Of a stretch of DNA of 64,000 nucleotides, positions 1 through 64,000 are shown piece after piece. Position numbers and translations under genes: made by a program. The notes beneath the pieces were generated by a model. It did not search any database. It saw nothing but the letters and a program-made list of their open reading frames with translations, and was not told the DNA's origin. The DNA comes from Torpedo marmorata. Lineage: Eukaryota. The stretch is from contig OZ360220.1 in the NCBI GenBank assembly GCA_977017645.1, positions 157,914,001-157,978,000 on the forward strand. Direction: 5' to 3'. How positions within the stretch are numbered: the stretch's first letter is position 1; each line of letters starts with the position of its first letter.

Positions 1-753
1 GGCTTTATCAACGTTCTGGTTTAAAGTCATCTCTCTCACCCCAGAGATTTGAACTCTTGCAAACACAGCAATCTGGCTAAAACTGACAGATGAAGAAACA
101 ATACAAAAATGCAAAAGATAACAAAAATCCAAGTCAGATATTTCAACTTTGGTCATTTCAGTTTTGAGAACCAGCAAGAGTTGATGCTTTGAAAAATGGA
201 CGTCCAACACAGTAACATAAGAATTGACAGATCCGCATGTGAGCATGACAGAATTAGAAAAGCAATCCAAATAAATTCCATTCAGGAAAGTTTCAAGTCT
301 TATGCATACAAAACTAAACAGATTTAAATCATGATGTCTGCAGGAGCTACTAATGTGATAACCACCATCCTCTTAATTTGAATAAAAATAATTGTAGAGT
401 TCTGCAGTTTTACATGGAAGTGGCATATCTTACAAAGTTATGCATATGTATGAAAGAATTCTCCACTGTGGATTCTGACTGTTTGTTTCTTTATTCTTGC
501 TCTTTAATTAGATAATGCCCTTCCAAAAATTGGTACAGGATAAATTATTTAAAAATATGTAAGAGTTTGTTTTAGCTGGAGCCTATAGTGTCAGATCAAA
601 TTCTTCATATCAGTATACAGATCCAGGATAATGATCTCCCAATATGTGCAAATTTCAAGTTTGTGTTTTATTGTAAGCTGCTTTCTATGTTTTTACTTTT
701 AATTGAATTGAAGGGTACTTTGTTCTGATGTTTAAGTTTCCACTTTGATACAG

Positions 754-813
754 CCAGAGAGAGTCCCTCCACCTCGCCCACCTCCTCCAAAGATAAACAG
801 TGCTACTTCACCC
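754..813 (+). CDS. DENND1A: DENND1A 60-nt cassette exon (PERVPPPRPPPPKINSATSP), phase 0/0
   Basis: Acceptor tttccactttgatacag, donor gtgagt, 20 codons. The RPPPPKI peptide resembles the optional mammalian DENND1A segment (recalled as RPTRPPPKIQRSRP) that precedes VRPPRP. Phase fits the 14236 exon. Confidence 0.7.
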
Positions 814-2544
814 GTGAGTAGAACTGAAGTTGTGTTCTTCCTTAATTATTTTTAACACTGCCTAATTTGCTTTGCTGATTCTACTCACCCTTCTCTCTTC
901 AGTGTGTGCTATCTGGTTTTGTGCCAAGGGATCGAAGCTTTGCTCACTCTTCTCTCAGAACAGGTGTAAAACACAATCTAATTTTTAATTCTACCTATGT
1001 TTGGTGCTGATTGGCATTAGGATAAAACCATGCAGGATATTTTGCTTGATTAAATTGTCATAGAACCCTGGGCTGTGTCAGTGCATCTGACATGGGACTC
1101 TTTAACATCTGGATACAAAGCTCTAACCTCAACTGCATGCATGGATGTGGCAGTTTGTGTTTGTACATTGGAAACAGGCATGTTGTACATGCTCAGAGGT
1201 GTTTAACCTTTTAACTGGGCTAATTACATATTTATTATGTAATCTACAATATTCATAAGGTGTGCTGTGTTCTTATATGCCTCTATGTGTGCTGCTGTGT
1301 GCATGAGGCACATTAGAAATAGTATTTTGTGATGATGTTTGTATAAGTGTTCTGGGATGTTTTCAATCATTCATTGTATGAGGTTTTCAAAAGGTGGTAA
1401 GGCCAGCTTGCAGTGTTCAATGCACCATCAGACTTGAGTTCTGTGCACTTAAACTGTTCCCATAAACAAATGGAGTTAATGTGATGAAGTATTGTTGCTA
1501 GTCAAAAAAACATGCCGTCGCAGAACAATGTAACATGTTGACATTCCTGATTCCCTCCCTCGAAATGCTCACTATCTCGGGCACACAGAGGACAAGGGTT
1601 CCTACTTATGGAGGGAAGGATGATCAGGGACAGAGCAGTGTGATCAGAGGATAGGGAGCAGGTCATCCGTCAGTCTGTCAACTGTGGAATGCTGCACAGC
1701 TTAAGAAAGCAGAGATGCTTGACCAAAGAATAAAAAATAGGCCAATTACTATATTAGGTTTGTGGTAAAATTAAATTTTAGACACAGGATGTTAGTTTAA
1801 GAAATGACACTGAAAGTTTTCTTCTTATTCTTTCCTGGGATTTGGGCATCGCAGGCATAGTACGACTACATTTGCCCTTGGGAGTCTGAGGATGATGTGG
1901 CTGTTTGAACAACTGATGATCACGTGCTTTATACTCTTCTTGTGATCTGCTACAGCTCAGTGGCACAACAGATCACAACATAAGTATTACCAACATGCTG
2001 TGCATCTAGAGTCACATAGGCTTGACCTGCTAAGTTTTTTTTTCCTTAAAAGATACTGTAAAGCAGATACATTTCTGAAAATCCAATAGTTTCATATTAA
2101 GTGATCCCATCTTCGATTCCCAATTCATTTAATTAACAGAGTTTATACATGGAACTCATAAGGTTACTATACCTCAAATAAAGTAGTTTTAATACATTTT
2201 ATTCTTGGATTCTAATTTATTGGTTACAAATTTAGTCCTCTTTGTTGCTAAGATATCACTCCCCAATTTATTGTCTTTTCAAATATTTAATGAAAAAGCA
2301 GCATAATCCCAAGTGAAATAAAAGAAAAAAACATGGACAGCTATGTCAGTACTGCATCAGCATTTTCAATATTAGTTTTAGATTTGATCTGGTAACCCTC
2401 TTCGGTTGCTGCTAGCTTTGAGAGTCGTTAAGTAGTGTGCAATGCTCAGCAAGCAAGTCACAACCAGTGAGCAGAAATCTTACCAACCCATTAGCTGTAG
2501 CAATGGGGGAACAGGCAGATTAGCCAATGGAGGGGAGACAAGCT

Positions 2545-3210
2545 TGACCCTAGGGAACAATGGTTGACCCTAGGAGACCAAGGTTGACCTGAGGGGACCA
2601 AGGTTGACCCTAGGGGACCAAGGTTGACGCTAGGGGACCAAGATGTACCCTAGGCTACAAGGTTGACCCTAGGGGACCAGACAGAGTAGCTGGTAGGAGG
2701 AGGGACAAGGTTGGCCCTCTTCCCTGGGCTCTGCAGTTCAAGATTAACCCTTCTGCTCTGGGCTCTACAGTACAAGGTTAACCCCTATACCCGGGGCTCT
2801 GCAGTTCAAGGTTAACCCTTCTGCTCTGGGCTCTACTGTACAAGGTTAACCCCTATACCCTGGGCTCTGCAGTTCAAGGTTAACCCTTCTGTTCTGGGCT
2901 CTACAGTACAAGGTTAACCCCTATACCCTGGGCTCTGCAGTTCAAGGTTAACCCTTCTGTTCTGGGCTCTACAGTACAAGGTTAACCCCTATACCCTGGG
3001 CTCTGCAGTTCAAGGTTAACCCTTCTGTTCTGGGCTCTACAGTACAAGGTTAACCCCTATACCCTGGGCTCTGCAGTTCTAGGTTGATCCTCTGCCCTGG
3101 GCTCTGCAGTTCTAGGTTGGCCCTCTGTGTGGGGCACTGCAGTTTTAGGTTGACCCTCTGCCTTGGGCTCTGCAGTTCTAAGTTGGCCTTCTGCCCAGAA
3201 CTCTGCAGTT
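2545..3210. repeat. Compound minisatellite: about 20-bp units, then alternating 34-bp A/B units (68-bp period), then 33-bp units
   Basis: Read directly. 20-mer gaccctaggggaccaaggtt; A=ctgggctctgcagttcaaggttaacccttctgtt; B=ctgggctctacagtacaaggttaacccctatacc; ttcaaggtta recurs at 2941 and 3009. Confidence 0.95.
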
Positions 3211-4177
3211 CTCTCTTCATCAAAGCACCACAAGGACAGTTGCATTAATATTAACTGAAACCTGCTTTGAAAAAAAAAATCTAAAATCTAAAATGATGTA
3301 AATTAAATGAAACAAAAATTAATGGACTCCAGCCCCTGGTAAAAGAGGCTTAATTTACATTGGGTTTTCATGTTTACCCTGGTTCCTTGGCCTGTTTTAC
3401 ACTCCCCACATTCTGATGACTCCTTTAGGTCCTTCTCAGTCGGGGGAAGCCTGTCCTCTGTAATGTGATGATGTTACTAGATATAAAAAGCATTCTGATT
3501 GTCAGTGATGGAGCAGGGGTAGATGTGTGGCTCCTGCAGTAATACCACACCATTGCTGCCAAAGAGGTTGAGATCTGTCTCTGTCTTTAGAAGAAGTAAA
3601 ATCACAGCAGGAGGAAGCCATTTGGCACCTCAAGTCTGCTCCGCCAATCAATAACAAAATCTCTATCACAGGTTCTGTCAATCATAGTTGTTGTGACGGG
3701 CTTTAAACTCTTGTGACGAGATGGATGATGCTTTGCTGTTACTGTTTTATCTTCATGGAAGGGGCTGCAGAAAAAGTCGGATGCCTCACCATTCCTCTGC
3801 ATCTGCCCACTCCAATGTTCATGACTCTGTTCCTGCACAACTTTCAACGAATGTTGTAAGAAGTACTGAGAGTGAGGGAAAAAATAAACAAGATGTAAGG
3901 TTTAGACAGATGAGAAAAATGTTAAAATTAGTTTGTGGTTCAAGGATGATCTTGTGACTGAACTTCCTCCTGAAGACCCTGTCTATTCTTGTGTGTTTAT
4001 TTATTGCAGTGTTTTGTAAGATCATCTTGAGATTTTTTCCTATATATCCCATTTTTATGTTGATGAATAGAAGGGGTTTTCATCTGATCAAGATGTCAGC
4101 TGATGATCAGCTGTATTTGTGGTTAGCATCAGAGATCACATAAGAACATAAGAAATTAGGAACAGGAGTAGGCCAAC

Positions 4178-4570
4178 CGTGAAGACAATAAAAACAAATC
4201 TATCCTAGAATATGAATCATGTCTAAAAGAGTAAAAAGAATAATCTTTTTCTCTAGGATTCAATTTTCTCCAAATACTATTAAATTTAAGTCTTTCATCA
4301 AAGTAAGAACTCTTTTAGCAATTTTAGTTTTAGCAACTGATCTTGATGTTTTATCCATTATTGGATCTAAACAACAATTAAAATCCCCACCAATTAAAAT
4401 ATTCTCATTAGCTTCTGACAAATGCAAAAAAGAGTCTTGAATAAATTGTTCATCATCTGCATTTGGTACATATGTATTCATAAGTTTTCAAAATTCTGAG
4501 TATATCTGGCAATGTATTAAAACATATCTACCTACCACATCTATAACTACAGATTATATTTTAAAAGGTG
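4178..4570 (-). pseudogene. L1 ORF2 APE endonuclease fragment (inverted segment)
   Basis: Minus strand reads DVVGRYV, NTYVPN, ILIGGDFN and, after a frameshift, WRKLNPREKDYSFYS..HDSYSRID. Confidence 0.9.
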
Positions 4571-6664
4571 TTTTTATTAAAAATAGATATTCAAAGGATA
4601 ATATAGCTAGATTAATTAGTTTAATTAATGTGCATAAAAAGAAGGATGATTTAGCATTAGTATTAACGTTAGATGCTGAAAAGGCTTTTGATAGATTAGA
4701 GAGGAATTTTTTATTTAAGGTATTGGAGAAATTTGGTTTTGGAACTACATTTATTAACTGGATTAAAACTATATATAAAGAACCATCTGCTAAAGTGGTT
4801 ACAAATGGACAAATTTCTTCAAGATTCCCTCTGACTAGGTCAACTAGACAAGGATGCCCTTTGTCACCAGCATTGTTTACTTTAGCGATAGAACCTTTGG
4901 CAGAATTAGTTAGACAAGATGTTAAGATTGTAGGTATTAAAGTTGGAAGGGAAGAATATAAAATTAGTTTATTTGCAGATGATGTATTGATATACATGAC
5001 AAAACCTATTACTTCTTTAGTACAATTGACTGCTTTATTGAGAGAATATGGGGAAATATCTGGTTATAAGATTAATTCTGATAAAAGTGAAATTATGGCA
5101 TTAACGCAAGGGGATTATAGTAAATGTAAAGAAATTACACAATTTAAATGGTCAAAAGAAGGAATTAAATAGTTGGGAATAAAGATTGATACAAAATTAG
5201 TTAATTTGTATAAATTAAATTATTTACCATTGTTTATGAAAATTAAAAAAGATTTAGAGAGTTGGAAGGATTTACCTATAACTTTAATGGGAAGAGTAAA
5301 TTGTATTAAAATGAATGTTTTTCCTAGAATTCAATATCTCTTTCAATCAATTCCTTATGAAATTCCTCAAAACATTTTTAAAGATCTAAATTCAATTATT
5401 AGGAAGTTTTTGTGGAAAGGAAAGTTGGCAAGAGTAGGTATAGAGAAATTAACGGAACTATGAAATGGGTGGTTTACAACTTCCTAACTTTCAAAATTAT
5501 TATAAAGCAGCTCAATTAAAATTTGTTAATAAACTTTTTGATTTAACTAAATCTTCCGCCTGGATTAGAATAGAATTAAATAATATAGGAGAAGATTCCA
5601 AAGAAGAAGTTATTTATAAATGGAATTCTAAATTAATATCGACAAGAAGGAAAAACTCTCCTATCTTTAAACATTTGATAGAAATATGGAACAAGACGGA
5701 TAAGGAAATAGGAGGAAAAGGATAGATTTCTCCAAAAATGCCTCTATATCAAAATGAACTTATTCCATTTACTGTTAATAATCAATTATTTAAAATTTGG
5801 TTTCAAAAAGGAATTAAGAAAATAAATGATTGTTTTGAAGCTGGTAAATTTATTACTTTTCAAAGAATAAAAGATAAATTTAATATATTGGATAATACAC
5901 TTTTTGCTTATTACCAAATTAGAGCATTTTTGGTTGGGAAATTAGGTTATAGCTTGACTTTACCAAGACAGAATGAATTAGAATTATTAGTTACTAAGGG
6001 AGATGTAAATAAATTTATTTCTCAAATGTATAGATTGTTTCAGAGAAAAATTCCTAAAGTAGGAATTCATAAATCAAGATTAAAGTGGGAATTAGATTTG
6101 AATGTAACAATAGATGAAGATCATTGGAAAGAATTATGTAAACTAAGTATGACGAAGATTATTAATGTTAGATATAGACTAGTACAATATAATTTTTTTC
6201 ATCAATTATATTTAACACCTAAAAAGTTAAAGAAATTCAATGCGACATTATCAGGTTTATGTTTTAGATGTAATAGAGAGGAAGGTTCTTTTGTACATTC
6301 TACATGGTTTTGTCCAAAAGTTTATGATTTTTGGTTGAAAGTTAAAAAGTTTTTAGACAAAGTATTAAAAATTACATTCCCAATGGACCCTATGATATTT
6401 CTGTTTGGAGATATTAAAAAAGTTAGTATTAAGATGAAATTAAATATGTATCAAATAGAATTTTTGCGAATTGCTTTAGCTGTTTCAAAGAAATGTATTG
6501 CTATTACTTGGAAATCTGATGTAGATTTAGGGTTAGAAAGATGGCATGCAGAACTTCGTTCATGTATACCACTTGAAAAAATTACTTACAATTTACGTAA
6601 TAAATACCATTTCTTTTTGAAATATGGAGCCCATATATTGAAGGTTGTTGGTTTAAGGATTTGA
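4571..6664 (+). pseudogene. L1 ORF2 reverse transcriptase and C-terminal domain, interrupted by stops and a frameshift
   Basis: LDAEKAFDR, TRQGCPLSP, LFADD, and C-terminal CFRC..EGSFVHSTWFCPKV, split over four ORFs. Confidence 0.93.
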
Positions 6665-7017
6665 AGATCTCTGGACATCGGATCTGACTGGCGAACCTAA
6701 CCTCCATAATAAAATTAGTTTATAGATGTATTTTTTTAGATTGACATTCTCCTTATTCTATCTTTTTCTTTCTTTTTTATTTTTATTTTAGTAGATTAGT
6801 AGGGATGGGAGGGTTAGGGAGGGGAGGGTGGGGGGGGGGGTGAAAATGTATCACAAGTATTTTGATAATTTTATATTTTACCTTATGTATTTTGTGATTT
6901 AAAATTTTAAATAAAATATTTTTAAAAAGGAGTAGGCCAACTGGCCCATCGAGCCTGCTCCGCCATTCAATAAGATCATGGCTGTTCAGTAATGTGAATT
7001 ATTGGCAGCAAAGTTCA

Positions 7018-7978
7018 TGCGTACCTCAGGGCTGTGTGCTCAGCCCACTCATGTTCATGCTACTGACCCACGACTGCATTGCCAGATCCAGCTCCAACAG
7101 TGTCTTCAAGTTGGCAGATGACACAACAGTAGTTGGCCTAATCAGCAACAACGATGATTTGAACTGCAGAGAAGAGGTGGAAAATCTCGTGGTATGCTGC
7201 GAGAGTAACAACCTGAGTCTCAACATGGACCAGACGAAGGAGATGACCATGGACTTCAGAAGGACCAGGAACGACCACCCTCCACTACACATCAATAACT
7301 CTGTAGTGGAGAGCACCAAGTTCCTTGGAGTTCACTTAACTAGTGACCTATCATGGACACGAAACATCTCTTCACTTGTCAGGAAGGTGCAACAGCCTCT
7401 GCACTTCCTGATAAGACTGAAGCGGGCAAGGCTACCAGCTACCATCATGTCAACCTTCTACAGGAGCTCTATCGAGAGCGTCCTGGCCGGCTGCATCACA
7501 GTGTGGTACGGTTGCTGCAGAGAAATGGATTGGAGGTCAATCCACAGGACCATGAGAGTGGCAGAGAGGATCACTGGAATTTCCCTCCCCCCATCGATGT
7601 TGTCTGAAGAGGGCGTGCAAAATCATTGAGAACCCCTTCCACCCCGCACACAGCATCTTTCAGCTGCTCCCATTGGGAAAGAGATACAGGAGTATCAGAG
7701 CCAGTGCCACCAGACTGAGAAACAGCTTCTTCCCATGGGCAGTGAGAATGCTGAACGACCAAAGGAACTGCTCACACTAACCATCTGAGACTCTCATATT
7801 AATGAAACAATATTTATTTATTTAGTTGTATATATGAATGCTAATCCACAATATGTATTGTCTGTTTGTATGTGTGTTACGTCTGGTTGTGTGTCTGCAT
7901 GTTTTGCACCGAGGACGGGAGAACACTATTTCGTCGGGTTGTACTTGTACAATCAGATAACAATAAATTTGACTTGAT
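7018..7978 (+). mobile_element. Rex1/Babar-type non-LTR retrotransposon, 5'-truncated
   Basis: VPQGCVLSP..LTHDC, KLADDTTVVGLI, KTKEM-like motif (QTKEMTMDFRR), FYRSSIESVL..CITVWYG; 3' end caataaatttgacttga. Confidence 0.85.
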
Positions 7979-8029
7979 GTTGAGTACAACTACAACTTGT
8001 AGCATAATTCAGAATTCCTTCATGAGGTG

Positions 8030-8590
8030 AAGTTTTATGCCAGGGAAATCAGCTCTTTGTGTTATATCGTACAAGATATTGGTGAGACCACACTTGGAGT
8101 ATGGTGCACAGTTCTGATCACCTGCCCAAGAAGGATATCATTGATTTGGAAAGGGTGAAGAAATGATTTACAAGAACATTGTCATGACTAAAGGGCTTAA
8201 GGTATAAGGAGAGGCTGGGGCTTTTCATCTGGAGCATAGGAGGCTGAGGGCTGACCTTTTCAAGCTATGTAAAATAATGAGAAGAATGGATAAGGTGAAT
8301 GGTCAGTCTTTTTCCCAGGGTAGGGGAATCAAAAATGAGAGGGCATAGATTTAATGTGAGAGAGAAAAGGTATAAAGGGGATCATAGGTGGTGGGTAGGT
8401 GGAACCTGCTGTCAGAGGAAGGGGTAGAAGCACGTATAATTTCTATGTTTAATAGACATTTGGACGGGTACATGGATAGAAAAGGTTCAGAGGGATATGG
8501 CAAATATGACTGGCTCAGGAGGGCAACTCGGTCAGTGTGGATGTGTTGGGCTAAAGGGACTGTTTCTGTGCTGTTTAACTCCATGACTCT
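8030..8590 (+). mobile_element. Degenerate CR1 LINE 3' fragment
   Basis: Decayed LYKxLVRPHLEY coding sequence and CR1-type 3' end (gggctaaagggactgtttctgtgctg..ctccatgactcta). Confidence 0.8.
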
Positions 8591-11500
8591 ACATTCAAAC
8601 TATTTGTTTTCTAATTTACTGTCATTAGCAACAGGGGTTAATTTAGGAGTTATTGTAGTTATTTTTGTAGTTTTTTTTTCACAAAGTACTTGTTCCGATG
8701 CAGCAATAAGAATTTTGGGCATGTGAACATTGTACAATGTGATTGACAATAAACTCATTATCATAAAGATGCAAGTGATTTAAAAGGACACTATATTCCA
8801 TGATGATTTAAACACTATGCAATAGAACCAACCTTTTAGTGTTTAGAAAAAAGTTAAAATACACAGAATTAAAGTGAGTACAGGGCTGGAGTAACCTTCA
8901 TTTCGATAATCACTTTCAATAATTACCTGATTTCAGATCATGCCTTGCCCATAGCAACAGTTCATTGTCTCAGAAGAACTCGTTGGAAACTAGGACCTCT
9001 GTAGTCTGCAGGCCCCCCCCCACCCCCCATGGCATGTCTCCTTGTACTAAAATATTCAGTTGCAATTTTCAATGAAATATCTTCATTTTATACTTTATCA
9101 TCATTTAAAGAGATCTTTGAATAAATTAAATCTTTCCCTATAATGGTGTGTCACTGAGTTTACGTCACTTATCAAAAAGGCCTCATTGTTCATTGATACT
9201 GGCACAACGCTTAATTTACAAGTCCTGGTAATCCTGACATAAGCCCAGAAAGGTACAGTGACATGTGCAATACTCTGCAGATGCTCAGTCATTAACACAG
9301 CATTAGAAAAAAAGCATGTGATATTTATTTTTACATTTTAAATCAGAAAGGTTAGTGTCTTGTGATTATAGATTTGGTAATAGCACCGCTGTAGTTAATC
9401 ACTACATATTTCAAACCTATGTGAGGAATGTGTTACAAACTCATTATGTGAAGGAACTGCATTATTATGTTGCTGTGTATGTGATGCTGCTATTTTGTAC
9501 ATAAGCTTGAATTTTATGTTTAATAATGATTAAGCGTGAGCAGTTGGGTCTGAAGCAGATTTGGATTTGCCCAGTTGGATTTGTCAGGTTCAGAAACACT
9601 GTAGGGAATCTTCGTTTTTTTTTTGTCTGACTTTCCACTGAAGTCCCTTTAGGCTATGGCTCCAATCCTTCTTTGCATTTCTCCCCAGATATATCTGGTG
9701 TTGCTGACACTAGTGGGGTAATCGCTGGCTTTTCAAAGCTCTGGCGGAAAGGTGAAAGTATTAGCAGCACAATGACAGGCAAGCTTCACGCATCACCTTC
9801 CAGCTCAAGCTTAATTAAACAGCCTTTTTTCTTTTTCTTCCTACTTCGTTCTATCATCCCTAATGAAGCAGTCTTTTCCATCGATCCTGCTGATTGCCAG
9901 GCATCCCCTTTTGTTTGTTGGCACTCAGCCATTCAGCTATGCTCTGACAGCTCATCTCTGCTAATTAGCTCTGTTGTTCTTTTCCCCCATGTTTCTCCCT
10001 GTTGCAAGTTCAGGCAAACTTGCCACAAACTTAATCCTTCTGTTCCTTCCAACGGGTTCACATGCTTAAGCTGTCTCCATTGTATGGAAGGGCAGCTTAG
10101 TCTGAGGACAGGCCCCCTCCACAGCAAGTTCACAAACCGACCTCCTCTGACCCTGGGCTTTTATTCAGTGGCGCTGGCTACTCCGAGGTCATGGGTTGAA
10201 CAACCTTCTTCTCACTGCCAAACTTTTGTTGCATTCTGCACAGAGTTAAACCCCTGAATGCTTCAGTTACTTTCTTTTGTTATTTCTTTTTAAGTTGGAG
10301 AATGTAAGTGAATATAGAATTGGTTTTTTTTTTCTACAATGGGCTATCTTAGTGATTAAAGTGAGCATTGTACCTACCCTAAATGTGATGGCTGGATCAG
10401 TTTGCAGCCTCACAGACTGTGGTTTTAGATTTCTTGCTCTGAAAGTCATCAGTCAATAAAACCAACATTCAGATCAGTAAATTCAAGAATTTGACTTTCA
10501 AGCTCCTGACAATTCTGAAATGCTTCCCAGGTTTCCAGCATGCCAGATCTCATGAAGTAACATCTGTGGAATTAGTGCTATCATTTCTCATGTAAGGTCA
10601 TTAATCAGAAATTGCTCTTTAATGATTTTAAACCAGCTGTAATAGTTCATTTGAAAAAAAAAACCTCCTTAACTGAAACTGCTAAATATATTTAAAGACT
10701 GACATTAAGTTCCATGTTGTGACTCAGTCTGTAATTGATAATCCCTTTCATTATCTAGTCTGCTTCATAAATAAAAACTGGTCCAGGCATCTGACAGACA
10801 AAACAGTGAAAGGGTAGAATCAGCTGCAGAAGAAGCCAGCAGCTTCACATTAAGGTGGGCCAGTGGCCTGGGCTCCTTGGAGTGGGGGTGGGGGGAGAGC
10901 TAACAGCAATGCCTACCCCTTTGGTGATGGAGAGTGTCACAGGTATCAAAGATTGTGAAGGAAGCAGATGGTTGAATCTATTGAATCCAGCATGTGTGAT
11001 GTGTTCTGTGAAGGAAAAGAAGAACACGTGAAGTGGGAGGGGGTGGAAGGAAACTAAATAAGAATAAAATAGACAAACTATTTTGTTCACCTTTAAATTT
11101 GTTATGAATCCTAATTTAAAATATGACTAAATTATATACTTTTCAATAATATTAAGCATTATCTACCAGGTTACTGCTATATTATTGCAGTGGTCATATA
11201 ATTTTGGCAGTAATTAGACCTTTGGGCTATATTTCTGAATTGGTTTCAGTTCAGCAACATGACATGTGAGTTATTAAAGCCTTTTAATTACCTTTAAACA
11301 GCAACTGTATTTTTGATGACATCCAAAAACATTGGTTCCAAGACTTTCAGACCTAATATCATCGATTTAAAACCACTCTCCGTCTTCATCTGAATCTCTG
11401 TGTGTTGGAATTTTGGATTACTCATGAAGTATACATACTACTCTTGGCAAAGACAATGAACTCAATAGAAGTGTGACATCAACACATTGTTTGCAAACAA

Positions 11501-11890
11501 GATGCCTCTTCCTGCTGCACGACATGAAGATGTTTGCTTTTGTCAGCAGCCTGCTGCACCGAGACTGGAGTCCGCTCAGGTTCAGAGAGATGCGTCACCC
11601 ATTGTGTGGCAGCTTCCTGTGTTTCTGGCACGCCGGGGATATGAGGGTAGGGTGGGAAGATGCCACAAGAAGGAGAAGAGCTGGGTGTAAGAAAAGGCAA
11701 ACTGGAGGCAAGAGGAGCCAGGGATAAACAAGCGGGGCCGGCAATCACAGCTTCACTTCTCCTGGGCAGTGCAGGGTCCAGCAGTCTTACTTGTGATACT
11801 CTTTGTATGCAACCTGTGTATGTAAGGAATTCAACAGTGGCTCTCTCTGAGATGACAACATTTATTGCTCTTTCTGAGTTGATTGCAGGT

Positions 11891-11958
11891 AATATATATA
11901 TACCGGTTATATATACCTGTATATACAGTATATATGTATATATATATATATATATATA
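11891..11958. repeat. Imperfect (TA)n microsatellite
   Basis: Read directly. Confidence 0.9.
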
Positions 11959-13119
11959 GGTAGGTACAGGTCTAAAATGAGATGGGTTAAATGAGATGAG
12001 GCCGGAGGACTACTCATCTCACATTGCATCTCCAACCAGCTCCCATGATGCTTGTACACAAGTTAAGAACAGTACTTGATTTCAGTTTGGTAACTTGCAT
12101 TGGTGGAATTTAAAGTTTGACTCCAGTCAGCTAATCTGTAACCACTCAGCCACCACCCCATCCACTTGCTGGGACTTAATATTGGAAACTATGATCGTGT
12201 GAGCAGAAAAGCTTGGTTTCCTTTGCAGAGCAAGTACACCTGCGTACAGACTTCTACTCGATTCTCATGAACTGCTCAGCCATGAAGACCACAGGCTCAG
12301 GAAGCCTGGTAGAATAAAAGCTCACGTTTGATTGCACGTGCTTGGAATGTGATGTATTGATGCTTTGGTAATTCTGTAATGCTCCACGATGTTTTTCCCT
12401 ACAAAAATATTTGCAGTGTTTTTCCACCAGTCGTGTGATGCCAAACTCTTTAATGTTACTGTCACGTGGAATCCTTTGCGGATCACACTGCAGAATGCCT
12501 CTGGTTGCAGCTGAGAATCAAAAGCCACGGGTGTCTGCAGTTTTGAAGAAGTGAATGCCTAGATTCACTTTATGGAAGGCCAACTGCCTGTTCCTGCACT
12601 TAACTGAGACCAACCATGCTGCCTGAAGCCAGTGGTTCCCAGCAGAATCACTGGCATTCAGCCACTCAGACACAAGCCCATGCGTAGAGAGTCTGGGACT
12701 TTGTAACAGATTCGGGAGTCCAGTCCCACACAATCCTGTTGTTGTCTGATCCAGGGTGTTTAATATAAACTGTGAACCCCATTGCTTGCATTCAATTTGA
12801 AAATCACCTTCTAACGTGTATAATCCCATTGTTCTTGCATGTTTAGATGTACCAGTATAATATTAAACTTGCTCAACACTTGTCAGCTGTTCCCAAGGTG
12901 ACTGCTTTCACCCTAATTTCCCTTGAAGGTGACAGCACTTTGGTTAGATTCATAAACCACACAGTATTTGTTTTCCTATGAACGCAAGCATTGTAATCTC
13001 CTTTTATGTGTATTTTGTTGATTTTTGTGGAAAAAGTGCCTTAATTTCACCACATGCTAAATTCAAGGTGTATGTATCCCTTTTAATATGATTGTGTGTT
13101 CGCAACACCTGTTGATTTC

Positions 13120-13726
13120 ACTATGGCAACAGGTGGATAAGGTGTTTAAGAAGGCGTTTGGCATGCTGGCCATTGGGTGCGATATAGAATACAAAAGTTG
13201 GGACCTCATGATTCAGCTGTACAAGGTATTGGTGAGACTACACTTGCAGTACTGTGTGCAGTTCTGGTCGCCCAGCTATAGGAAGGACATCAATGCATTG
13301 GAGGTGATTCACTGGGATGTTGCCAGGACTGGAGGGATTGAGTTACAGGGAGAGGTTGGATAGGCTGGGTCTTTATTCCCTGGAGTTGAGGGAAGAACTT
13401 ATGGAGGTGTTTAAAATCATGAGGGGCATGGATAAAGTGAATGCTCACAGTCTTTTTCCCAGGTTAGAGGATTCTGCAACCAGAGGGCATTAGTTTTTTT
13501 TTCGCTCAGAGGATGGTCCATATCTGGAATGAGCTGCCAGCAAAAACTGTAAAAGTGGGCACAATAACAGCAATCAAAAGGCACTTGGACAGATTTATGG
13601 ATGAGAGGGGTTAGGAGGATAGAGACCAAATGCAGGTAAACGGAATTAGCCCAGAATGGCAAATGAGTCAGCATGAATGAATTGGGCTGAAGGGCCTGTT
13701 CTATGCTGCATGACTCCATGACTCTG
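13120..13726 (+). mobile_element. Degenerate CR1 LINE 3' fragment
   Basis: KKAFGML..LYKVLVRLHLQYCVQFWSPSYRKD; tail catgactccatgactct. Confidence 0.85.
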
Positions 13727-14235
13727 ATGGAGTTTTGACGTTTAATGGGAGAATCTGAAATTAGTTCAGGTATGGGTGTTTCTATCAGTTGAAGAGCAAT
13801 AATATAATGACATATGTTAGTCAGTTACAGGGTATTGCATCATTGATTGTTTTTTTAGAAAGGTGTGAAGCAGAATTAAAATTTGAAAATATGTCAGATA
13901 AGTCAAACTTCATATCACTATGCACCAAGATATGCCGGGGGTTCAACAGGCCATGCACTGGCTGGAGTTTCATGTAAAATTTAGTTCAGGAGCAAGTCTG
14001 ATCTTCAGGAAATTACCAACTAAAACCTAGTGGTAATGAGCACTCTATTTGGCTTTGCCTTGCAGCTGCATCAACTTCACTAAACCTGCACATTTCTTTT
14101 CATTGTATTTTAATGTTTTGTCTGCATTGACGATTCTTTAACCTCTGAGCACCTGGAATTAAATTTTCGTGATAATCTCTGCAGTTGCTTGTACTACTAA
14201 AAAGATCTGTCTCTAACATAAATGTGTATGTACAG

Positions 14236-14324
14236 GCACGTCCTCCCCGACCACAGGTGAAGAAACCGAGAAGTAATGCGTTGACGACAGATACGCGAAT
14301 ACCCTCCATTTCAAGTCCAGAGCC
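14236..14324 (+). CDS. DENND1A: DENND1A exon (ARPPRPQVKKPRSNALTTDTRIPSISSPE), phase 0/2
   Basis: tacag acceptor, gtaagt donor. Matches recalled human VRPPRPHVVKRPKSNIAVEGRRTSVPSPE. Confidence 0.9.
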
Positions 14325-15082
14325 GTAAGTGCTGGGTTCTAGTAGTTAAGCATTCATACTCTGTAATGAATATATGAGGGATTTTACAATTTTCACTTTG
14401 AATTTTTCATTTAATAGCCCATTTAATCTTGACATTCTCAATTTGCAGGTAATTATGTTTGCAAGCTTAGCATATTGGCCCGACGTTTAGCATACTGAGT
14501 GGTTTTATGTCCTGGGGATTTTATCCTTGTGCAAACTACTTTGACAGGGTCAGGTAGGAAATCTGTGAAATGTTTTTCTGTGTAACTTCAGTTAATATTT
14601 ATCATGACAAACTGCAGGAAGGTTTGTGGGATACTTAAGAGTATATCTGACACAGTTAAACAAAACATGGTTTAAAAAATCTGAAGTGCACTGAGAACCA
14701 TTTCGAACCTGCGTGAGAAAGGTAATGTTCATACGTTGCTAGGTCCTAGTTGTTTGATCCTGTGACTGCTACAAACACTGTTGATTCAGCAAGGCAAGTC
14801 TGAGGTTTTGGGCCTGTGTTGCTTTCAGTTAGCTGTTGGCACTAGATTACTTCAGTGAAGATTTGGCCACAAGAGCAGTTGGTAGTTGAACCATTCTGTT
14901 GTGCTGTGGTGGTGACATGAAGGAAACTGAAAATCTTTTTCCCTCAACTTTATTCTCCTTATTGTTATTAATAATTAATTAAAATATCAAGGAGGTACAG
15001 CTGTGTGAGGGCAAAAAGGATAAATGTGTATCTACTTTCATATCCAAGTATCTGTCCAAATGCCTTTTAAACATTACATCAG

Positions 15083-15420
15083 AGCATAAGAAACAGGAGC
15101 CAGGAGTAGGCTATCTGGCCCGTCGAGTCTGCTGTGTCATTCAATAAGATCATGGCTGATCTGGCCGTGGACTCAGCTCTACCTACTCACCTGTTCCCCA
15201 AAACTGTTAATTCCCTTATTATTGCAAAAATCTAGCCGTCTTAAGTACATTTAATGAAGCAGCTCTACTACTTCATTGGGCAGAGAATTCCACAGATTCA
15301 CTACTCTCTGGGAGAAGCAGTTCCTCCTCATCTCTGTCTTAAATCTACTCTCCAAATCTTGAGGCCGTCCCCTAGTTTGAGTTTCACCTGACAGTGGAAA
15401 CGACCTCCCTGCTTCTATGT
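15083..15420 (-). mobile_element. CR1 LINE 3' fragment
   Basis: Same family as the + copy at 61790-62155 (gagatgaggaggaactgcttctcccagagag on -), with CR1 tail. Confidence 0.8.
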
Positions 15421-15529
15421 CAGAGCAAGAGGGTGGGAAAATTAAATAGAACGGGCAGAAGGTGCTATTTCTGCTAATGTCAGGGAGGTGGAGAAATACA
15501 AGCTGTTTTAAAACAACCTAAGCAGAGAT

Positions 15530-15725
15530 AAGAGCAAAATACTAACAGCTGGAGGAGCTCAGTGGATCAAGCAGCATCCATGAGGGGAAATGGACAGTCG
15601 ACGTTTCAGTCGAAACCCTGCTTCAGGACCGGACCATTTCCCTCCATAGATGTTGTTTGGTCCACTGAGTTCCTCCAGCAGTTTATTTTTTGCTCCAGAT
15701 TCCAGCATCTGCAGTCTCCTGTGTG
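15530..15725. mobile_element. Short Penelope-derived repeat as an inverted pair
   Basis: gctggaggagctcagtgga ... tccactgagttcctccagc arms around a degenerate hammerhead-like core. Confidence 0.7.
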
Positions 15726-16569
15726 TCCGAAGGGAGGTGATATAATCTAACATTTTTTCTATTCTCCCTGCCTGGCCTGGCTAATAGAGAGAAGTGTGGT
15801 TGCATTGACATGGTGTAAAACACCAGCTGTCCCTTTCATGGCTTTTATCTGTACTATGTAGAGGCCTGTGACCAACCTTGCCCAGAGTAAATTATGGATT
15901 CTAAATATTAACAATTGCAAAGTCTAAAATATTTAAGGTCTTATTTGATAAACTAGATCCAATGGAAAAAATACTGAACAATTCTGGAAGTAGTTCTTGA
16001 TATACTGAGTGGGATTATAAGAAATATAATGAATGTTCTATGTTGAAGGGTGGTGCAAAAAGCTGGTCAGTTCCAATTTCCGTGCAGTTATTGGGTAAAG
16101 TGAATTGCAGGCTGAGAGCATACCAGGAAGAGTAAATTGATGATTACTGTAAACACAATGTGTATCCCAGCCAGAAATGTATAATGTTTATGAAGCTGTA
16201 TGGTACACAGAGTCTCAGGGCAGCCTGAGGATTTTTTATTTACAAAATGGAGTTATTTCTGTAAAATTGCAAGTGTGTGTTGTGCCTGAATGTTTTTCCT
16301 TTTATTGGTAATGCTCAAATTTATCATTGCACCAAGTATCTTTTCTGTAATTGAAGCTGGATAAGCCAGCAGGGTAGATCACAATCCAGCAATAAATAGG
16401 TCCTTGTTCTCTCATGTTGGGTGCCATCCTTGTGGCTTTGTCAGGGAGGCATCTCAACATTGCCGTTTATCCTTCAAGCAACAACGAAGATTGATAAATT
16501 TCGGCAGAGATAAAATAATAGCTGGTACCAATTACCACTGATCCATTTGCACAAGTTCTTTTTATGTTC

Positions 16570-17810
16570 ATCTCAGGAGTCTGGGCATTATCAGAAATTT
16601 ATTGCCCTAGAGAAGGTGGTGGAGAGTGGTCCTTTTGAACTGATGCAGTCCTTCTGCTGAAGGTCCTGTCGCAATACTGTTAGGGACCAAGTTCCAGGAT
16701 TCAGTCGACGATGTACCAGAATGGTGTGCGACTTGAAAGGGAACATGTGGAGATGATGTTGTAGTGGTGTCTCCAAGTACCTACTGCTCTTGTCTTTCTT
16801 AACATTAGAGCTCAGAGATAAGTGAGGTGCTGTCAGAGTAGCCTGGGTGAGTGACTGCTATGTATTTTGCAAGTGGAGCACACTGTAGTCACTCTGCACT
16901 GGTGGTGGAAGAAGTAAATGTTCAGCTTGTCTGATGGACTGCCAATCATGCAGGCTGCTTTGTCAGGGATGGCGTGGAGCACTTTGAGAGTTGTTGGACC
17001 TGTACTCATCCAAGCAGGTGGAGAATATTCCATTCCATCCTGACATTTACTGAGTACATGGGAAAAGGGCCTAGGGGTATCAGACATTGAATTGCTCACC
17101 TTGGGATACCCAGTCTCAGACCTGCTCTTAGTGCTGGGTAATTATATGGCTGGTCCAACAAAGTTCCTGGTCAGTAATGGCCTCAGGGTGTTGATGGTGG
17201 GGCTCTCAACAGTGGAACGCCATTGGTTGTCATAGCTGAGTGGTTCGATTCTCCGTTGTTGGAGATGGCCTAACACTTCTGTGGCATAAACAATTCTTGC
17301 TACCTATCAGCTCAGACCTGAGTGGTCTTGCTACAAAGGCAAGGGCAACTTCATACAGAGCAGAATTGTGTCATCATCCGTGAATATCTCCACCTCTGAC
17401 CTTGTACAGGAAGGTTATTGATAAATGCTTGAGCCCAGGATGCTGCCCTGAAGATTTCTGGCAGTGGTGTCCTGGGACAGGAATGGTTGACCTCTGATGA
17501 GCACAATCACCCCATGCATGCAAAGCATGACACCAGTCTCTGGAACGTGCTGCCTTTGATGCCCATTGACCAGTACTATCAGGGCACCTCGATGTCATTC
17601 CCAGCTTCACCTCCATAATCAGCAGCTAGTTCCATGCGTGGACCAAAGCTGTGTTAAGTCTGGAGGAGAGGCTCCTGGCAAACACAAATCAATGCTTGTT
17701 TATTGGTGAGGTAATGCAGCTGATAGCACTGTCGACAACACCTTCCTTCCCTTGCTGATGATTGAGAGCAAAGTTAGCCAGACTGGATTTATCCTGCTTT
17801 TTGTGAGCTC
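16570..17810 (-). mobile_element. Old, degenerate LINE (CR1/L2 group) RT and 3' region
   Basis: Minus-strand residual peptide MEYSPPAWMS..PTTLKVLHAIPDKAACMIG resembles a LINE ORF2 C-terminal region. A similar 3' end remnant lies near 1830-2150. Confidence 0.55.
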
Positions 17811-20294
17811 ATTCAACACAAGGAAATAGAGTCCAAAGGTGTGTGATAACCATGTTCATGTCATTGTCTCTAATGCTTGCACATTTATTAACTCACTCAT
17901 TGTTATCGTGAATTTCAAGTGACAAGCTGCGAGGCATAGGAGAATTGCCTGAAGACTATTTTCATATGAAGAGGTGTGATTTTGTGCATATGTTGGGCAG
18001 GCTGTTGGGGAATCTGCCCCATCGATCTCAGCAAGCCTGTGCACCCTCTAGTAGGCCGCAGACTTGGGGTGGAGCTCTGACATATTCCATTCACTGAGGA
18101 ATGAGAGGTAGCAGAAAGTGCCAAGAAAGCCAATAAACAAAGGTCACACCATTAAAATGAAAGCACTCATTTTCTAATTGCCCACCTTTAGGCTTTGTTT
18201 TATCCCTGTAACCATGTGGCAACAAGGAATCTACTTCAGGTAAACCTGATCAGTCTGTCGGAAGTTCCACGTAGTTGGGTTTTCAAATTCATACCATAGC
18301 TTGCACCTTGTATATTTCCTATCATAAACCTTAAACTCAGCAAAAATAAATTATTGCTGGATTTTGCACCTTTTAAATCTTCCTTGCTGGAAAATATAAA
18401 TAATTTAAACAAACCCATGCATTTTTCAATTAGGATACTTTTTCATTGTAAAATCTGAAAAAAAGTTTGTTGACAATTGCAATCCAGTCCAGCATAAAGA
18501 AAAACATCACTAAATGTTTCTTGGTGCTGTCGCCAAAACAAAATGTTTGCACATTTTCAACCTTCAAGAAGTTGTAAATTAGCATTGACTGGAAGGTTGG
18601 CCCTTTGAACGTTTCTGCGTCAGAAACGTTTGTGTCTGCTGTGGAACTTCACTGCCTCCTTGTGGAATATGGTGAGAAGTACAGACTCGTTGCAAAGTGT
18701 TTTAATAACCTACTCAGTTTATGGTAGTATTCTTATTTCAAGGCTTTTATGAAATCAGAATAAAACAGACACACCATGTACCTATAGGGGAAAAAGTTGA
18801 TGATGTATATTTTTAAAACAAAGTAAAGGTTTCAATCCAGAATGTAAGCCTAACATCTGCAGTTAATGCTCCCCAAAGGCTGTCATTACTTTAGGTAATC
18901 TGCAGTTTATAATCTAGTACTGCTAGTTTGTGTTATTTATTCTCAGGAATATCATTTGACACTTGCCATGTCAAGCCTTTCTTCCCCCATTCCTGTATCT
19001 ACAGTCTGAGCACACATGCTGATGTGTAAGGAATGGGTGAGTGCTGTCTTATAAATTGATGGCAACCTACTAATAACTTATTTCATGTAGCTCTTTAATT
19101 TGTCAGTGAGAACAATCTTCTCTAAGGTTTTGTAGTGTTTTTAATTAGGACTGAACATTGACCTCTGCTGCACGGGTCAGATAACTTATAATTGAATTCC
19201 TTTAGAAAATTTACATCTTTTATTAACCAATTTTTGTATTACTTGTATATAAAACTATATGAACATCATTAATATTTTCCAAACAATTCACTGCTTGGAA
19301 TATATATGAGTCTTGAAGAGCTGCCTGGTTCCTTTGAGACAAGATGTTGTAGAGGTTAATGCATTCAGTGTGTAATATTTTTTAAGTGGTGCATTTCAAT
19401 TTGCTGATTAATTTTACTTTCCAATGTGGTGTTAATAATAATATGTGGACTATTTTTTTTTCTGTAGCTGTTATAAAGAAATGGAATGAAAAGTCATTGT
19501 GTAAAAGTAATTCTCTTGTTCTGGGACTGAACTGTTTCTCCCAGGTTTCTTAACACAAGTGTGCCACTCTGCCATGTTCGGCCACACCTGCAGGTGTCAG
19601 GGACATGTCAAGCAGAAGGTGACAAACAGCTCAATCTGACTCAGCGCTGCAGTTTTCAGTGTCATTTTAATTCCTCTGATTCCTCCAAGAAGTTAGTAGG
19701 TTTATTGATTGCTTTGGACAATGATAGGAGGACAGAAGGATCGATAGGAGGATCGGAGGATACCAACTTGCTTTGGTGGAATTTGAACATGACTCTTCAT
19801 TACCATACTTCCCACATTGTCACATCTGACATGATTTGTGAATGTTCAGTTTCTCCCTGTTTGCCCTCGTGATACTACTGCAAATTTAACCAGGATAGGC
19901 AATAAAGCCATGAGGCAATGCACAAGCCAACCCTGAACTGCTACAGCTGTGCTTTGTTCCACAAGACTGTTCCCTTAAAGGGATCTTTTTTGAAGAATTC
20001 CACTACAATCTGATTTGCTTTGTCGTCTGTGGAGGCATGAGTTTTACGTGAGTGGATTGGGCAATGGATGAAGGAATCCTTTTTACAGCCGCCGTCAGAC
20101 AATGTTGTCCCAGATAGGAGCCAGGAAATCAATTAAAGATCAGCAAGTAATCTCCATACCCATCTCAATTCACATGGAATGGAAATTAGGTGAAGGTAGG
20201 TAATCTACACCACAAGATTTCTAACTGAATGGGAAAGAAGAAAGTCAATCCCACAGCATGGCAAGATTGTTCCTGCAATTTAGGAGAACACTTT

Positions 20295-20495
20295 TTGTTC
20301 TGGGTTAGAAAGTTATGGATTCAAGTTCCACCACAGAATCTTCAGCTGAAAAATCTAGCTTGACGTTCCCAGAGCAGTAATGAGGAAAGCATTTGCATTG
20401 TAATTCAAATGATTCATTAAAGGGATGGATAATCTACCATTTTAAGTAAATATAAAGATTCTACCCACTACTTCAGTGAAGAACCAGAAGTATCT
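20295..20495 (+). mobile_element. Degenerate tRNA-derived Deu-domain SINE (SacSINE1-like)
   Basis: B-box-like ggattcaagttccac followed by aatctagcttgac..cagagcagtaatgagg, resembling the recalled DeuSINE core. Confidence 0.5.
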
Positions 20496-21445
20496 TAGAC
20501 AATAGACAATAGGAGCTGGATTAGGCCCGTCGAGCCAGCACCGCCATTTTACAGATCATGGCTAATCACTACTATCAGTACCCCTTTCCAGCCTTATCCC
20601 CATAACCCTTAACTCCTCTGCCCACTAGAGTCTTATCTAACTCTCTTTTGAACATAATCAGCGAATCTTCCTCTACCACCCTCTGTGGCAGAACATTCCA
20701 CAGATTCACACTTCTCTGGGTAAAAAAATTTTTCCTCATCTCCGTCCTAAAGGGCCTTCCCTGTATTCTTAAACTATGCCCTCTAGTCCTCGTCTCTCCC
20801 ATCATTGGGAACAAGTAATCCGACTTCACCCTGTCTATCCCCTTGATAATCTTGTATACCTCAACCATGTCCCCCCTCATCCTTCTAAACTCCATCGGAT
20901 ATAAGTCCAGTTTTTCTAACCTTTCAGCATATGTCAATCCTACCATCCCTGGAACTAACCTTGTAAATCTGCGCTGCACACCCTCTATAGCTAGTATGTC
21001 CTTCCTCAAATTTGGGGACCAGAACTGGACGCAATACTCCAGGTGAGGTCTCACCAGGGCCCTGTACAACTGCAGAAGGGCGTCTCTGCTCCTATACTCC
21101 AATCCCCTCTTTATGAAAGCCAACATGCCATTTGCCTTCTTCACAGCTTTCTGAACCTGCATGTTAGCCTTCAGTGACTGGTGTACAAGTACACCCAGAT
21201 CCATTTGCACTTCCCCACTCCCTAGCTTGTCTCCATTTAAATAATACTCAGCTTTCCTATTACTGCCCCCAAAATGGATAACCTCACATTTGCTCACATT
21301 GAACTTCATCTTCCATTCTTCAGCCCACTCCCCCAACCTGTCCAAGTCCCTCTGCATTTTCCTGACATCCTCCTCACACTTTACACTGCCACCCAGTTTA
21401 GTGTCGTCTGCAAATTTGCTCATGTTATTAATAATCCCTTCATCC
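20496..21445 (-). mobile_element. Well-preserved CR1 LINE, 5'-truncated, RT C-terminal frame open
   Basis: SKFADDTKLGG, WKMKFNVSKC, LYRALVRPHLEYCVQFWSP, TRGHSL; tail (ATTGTCT)n. The ORF N-terminus beyond about 21445 is flanking DNA. Confidence 0.93.
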
Positions 21446-22029
21446 AACTTGGCCCTAGTCATTATTTCTAAGACTTCCTTGTGGGAGCTTGCTGTGTGCC
21501 AATTGGTAGCATTGTAACAGGCAGTGCGCTTCAAAAGCAATGAAGAGAGAAGTTCTGAAAAGGACATGCTGCATAAATGGAAATCTTCCTTTCCCAAATT
21601 TTATTCTGGTTTCTGCCACCTTCCTACATGTTACTGACCCATCGCTGTGCATATTGGGACGTTATTGGGTACATCTTAAACCCTGTATTCACCTAAATGT
21701 TTACACATTGATATGATTGAGGGAAGATGTGGAAACTTTTGAAATTGGGAGGCCAGGGGTCGAAATTAAGATTGGTATGCCCCTCACAAGACAGTGGTTC
21801 TCTGGCATAGTTTCCCATCCACCCCCACTGCTCTCCACAATCCTACCACCCCTGTGACCCTCTCCTCATGGTGCAGTCCTGCCACAAGCTTTGAGGAAGG
21901 AGCAGGAGCTTGACTGGTTCATTTATATCATTGTCATTTAAAACGCCTTCAAGGGTATTCACAAAGTGGAGGGCTGACCCAAAAACCAATTTAAGAAGAG
22001 TTCCATTCAGTCCAGCTCTACTTCACAGC

Positions 22030-23358
22030 TAGTCCATCTCTAGCAACTCTCCTATTTTTCGATCTCTCTGTCTCCATCTCAGGAGACAAACCCTCGACAG
22101 ACATCATCTACAAACCCACCAACTCCCAAAGCTACCTTGACTACACTTCTTCACACCCTGTCTCCTGTAAGGATTCCATTCCTTCCTCTCAATTCTGTCT
22201 CCATCATATTTGCTTCCAGGACGTCTTCCATGCCAGATCATCCGAGATGTCCTCCTTCAAAAAACGTGGCTTCCCTTCTACCACCATCAACTCGGCCCTT
22301 ACCTGCATATCCTCCATTACCCACGCATCTGCCCTGGCCCCCTCCACACGCAACAAGGAAAGGATTCCCCTTGTCCTCACCTACCACCCCACCAGCCTCC
22401 GCATCCAATGTATCATCCTCTGCCATTTCCGCCACCTATTACGTGATCCCACCACCAGACACATCTTCCATTCTCCCCTCTCCACCTGTCGCAGGGACTG
22501 CTCCATCCATGGCTCCCTCGTCCACTCCTCCCTTCCCACCAATCACCCCCTCGGCACCTACCCCTGTGACCGCAGAAAGTGCTCCACTTGCTTCTACACC
22601 TTCTCCCTCATCACCATTTGGGGCCCCAAACAGTCCTTCCAAGTGAAGTAAAACTTCACTTGTGAATCTGCAGGGGTCATTTCCTGCATCCGGTGCTCCC
22701 GTTGTGTTCTCCTCTACGTCGGAGAGACTGGACGCAGACTGGGAGATCGCTTCGTTGAGCACCTTGGCGCTGTCCGCCGCAATAGCGTGGATCTCCCAGT
22801 GGCCACCCGTTTCAATTCCCCGCCCCATTCCCTTGCCAACATGTCTGTCCATAATCTCATGTACTGCTAGACTGAGACCATTCGCAAATTGGAGGAACAA
22901 CACCTCATCTTCCGTCTGGGCACCCTCAACCAGATGGCATTAACATCAACTTCTCCGGTTTCCGTTACCCCTGCCTATCTATCCCTATGTCTCCTTTCCT
23001 CTAGCTCTGTCTCTCTTCTCTTTTACCTTTGTCTCCTTTACCCCTGCTCTACATTCACAGAGCCAACCTTCCCTTCCCCCAATCAATTTTCACCTTTCCT
23101 CTCCTGACCTCCTATCAATATCCAATTAACACCTTTTGTCTGTAGGTCTGTGCTCCTCCCCCTGCCCTTTCTTTCCTTCTCCCCAGCCTTTTAATTCAGG
23201 TGCCTGAATGCTTTTTTCTCATACCTTGAAGAAGGGCTCAGGCCCAAATCGTCAGTTATATATCTTTACCTCCTATAGACACTGCAAAACTTGCTGAGTT
23301 CCTCTAGCATTTCTGTGTTTTTACTACAATCACAGCGTCTGCAGACTTCCGTGTTTCA
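22030..23358 (+). mobile_element. Penelope-like element (RT thumb and GIY-YIG endonuclease), truncated
   Basis: YKPTNSQSYLDYTSSHP, IPLVLTYHP, TYPCDRRKCSTC, CIRCSRCVLLYVGETGRRLGDRFVEH; pyrimidine-rich 3' region with a degenerate hammerhead-like motif. Confidence 0.9.
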
Positions 23359-23524
23359 CTGCTTCACTGGTAAGAAATGATGTGCAGCATGAGATTGTGA
23401 ATTGTTGGGAGGGAGGGAGGCATTGAACATCTTTTTGGTGGGCTCATTCCTTGCTGACCAGGACCCCCTCTCTGCTCTGTTCTCATTTAAAGCAGGGGGA
23501 CCTGCCTGGGTTGGATCATCTTGG

Positions 23525-24455
23525 TTATCTGATGACATGGGTGAAGTGTAAAACGGGCGGGTGAGTAAGTATGCAGATGACACAAAGATTGGTGAAGTTG
23601 TGAACAATGTGGAGGGCAGCAAGACAGAGCAGATGCAGAAGTGGGCAGAGAAATGGCAGGTGGAGTTTAATCCAAGCAAGTGTGAGGGGTTGCACTTTGG
23701 GAGTATGTGCAAGGGGGGAGTGCTCAGGTAATGGCAGGAGCCTTGTTGATGTACAGAGGGATCGGGGGAGGTGGGGGGAGTCCAAGTCCATTGGTCCCGG
23801 AAAGTGGCCATGCGAGTCGATGAAGGTGGTGAAGAAGGAATAAGGCCTGCTTGCCTTCATTGGGTGGGGTATTGAGTACAAAAGTGAGGAAGTCATGTTG
23901 CAACTTCATAGAACTTCGGTTAGGCTGCAATTGAAATGCTGTGCAATTCTAGTCGGAAGGATGTGGAACTTTGTAAAGGGCACAGAAGAGGTTTGCCAGG
24001 ATGTTGTCTGGATTAGAGGGCATGAGCTATCAGGAAAGTTTGGACAAACTTGGGTTGCTTTCTCTGGAGCATTGGAGGCTGGAGGAAACACAGCTGATAC
24101 GTTTATAAAATTTGGAGATGCATAGATAGGGTAGACAGTCAGAAACTTTTTCTCAAAGTAAAAAATATCAAATGCTCGAGGACATGTATTTAAGGTGAGA
24201 GGGGGGGAAAGTTTAAGGGAGATGTGCAGTGCAAGTTTTACACAGAGAGTGGTGGGTGCCTGGAACGGGCTTCAGGGGTAGTGGTGGAAGCAGACATGAT
24301 AGTAGTGTTTCAGAGATTTCCAGATACATGGTATGTGGGAATGGAGGTATGTGGATCATGTGCAAGCAGCAGAGATTTGGCTTAATTTGGCATTGTGTTT
24401 GGCAAAGACATTGTGGGCCAAATAGCCTGTGTCTGTGCTGTACTGTTCTCCGTTT
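23525..24455 (+). mobile_element. Degenerate CR1 LINE 3' fragment
   Basis: SKYADDTKIG and WAEKWQVEFNPSKC remnants; CR1-type 3' end. Confidence 0.85.
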
Positions 24456-24466
24456 TCTGTTATCAT

Positions 24467-25591
24467 TGTTACGACTTAAACCAGCAGCAATAGGAATTCA
24501 CCAAGACAATGGTATCTTCAAACCAATAATTTTTATTAATAACTATTAATAACATAACACTTCTTACTTAACTCTAAACTTAACTCTAGCTTAACCTCAC
24601 CATGCGCAAATGTATATATGTGTGTGTGTGTGTGTGTGACAAAACCCAAAAACCATTACAGTTTAGGCATAATTCTGAAGAGATGATTTTAAAGTTCAGT
24701 CTCAGAAAGCTTTTGTGTTGAAACTCAAATTCTTTAAATTGTTGCTCAAAAGCAATTATGGAGTAGGTGTGAGGCATCAGACTTCTCAAAACTCACGAAA
24801 TTTCTTCTGGAGTTGTTTTCAGAGAATTGTTTCTTCATACGAGTGATTTTCCCTCTCTTTTGCATGGAGATTTCAGAACTTGTTTTTCTTCCACGATGAT
24901 TTCACAAACCAAGGCAAGGGTTAAACGTAGTAACCATTTTAAAATGGTTATGTTTCAAATGCAAGATTAATTTTCCTTTCTTAATCCAAAGTGACCATTT
25001 TAATGGACACAACGAGACTGTCCTCTCTCTTTTAAAGAGACAGTCAGAAGTGGCTATTTTCTTCAAAACCACTTTTTCGGTGTTCCTCCTTTTCATAAGG
25101 AGAACACAAGCAACCTTCCTTCTCCAAAGGATTGTTACTGTATTTCAATCCTGTGTTACTTACAGGATGGTCAAGCACCTTCTTCTGATTTCAAAATGTC
25201 TCTGTTTCAGTAATATGTTCTCTGAAAATATCTTTAATCATGTGATATGATATCATTGCTGTCTTTGAAGTTTCATCTCTTCCAAAAGTATGAGTGGATA
25301 TGACTCCAAATTGTCTGCTGAGACCAGCCAGCAGAATGGCTTTCTTGTGTACACAGGTGTTTCTCTGAGTAAAGGGCATTGTCTTTAATTTCAATGGACA
25401 ATCACTTCAGGTTTTATGGCTGTTTACACAGCTTCAGCCAACAATGGTTTAACAGTCATTTCGACTTTCAAAATGATTCCTGGGTATAAGGGTCTGTGGT
25501 GTCTGTGAATGTGACCCTGTCCATCCCACAAAATAAATTTACTAAGAAATATATAATAACTAAAGATTAATATTAGCACAAATCCATCACA
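24467..25591 (-). mobile_element. Probable solo LTR (1125 bp)
   Basis: Starts TGTTACGA, ends CCATCACA, flanked by 4-bp TSD TCAT (24463-24466 and 25592-25595). Minus-strand AATAAA about 70 bp from the left end. No coding remnant. Confidence 0.65.
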
Positions 25592-28239
25592 TCATGGAGG
25601 TCTCTCTAAGGTAGATCTACAAGAACAGATGGATGGCTGTGTGTATAGTGCAAGGAAATGATGTGGCAATATGACTTTCTCTAACTGCAAACTGTTTGTA
25701 ATCACTGAAATTGTATTTATTTTATAATAGTCTCAAAAAAAATGAAGTAATTTCTTAATAAAAATGATAAATTAGTGCGGCACAAAACATGATGGTTAGG
25801 ATCAGTGCGAGGAAAGTTTGTCATTCGGGGTACATTGGTTACAAACCACATTGATGTGGGGATGTGCTTTTGCAAGGATTGCTCTTTGCTGCACAGACTT
25901 CTGCTTCGTTGCTTTGGGAACGTGAGGTGTAATGAGTAAAGTGAGTCGCAGTGGGATGCCACATGGCACCAGCTCCTGTTTCTGGTTGTTCATATTGCAC
26001 CCTTCCAGTTTTGGAAGCCAGCCACTTCCACAGAGGGAGAGCAGACATCAACATACTGTGCAGTGACAAATTGCAGAGTGGCTTTGGCAAAGCCCAGGAG
26101 GAATTTGATGCTTCCCATCAGCCGAGGGAATCCGACATTACACCTGGAGGAAGAGCAGGGCAATTAACTGAAGTTGTGTCTTTATAATCAAATTTAAGCC
26201 TGATTAGCTTGATCAATCCCTTTGGAAAAAACATTTTATAAAACACTTGGGATCAGTCATCTTTTTTATTGTTTTGAAAAATATCTCAAACTCAATAGTT
26301 ACAAATAGAAGATTCTATCATTTATCTTTTGTTGCAGTACTTTCACTGAAAATCTCAATTTTTTTATCAACAATCATGAACAGTTTCAATAGAATATGGA
26401 GTTGCTGGTAATTAATGTTCATTTAACATGTTTTGGTGCAATCATTGTGGTTAGAATGTTGTCAAGTGGCATGCTCAATAGGCCATACCTCCACTTGAAC
26501 GAAGGACTGCTGGATTTTCAGTGTATTTTGCATGAGCTTCAGATGGACTGAGCCTTGAGGGAAACTGACGCAGAGAATTGGAACCCTGTTCACCCTCATC
26601 AGGTCTGAAACCAGCTCAGTTAAATGGGACAATGCTACATTTTCTGTGTCAGCCACTCAAGCTATCAGCTGAGAGGCATCACGGCAATGCGAGTCGGGAC
26701 AAGTTTACTGATCAAAGCCACCCCAAACCGAGCTGGTGTCACTCCTAAAGCTTGATTCCATTGCAGGATGTAAAACACTTGAGAGGGGTGCTATTCCCCA
26801 GCTCTGTAACTGAGCACACACAGGAACGTTAGCATAAGGCAGCCAAAGAGACATGGTGCAGGAGTCCATAACATCCGTACAGGAAGATACGTTCATTTCA
26901 TTCATTTTTTGTGCCATTATCTTTTGCATAAAAGAATCACACTGTGTACAACAGTGTTATTTCAGTCCACACAACATATTCTTACAGAGTAGATTGTTAC
27001 TATGTTTAAAAATATTTTCTATTTTTGTTTTATTGTATTTATATCACAGTGCAAGGGCACTTCATTAAACAATAATAAAAATTCGGTTTTTTTGGTAAAT
27101 AGTGTTAATATTTTTCTTGATCAAAATTCACTGAAATTTTTAATCCATTGTGACAGATATGGTCCTCCCTCATTAGAATAAGCTCACGCCATCAGAAGCT
27201 TTGAAGCGAATCTTAGTTTATGTTGGGCTGAATTTGTTACACGATATTTAACAAGGAACAGCCTCTGCTGTCACTGTTGTCACACGCAAACGGTAACAGA
27301 GGACAAGATAACTAGACGTTAAAATAGTGAGGGGAAGTCATCCACATTGTAGCTCAACCAGGGGATTAGGAGGCCGTCATGCAGAGATTGGTGGCATATA
27401 TCGCTGAGATGGACAGAAAATCTCCTTTTGTGTTAGCTGTGGATGTTTTCTATGTACCAACACTTGCTGTGACCTGCCTTTCTGCAGACAGCTTCCTCAG
27501 TGTGAATGCGAAACAGGTAGCGGGTGGTAGTCGTCAGGATGGCTCACTGAATCAGATTAATTAGGAATGCTGGGTGTTTTGCTGAGAATATAATTCCAGA
27601 ACCTTGGAAGTCAAAAGAAGTATAGAATTAAAAGAAAAAAAATTAAATTTCCCAGAACATCAATAACATTTAGAATATATTTGCACATTATGAAAATGCG
27701 CAAGACTTTTAGTTTATGGTGTAATTCCTATTCCTTGTCTCTTAATGATAAATCGGAGCACATTTAACATTGACTGTTTCTTAATATCTGACTGAGTAGA
27801 ACTGCCTTTAAAACAACTCAGAACTAAATCTGTTAGCATAACGATGCAGTGCAGCGAGTGATGGTGCATGGAAAGTCATGCAGTGCTGGATCACCCCTGA
27901 ACACTGCATCTTTGAAGTTTTATACCAATAATACTTTTGAAGTGAAGATGAGTCCTTGCTTCCTTGAACACAATCCTGCAATGGTTTATTCTTGTATTTT
28001 TTTGAAAGCTTAGTGAATTGCCAAGAGTTTCTGTGATGGACTGCTGGCCAGCAGCCCATGATAAAATAGCACAGGTGCAGGACTGGATTGCGTTTACTTA
28101 TGATGTCAACATTCCTCTCTGCCTTCACCACCATGGCTAACCCATAGGTCTGCCCTCAGGTGAGGTTTACACCTGACTAGACCACAGCCAATCCAAACCC
28201 AACCAGTCTCCAGACTTAACCTGCAGGATGGGAAATAAG

Positions 28240-28575
28240 TAAAAACACAAAATGCTGGAGAAGCTCAGCAGGTCAAACAGTGACCTTTATGTAGCAAAGG
28301 TAAAAATACATAACCGACGTTTCGGGCTTGAGCCCTTCATCAAGGTATGAGAGAATGCCGGCAGGCGTCCGAACAAAAAGGTTGGGGGGAGGGGAGGGTG
28401 GCAAAGGCAGGAGATGATAGGTGGAGAAAGGAGGGAGGGGACAGCAGCAAAGAGGGGGAGGAGGGATGGCTTGGTGGGCCAGGGGGAAGGGAGGGGAGAA
28501 CTGAAAAGACAGGAAAGGGGGAGGGGAAAGAAAAGACGAGCAAGTTTAGCAGAAAGCAGAGAAGTCAATGTTAAT
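28240..28575 (-). mobile_element. Penelope-like element 3' fragment with 13-bp TSD
   Basis: TSD gatgggaaataag at 28227-28239 and 28576-28588; closely similar to about 47485-47805. Confidence 0.9.
28316..28343 (-). ncRNA. Minimal hammerhead ribozyme-like motif
   Basis: UUGAUGAA-GGGC(ucaa)GCCC-GAAA-CGUC: core variant, stem II and GUC triplet. Confidence 0.55.
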
Positions 28576-28789
28576 GATGGGAAATAAGATTTGTTATGAT
28601 TTTTGTTATACATTAATCAAGAACAGGGGGTGCAGGCAGTGATATGAAGCAAATCATCCTGACCAAGATAAAGAAATGAACTGAAGTGGCAGGGGGCAGC
28701 ATAATCCAAGCACAAATGTTCTATCAGAATTTGCACTTGACCTAAACCCGACACATCCAATCATATCCTGTCAGGTAGTCAGTCTCTGC

Positions 28790-29510
28790 ACTCATGAGAA
28801 ACTGCAGGTGCTGGAATCTAGAGCAAAAAAAGCCCAACCTGCTGGAGGAACTCAGTAACTCCGTTCTGTAATTTCCAGCAAGGCAGGAACATCTGCCATT
28901 CATACAGAGTCTGGGTCTGAGACAGCAATCTGGGTCAGTCTTACTTGCCCCTTGAGCCACTAACTCAGTTCATCAAATGTGGGCCACCTTCCGTGAATGC
29001 ATTAAAACAAAACTCGTTAATGACAATTCTTTGAAGAAGTTGATTTGCCAAATTATTGAACTGTTTCATTAGTACTTAACTACAGGGCCTATCACAACTC
29101 ACATTCATTTACTGATGAAATATCAATTATAATTCTGATGTGAATACTACTATTTTTAGATACATGAAGTGTCAGGTAGTCTGAGTCAGGTAATTGCCCC
29201 AGTGGGAGAAAAAGAATAGTTGACATTTCCGGTCAGAACCCTTCATCGGGACCGAGAGTGCAAAGGGGAGGTGGCCAGTGTAGTGAAGACAGGGGTTGGA
29301 CAGGGGCTAGTGGGGGACTGGTGAACCAGGGAGGGATGAAGAATGACGGACAGACAGTTGATTGACAGGTGCCAGACAAAGGGAGAAAGTGGCAAGTGGA
29401 AAAAAGGGGTCAGCTGGAGGGAGATGAGTCATGGATGGATGGGGGAGGGGAGGGGAGCTGGGGGGCTGGTGATTTGGAGTCAAAGGCTGCCAGTGCTGGA
29501 ATACAAAATA
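28790..29510 (-). mobile_element. Penelope-derived repeat interrupted by a 309-bp inverted copy of nearby DNA
   Basis: ctgcaggtgctggaatc..ctgctggaggaactcag stops near 28860 and resumes near 29175 (gtcagg..gttgacatttccggtcagaacccttcatc). Confidence 0.7.
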
Positions 29511-30253
29511 ATTACCACTTGAGCCAGATGCCAGAATGTGAGCTGTGGTCATCAAGGGTTACACGAGAGCTTCCCACTGTCGGGATAGCTTGGTGCTCAG
29601 TATAAGATGTGTTATATGGACTCAATGAGCTCAGCAGGTGGAGTTAGAACAAAGGGGAAGAGTTTCCACAGGAATTTTCCTGCTGCCTGTTTCAGCCCTT
29701 ACACCACTCCTCTGGTTTCTGTCAATGGGCGATGAGGAGAACCACTGTAGGCTTTACGGCGTTGCACCACAGCGTGCATTAGTGGAGGTATAACAGGAAC
29801 AGGTGACTCTGCTGCCTCAAACCTAGCTGCTGTGACCATTCAACAGACAATGAACGACCAATCAACATGAGCACAAAAGGAGATGAGTTCGATGCCCATT
29901 CTAAGGACCTAAAACAAGTTATTTCAGAACAGGTTAATTTTTTTCACTTCATGTATCTAAAAAAAGTAGAATTCACATCAGAATTATAATTGATATTTCA
30001 TCAGTAAATGAATGTGAGTTGTGATAGGCCCTGTAGTTAAGTACTAATGAAACAGTTCAATAATTTGGCAAATCACCTTCTTCAAAGAATTGTAATTAAC
30101 GAGTTTTGTTTTAATGCATTCACGGAAGGTGGCCCACATTTGATGAACTGAGTTAGTGGCTCAAGGGGCAAATAAGACTGACCCAGATTGCTGTCTCAGA
30201 CCCAGACTTTGTATGAATGGCAGATGTTCCTGACTTGCTGGAAATTACAGAAC
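28863..30253. repeat. Long inverted repeat with 309-bp arms (28863-29171 and 29945-30253)
   Basis: Arms are reverse complements; about 7 mismatches counted by eye, no indels seen. Confidence 0.95.
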
Positions 30254-30372
30254 CAAATGGGTTTTTGCAACTTTCCAGAAATGGCCAACATTAGTGGTAC
30301 AAACTGTTATAAGTGAGTGCCATAACGGGATTTGGAGTCATGTTATGCAAATCAGTCAAGAAATGTATTGAT

Positions 30373-30510
30373 GTGAAACACGAAAATCTGCAGACGCTGC
30401 GATTGTAGTAAAAACCACAGAAATGCTGGAGGAACTCAGCAGGTCTCGCAGTGTCCATAGGAGGTAAAGATCTATAACCAATGTTTTGGGCCTGAGCCCT
30501 TCTTCAAGGT
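30373..30510 (-). mobile_element. Short Penelope-derived 3' fragment
   Basis: Reverse complement of the 23225-23358 end. Confidence 0.8.
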
Positions 30511-31139
30511 TACTAAACCTGCAATCAAATAAATTGATTGCAAGTTTAGTAACATTATCGCTTTGGTAATGAGGGTGTTCCTCTGAGAGCCAGCACTGAT
30601 GATGGGTCGAGGTGCATCTTTTGTGTTATAACACAATATTTAAAATTTGATGCTGTACTTCAAAATAATTTTAATTAATGAAGCTGCATTAGTGATCAGC
30701 ACCACATCAGTGATCAGCACCCACAGACCTGTGCAGACCAGAACAATTTGGCATCTTTTCCTAGGTATCGGCATGGGATCTATAATTATAGTATATAATT
30801 ATACTATATATCGTAATTATAATTGGTGTTTTTTTTTAAAAAGTAAAAATCAGTCAAGCTAACCATTGTTGTCCAGTATTAGACAGTTCCTGCTGGCAAT
30901 GTGCAACATGTGCAAACAAGATGCCCACTGGTCACATGTTTAAGAGCAGTTGTCAGGCGGTTGCAGGAAGGTGACCAATGGGATAGTCCTGGGATGGAGA
31001 GTGTGAGGAAGGAAACAAGTCATCGCATGATACGGGCTCAAGATTCCAGCATTTGCATTCTTTGTGTTTCTTTCCAAATCCTTTTTGAGTATTCACCTAC
31101 AGGGGTCCAGGTAACTCACATTTCTTAACGGTGCCGTCT

Positions 31140-31400
31140 TGTTGGGTGATCTCAAGTTCCAACCGTCTGGGTACAATGTGGACCTCCGCTCCTGTCTGGA
31201 TGCTCTCACTGTTGCCTCATGGGTTTCCCCCGGGTGCTCTGGCTTCCTCCCACAGCCCAAAGATACACGTTAATATATAGGTGGATGGTAGAATTGATGG
31301 GAATGTGGGGAGAATAGATTACGTGATAAATTATTTGGGAAATGGGATCACTTTGTAAACTAGCATAGGTTCAACGGGCTGAATGGTCTGCGTCACATGG
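31140..31400 (+). mobile_element. V-SINE (HE1-like), degenerate
   Basis: V-domain gggtttccccgggtgctctggcttcctcccacagcccaaaga plus CR1-like tail gggctgaatgg. Confidence 0.75.
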
Positions 31401-31829
31401 AATTGTGATGGTCACAATCATATCTTTGCCATTTTTGTATTTGCCCAAACAGTTGGTTTTCACATTGCCTTTCATTTCTGAGCATCTCTCGGCATTGGGT
31501 GAATTTTCCAAGTCGTGCGGCAGTCACTGTAGAAAGTCTGGATTTGAAATAACTGCAGAAGAATTATTGAAAATTGACTTTCACTTCTTGATGTAACTTG
31601 AAAATCTTAAGGAAGTACACATCAAGTGAAAGGGCAGGAAGAAGCTGTGGCGGGGTCTGGACAAAATGCATACAATTCCTGGCAAATAACTGACAAAATC
31701 AGGAACTGGATATCAGATGTGTGGCCAGGCAGCATTTGTTTATTTTGCAATGTGTGGGCAGCTTCTATCTTCCTTGTCATTTGTGGGAAAATCTTCAGCT
31801 TGTCAGATTAAAGAGGACCAATTTTAGAA

Positions 31830-32445
31830 CAATGCACAGAAGTGCTGGAGAAACTCAGCAGGTCAGGCAGCATCTATTCAGAGAGCTACCCACTCCCCGT
31901 ATCAATTCTCAGCTTTTTTATTCTTCTACTCTCCCAACTGTATCCACCTATGACTTCTTACCTGTTAGCCTGTGCTCCTCCCTTGCCCCTTACTCCCTCC
32001 TCTCCTCTCCTCCCCCGACCTTTTTATTCAGGTGCCTGCCTGCTTTTAACTCAGACCTTGATGAAGGGTTCAGGCCCGAATCATTGGTTACCCTTTAATT
32101 CCTATAGATGCTGCTTAACCTGCTGAGTTTCTCCAGCACTTTTGTGTATTACACTACGATCACAGCGATTGCAGAATTTCCTGTTTAACACCAATTTTAG
32201 AATGTGGGATTGAGGCAAGTTTAATGTGTTAAAATCCTGTGAATGGCAGGAAGGGATCATTGTGAAAATAACTACTTTCCCAAACACAGGAGAGGCTTTA
32301 TTATCAGTTAAACAAGAAAGTCTGCAGATGCTGGAGTCGAGTGCAATACATAACTGTGCTGGAGAAATCAGCAGGTCACGCAGCACCCATAGGAAATAAA
32401 GGGTAACCAACATTTCGGGCCTGGGCCTTTCATCAGGTATGGTGT
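31830..32445. mobile_element. Cluster of Penelope-derived short repeats (inverted pair 31830-32190; minus copy 32305-32445)
   Basis: gctggagaaactcagcaggtc / cctgctgagtttctccagc arms; hammerhead-like cores near 32060 (+) and 32410-32437 (-). Confidence 0.8.
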
Positions 32446-32706
32446 AATTATGTTGGAGACTGGTTACGCACACACTTTATCAATTAAAATAATTCTCATT
32501 TAAATACGCAAGAAAACAATGGCAGCTGTATTGTTTTGTAATCATGAATGTTCCAATATGAAAATCGCATTTCATGTCACACATTGTTGAACTCCAGAAT
32601 GGTTTGAAAGCTGGTGTGCTGGTGGGTTGACTTGTTTTATCGGCAATGATTCTCCAGTTTTTTCTCTTCACTGAGTAAAATTAAACTTTCTTCCTGTTTT
32701 CTTCAG

Positions 32707-32832
32707 CATCGTAAGACCCACACGACACTACACAGTGTTCCTTTCCGAGGAGTCTTCTGATGATGAGCTTCACCATGAAGAGAACTCTATATCTGCCTTC
32801 TCTGAAAGCTTTCTCTTCACTCCTTTTGAATG
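32707..32832 (+). CDS. DENND1A: DENND1A 126-nt cassette exon (IVRPTRHYTVFLSEESSDDELHHEENSISAFSESFLFTPFEW), phase 2/2
   Basis: Strong pyrimidine tract and cttcag acceptor; weak GT donor (tg|gtctaa). Matches the recalled mammalian optional segment RHYAVFLSEDSSDDE..ESFFFSAPFEW. Confidence 0.85.
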
Positions 32833-34725
32833 GTCTAATGACTTCTTCTTTCATACTCTGTTGATTGAGAAATTAGTGCGTGACTGTCAGATTAAGTGTG
32901 TGTGTGGTTTGAACAGTATATAAATGTATAATGCATAGCTGTCTTAGAGTAAAGCAAGCACCATTCATCTATTTTTTTTGCTATCTTGGGTAGAATTATT
33001 TATTGCATTTCACTGCATGGCAGCTGTTTATGTTGCTCATACAGTAACAGGTTGTTGCAGATGTTATGCATGATCTTTAACTGGGTCAAAGTGCAGTATG
33101 TAAGCATGCAGACAAGGATTATTTCATGACAGCATGAAGACTTGGATGAGTTTGTCTTTTATCAACTGAGCCTTTAGTCAATAGGTCACAATAGTTTAGT
33201 TGTCTTTTATCTTAAACTATCAAAGAAAAGCCTTAATACTAATAAGCATTACTGCTTTTATTATTTTCATTAGTTGTGAATTTAAAGTGGAAATTCTTTA
33301 ATGTTTTCTCTTCTGTCTTATTGTCTGAAATACTACAAAAAAGTGAATGATATTTCGAGGGTCTAATTCTGCCTGTCACCTGAACATTTGCCAGACTCTG
33401 CCTTAGTTTGGAATTCAGACCAATGCAGAGCTTGTTTATGACGCATTTGCATCAGAAATGGTGGTAGGGCAAGGCTGGAGGCAGGCGATTTCACTGTCCA
33501 AGAGATGACAAAGAAATTAAAGTATTCCACATTGACCTCTGGTGAAAGCAGTGCCTTTGTGAAGGCACTATAAAAAATGTTAAGCCATTTATGTTCTGGA
33601 AAACAATTTAAAACTTTTCAAAGATCAGATGACTCTCAATATTCCAGATTGTTCTTTGGATTATTTTCATTAATTTTTTTCCATTTGCAATACTTCTCTG
33701 AGTCACTTCTATAACTAACCCAGCATATCACTTTCCTGAATTAAATTTTTGATATCCTACAAATTTCTGGAGAGGTGTGGAATAAAGACTTTACTCTTTA
33801 AGACAGCTCACATGTGAGGTCTATCTATCGAATGGAATGAAGTCTATATACTGCATTTCCCCTTTGAGTTAATAATATGTAATCATGATTTAAATTGTTT
33901 TTGATTTAGTTTTCACGATGTGTTAAACGAAAAGGATAGAGTGGGTATAATGATCAGATCCTTTGAGCCTTACTTTCCTTTCTCTCCAGTAAAAACATGA
34001 ATTGCATTAGTGGGATTGAATTTTTTTTAATGTCTTCGTTTTAGTGGAATGCAAAACCTATTGCAGAAATGATTCATGAGGGCAGGTAATGTGAATGGAG
34101 CCCAGCTAACGTGTAAGAATAGAATAGGCAAGTTTAGCAACTGTGTGCTACCTTTTTGGGAAAAGATCAAGGGTTCATTCTGCTGATGATAATGTTATCA
34201 TGGTTGATTCAACATCAGACTTAACATCATGAGAGACCAGCTACAGGTTATGAACCCTAGATTTCTGAGAGGGAGAACAGTAAACAATGCTCCATATGAA
34301 CCTGAAAGAAAACAGACTGTTTTAAGGACTGCTTTAAAATTAGGGATAGATTCAGAAAACAACATTTTGAAAAATAGTAAATAAAAAAAACAAGATTGTT
34401 TATTAAATATAAGTGAGCGTGTTTTGTTTTAAATAAATTGAACATCTCACTGGAACAATTCTAGATTAAGACTGAGCACAAATTAATACTGCAGCTGCAT
34501 CATATCTTTGGAATCCATAAAATCTGGCCTTAGAGCCTGCAATCAGCACTTCAATTCCAGACAGGGCATCTAACCAAGTGTGCTTTGTATTCTGTGCTCA
34601 TGAGATTTTGAATTTGTAATTCCCTGCTTTTTACAACTGACAATGTGAAATTCTTTAGGTAAGGTTGCTTGAATTTATTTTAGATACAAACCTAATTTGG
34701 CCTTTTTCTTTTACCCATTTACCAG

Positions 34726-34978
34726 GCCTCAACCATACAAAACTTTAAAGGAATCTGAAACTGCTGATAGTGAGGCATTGAGTACTGAGAAGAGACAAGG
34801 ACATGCCACTTTTCCCAACCTGTCGGTACCAGCCAGGAATATGGATGTGAATTTATTGGATGACCTTTTCAGCAGTTTTAAGGTAACTTCACAACATCAG
34901 CCACTCAGTCAAGCGAAGAGTTTGGAAGATCTGAGGACACCTAAAGAGGAAGAAATAGAAAATCCATTTGGATCTCAG
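34726..34978 (+). CDS. DENND1A: DENND1A penultimate coding exon, phase 2/0
   Basis: accag acceptor, cag|gtttga donor. PQPYKTLKES..NLLDDLF..QPLSQAKSLEDLRTPK matches human PQPYRTLRES..DLLEDVF..QPLGQAKSLEDLRAPK. Confidence 0.95.
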
Positions 34979-35899
34979 GTTTGAGCAATGATTTTGTGCT
35001 GTCCATATAATACAATTCTTCATTCTCCCAATGGCAGGGAGCAGACAAATCGCGTGGGCTGAATCTTGAAGGGTGCAGTGGATGGATTCAGTCAAATCCC
35101 ACCCAGAGGGAAGAAGGTCTCGGTCTTGCTTGAATATTGGACTTCTGAGAGGCATGTGTACTCTATCTGTCTCCTGCACTCCACTGAGTTCTGCAGCAGT
35201 TCCCAGTCTTACTGGAATTATTCCACATTACAGTGGGGAATTGGCCTCTGCGACCCTGTACAAGGTGACAGGATTAGGGAGTCCATTTGCTTCAATGGGG
35301 ATGCTCACCTGTGCAATGGAAAAAATAATTTATCTTTCGTTCAAAGATTTCAATGATTTCAGCACCACTTTGTACTTTCCATGAATTTTATTTAACCCAT
35401 TCTTATTGATTATTTGCATCAGATTGCCGGAGATATTTAAAAACTGTAAAATTCTCCTCAAGGCTTTGGCACTGGCAACGCTCCGCGCTTAGTTTGCCTT
35501 CTCTCAAAGCTGTCACACTGTTTGAGGCCGGGCTCTGCTTTTCACTACCTGAGACCTCATGTACCTCCACTTGGCAGGGATCTGGGGGATTGTCCTTCTG
35601 TGTCTGGACTGGGTGAGCACAGACAGGCAGTGAACTGGCCCTGTGTCTCCTTGTAAATGTTTTTAAAAGGGGTTTGACAAAAAGTGTATTTGTGCAGTGT
35701 AGGAACAGAATTGACAAAAAACTAATACAATAAGTAAAAAAAAAATACTGGGGATTATATGTTGGCGCTATAAAGATTGTGATTTAGGTGTGGGTTACCT
35801 GCAGTTAGGTGAGTTAAAAGATTAACTTTATCGTTCTTATCACAGAAACAAAACACAACCATGTTTCAAAAACTTAGCTTTGTCTGTTATCCAAAAGCA

Positions 35900-36380
35900 A
35901 ATGACTGCAGATGCCAACAAAAAAATGCTGGAAATCTGAAATAAACATGGAAACTGCCCAATAGATCAGGCAGCATCTGTGGAGAGAGACATGTTTTGGG
36001 CCAGTGACCTTTCTGTTGGATATTTCAAGTGTTTCTAAGTGAGTACTGAAACTGCTTCCTGATGAAGGGTTCTGACCCGAAACGTTGACCGTTCTTTTTC
36101 TCCCACTGATGCGGCTCGACCCACTGAGTTCCTCCAGCAGATTGTGTTTGGCTGTCTAACTGGATAACCAGGAGAAACACGTCAACTGCAAATGCAGGAA
36201 TCTTGAGCAAACAATGAGAAGCTCAGTAGGTCAGGCAGCATCCGTGGGTAGAAATAGTCAAGTCAGCGTTTCAGGTTGGAAGTCTCGATAAAGGGTCCCA
36301 ACCCAAAACGTTAAATGACCGTTTCTCTCCGTGGATGCTACCTGACCCACTGAGTCCCTCCAATTTCTCATTGTTTGTAA
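35900..36380. mobile_element. Cluster of Penelope-derived short repeats in alternating orientation
   Basis: Repeated ctgcagatgc / tcaggcagcatc / cccactgagt modules. Confidence 0.75.
36059..36086 (+). ncRNA. Minimal hammerhead ribozyme-like motif, sense to DENND1A pre-mRNA
   Basis: CUGAUGA-A-GGGU(ucug)ACCC-GAAA-CGUU: canonical core, 4-bp stem II, palindromic AACGUU in place of stem III. Confidence 0.55.
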
Positions 36381-36558
36381 CAGCATAACTTGGCTGTCAG
36401 ATATTGAATTTTTGTAATTGTCTAGTTAATGAACAAGTCAGTCTAATCCATTACCTTTAGGTAAATACAAGCCATTGTAAGCCTTCCAAAACCCAAATTC
36501 CACTGATAATGCTGCACTTTATGAATGCACGTTACATTTTTGTTGCATATCTTTGCAG

Positions 36559-37896
36559 TGGAAAGGAGTGGCACCTTCAGAGAAGAGCAAAGCTGTGTCA
36601 ACGGGGCTGCATCATACCCTGCCTCATCCCAAGCTTCGGAATGCAGGCCAGGATGACATGGCTCTGGGTGTGAAGTCCATCATCAGTTCATCACCTGGAA
36701 GCATTCACTTTGGAAGTTTCTTCACGGTGATTGACGCAGAATCTTCGAACAGAGACACATCGTTACCCACCTCTGATGCTCCAGCGAGCGGCTCAGGAAA
36801 CATCACAATCCCACGGCCTCAAGGCAGGAAGTCTACAGAGAAGGGAATCAGGCTCCCCCCTCCGGTGGCTGTCTCTCGAGGAGTCAAACAACAGGCTTTT
36901 CCTGGGCTTGATCAAGTCTCGAGCGCATTGCAGGATAGCTCCAAACAAGATGCGTCTGGGTCCAGTGCTAGTGCAGTGCCCAATAGGTTACAGGAGCCCA
37001 CTGGTGCTGAGAAGAAACCCCCAATGTCAGACTTAAAATCATCATTGAATCTGAACACACAGTCTCCATTAAGTTCATGTCCCACTGATATTCTGAAACC
37101 TATCAAAATCAGCAAGGGAGTAGATAGCAGGAATGATCTGCTGAGTCTCTTGGATCCACTTAGTGCCCGTTCTGACCTTGACAGGCACCCATCTCCAGGT
37201 CTCAATGCCTCACTAGCATCTGCATTATCTCTTCCTGCAGCTCCCTTGGCTTTCGCTGCATCGGGAACTGATGTCAGAGTGAGTACTCCACCAGCTTCCT
37301 TACATTTCAGCCAGACCCTGGGGTTCTCAGCCCCTAGCCCGGCACCACTGGCGCATTTTCCCCAACCGCCGCCCTATGTGTATTCCCAAGCCATGCCGGT
37401 GGCTCTCCGTTTCCCTCAGCCTCAACCCCCCGCCACTCACTTTGCTTCTTCTGCAGCTCCTGCTTTGGTTCCGAAATTCTTGCCTTCGGCCCCGAGCTTC
37501 TTCAAGCCACAAATGCCCCACAGGAACTATTCAGCTCCTTCCCTGCATCACATGTACACTGCACCCAAGGCTCTGCCTCAGTCAGGGACGTTTAGTAAGG
37601 AAAGTACAATCTCCTCGACAAGCCTGGGTGGAATAAACTACACAAAAGCAGCTGGGAAAACCAGTGTAAGTGTAGCTGAGTCCAATTCAACTGGAGCCAG
37701 TGCAGGAAAAAAATTAGCTGAGCCACCACTGGTTCCACCAAAGCCTTCCAAAGGTCTTGAGCGAATTTCACAGCCATCCGATTCTGGAAAATCTGAAGAT
37801 CCATTTGCAGTCATGCTTAGCGCTACAAAGAAGGAAGCAGCAACATCACAAAGCAGAGTGGACCAGCTCAGGAAGAAGTGGGAGACTTTTGAATAA
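36559..37896 (+). CDS. DENND1A: DENND1A (connecdenn 1, Rab35 GEF) terminal coding exon, Pro/Ser-rich tail
   Basis: ctttgcag acceptor, phase 0. GQDDMA, GNITIPRPQGRK, LLSLLDPLS, PPLVPPKP, EDPF and C-terminal QLRKKWETFE match DENND1A. Convergent with CRB2 as in human. Confidence 0.96.
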   Translation, partial: WKGVAPSEKSKAVSTGLHHTLPHPKLRNAGQDDMALGVKSIISSSPGSIHFGSFFTVIDAESSNRDTSLPTSDAPASGSGNITIPRPQGRKSTEKGIRLPPPVAVSRGVKQQAFPGLDQVSSALQDSSKQDASGSSASAVPNRLQEPTGAEKKPPMSDLKSSLNLNTQSPLSSCPTDILKPIKISKGVDSRNDLLSLLDPLSARSDLDRHPSPGLNASLASALSLPAAPLAFAASGTDVRVSTPPASLHFSQTLGFSAPSPAPLAHFPQPPPYVYSQAMPVALRFPQPQPPATHFASSAAPALVPKFLPSAPSFFKPQMPHRNYSAPSLHHMYTAPKALPQSGTFSKESTISSTSLGGINYTKAAGKTSVSVAESNSTGASAGKKLAEPPLVPPKPSKGLERISQPSDSGKSEDPFAVMLSATKKEAATSQSRVDQLRKKWETFE

Positions 37897-40204
37897 CACT
37901 GACACAGAGTGGTCTATTGATAAGTGAAACACGTAACCTCCATACACTGTGGCCTTTGGATGTCACATACAAAACAAATCTCATTACAAGGGATACACTG
38001 TACAAGAGGTCATTCTGTGTGATTTCTGTAATAGCCATGAGCAGTGAATCTTTTATCCATGATAGTTGTGGTTAAGTATTGTTACATTATACCTGTATTT
38101 AAAACCTATGGCACTACATTTCTCATGACTACACATGGCTGCCCTATATGGTTATTTACTGTGACTTCTACATTTGCTTTCCTGTAAGAAACGCTCCTGA
38201 AAAGCTGCCGAATCTCAAAATGAGGTTGCCTTCTTTCTTTATTTTCGAATTTTGTTTCTTTGTATGCTCAATCGATGTGTACTTCACAGTCACCATTGGA
38301 GCAGATCACCGATACTTAGCACTGAGATTAAATAGTTATATCACATTAAGCCTGTGAAGTACCAAACCTTCAGTTGTCTGTATAGTTATTAATTTTGCTG
38401 TACCTTTCCATTGTAGAGTTCAATGCAGCAGTACTTTGACAGTTATATGGCTTATTATAAAATGAGTGCTATATGTAACTGAACATTCTTAATTTTCCTA
38501 CCACAACATCAGAGAGTAAAATCTGTGGCTCCTGAAACATGAACTTTTTTTGGAAGAGTTCATTATGACAAAGTATTGTGTATTTATTGTAATTGTGTAT
38601 GCAAAGGACACAAGGTAATCAGTGTTCAGCAGTATCATGCATTTCTCTTCCAGCTCGGTGAAGCTGCTTTAATTCAGTCTTGTTAGTAAAATATTTATAT
38701 TGGCTTTGCTGTGGGTTAAGTTCTTCATCAATGGATTAATAGATTTTTGAATTTAGATTTGTTAAAGAAGAATCCACAGCTCTATGTCTGACATCTCGTC
38801 ACCACTAGTGTTAATACTAACTAGCAACTTTGACTGAGTATTATAATGGTTGTCAGAACGTGCTCTGTGATCCAGCTGGAACAAGAATCCTTTTGCCGTT
38901 CTGTATCTGAGTTTGAGTAAGCTCACCCGTGTTACCACCCATGGTTAAAACACAAGCACCAATGCACCAGCAGCAAGATTCAAGTGAACCGTCTCAAATT
39001 ACTGCAAGTCTTCAAGAGATGCGTGGAGGCATCCTCAAACTTTTACCAGGTTTTTAATTCATTCAGATTACTTATTTTCCTTTCTTGATGCACTTCAGCG
39101 TGACTGTTCTCTGATTGGAGGAAAATGATGGTTTGATGCTTCCTCAGAATCCCGTGAAATGTGCTCCCTCATTGTCTTAAGCAGGTTTTATCCCATCCAG
39201 CTTCATCAGAGGAGCTTTACAATACATTGGCCTTACTTTAAAGCTACCTGGAAGAAAATCTGAAATAGTGTTCATTGGAAACTCTATATTTCTATGTAGC
39301 ATTCACATGATACCTTTGCAACTTTGAGTAGCGAATGTTTTTTAACGAGCTTGCGGCACTGCTTGTAGAGCTGTTTTTGTGTCTGCCCAGTATTCACTCA
39401 GTTAACATAAATTTGTGCTTTTGACATAATTCTGGTTATTCTTAGATGGTGCAGTGGTGTGAAAAAAAAGAATTGAACCACTAAATTTACGACACAAAGT
39501 TCATGGCAGATTTTACCTCAAAAATATATCTATTTCTCTAAAGTGCTGGACAAACCACATAATGTGGTTTAAAGAGACTGGCACTTCAAGATCTCCTTTG
39601 ATTTGTAACCCGTTTTACTCCTTATTTTATCTGGGGGGGGGGAATAAATTCCAGCTGCCCAAGTTTAAAATTTGTGGGTAAGAATGACTGCTTTCAGTTA
39701 TCAATATTGTATTTTTACTCAGTCATTGTACTCAATCAAAGACATTATCCAAAGTTCCACAGATGATTCTGAATCTGAGAATCAAGTGTTAAATTCATTA
39801 CATAAAAACTGCCATATATTTGTATGTGACTGACGTCTTTGCACTGTCATTGTTCTGTACTTTGGCCAATGTCAATCGGTTAAGGATTTCAGACATCATT
39901 TTGAGTAGATTCAAGTAATGTCTAATGTTTTCTGGGTGAAAGCGTAACTTGTTCATTTACCACATCTCTGATCCACTGGAGGTGTTTGCCTTCAGTCACT
40001 GACACTTGTGTAGAAGTTTTGAGATACCCTCTTTCCTTGTCATTCTCAAGGCAGTGAACTTCCAAAAGAATCAGAATCAGAATTTATTGTCATGAACAAG
40101 TCATGAAATTCGATGAAAAAGGATGAGGTGACCTAGGTGTGGGTGTGCAGCGCGCACATGAGCTAACTGCTGCTTGTGTGAGAGTAATGTGTTTGATGAC
40201 TCTC

Positions 40205-40400
40205 CTACATTCATCACCCTCTCACTATCCTATTTCAACTCACACACACTTACACACTCACTCACATTCACTCTCACACACTCAATCACATTCACTCTCA
40301 CACACTCTCACATTCAGTCTCACGCTCACACTCTCTTGCAATCATACTCACTCATACACACACTCACATTCTCTCACTCATCCTCGCAAACACACCTACA
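40205..40400. repeat. Degenerate (CACACT/CACATT)n repeat in the probable DENND1A 3' UTR
   Basis: Read directly. Confidence 0.85.
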
Positions 40401-40605
40401 GTTTTGATTCTGTGAGGGGCAAACTAAATGAGATCACTGATAGAAAAAACACTGCAAAATAAATGCAATTAACATTTTTCAGTATATAGTGTATGTTTGT
40501 GCTCCATAAATAATGTTTTTGATGTTTTTTTTACAGTTTTAAGAGGTACTTTTTATTTTCCACCATGATAAAAATATTCATTTTTAAATGTTGTGCAATC
40601 CACTC

Positions 40606-40611
40606 AATAAA
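40606..40611 (+). terminator. Candidate DENND1A polyadenylation signal AATAAA (3' UTR about 2.7 kb)
   Basis: AATAAA after a U-rich stretch. Other hexamers exist (e.g. near 39643), so the site is uncertain. Confidence 0.45.
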
Positions 40612-40752
40612 CTTGAAGTGCTTCATTTTAAATATCTAATATGGGATTTTGGGCAGCTTTAATCATTGTTAATTTGAGATAGAGGGCTCATACCAATAGT
40701 TGGAAAATAAGACACAGAACTCCAAGACAAACATGCGGATTATGATGATTTG

Positions 40753-40899
40753 TTTTGCAGCTGGTGTTCCACGCTGCACGTTTTGCAGCTGGTGTTCCAC
40801 GCTGCACGTTTTGCAGCTGGTGTTCCACGCTGCACGTTTTGCAGCTGGTGTTCCACGCTGCACGTTTTGCAGCTGGTGTTCCACGCTGCATGTTTTGCA
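40753..40899. repeat. 28-bp tandem repeat, 5 copies plus partial (ttttgcagctggtgttccacgctgcacg)
   Basis: Four identical copies, a fifth with one substitution, no spacers. Confidence 0.97.
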
Positions 40900-43628
40900 C
40901 TGGAAGAAACTGGGAAACAACCAATGATAACAATGGGAAGTGGCTTCATTGGAATCGATACTCTGCAACTGTCGGACTAGCTTGTCCTTACTGCCAAAGT
41001 TTCATCTTTATTATTAGCACATTATATAGTATTGAAATTTTGCTCAGTTTTAAGCTTATCAAATTTTATTGTTAAATGACTGTCGTGGCACCACTTAAAT
41101 TTTTCATAAAACCACAAATGCACATTAGTATTTGTTCCTATTCACAAACTCTTGATGTCTTTACCCTCACAAAATAAACAAGTTTCCAGATATGTAATTA
41201 GTTTCAAGCAGCCTTTGTGTGTGTCTTTAAACATGCTTTAGCTCTATAGATGCAAAATTTACTTGTTTTTAATTACTATTACATTCTAAGTAATTAATTC
41301 ATTGCTTTAGAAAATTGAGCTTAATGAGTCAGTGATATGATATTGCAGTAACCTTTGACGAGCTGTAATACACACACTTACTGCGAATTGTGATACTTTA
41401 TTAATGTGCCTCGAACTCTTCTGAATGTAAAATAGTGTGAGAGACTGAAGCTGAGGTAGTGCACAAAGCAGCATTAATGTTACTGAATCCGTTGGATTTA
41501 TCACTCTGTCACGACAGCAATTCCTCACTATGGTAATACCTATCCTTGGCTTTGTATAATATGATGACAGGATTCCTGTTAACGCTTACGCATTGCTTTT
41601 TACAACTTGGCTAAATAAAAGCTGCTAAGTATGTGTACTAAGTTCCTGGTTATATTGTGAAAGTGTGTCATTACCAGCAGTGATCGTCAGGTATGCAGTT
41701 TTGTTCTATGCATCTATTTCTAGTTTAATATATTTGTCACTAATATTGTGATTGTGTTCTACGTATTACATTTTATGGTGTGTGTCAATTCTCCCATTAA
41801 GGGTTTACTTGATGTTTTGAGTAACAGCAACACAGATTTAGTATGTGGCCACAAAAGTTTTTCCACTGAGCTTTAATCTAGACTATCCACAGATATAAGT
41901 ATATACATAGTGAATTTCAAAGGAGGTTGACATTAAGCAATAGCTATTAAGTGTTTATTTTAATTGCAATAATAGTACGTCTAGTATTTGGAACCAAGGC
42001 CCCAGTGACACTTTAATCTTAATAACTGATATCAACAAGTATTATGGAAGGCCATGGTTTATGTATTTGGAGATTTTTTTATTTTGTTGCAGAATTTTAT
42101 TGACATTATAATTTTCAGTCAGATGTTTAAAAACAATTCATGAAGAAATATAAAATTCAGACATGTTCCCACATACTTTGCCACATAAAAGAAATGTTGT
42201 TTAAAAAATATAAAAGGGAGGTTTATGTAAGTGTTACCATGCTTTTAACCCCAGGGCTTTTCCCATGGCTGCTTTCCAAAGTTGGTTGAAACAGAGGTTT
42301 ATTCATTTCTATTTCCAAAGACATTGTTTAGTTTCTGAAACAAATATGGAATCAAAGTATATAGATAATGGTTCACTGCACACTTTACATGCCTAGCTCA
42401 GAGGAGGCAGGTGAGAGAGTCAGTCCATTATTGTTTGTGTTCTGTTATCGATTATCACTCATACGACTGTAAACAAATGATTTTGTCATTAATATGGTGA
42501 AATGGAATTGTAAACTGAGAGTGATGCTGAGGGACTTGAAAGTAATAAAAGTCATGATTCTCATGTATAAATCCTGAAGTTTTGTTATCAATTGCTTATC
42601 AGTGATCTGGTGCAGAAGCTAAATGCCTCAGTTAACATCAATCTTCAAATATATTGTAACACAAACACATATATTATGCTTACAGCAGTCCTGTAAGTTC
42701 AGAATGGCATTGCAACCCCACACGTTAGTCCCTGAAGTTCAGTGAAGAATGCTCATCAACAAAATAATGTTACAAGGTTATTTTCTGCAAAGTTGTCAAA
42801 ATATGCACTGAAATAGCTTGATGAGCAAAAGCAGAAAGTGAATTCTCACAGGCGGAAAGGAAAAAGTGCCAATAGCAAGTGTTTAAAAATGCAGATTTCA
42901 AAACATTCCATATTTGTAGGTAAGTGTTTTTAGAATTTGAGTAATCCCATTTAATTTGCCATGATTTCTGGGAACAAAGATTCACCTTTCACACCATCAC
43001 AAGCATTTTGTGGTCAGTGAAGAGATGTGTTGTTGAATCTGTGGCATAGGGAAACAGCTCTCACAAATGACCTGATCTATGGAGTGAGACAGCCTTTCTA
43101 CCTGATAGGTGATTAAGTTATATATTGAGCCACAGCTGACATACAAGTAGATCAATCAAACTTGAACAGTGTTGAAAGTCTCATGGCCCTGTCAGTTGGG
43201 TCAGACGGAGTGCGAATACGGATGTGATCCCACAGCATCAACATTTTTCTTATGAACCAACTTCACACCACTGTTATCGTCAAACTACATCTGTGCACTT
43301 TGGAAAGCAGTTGATGGATAATAACATTCAGACTACAGTTAGGGACAAGTGAGTTCAAACTGGAATACTAAGATCCCTAGTTCTCCCATGGTAAGTCGTG
43401 ATTTTACCATCCTTCCTTGGTCCTGGAGTTAATTAGCAGCGAGTGTTCTTTATACTGTTGCTCTTATGCCAACAGCAAAAAGTGGAAGTCATACTGTGCA
43501 ATGAAAGAGTTAGTAACAGAAACACAAGAACTACTGATGCTGAAATCTTGAGCAAACGATGTGGGAGGGACAGCCGGTCAGGCAGCATCCATGGAAGAGA
43601 AATGGTCCGTCAATGGTTCAGATCAGGA

Positions 43629-43873
43629 AAACATGAAAGTGCAGACACCGTGGTTGAAGTAAAAACACAACGCTGGAGAACTCAACAGGTCAAACAGTGT
43701 ACTTTATATAGCAAAGATAAAGATACATAGCCAACATTTCGGGCTTGAGCCCTTCATCAAGCCCTTCACCTTGATGAAGGGCTCAAGCCTGAAACGTTGG
43801 TTATGTATCTTTATCTTTGCTATATAAAGTACTCTGTTTGACCTGCTGAGTTTCTCCAGTGTTGTGTTTTTAC
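43629..43873. mobile_element. Palindromic Penelope-derived insertion nested in an older copy
   Basis: Arms 43655-43761 and 43770-43877 with an 8-nt loop; flanking direct repeat (ttca)gatcagga at 43617-43628 and 43874-43885. Confidence 0.9.
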
Positions 43874-44059
43874 TTCAGATCAGGACCATTTTTCTTCATA
43901 ATCTTCTTTGAAGGGAGAACGACCAAAATATGGAATAATATTGCATTATATTTAAAAGTGATGTATTTCATTGTCAAACCAGATCAAAACAAAGGACACT
44001 GAATGTATGATGGGCAGGTTAGCTGGGGTAGAGCAGGAAACTAAATTAAAGGGGATATT

Positions 44060-45025
44060 CTGTAAAGGATGTCCAGTCCTTAAAAACAGCAGGAAATGGC
44101 CATCAATGGGTTACAGGAGAAATTGAAGAGAGTATTAAATGTAAGGAATAGTCATATATAATTGTGAGATAAAGCTCTGAATGTGAGAATTTGGAGAGCT
44201 TTTGGATTCAGAAATAGATGATCAAGAAATAGATAAAAATAGAGAAACTAGAATACAAGACCAAGCTGGCAGGAAACATAAAACAGAATGCAACTTTTAA
44301 GAAAAAAATGGATGGATGCTTGGATAAGATGGGTTTAGAGGGATATTGTCCAAACACAGCCAGGTGGGACTAGTATGGGCGGGACATTTAGGTCAGAGTC
44401 GGCAAGTTGGGCCGAAGGACCTGTTTCTATACTATAGACTCTATGACTTACAACTTCCATGGATAGAAGGAAAAGGCAAGTAAAGGCAAATGCAATGGCA
44501 CACAGGAAACATCTACCGACCTGTTATTCAGTGGCAGGGAAAATGCTGGTTTCGCTAATAAATAATGAGATTCAAATTACTTAGAAAATATTAATCTGAT
44601 TGAGCAGAGTCAACATGGATCTAGAAAAGGGAAATCACATTTGACTAATCAGTTGGAATATCTCAAATTATTTTGAAATTGTACCTACCAGAACACATCA
44701 AGGAAAACCAGTGGATGTATGTATTTGCATTTTCAGAAGGTTTTCATTAAGGTCTCAAGTAGGAGGGCAGTGTACACAGTTGGAGTATGTAGAATTGGAG
44801 TAATATACTCCTGTGGACTGAGAGTTGGTTAACAGGAAATAAACAGTGGGAATGAATGGGTCCTCAGGTTGATAGGGTGTGTGTAATGGAGTACTACAGG
44901 AATCTGAAGTTAGGCTCCAACTGCTCACAATCTTTTTCAACAATTTGGCTGAGGGGATCAAAAGTAACATTTTCTAAGATTGTTTCCAACACAAAATCAA
45001 ATGGAAATGTTGGTAGTGATGAGGC
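44060..45025 (+). mobile_element. Old CR1 LINE remnants
   Basis: Decayed SQHG..KGKSHLTN and YLxFQKxF coding motifs; a CR1 tail at about 44290-44450. Confidence 0.65.
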
Positions 45026-45029
45026 AAGG

Positions 45030-45530
45030 CCTTCCCATCAACCTCCCATTCACCTCTTTTGTCCCCCTTCCCCTCCTGCTTCCACCCAGCCACTGCCCAC
45101 TCCCCCACTGCTTCCATCTGTCCTTCACCTCTCCCTAATAGTTACCAATATCACCTTGCTTACTGGATTCCTGCACTGGTAGCTTTAGTGTTCCTGCTTC
45201 TTACTCTCCTCTCCCCCACCCAGCTACATCTGCCCCCTTTTTATCATTCCTGTTTTCTCTCTGTTTATTTGCCACCAATCACTCAGCTGACTCTGCCTCC
45301 CTGATCCGCCTCCCCACTCCACCCCCTCCTCTCCCACCTGGCTTCTGTCCATCATTCCATCCCTCCTTGATCCACTGACTCCTGCTTCACCCCTCCCCCT
45401 CTCCACTTTATACTGCCTAGCTTCACATTGAGTCCAGATGCAGGGACTTGACCCGAAACGTTGACTCTTCATTTCCCTCCATCGATGCTGCCTGACCCAC
45501 TGAGTCCCTCCAGAAACCTGTGTCTCCTGT
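45030..45530 (+). mobile_element. Penelope-derived 3' fragment
   Basis: Pyrimidine-rich body, then gatgcagggacttgacccgaaacgttgac and gatgctgcctgacccactgagt. Confidence 0.7.
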
Positions 45531-45974
45531 TGTTCATCCATGAAGCCCATCCATGTAAATACTTCATCCAAAGACTGTGTCCAAGCGGGGGTCAGAGATT
45601 ACACTATTCAATGCTGCAGTGTGCTGTTCATTTTTGGAGGCTCCATTAATGAATTGAATAGTCTGCACTTGCTCAAGGGTTTCTGATATATTTCCTGTGC
45701 TCATCAATGTGAAGCGTGTCACTGTCGAAGAAGAGGATCCCCCCCCCCAGTTCTTGCTTCCACCACCCCTATCAAGTTTAAAATGTCAGCTGTGGTATAA
45801 GATTGATAGTTCCTGTGTCAAAAACCACAAGAGCTGTGGAACAGCTTCATCTTGTCAAAGTTGTAAAGTTTTAATCAATCCTTAAATGCATCTGATGATC
45901 AGAAACACTTCAAATCTAATAAAATTGAAATTCATAATTAATAACATTCAAAAGAATAATTATGAATAGACAAT

Positions 45975-46335
45975 TGTTTATTGTCATGTGTACCAAGATA
46001 CAATGAAGTTTTGTTTAGTGTGTTATCCATGCAAGTCAACCTCGGCTCAAGCACAGCAGGTAGTGCAATAATAAAACAAAGTGCAGGGTGTAGTGTTGCA
46101 CAAAGTCAAAGAGGGCAGGGTGTGGAGTTCAAACAGTGCAAGAGCATCATTTGTTACCCATGAGAGGTCCATTTAAGAGTCTGATAACAGCAGGAAAGAA
46201 ACTCGCCTTCATTCTGAAGGTTTATGTTTTCAAGCATGTGTACCTTCTGCCTTATGGAAGGAGGGAGAGTGACCAGGGTGGGGCAGGTTGGCAGCTTTCT
46301 CGGGACTGAGGGAGAGGCAGATGGGGTTGATGAAA
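45975..46335 (-). mobile_element. Degenerate Rex1-like 3' remnant
   Basis: tttattgtca 3' end and similarity in layout to the 7620-7980 region. Confidence 0.5.
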
Positions 46336-46446
46336 TATTTAGAAATAACTGAAAACACTAAATAAAATAACTTTTAAAATTACTTTTTACCCTTTTCCTT
46401 AGTCCTGCAATCCCCACTGACCACATTAGAATGGGTACAAGGTACT

Positions 46447-47842
46447 CATCTCTTCCTCCGTTATATCGACAACTACATCGGGGCTGCCTCATGCACCCGC
46501 GATGAGCTTGTCAACTTCATCCACTTCGCAACCAACTTCCACCACGATCTCAAACTCACCTGGTCCATCTCCGATACACTCTCCCCTTCCTGGATCTCTC
46601 TGTCTCCATCTCAGGAGACAAGCTTTCCACCGACATTTACTACAAACCCTCCAACTCCCACAACTATCTGGACTACACATCCTCACACCCTGTCCCCTGC
46701 AAGGATTCCATCCCCTTCTCTTAATTTCTCCGCCTCTGCCGCATCTGTTCCCAAGATGAGGTGTTCCAGTCCAGATCTTCTGAAATGTCTGCTTTTTTCC
46801 ACAAACGTGGCTTCCCCTCCACCACCATAAACTCAGCCCTCACCCGCATCTCCTCCATTTCCCGCTCATCTGCCCTGGCCCCCTCTGCCCCCAGACGCAA
46901 CAAACATAGAATCCCCCTCATCCTCACCTACCACCCCGCCAGCCTCCGCATCCAACACATTATCTGCCGGAATTTCCGGCACTTACTACAGGATCCCACC
47001 ACCAGACACATTTTTCCTTCTCCCCTCTCGGCCTTCCGTAGGGACTGCTCCCTCCGCAATTCACTCGTGCACTCATCCCTCCCCACCCATCGCACCCCCG
47101 GCACCTTCCCCTGTGCCCGCAGGAGGTGCAACACCTGCGCCCACACCTCCCCCCTCACCACGGTCCAGGGCCCCAAACAGGCCTTCCAAGTGAAACTACA
47201 CTTCACTTGTACATCCAGATAACTTATTTACTGCATCTGGTGCTCCCTTTGTGGCTTTCTCTACATCAGAGAGACCGGTCGTAGATTGGGAGACCGCTTT
47301 GCTGAGCACCTCCTCTCCGTCCGAAACAGCGACCTCCCAGTAGCCAACCATTTCAATTCCGGGTCACACTCCCACACTCACATGTCTGTCCATGGCCTTA
47401 TGTACTATCCCACCCAGACTACCCGCAAATTGGAGGAACAACATCTTATTTTCCGTCTGGGCACTCTCCAGCCAGGTGGCATTAACATTGACTTTTCTGC
47501 TTTCCACTAAACCTGCTTATTGTTCCCTTCCCCTCCCCCCTCACCTGTCCTTCCTGTTTTTCTCCACCTACCCAGCCATCCCTCCTCCCCCTCTTTGCTG
47601 CTGTCCCCTCCCTCCTTTCTCCACCTATCATCTCCTGCCTTTGCCAACCCCTTCCCCCTCACTCTTTTGTTCGGACGCCTGCCGACATTTTCTCATACTT
47701 TGATGAAGGGCTCAAGCCCGAAATGTCGGTTATGTATTTCTACCTTTGCTACATAAAAGACACTGTTTGACCTGCTGAGTTTCTCCAGCATTTGTGTTTT
47801 TTACTTCAACCACGGTGTCTACAGATTTTCGTGTTTTACGTT
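46447..47842 (+). mobile_element. Penelope-like element (RT to GIY-YIG), 5'-truncated, with 15-bp TSD
   Basis: TSD tgggtacaaggtact at 46432-46446 and 47843-47857. FLRYIDNYIG (RT motif C), YKPSNSHNYLDYTSSHP, TFPCARRRCNTC, LIYCIWCSLCGFLYIRETGRRLGDRFAEH; hammerhead-like motif near 47700-47728. Confidence 0.93.
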
Positions 47843-50800
47843 TGGGTACAAGGTACTATTGGACTGACCCTGTGTAGTGCTGAGAAATCTGAGGAAGTCT
47901 GGGATCTTCCTGGGTCCAACATCCGAAATTGACAGCGAATTCGGGATTTTCCTGTTTCGTGCGACTGGAGAGCTTGCATTTCTTCCCATTCTGAAGCAAA
48001 ACGCCTGTCACCCCCTCCAACGTGGCCAGTTCAATTCAGCCCAATAAACCAGGTGAATATTTGTACAAAGGATAATGCTTTTAGGATTTCTCTATCAGGA
48101 GATAATCAAACAGTGTGAAAATCTATGTGTTAGTCATGTATAAAAAATGCTCAAAACTAAATCTGATTGAAATTAACCAAATGGTTGTAAAGCAAAACTT
48201 GTGGGGTTTCTTGTGTGTGTTGATGTGTTTGTGGATCCACAATGCATTTAATTAGCTGTACAATGACTTGAAATAAATAAATAAAAATAATCTAGAGTTG
48301 CTACCAATGTTAATGATTTATTTACAAACACACTATCAACGTCCTGTGGGGCTGGTGAATAATTTATAAACTATTATTGAACTCTGGTACAAGAGTATCT
48401 TTGCAATAGGAAAATACGACTGTATGGTTGAGTGTAATGTTGGTGAATCCCTCAGGGAATAATCTCCATAGCTCTGCAGATCATTCAGGCAAAAACAATT
48501 TGTTATCTCCTTATCACAGAATGAGTTGAATCCTGTTCTGTTTGTTAGTTACAATAATTTAAGAGATCCAGGCATGTGAAACTCTTTCATTGAAAATCAT
48601 CTCCTGTTAAGAAATATTATTAATGTTTCCTGTTTAGAATCATGAAGTTTTACAACACAGAAACAGGCCCTTTGGCCCATCTTGTCCATGCCATCCAAGT
48701 TGACTACCCAACCTAGAGTCCCATTTACCTGCCAGTTATTTTTAAAGAAAGATTGGGTCAGATTTTACTGTCAAAATATTACTGGTGCTTGAGTTATTTT
48801 TATGCACCGGAAACATCAACTTCAAACAGAGAGTGATCAGGAGATTCAATAGGAATATTCCAAATTTGCCGTCAATTCTGATCACTTTGGAAGAAAACAA
48901 CGGTGTTTCACGGTCACCTTGAGAACTTGAGCAACAATGTGTATCTGTGAAACTCCTTGGGATATAATTGGTACTTTAAAAGTGTGTGGCAAATAAATTA
49001 GCTTGATCAAGTAAACCTGGACTGTTGTGCCAATAACAGCGCACCTACATGCAGTGTTCCACTGATTGCTGAGAGGGGCCTAGTTCTGAGGGAGTGGTAA
49101 CATGGCTGTTTGAAACGTGAAGAGCACCAAGGCCACATGCGATGTAAGAGGGGCAAACAATTGGCTGAAATAAGCCCTGCCCCCTTCAGAAAAACTGTTG
49201 GTAAATCCTGCCTTCAGCTTAGCAGGCTGTCGAAGATCTCATGGATACTCAATGTCTCTGAACGCATTCGGTGATAGCAATGTTTAGTAAATAAAGATGA
49301 AGTAAATGGTTACATTGTAAAAATTGTCTTAATATTTAAAATAACTGAAAATATTACTGAAAGCACAAAATGTAATGCATTATTTTTCCCTCTCAGTTGA
49401 ACAATTCCCTTTCATGTAAATGAATGGTGAACCCTGGAGCAGAATTCACAGTGTGAACTCCCTGATATCCCAGCCAGCTCCTGCCACATGGTCAGGTGTG
49501 ACAGTACATCCCCCTGGAAGGACACAGGCCAAAATCGCCAGCCGGGGACTTCCTTGTCTCTCGGTGAATGTTCCCATCAGCTGTCTCCATTCTCCGCAAG
49601 GACTGGAAGAATAACCCAGCAACATAGCTGATCCATTGAAAGCTAGCATTGCTCTTTCGTCTTGACCAACTTGGATTGAAGGCGGGGTCAGTGTGAAAAT
49701 TAAGTAGATGTTGGAACTGTGAAATTGTAGCAAAGAGAAAAGATCGGAATAGCTGGGGTTGTTTTCTTTGGAACAGAGAAGGAAACCAAGGTGTGTAAAA
49801 TTACGATGGGCCTTGACCAGAAAATGGAAAGGATCTGAATCCCTTAGCAGAGGGTCAAAAATGAAGGACTGAAGTGGTTGATGGAAGGATTAGAGATCAG
49901 AAAGTTGTATACCCAGAAGGTGGTGGGAGTCTAGATTGCTGCATCTAATAGTACTGGCATGCCCAGAGTGGAAGGTGGGAATATGCTGGTGAGCTCTGGC
50001 ATGGATAAGATGGATAGTGGCCTCCTTAGCTATGATTCTAAGCAAGAACATTGTCTCATGGAGGTTCATTGCAAAGCATGGAAAACTGAGGGGAAGCTTT
50101 AACCTTCTCGCTGGTCATGGGACTTTTCTGCCACTCCCCAGGAACTTGCCCCAGAGCAGGCTGGGAGATGAGGGGTGGGGGCACGGGTAAAATTCCAACC
50201 CTCATTGGTGCAGCAACAAGCCAACATCCTTCTGACTCTGCCCCCTATGCTGTAAACACTCCGTAGGAGCCAAAGTCCATTCGGCTCCTCATGGCTGCTC
50301 CACCATTCTGTAAAATCAGGGACGACCTTTCACCTGAGCACTGTTTTCCTGCAATAAACACATAACCCCTGGTCTAAAGTTAGAAATAAATCATGTGATC
50401 AAAGAGCTCCACTAAATCCTCCCACTCTGCTGCCATTGAACCTGGCTTGGGGTAGGTTTCTGTGAGAAACATTCTACATTTGTCATTTTAATCCAGTACA
50501 GTAATCTTCATTGTTGTCAATTCAGCCATCACTGATAACAAATAGAGGATATTTACTAACAAAATTGAAATGCTAACATTTCTTGTGGTAATTTAAACAC
50601 ATTAAAAATGCACCCGTTTGCTGTTTTGTTCACAGTTGAGATGTTTGCAATGAATTTGAGTCAATGATTACCTTACACCTTTAATGCCAATTAGCAGAAT
50701 TGGACACTTGTTTTAATACAGCCAGGCCAATATTCTACGTTGAGAATGCTTCAATTGAGGGCTTCAAATCTAGTCTGAATCCTATCAAACTCCAACCTTT

Positions 50801-52519
50801 CCAGTACATCACTCTTGTTAATGGCATTCTCTGCAGAATAACCTCTAATGTCCTTTCCAATGTCAACGTGTCCTCATTAATTCATGTGTGTTTTGGTCAT
50901 CAGATGACCTGGTCTCCCTGTTTGATGTGAATATTTAAAGATTTGCATGGAGAACACAATTGAAATGTCAGGGGTACAAATCTTCCCAGTGTGTTTATTG
51001 ATGTTCTACTTTCAAACTGTTGCCTTCACTGTAACCACTTTGTAACCAATGGGGAGCATAAGTTTGGGGATGTGTTGGGATTTTAATACTCGACCAGGAA
51101 TTATTCCAGATATTAAACAGGAATTAGGTCCCAATCCCACCAGGACTCACACAACCTGCCCCCACTAACACCTTGACTTGCCCCCAAATAACCAATCCCC
51201 TGAGCACCTGACAAGTAGGGACAGGGTTGTCAATCTGAGTATAACTGACCCCAGCCTTCCAACCAGTGCCCTCCCCATCATCCCAAGATGGTAAAAGGAG
51301 ACTCAAGAGGCTAAAGGTACTGATATCTGGATTAAAAAATAAACTCAGCAGGTCCAACAGGGTCTTGACCTGAAATGTCAATTATCAACCTGCCTCCACA
51401 GAGGCTGTTTGACCCACTGAGTTCTCCAGCAGTTTACTTCCACCCATCCCTCTTCAGATTACTAAGACTGATCCTTCAACAAGCTGATCTTTGAAACAAG
51501 CTGATGTTTCAAGTCGGAATCTTCAGGTTGGGTGCAGAGAGGCAAGTGGAATTGTTGGAGGTGATGCAGGCAGCAGTGAGGTTGATGATCTCAGGTGGTG
51601 AGAACAATTGCCCTGCAGTCTGCAAACTTATCCTGATCAGTGAATACACCACACTGGCTCAAAACATTGCTCACATGCCTGACACACAGTCTGTGAGACA
51701 CCTCTTCCTGAGCCAACAATCTGGGGATGATTTTCTCCCAATCATTCAGCATAATTTTCTTTCAACAACATCTTCCCCTGCCCCCCTTAAGAAGTGGGAT
51801 ATTTACCATGATTGGAAACATACATTCAGCTTGATTGGAAATATGGATCAAAAGTTTAATTGGGAGACAAATGATGATAGGTCCCAAGCAGAAATATGTA
51901 TATTCTTTTTATGACTAATTAAATATCATCCTTGAAAATTGTAGAATTTACATTAACTCTAAATGTAATTTTATGGAGACGGGATAGACATTAGTTTTCC
52001 CAGGAGAACTCCAAGGATGAGAAAGGTTAGAGGAGAGAGGTGAGGAGAGACATCATGGAAATGTGGTGTTGGAGGAGGTGCCTCAACTTGTTGTGGGCAG
52101 GAAGGAGAACCAAGCCTTCGGTCTTGAAGCTGAATTGTTCTCTCGAGGTTCCCGTGATTAGGCAGAAACTGCCATATTTAGGGAAGTGACATGGGCTGGC
52201 AGAGGGAGAGATGGTCAGGCAGATAGAGCAGAGTGAGACAGTGAAGAGATGGGTGATTTCCTGCAACAGCACTGGGGCACAGCTGCTGATGCATCATCTT
52301 GGAAGAAGTTGGTTCAGCAGCCACCAGAAGTTGACTCCAACCTGTCTGGCTGAACATTGAAGCAGTGTTGCCCCACACTGTATTCCTTGTTTTTTCTTGT
52401 CTTAGATTCAACGTCAAGAGCTCCAGAATATTGGTTCCCTACCTGACACTAAAGTTGAAATTGACACAATTGAGTTTGAGTGCCAGAACTCTTGTCTTCT
52501 CCAAACTGAGCAACAAGAA

Positions 52520-52710
52520 AAACACAAAAACTGCAGATGCTGGAATCTAGAGTGAACAAGGAGAAGCTTATGGGACTCAGTGGGTCAGGCAGCATCTGGG
52601 GAGAGAAATGCCTTGAGAAAGAGTCCTGACCCGAAACATTGACTGACTATTTCTCTCCATGGATGCTCCTGACCTGCTGAGTCCCTCCAGCTTCTCCTGT
52701 TCACTCTACT
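52520..52710. mobile_element. Penelope-derived inverted pair
   Basis: agagtgaacaaggagaagct ... agcttctcctgttcactct arms around a degenerate core. Confidence 0.75.
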
Positions 52711-53246
52711 GAACAATGACTGTTGTATAAGATTATCCAGCTCTCGTGTTCAGGCTAATTCCATTATTTAGGAATGATGTTGAAAATCTGTTTGCCATTT
52801 ATGACTCAAGTGTTACACCATGGAGATTCAACTTTAACAATGTGGAACCAAAAATCTTGCAGAACCGTAACTGCTGTGAAAATAACCAACCAGAGAATGT
52901 AAAAATGACACAGCTAGAATGCTGATGACGTCAGACGGAATTAGTGAAATCTATGCCACATGACAATCAATGACAGAGGAGCTGGAGTTATTTTGAAAGT
53001 TCTTGGAACTTTATAAGAGCATCCTCAAAAGAACTTGTTTACAATTACGTCATGGATGGCATTTTTAAGCACGTTGAATCTGAACATTTTCCTGATTAAT
53101 CCATTTCCAAACATGGTCAACTTCAATCATTAAAAACTGAGCCACACTCGATTTAGCTATAACTGGGCTGAATTACTCTGTCCACAGCGCAGCCGTGGAC
53201 AGTCTACAACTGCCATTGCCCTGTTTCCCAAAGATGATCCACGTCT

Positions 53247-53363
53247 CTACTCTTGCTCCATCTTTCTCCTCAGGACGCACACCAGGATTATGATGATTCC
53301 TCCAACTGCACCCACACAGCCAGCAATAACCAGAGTATCTTTTCTCTGCAAAGTTCCTCTCTG
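53247..53363 (-). CDS. Candidate alternative CRB2 terminal exon: (Q)RGTLQRKDTLVIAGCVGAVGGIIIILVCVLRRKMEQE*
   Basis: Branch-like cttaat, CAGCAG acceptor, phase 0 like the canonical exon, 21-aa hydrophobic stretch followed by RRK and TAG. No transcript evidence. Confidence 0.55.
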   Translation of the reverse strand, partial: QRGTLQRKDTLVIAGCVGAVGGIIIILVCVLRRKMEQE

Positions 53364-54305
53364 CTGTGGAACAGTTGCCATTAAGTGGTCGTGAGAAATG
53401 TACAGTTCATTGTCCTTGTTCTACAATGTTTATCTGGGCTCCTGCGATGAATCCCTCAGCCTGAGGTTATCTGCCAGTATTTTTTTCCATCCAACAACAG
53501 TTTGTAAATAGAATGGGCAAGAATACAGTCTGTCAGTAACAACTGTTGGTGCAACAACATAAGTGCTTTCAAGCTGGGTACAGACTTGTTCACAGTGAAC
53601 ACGCCTTTAATTAGACGTTGAAACAGAAGACAATGATCCCATGACTTCTACCGTTTGCATCACCTAATGTTAACGTTGAAGCTCTCCCGGTAAGACATAT
53701 AAATAGTTCCCTCTGTTAACACGTGGCACAGATTTGTTTCACTCTATAATCAACAAGTTTCAAAGCGACAAAGACTTTTCTATTAAAAAGTGGTTCAATT
53801 AAGAATCAAATTACAGTAAAAGTTTAAATAAATGAAAACAACACATCCTCCATTAAGTTCAATCAGATCACGGGACAGCCTGAAAAGCTTTGTTGGGGAA
53901 GTCCCACCTGTTGATGAAGGGTTGGGGTAACTGGAGCCCCAGGGCAATGGGCTTTGAGGTGGGAATGATCTCTGCAGAGGTGAGACTGTGCTGTACAATT
54001 CATTATATGTACAGGGATGCTCAAATCAATCTTTGACTTCATACACCATTCAATGAGCAGCACAGTGTGAACTTCCTCACTCAATGTGTTTTTAGCTGCA
54101 GTTGCTGTGAGAATAATGCAGTGCCAACATAAATCGGGATGCATCAACCTCTTGGTGAAGCAGATGTCTGGAATGGGAGGATTATTTTCAGCAGAATCAG
54201 CAGACGAAGGCAAGCATTGCAGCTGGGGAAATGCCCGTTGTGTTGTCGGATACGAGGCCACTCAAAACAAGAGCATCCCATCACCTTATGAGTTCAATGG
54301 ACCAA

Positions 54306-54527
54306 TTATATCAAGCGCTCTTCGGGTGGGACTTTAAGGACACTGTCCATCTCCAGCCGGGCCCCGGCCACTTCCTGTTGGCTTGGGTTGTATGTCCCTT
54401 CTGTCTGACGCTTCTTACGTGCAGTAAGGACCACAAAAATAAGAGCGATTACAATCAGCAGCACACTCCCACACACCACAGGCACAGCCACTGCCAGGAC
54501 TGGGATAGAGTCCGCCTTCTTCCCTCT
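54306..54527 (-). CDS. CRB2: CRB2 (Crumbs 2) last coding exon: TM helix and cytoplasmic tail
   Basis: Acceptor tcctattatcttcacag. Tail [37 protein letters not shown] is nearly identical to human CRB2 (FERM-binding GTY and PDZ-binding ERLI) and unlike CRB1. No upstream exon found within the window. Confidence 0.96.
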
Positions 54528-54803
54528 CTGTGAAGATAATAGGAGACAGTAAGTGGGGTGTACACTGCTTCCGATCCTGCTAACAGCATGGCTCAACGAA
54601 CCCTCTCCACCCCTATAGGAATCAAGTGGGAAAAGACAGGTATGAGGTGCGGAGACCAGAAGTAAAAATGCGACAACAAAGACTGGACAGAAAACAAGTT
54701 CAAACAGGGCATTGTCAGTAAAACAAGACCTATCATGGGAACATGGTCATTAATAATGTGGTTTGAGCTCTACTCAAGATAAACAGTTGCACAGAATTAC
54801 CAA

Positions 54804-54992
54804 GTAAAGGTAAAGGTTCTATTATTGTCACTTAATACATTTAGAATGTAACACATGAAATTCTTTAATTTTTGTCTACCATAAGGCAGACAGAGAGTCA
54901 CTACTTTGTCCAGTGCCCCTCACAGAAACCTACAGCACCTGGTGTTCCTAGGCGGTCTCCCCTCCAAGTACTGACCAGTCCTGTGCCTGCTT
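54804..54992 (-). mobile_element. 5S rRNA-derived SINE (SINE3-type), 5'-truncated
   Basis: 54926-54992 on - reads aagcaggcacaggactggtcagtacttggaggggagaccgcctaggaacaccaggtgctgtaggttt, the 3' half of 5S rRNA including box C. It is followed by a unique body and a (CCTTTA)2 tail. Confidence 0.85.
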
Positions 54993-55324
54993 GTACTTCT
55001 GTGAAACCCGTGTATTTTTCTTGCTCTAACTGCAACTGTGAATATTTATCTATCTATAATTTTACATTCATTATTTCTTTTTCTGTTTTGGAATATTGAG
55101 GTCATTTCTTACATCCTTGTGTTCCTGCAGCAAGTAAAACGTTTGGTGCATCTGTACATTGTACTTATGTATATGACAATAAACTGTCATCTCCTTCAAA
55201 GACAAATAATTATTTTCATGATATGTCTGTAATGTGTCTGAGCAATCTACTAATGCATAGATTGCCAAGCTTGTGTGGTCTTTGGCAGTCAATGGGAAGG
55301 TGTGCTGAACATCTGGACTCTCAG

Positions 55325-55570
55325 GTAAACAAGAAAGTCTGCAGATGCTGTGTCTAGTGCAGTACACAGAAGTGCTGGAGAAACTCAGCAGGTCCTGCAG
55401 CATCCATAGGAAGTTAAAGGCAGTCAACGTTTCAGGCCTGAGCCCTTCATCAGGAATGCTAAAATCCACTACCCTCCCACCTTTACTTCTTTCATGTTAG
55501 CCATGTTCCTCCCCTTCCTCCTGCTTCCTCTTCCCCTCAACCCCCCCCCCTCCGCATTTTTATTCAGCAT
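55325..55570 (-). mobile_element. Penelope-derived short repeat with hammerhead-like motif (55426-55453)
   Basis: Minus strand CUGAUGAA-GGGC(ucag)GCCU-GAAA-CGUU, sense to CRB2 pre-mRNA. Confidence 0.75.
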
Positions 55571-56529
55571 GGACGAGGTGGGCTGAAGGGACACTCCACG
55601 ATAAACTGAACCAGGCATGCTCAGTGCACTGGTCATGGGGACATCCTTGGAACATCCCCGACTCCTTGGAAGGATTGGTCATGATATCATCAGACTTTTA
55701 CCAAGCATGAAAAACTGAAGCGTTCAATCCAAAGGATCAGGAACCAATGATTGAGGAGAAAACTTGATGACTGTCTAAGAATATTAAAGTATAACACTTT
55801 GATTCAGATACTTTCTGCTCTGTGGATCCGGAAGTCACAGCTTTTCAATGTTGTCGATGAAGCTGCATGTGATATATGAGAGAAGTGTGGCTCACTTCTC
55901 CCCTGCTGAATCTTACAAGAGAAGCCCTGAGATTCTAAGACACTAAATCCACTCACCTGGCCACTTTACATGGTGCTGCAAACACTTTCAAATGCCATTC
56001 ATAAATAGGAGTATTACTGGGGAGTATGTAACTCAGTGAAAGGGTCATAGTTAAGGTTATCGCGCTTTCCTGCTGATAGACAAATTGGAGATCCTGCTCT
56101 ACTCCTGTGGAGTAAGTGCTCAACAAGAAGACCATGTCAGCACTCCTCAAGTGCAACAAAAAATGTCCACACAGAACTAATTTCCCCAAGGCAAAACTTG
56201 CTGCATCTTATTACTTTTTTTAAAGTGGTTTTGATGTTTAGATTGTTGATGTGTTCTTGCCTACTGATCCTGAAATAGGAACTTTTTTTACCCGAATTAT
56301 TATGGGTGATCAGCAGTAACTGTAAAGCATAGTGCAGATGAATACCCTAATAATATGCAAAATAAAATAAAATGCAATATGTTGTGGCATTAATCCATCT
56401 ACTGAGTGTCAGAAGAATGAGGTTTTTATTCTGTAACAGTTGAATTTTGGTCTCGGTCTTAGTTGGGAATTGTTAACTTACATAATTCTGTGTGATTTTT
56501 CTTTTTACTAACATAAACATGGGAACAGT

Positions 56530-56764
56530 TGATGAGCCCATCAATAACTTCAAAAGACTAGAAGTTACACAAGAACTGAAAGGCTTTTATTGGCAAAAGA
56601 ATGGAGCTACATTCGTGCTGGTGATCTGTCCCGGACTGGGGGAGGAGCGGTGGCACAATGGCCTTTATTCAGGGGGTCTGTGGGAGGAGCCACCGGGACA
56701 GTCAGCAGAGGGCATGTCCAGACATATCACCCAGCCCACACCCAATACATAGTGGTTTACCACA
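56530..56764 (-). repeat. 3' LTR (235 bp)
   Basis: Direct repeat of 60723-60956; 5 substitutions and 1 indel by eye. Confidence 0.97.
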
Positions 56765-56848
56765 TTCACCCCCTCCTTTTTAAAAGAGTCCAGCGGGGTG
56801 AAGGGTGCAACAATATTTACAAATAATTAAAATTACAAATCGAGTTGA

Positions 56849-59660
56849 TCAGGCGGTCGAGTCCGCCGCTGTGATCGGCGCAGTACTTGTGGTGATGGGG
56901 CAGGTGGCGGTGCTGCCTCCTGCCTGATTTGGGGTACCAGCACGTCTGGCGTTCGCAAAACCTCGGGTGAACACGTTTGGTGTCATGTTTGAATTGGGTG
57001 GTGCCTCTTGTGTGTCCTTAATGGTAGGTACGGGGGTAACAGTAACTACGGAGTGTTCGAGGGCGGCAACGGCGGGTCCCAGTGCTCCTGCGGGCGCCAG
57101 GTCCCGGATGGAGACCGTGTCTTCCCGCCCATCAGGAAAAACCACGTAGGCGTACTGGGGGTTCGCGAGTAATAATTGGACCCTCTCGACCATCGGGGCG
57201 TATTTATTGCTCCTGACATGTTTCTGGAGCAGCACTGGCCCTGAGGACGTCAGCCATGCTGGTAGGGTAGTCCCGGTGGTCGACTTCCTGGGGAAGGAAA
57301 AGAGTCTCTCATGAGGTGCAGCATTGGTGGATGTGCATAGCAGGGATCGGATGGAGTGGAGTGCCTCGGGAAGGACTTCTTGCCAGCGGGAGACTGGTAA
57401 TCCCTTAGACCTGAGGGCTAAGAGTGTGGCCTTCCAGACCATGGCGTTCTCCCTCTCCACTTGTCCATTACCCCGTGGGTTATAGCTCGTGGTCCTGCTA
57501 GTCGCGATACCCTTGGCCAGCAGGTATTGTCGCAGCTCGTCACTCATAAACGAGGACCCTCGGTCGCTATGGATATAGCAGGGGTATCCAAACAACGTGA
57601 AGAGTTTGCGGAGGGCTTTTATGACTGAGGTGGTAGTGGTATCGGGGCAGGGAATGGCGAAAGGGAACCGCGAGTACTCATCAATGACGTTGAGGAAGTA
57701 CATATTGTTGTTGGTGGAGGGAAGGGGGCCCTTAAAGTCGACGCTTAGTCACTCAAATGGGCGGGTTGCTTTTATCAACTGTGCCTTGTCAGGACAGTAG
57801 AAGTGCGGTTTGCACTCTGCGCAGACTTGGCAGCTGCCGGTCATCGTCCTGACCTCCTCCAGGGAGTACGGCAGGTTACGGGCTTTCACAAAGTGAGAAT
57901 GCCTGGTGACTCCGGGGTGGCAGAAGTCACAGTGGAGGGCATATAACCGGTCGATCTGTGCGCTAGCGCACGTCCCCCGGGATAAAGCATCAGAGGGCTC
58001 ATTGAGCTTCCCAGGCCGGTACATTATATCATAGTTGTAGGTGGAGAGTTCGATTCTCCACCTCAGGATTTTATCATTTTTGATTTTACCCCGCTGCTGG
58101 TTGCTGAACATGAATGCGACTGAGCGTTGGTCAGTCAGCAGGGTAAACCTTTTGCCGGCGAGATAGTGCCTCCAGTGCCGGATAGCTTCCACTATGGCTT
58201 GGACCTCTTTCTCCACCGCTGAGTGCCGAATTTCTGGGCCTTGAAGGGTACGGGAGAAGAACGCCACCGGTCTTCCCGCCTGGTTGAGGGTAGCAGCCAG
58301 TGCAAAGTTGGATGCGTCAGTCTCTACTTGAAAGGGAGTGGACTCGTCCACCGCGTGCATTGCTGCTCTGGCAATGTCCCCTTTTATGAGGCAGAAAGCC
58401 TCACGTGCCTCCGCTGCAAGGGGAAAAGTGGTGGACTTGACTAGGGGGCGGGCCTTGTCCGCATAATTAGGAACCCATTGAGCATAGTAAGAAAAGAAGC
58501 CCAAGCACCTTTTGAGGGCTCTGAGGGTGTGGGGAAGCGGTAGTTCCAACAGGGGGCACATGCGTTCAGGGTCGGGGCCGATGACCCCATTCTCCACAAC
58601 ACACCCCAGGATAGCGAGCCGGGTGGTTCCGAACACGCACTTATCCTTGTTATAGGTGAGGTTAAGTGCTTAGGCCGCCTGGAGGAACTTCCGAAGATTG
58701 TTATCGTGGACCTGCCGGTCGTGACCGCAGATAGTGATGTTATCTAGGTATGGAAAAGTGGCCTTTAATTTGCATTGGTCCACCATCTTGTCCATCTCCC
58801 TCTGGAAGACGGTTACCCCATTTGTGTCCCCAAAGGGGACGCGCAGAAAATGATAGAATCTGCCGTCCACCTCGAAGGCGGTGTAGGGGCAGTCCTCCTG
58901 GCGAATGGGGAGCTGGTGGTAGGCAGATTTGAGGTCTATGGTGGAGAATAGCTTATATTGGGCTATCTGGTTCACCATATCTGCGATGCGTGGTAGAGGG
59001 TATGCGTCAAGCTGTGTGAACCTATTGACGGTCTGGCTATAATCTACCACCATCCTGCTTTTCTCCCTGTTCTTGATGACCACCACCTGGGCCCTCCAGG
59101 GACTCGTGCTCGCCTCGATGATCCCTTCCCCAAGTAATCGCTGCACCTCTGACTTAATGAATGCCCTGTCCCCTGTGCTGTATCTCCTGCTTTTGGTTGC
59201 CACGGGTTTACAATCATGGGTCAGATTGGCGAACAGTGTTGGGGGCGGGATCTTGAGTGTGGATAGACCGCAAGTAGTGTGGTGTGACGAATATTTCTGC
59301 CGTTTTTAAGAAATTGGTGATTACTGACAGTAATTGGTGGGAGGGGCCCGTCATACTCCATAGTCACACTTTGGAGGTGACTCTGGAAGTCGAGGCCCAG
59401 TAGTACAGGTGCACACAGTCGGGGCATGACCAATAGCGTGAAGTCCCGGTTTTCAGTGACCTGCACCACTAGCGTCGCTACACAACCCCCCCGGATGTCT
59501 GTTGTGTGCAACCCTCTGGCTTACCGGCTGTGTCTTGAGGCTGCATCGCTGTACTGTGTCAGGGTGGATGAAGCTCTCTGTGCTGCCTGTGTCGAACAGG
59601 CAGTTTGTTCTGTGTCCCTCGACCAGGATGTCCATCATCGACCTCGCGAGTTGGTGGGGT
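56849..59660 (-). pseudogene. Gypsy pol (protease, RT, RNase H, integrase) with stops and frameshifts
   Basis: LFDTGS; SPW..RMVVDY..DAYPLP..IDLKSAYHQ..PFG..YLDN; VETDAS..PVAFFSRTL..TDQ; HPG..CQVC, VIDEYSRF, IHSDRGSSF, PRGNGQVER. Confidence 0.95.
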
Positions 59661-59989
59661 GCACTCTGATCGAGTGTAACTGACTCCAACGTTGAGTCGC
59701 TGTCTTGATCCGACGTGATGGAGTGCCCGCTGTCCCGGGATGGCGGCACCCTGTGTCGGCGCGATGGCGTGGAACAAAATGGCCGCTCCCATGATTCGCA
59801 CGTGTTGGCCGCAAGTAAGTAAGATGGCGGCGACGGAAGTGACGACACGCAAGATGGCAGCCCCCATACCTCGCACGTGTTGGCCGCGGGTAAGTAAGAT
59901 GACGGCAACAGAAGTGATGACACACAAGATGGCCGCCCCCAAGCCTCACACGCGGCGCTGCTCAATCCCGCTCGCGGTTTAGATCTACA

Positions 59990-60699
59990 GACCTTAGCGA
60001 AATGGCCTTTCTTCCCGCAGCTGGAGCAGGTCGCTTCTCGGGCCGGGCAACGTTATCGGGGGTGCTTTTCAAGTCTGCAGAAGTAGCATTTCTCAGACTC
60101 GCGGCTGACGGCTGCTGTCGTCGATTCACCGGCATGGTGTGGGGTCTGCGGTATCCACGGAGCCTGCGGGAGATCGCGCGCCTGTTTTGCATCAGAGTTC
60201 TGTAGCGCGGCCTCCAGTGTATCGGCCAGTTCGATCGCGGAACGGAAGGTGAGGTCAGCTTGCTCCAGCAGCCGCTGGCGCACATACACTGACTTGGTCC
60301 CCGTAACAAAAGAGTCTCTTACTAGGAGCTCTGCATGTTGTTCGGCCGTCAGTCCCTGGCAGTCGCAGGCCTGCACGAGTGTTTGTAGGGCCCGTACGAA
60401 CTCCACGCTTGACTCCTCGGGCCACTGCTGCCGTGTCTCGCATATACAGTATTAACAGGCCGTATATACTGCCTTTTAAGGGCATTCATAGCGTCTTCAT
60501 AAGTCTGCAGATCTCGGATCATGGAGTAGACTCGTGGGCTTACCCTAGAGAGGAGGACCTTGCATTTTGCGGTGTCTTCTTGTACTTTGATCTCCTCCAG
60601 GAACGACTCAAAACAGGCTAGCCAGAGTTCGAAAGCATTTCCAGCCTCTGGTGTTTGTGGATCGAGGTCCAGTTTGTCTGGTCTCAAGACATTCTCCAT
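59990..60699 (-). pseudogene. Gypsy gag, frameshifted
   Basis: MENVLRPDKLDLDP.., LVRDSFVTG..VRQRLLE, and zinc knuckles CYFC..HPR*RC and CSSCGKKGHFAKVC. Confidence 0.88.
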
Positions 60700-60722
60700 G
60701 CTTACAATTTTGCCAATAAAAT

Positions 60723-60956
60723 TGATGAGCCCATCAATAACTTCAAAAGACTAGAAGTTACACAAGAACTGAAAGGCTTTCATTGGCAAAAGAATGAAGC
60801 TACATTCGTGCTGGTGATCTGTCCCGGACTGGGGGAGGAGCGGTGGCACAATGGCCTTTATTCAGGGGGTCTGTGGGAGGAGCCACCGGGACAGTCAGCA
60901 GGGGCATGTCCAGACCTATCACCCAGCCCACAACCTATACATAGTGGTTTACCACA
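60723..60956 (-). repeat. 5' LTR (234 bp)
   Basis: Direct repeat of 56530-56764; its inner end lies just upstream of the gag ATG at 60699. Confidence 0.97.
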
Positions 60957-61789
60957 CAGTTATCTTCAGTATTTATTCATACCTGAAACAACTTTGTATT
61001 GATCTGTAAGGAAGAAAATCTGCTGTATTAAGAGTTGGATAACCCTTACTGTGATTCTAATTTTCCTCCTGACTTTAGTGGGTAAAAGATGTTTTGGTGC
61101 CATGAATTACTCTGAAATTGTAGATGTAAATTGTAATATGGATTTTCAAATATGTTTAGTTTTACCCCTACAAAGTCTCATGGAAGGAGATGCAACAAAA
61201 CGTAGTTTTGACATTGTACGTCAATATCCTAAGGAGCTGGCCTGATTTGGTTAATTTGGTAGAACACTGGGAAAAAATGGATCTGGTTAAACGAGTGGAT
61301 TAGTTAATGATTAGAAACAAGTTAGCATAGCATCATAGAAAGTTTGAAGGCCTATTAATTAATGCATAATTGGTCTTGTTAATATAATGCAGGAACAGTT
61401 TCCATCTAAATCTATAAATCTAATGCTATTTTCCAAAACAGAATACTGAACACTTAAGTACATTGCTCTTGCAAAAATTGCCATTCACATGAATGTACGG
61501 GTGCCTTATCACGAGAAGGATAGCGTCCCTAGAGACACTAGAAACTGCAGATACTGGATTATGCACAAGCATGGAGAAAGTGGAGGGACTCAGCAGGTCG
61601 GGCAGCACCCATGGAGAGAAACAGATCATCACCTGTTAGGGTTGGAACCTTTTATTGAGATGTGGCAGGCCTGTCTATCCCAAATCACCAGCTTTTTCAA
61701 ACATTGGTTTTTAAGAGATTTTCCCACAATGTTGCTGCAGAGGTTTTTGTGTAAACATAACAGCTGCCAGAAGTTTGCTAAAAGTTATG

Positions 61790-62155
61790 ACTAAAATTGT
61801 GAATGGAAGAGATAAGATAGAGGCAGGAAAGTTTTTTTCACTGGTCAGTGAGGGGACATGGCCTCAATATTCAGGGAAGTAGATATAGGTAGAGTTGAGG
61901 AGGAACTACTTCTCCCAGAGAGGAGTAAATCTGGGGATTTCTCTACCAAGGAAGCAGTAGAGGGTGCCTTGTTAAATATATTTAAGGCACAGATAGATGG
62001 ATAGATTTTTGCATACTAGGAAAATTAAGGATTATGGGGAAAAGGCAGGTAAGTGGAGCTGGATCCATGATCGGATCTGCCGTGATCTCACTGAATGGTG
62101 GAGCAGGCTTGAGGGGCCAGATGGTCGACTCCTGCTCCTACTTCTTGTTCTTATG
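61790..62155 (+). mobile_element. CR1 LINE 3' fragment
   Basis: RGH-like and RRNxFSQR coding remnants; tail ctcctgctcctacttcttgttcttatg. Confidence 0.8.
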
Positions 62156-62269
62156 AATATTGCTGCACAATGTGTTTGATATAGGAGAGCATCAGATGTT
62201 AACGACACCTACATTTTATTAATTTGTACGTGTGGAGATTACGTGTCCACAAGTAACTGGAGTCGATTC

Positions 62270-62460
62270 TTAGTGCAACACAAAACTCAGCAGGTCACAC
62301 AACATCTCTAGGATGTAAAGGGTAACCAACGTTTCGGGCCTTAGCCCTTCGTCAAGATATGAACAAAAAGCAGTCAGGTGCTTGAACGAGGAGGAGAACT
62401 TCTTCAGGGAAGGCATCCTTTGAAGAGACTTAGCAGTGGAGTTTTTGCTCATACCTTGAC
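62270..62460 (-). mobile_element. Penelope-derived short repeat with hammerhead-like motif (62328-62355)
   Basis: Minus strand UUGACGAA-GGGC(uaag)GCCC-GAAA-CGUU. Confidence 0.75.
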
Positions 62461-62769
62461 TTTCCTTCAAAAGTTTTAAACAGCGCAGCAAAACAAGAAT
62501 TAGCTCAGACCACAACCTTAACTCACTATAAAAGGAATCTTGAAAACAAGTCCAACAGCTTTGAAAAAAAAGTACCCTGTTATTGAAAGCCATGCTACAG
62601 TCTGTGGTAATCTCTTTTCATCCTAAAGTCCACACTCAAATTATTAGAGCAACTGGTCCTTGGAAGATGGGTCTGTAAACAGGCTGCTCACTCTTCTTAC
62701 ACAAGATCTATAAGCCGACAATAATTTTAGTGTCCAACTGACCTGCAGCTGCCCAATTCTAACTCTGTC

Positions 62770-62980
62770 CCCAAAACCCACACCCCAAATCCACACACTC
62801 ACACCCCCACACCCCATCCATCACACTCACACCCCAACTCCACACCTCACACCCCACACCATAACGCAACTCCACCCCCACACCCCAACCCTATCCCCCA
62901 ACCACACGCCCACACCCCCTAAACGCTATGTCCCCAACCCCACACCCCCAACCTCAACTCTACGCCCCCCTCCCCCCACA
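62770..62980. repeat. C/A-rich low-complexity tract, (CCCCA/CACA)n-like
   Basis: Read directly; G-run rich on the CRB2 sense strand. Confidence 0.8.
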
Positions 62981-64000
62981 ATTATCCATCGCTCTGTGTT
63001 GAGAGTGCTCTGGGTATATTAAGTCGGGCACTCACTTGTCAATGGCCCATGTATTTCCACCATCTTTACCATGTAATAAAAACCACCTGCTTCATCTGCT
63101 TTAAAGCACTCATTCTCGAACTTACAGAGTGGGGAAAACGCAGCTTGATGCAGTCAATTTTAGTTAAAAACTTAAATCTACCTTCAAACATCTTGACGTT
63201 AAATTATTTATTCTTGTATGAGATTGGGCACTTTGAAAACCTGAATAAAAAAGGGATTAAACCCTTGATGTTCTCTGGTCCAATTGCAGTCAGTTGATAG
63301 GCCAAGGGTTAGGGTTAGGTGAAGAGAAGACTCCAATAAGACAAACTAAATGCAGTCTTTTATTCATGATCTGTTCTGATTGCTGCACTTACAGTAATAA
63401 CATAAACATCCAGCAAATGTTTGCAACTTCTATAATACTTTGTGTCATCTTTTTAATGTTTCCGATGAGTAACAAGCTGTTAACATAATGAAGCTGCTTG
63501 AATAATAGACTCCTTCACTATATCTTAATCTTAATGCTAATTGCACATGCAGAAGCAGCATGATAAAACACACAATCATGTGTCTCTGAGATTACCAATT
63601 AACGCCACAATTCCATCGGTGACAAAAGATTCCTGCTATCCTCACCAAAATCACTGTCAGTCACATCTGCTGGTGAACCTGGGCCAATGCTCATTCAGAT
63701 AAACATCCCAGCAGGAAGTGCCATGTGAGCGTGTCACTGGGTTGGGTAATTATGCTAAGTGCCACTGGTATGAGCAAAATCCAACTCAATGCATTTTGTA
63801 AAAGTTTTTGATGGAAAATGGAAAGCGCACACTGGGAAGGAAGGGGCGCACTCAGTAGTAAACACACAAATGGTTTATTCCTATGCAATCAGTGAGATTC
63901 GGGAAAAGTTAGTGGACAAAAATAAGACCATAAGACATAGGAGCAGAAATAGGCTATTCAGTCCATCGTGTCTATCCCACAATTTAATCATGAGCTGATC

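Follow-up and report, generated by a model that had tools for sequence, protein, structure and literature searches.

A probable frameshifted relic of a second CRB2 last exon in Torpedo marmorata as a pointer to two alternative Crumbs tails

The stretch of DNA analysed here, referred to as the window, comprises 64,000 nucleotides of the Torpedo marmorata genome (assembly GCA_977017645.1, contig OZ360220.1, positions 157,914,001 to 157,978,000 of the forward strand), and coordinates below are those of the window unless another sequence is named. Its minus strand carries the canonical last exon of a Crumbs gene at 54306-54527, with 73 codons and a stop and with both the GTY and ERLI motifs intact. 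This exon matches cartilaginous-fish CRB2 models at 86-96%, identifying the host gene as CRB2, and the large exons of the gene are 92-93% identical to CRB2 of Narcine bancroftii, the closest among 10 named proteins used for comparison. The last EGF exon of CRB2 lies beyond the window (L003 6802-6673, at locus G000:C2), 26,145 nt 5' of the canonical acceptor, and ends GAT/gtaagt, in phase 0. Within the last CRB2 intron there is a Ty3/Gypsy-like LTR element on the minus strand (56530-60956), with LTRs of 234 and 235 nt, an ACTG target duplication and coding frames broken by stops and shifts, and LINE-like reverse transcriptase fragments were recognised by eye at 4441-6664, 20575-21600, 21995-22651 and 46378-47510. 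Tail to tail with CRB2, on the plus strand, lies the last exon of a DENN-domain gene (36481-37896), which by synteny we take to be DENND1A. A Crb2-Dennd1a-Lhx2 block is given in PMC3100342.

A first-pass annotation had pointed to a possible second CRB2 last exon on the minus strand about 940 nt past the canonical stop, with a phase-0 acceptor, a hydrophobic helix followed by basic residues, and an ATTAAA between the two exons, and all of these features were borne out. The candidate starts 942 nt beyond the canonical stop, and positions 53363-53247 of the minus strand encode QRGTLQRKDTLVIAGCVGAVGGIIIILVCVLRRKMEQE followed by a stop, 38 residues preceded by ccacag/cag/aga and consisting of a linker, a shortened helix and seven out-of-frame residues. 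Its splice phase agrees with the end of the last EGF exon, and the frame from the acceptor through the helix is still open and hydrophobic, with a best 19-residue Kyte-Doolittle mean of 2.86, inside the range of 2.42-3.30 found for eight true Crumbs last exons. The acceptor, a tandem CAG/CAG at 53361-53386 (minus strand), has 11 pyrimidines in 20; the canonical acceptor has 15, and that of an intact twin in a second Crumbs gene of this genome, termed C22, has 14. The ATTAAA, a possible proximal poly(A) signal, is at 53606-53611 on the minus strand. As judged from hydropathy only, the product would carry a single membrane helix and a 7-residue tail without motifs, and an ERLI C-terminus is absent from both the exon frame and the shifted frame.

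The combination of features at the candidate is rare in its surroundings. When 25,823 YAG sites in 928 kb of strand were scanned for a phase-0 frame of 30-80 codons encoding basic residues and a helix at least as hydrophobic as that of the candidate (a threshold taken from the candidate itself), three distinct places were recovered, all of them Crumbs exons: the canonical exon, the candidate and the second exon of C22. The candidate stretch is single-copy in the genome. No Pfam match was found for the candidate peptide, and a homologue search with a 41-residue peptide, which is weak because only cluster representatives were searched, returned two candidates, none at an E-value of 10 or below.

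The identity of the candidate became apparent from shark CRB2 models. The clusters of nine chondrichthyan CRB2 proteins have 46 members, of which two end differently, namely horn shark isoform X2 (P0136) and a white shark model (P0139). This alternative end has 73 residues, comprising a helix and a complete tail, RATQGTY...EKDGARVEMW...PPTERLI. Hereafter we refer to the canonical, proximal last exon as E, with the tail RQTEGTY...LEMD...PPEERLI, and to the distal, second one as Q, with the tail RATQGTY...VEMW...PPTERLI. In a frameshift-tolerant alignment, the candidate is identical to horn shark Q at 24 of 41 residues, with a score of 89 (77 against white shark Q), whereas 561 windows drawn at random from the 264 kb around it gave a mean of 22.3, a standard deviation of 3.6 and a maximum of 39; the score of 34 against an E exon falls inside this null range. 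The first half of the candidate matches residues 2-29 of horn shark Q. Behind the deletion that removed GTY, the second half of the cytoplasmic tail, EKDGARVETWII, is present in a shifted frame (53233-53271, minus strand), with 9 of 11 residues identical to the frog and bird second exons. Of 11,925 open segments scored with a Q profile over 264 kb, the two halves of the candidate come second and third, each half on its own matching weakly (E-values of 0.02 and 2.6 with the profile, and 0.36 genome-wide). The candidate resembles Q beyond chance and more closely than it resembles E, and it lies 3' of E on the same strand with the same phase 0 and a tandem acceptor.

The alignment also describes the damage. 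Where the shark exon has 62 codons (186 nt), the candidate has 125 nt, so that about 61 nt are missing; we infer that about 18 nt of these were lost from the helix and about 43 nt over the basic stretch and GTY. The helix is shortened, the GTY FERM-binding motif that is present in shark and tetrapod orthologues has been deleted, and the codons of the tail end are no longer recognisable. These results speak against the earlier proposal of a tail built without FERM and PDZ motifs, given that the orthologues carry the full GTY...ERLI tail and that RRKMEQE stems from the frameshifting deletion; that proposal had overlooked EKDGARVETW, the second half of the Crumbs tail, in the shifted frame. The RG start noted as common to the two exons does exist, but is incidental, as the horn shark orthologue starts with IG and the likeness to E is at the level of chance. 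We regard the candidate, with a probability of about 0.8, as a frameshifted relic of a full-tail second CRB2 last exon that is now likely confined to the 3' UTR. It is a real exon by descent, though not one built tail-less, and at present likely a pseudo-exon, ordinary in itself.

With the horn shark Q exon as query, 59 proteins among 226 candidates were recovered, from frogs, salamanders, lizards, birds and one further record, and CRB2 gene models with Q exist for amphibians, lizards, crocodilians and birds as well as for sharks. All 61 Q-ending proteins compared are closer to the window CRB2 than to the C22 paralogue, the margin being small for tetrapods. The E- and Q-type CRB2 models of sharks and tetrapods have identical ectodomains, with the last EGF exon joined to either end. 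Six same-species pairs (horn shark, two Xenopus species, axolotl, alligator and Pogona) differ only within their last 71-75 residues, which assigns the two ends to a single gene. Of the cluster members listed, up to 15 for each of the large clusters, Q models account for 2 of 20 in sharks, 7 of 17 in frogs, 2 of 3 in axolotl, 3 of 10 in the Pogona cluster, 2 of 15 in crocodilians and 19 of 30 in birds; none occurs among the 16 ray and skate, 6 chimaera, 51 ray-finned fish, 3 coelacanth, 15 turtle, and 19 monotreme and marsupial members listed, an absence from annotation that does not equate to absence from the genome. These counts leave out five ENA fragments and one JGI fragment (51-56 residues) and three Logan fragments. 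RefSeq already lists Q isoforms, unnamed, and the RefSeq and GenBank Q models are predictions. A glutamine at the junction is present or absent depending on the model, both in axolotl (P0167/P0292) and in birds, which fits the tandem acceptor and suggests that the predicted models have read support. Two records, sparrow P0008 and P0010, chain an E tail into a Q exon, showing the order E then Q, and are probably prediction artefacts.

In the ray genome, the horn shark Q query detected four tail exons, namely the E exon of CRB2, a pair at C22 and a single one at C77. C22 is the second full EGF/LamG Crumbs gene of this genome, a CRB1-like gene with two intact last exons at G000:C22:148232686-148233347 (L024 1471-2132). 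Its E exon (148232686-148232904) has 73 open codons, and its Q exon (148233129-148233344) has 72 open codons behind TCAG/CAG, with GAY in place of GTY. The Q exon begins 221 nt past the E stop, and both the order of the exons and the tandem CAG/CAG acceptor match CRB2. The end of the frame that runs on past the last EGF exon of C22 agrees at 8 of the first 10 residues with the mouse CRB1-B tail, as printed in bioRxiv 10.64898/2026.08.05.743134. DENN genes lie tail to tail with the Crumbs loci at C2, C22 and C77. Judging from its EGF/LamG content, the CRB1-B-like tail and the DENN neighbour, C22 is likely CRB1, and C77 is taken as CRB3. The proximal, CRB2/CRB3-type last exon of C22 is not a CRB1 end described in the literature examined. 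At C77, only an E exon was found in 60 kb, and a Q profile finds no relic there, although a strongly decayed one could escape it.

A tree of 18 last exons over 72 columns, from which the candidate was excluded, separates Q from E with support of 100/99 and groups the exons by position rather than by gene. A duplication restricted to C22, with the two C22 exons placed together, was rejected (p-AU 0.015); the branch of the C22 Q exon is long (3.54). The idea in the first-pass annotation of a duplicated CRB2 last exon holds as far as an alternative last exon with a helix is concerned, but the C22 pair and the tree indicate that the duplication is far older than the ray lineage. The mammalian CRB1-A tail is, we assume, of the Q type. 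In the Crumbs tail of PDB 4WSI, presumably that of Drosophila, the first half appeared Q-like by eye and the second half E-like, a mixture that looks like what is expected of a pre-duplication tail. No description of two full Crumbs tails was found in the literature, where subscription journals, figures and supplements may show alignments.

A third kind of end was also observed. The CRB2 frame that runs on past the last EGF exon (L003 6672-6545, minus strand, at G000:C2) resembles the CRB1-B tail. This B-type run-on has an open frame at C22 and in the chimaera CRB2 model P0156, and contains a TAG within the helix in ray CRB2. From this frame, our reading of the sequence suggests that cartilaginous fishes may make a CRB2-B isoform. 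The tail of the candidate exon is not homologous to that of CRB1-B; it is the EGF-exon run-on that is CRB1-B-like.

For evidence on whether the relic is still used, we compared positions 51500-54290 with contigs from four of seven sequencing runs, none of them recorded as RNA. Of these four, only run X2, which derives from another species (organism B) and is RNA by guess only, covers the candidate. A single 7206-nt contig of this run, at a depth of 90.5 and about 93% identity, spans 51503-54227 on the minus strand, including the ATTAAA and the acceptor, which fits a likely long CRB2 3' UTR containing the relic, with the same proviso that the RNA status is guessed. No joint at the acceptor is present among the joints listed, a listing that leaves aside 12 joints, 20 indels and 411 loose ends, and no second contig adds depth, rare splicing being invisible to a contig. 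The CRB2-side contig of X2 reaches about 4 kb beyond 51503 toward the DENN neighbour. A short interspersed repeat at 52515-52696 attracted most contigs in the other three runs, X1, X5 and X6, whose word shares it likely inflated; X1 and X5 cover little of the region besides this repeat, X6 adds short pieces at 51500-52893, and none of the three reaches the candidate.

The copy in organism B is broken as well. It has 41 extra letters at 53265-53267, just behind the helix, which, read by hand, restore the TYSP segment, with a TGA at the G codon of GTY. With this extra segment the copy is two letters short of the shark frame; this 2-nt shift agrees with the total in the window and may be a shared first lesion in the ray lineage. 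About 16 letters are missing within the bin 53286-53379, which covers the acceptor and helix and has a depth of 75.1 as compared to 90.5. Organism B thus differs in length here, and the short RRKMEQE end has not survived even in so close a species: frame and tail are not conserved in this one relative. Disuse is an inference from these comparisons, and the ray Q relic is likely no longer used.

Several other explanations for the candidate were weighed. A hydrophobic frame arisen by chance in a 3' UTR, or recent copying of the canonical exon, would agree with the missing Pfam match and the failure to find a homologue of the peptide itself, but a score of 89 against a null maximum of 39 makes chance extremely improbable, and 34 against the E type speaks against a recent copy. 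The recent copy was also rejected in a direct comparison, in which canonical exon and candidate gave no blastn match at an E-value below 1. We consider it just as improbable that the species has an intact exon, with the deletion due to misassembly or to a private allele; one assembly is the basis of the sequence, yet the copy in organism B is also broken, and differently, and in the window the helix is shortened and the tail-end codons are unrecognisable. More deserving of attention, though still unlikely, is the possibility that the relic was co-opted, and is spliced to yield a membrane-anchored CRB2 without polarity motifs, similar to CRB1-B and perhaps replacing the B-type run-on, which in ray CRB2 is broken by the TAG in its helix. 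The acceptor, phase, hydrophobic helix and basic stop all survive, and by established knowledge a stop in a last exon would not trigger decay. CRB1-B shows that a Crumbs isoform without the motifs can be abundant (PMC7335077). Against co-option, organism B has a different length here, with about 16 letters fewer in the acceptor and helix bin, and its contig has no acceptor joint among those listed; the C22 twin, which is intact, has a stronger pyrimidine tract, and no database protein ends in the candidate peptide, in a search that was weak and returned two candidates.

A further alternative concerns the history of the pairs rather than the relic. The E/Q pairs might not descend from one ancestral cassette, with Q having reached CRB2, or E having reached CRB1, at a later time by conversion or transposition between paralogues. 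The evidence comes from one CRB1 locus only, C22, where the Q exon is on a long branch, and both points would suit such a transfer. However, the order, short spacing and tandem CAG acceptor are alike at both loci, Q is found on CRB2 in sharks and tetrapods alike, and the B-type run-on is a third feature common to the two loci. We therefore judge a later transfer to be improbable, slightly more so than co-option, and return to the reading of the candidate as the relic of an ancient Q exon.

Given that Q is intact in sharks and tetrapods and has an intact twin at C22, two alternative signalling tails were likely present in vertebrate Crumbs genes before CRB1 and CRB2 diverged, as far as can be judged from sequence comparison. 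The E/Q pair would stem from a tandem duplication of one exon that preceded the genome duplications from which CRB1, CRB2 and CRB3 arose, and the choice between E and Q would be made by acceptor competition coupled to the use of poly(A) sites. In the ray lineage, Q would then have lost selection, with the 2-nt frameshift probably occurring first and separate further lesions following. Any residual use of the acceptor would yield the full ectodomain, the helix and the 7-residue tail as a by-product. A stop codon in the last exon does not trigger decay, and because the stop of the short-tail transcript sits in the last exon, this transcript would escape decay. With moderate confidence, we extend this reading to an ancestral Crumbs gene with three ends in a row (B run-on, E and Q), all inherited by CRB1 and CRB2. 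Mammals would have kept opposite tails (Q on CRB1, E on CRB2 and CRB3), frogs, birds and sharks would still switch tails on CRB2, and in the ray two of the three ends would be decaying. If this is true, the opposite tails kept in mammals imply that the difference between the CRB1 and CRB2 tails goes back to an ancient choice of splicing that became fixed in the two paralogues.

It is customary to regard the CRB1 and CRB2 tails as a single conserved module of 37 residues. If they instead descend from two exons that many vertebrates keep together, there is a reason why selection has maintained the distinction, and CRB2 of chick, Xenopus and axolotl amounts to a natural tail swap on one ectodomain. 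This bears on the substitution of CRB2 for CRB1 in the retina, as well as on how experiments with chick and frog CRB2 are read. The B-like run-on on chimaera CRB2 suggests, in addition, that the motif-less photoreceptor tail predates CRB1. The two-tail layout common to CRB1 and CRB2, or three-end layout when the B run-on is included, is apparently undescribed, and the ray relic matters mainly as a pointer to it.

The closest relatives of the candidate among known isoforms are the alternative-tail CRB2 models XP_067868626.1 (horn shark), XP_041429989.1 (Xenopus laevis), XP_059571715.1 (alligator) and XP_056361423.1 (wheatear), whose alternative last exon is orthologous to the candidate. They agree with it in the linker, the helix, the EKDGARVE-W segment, phase 0 and the tandem acceptor, but in those models the exon is intact, with GTY and ERLI, whereas the ray exon has been shortened and its frame shifted. 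CRB1-B (Ray et al. 2020) is described in PMC7335077 and bioRxiv 10.64898/2026.08.05.743134 as a membrane-anchored isoform whose short tail has neither of the two polarity motifs. It is what the candidate would work like if spliced; the CRB1-B tail, however, matches the run-on of the last EGF exon at C22, while the candidate is a separate downstream exon with an unconserved short tail. CRB3A and CRB3B, with ERLI and CLPI ends from one gene (PMC5380682 and PMC6947654), resemble E and Q in being alternative Crumbs C-termini of a single gene. According to the same reviews, CRB3B arises from splice sites within exon 4 that alter the PDZ end alone, in contrast with E and Q, which are whole duplicated exons for helix and tail, both ending in ERLI. 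CRB2S (Tait et al. 2020) is, according to PMC7108746, a secreted form that stops before the helix by means of exon 9A. As the candidate isoform would be, it is a CRB2 uncoupled from the polarity complex, but it is unrelated to the last exons. In duplication-degeneration-complementation, paralogues partition alternative exons after genome duplication, and the history of E and Q is similar in that one ancestral gene had alternative exons of which the copies keep different ones. E and Q differ in that both paralogues kept both exons in some lineages, with patchy losses, over a span of retention exceeding 400 million years.
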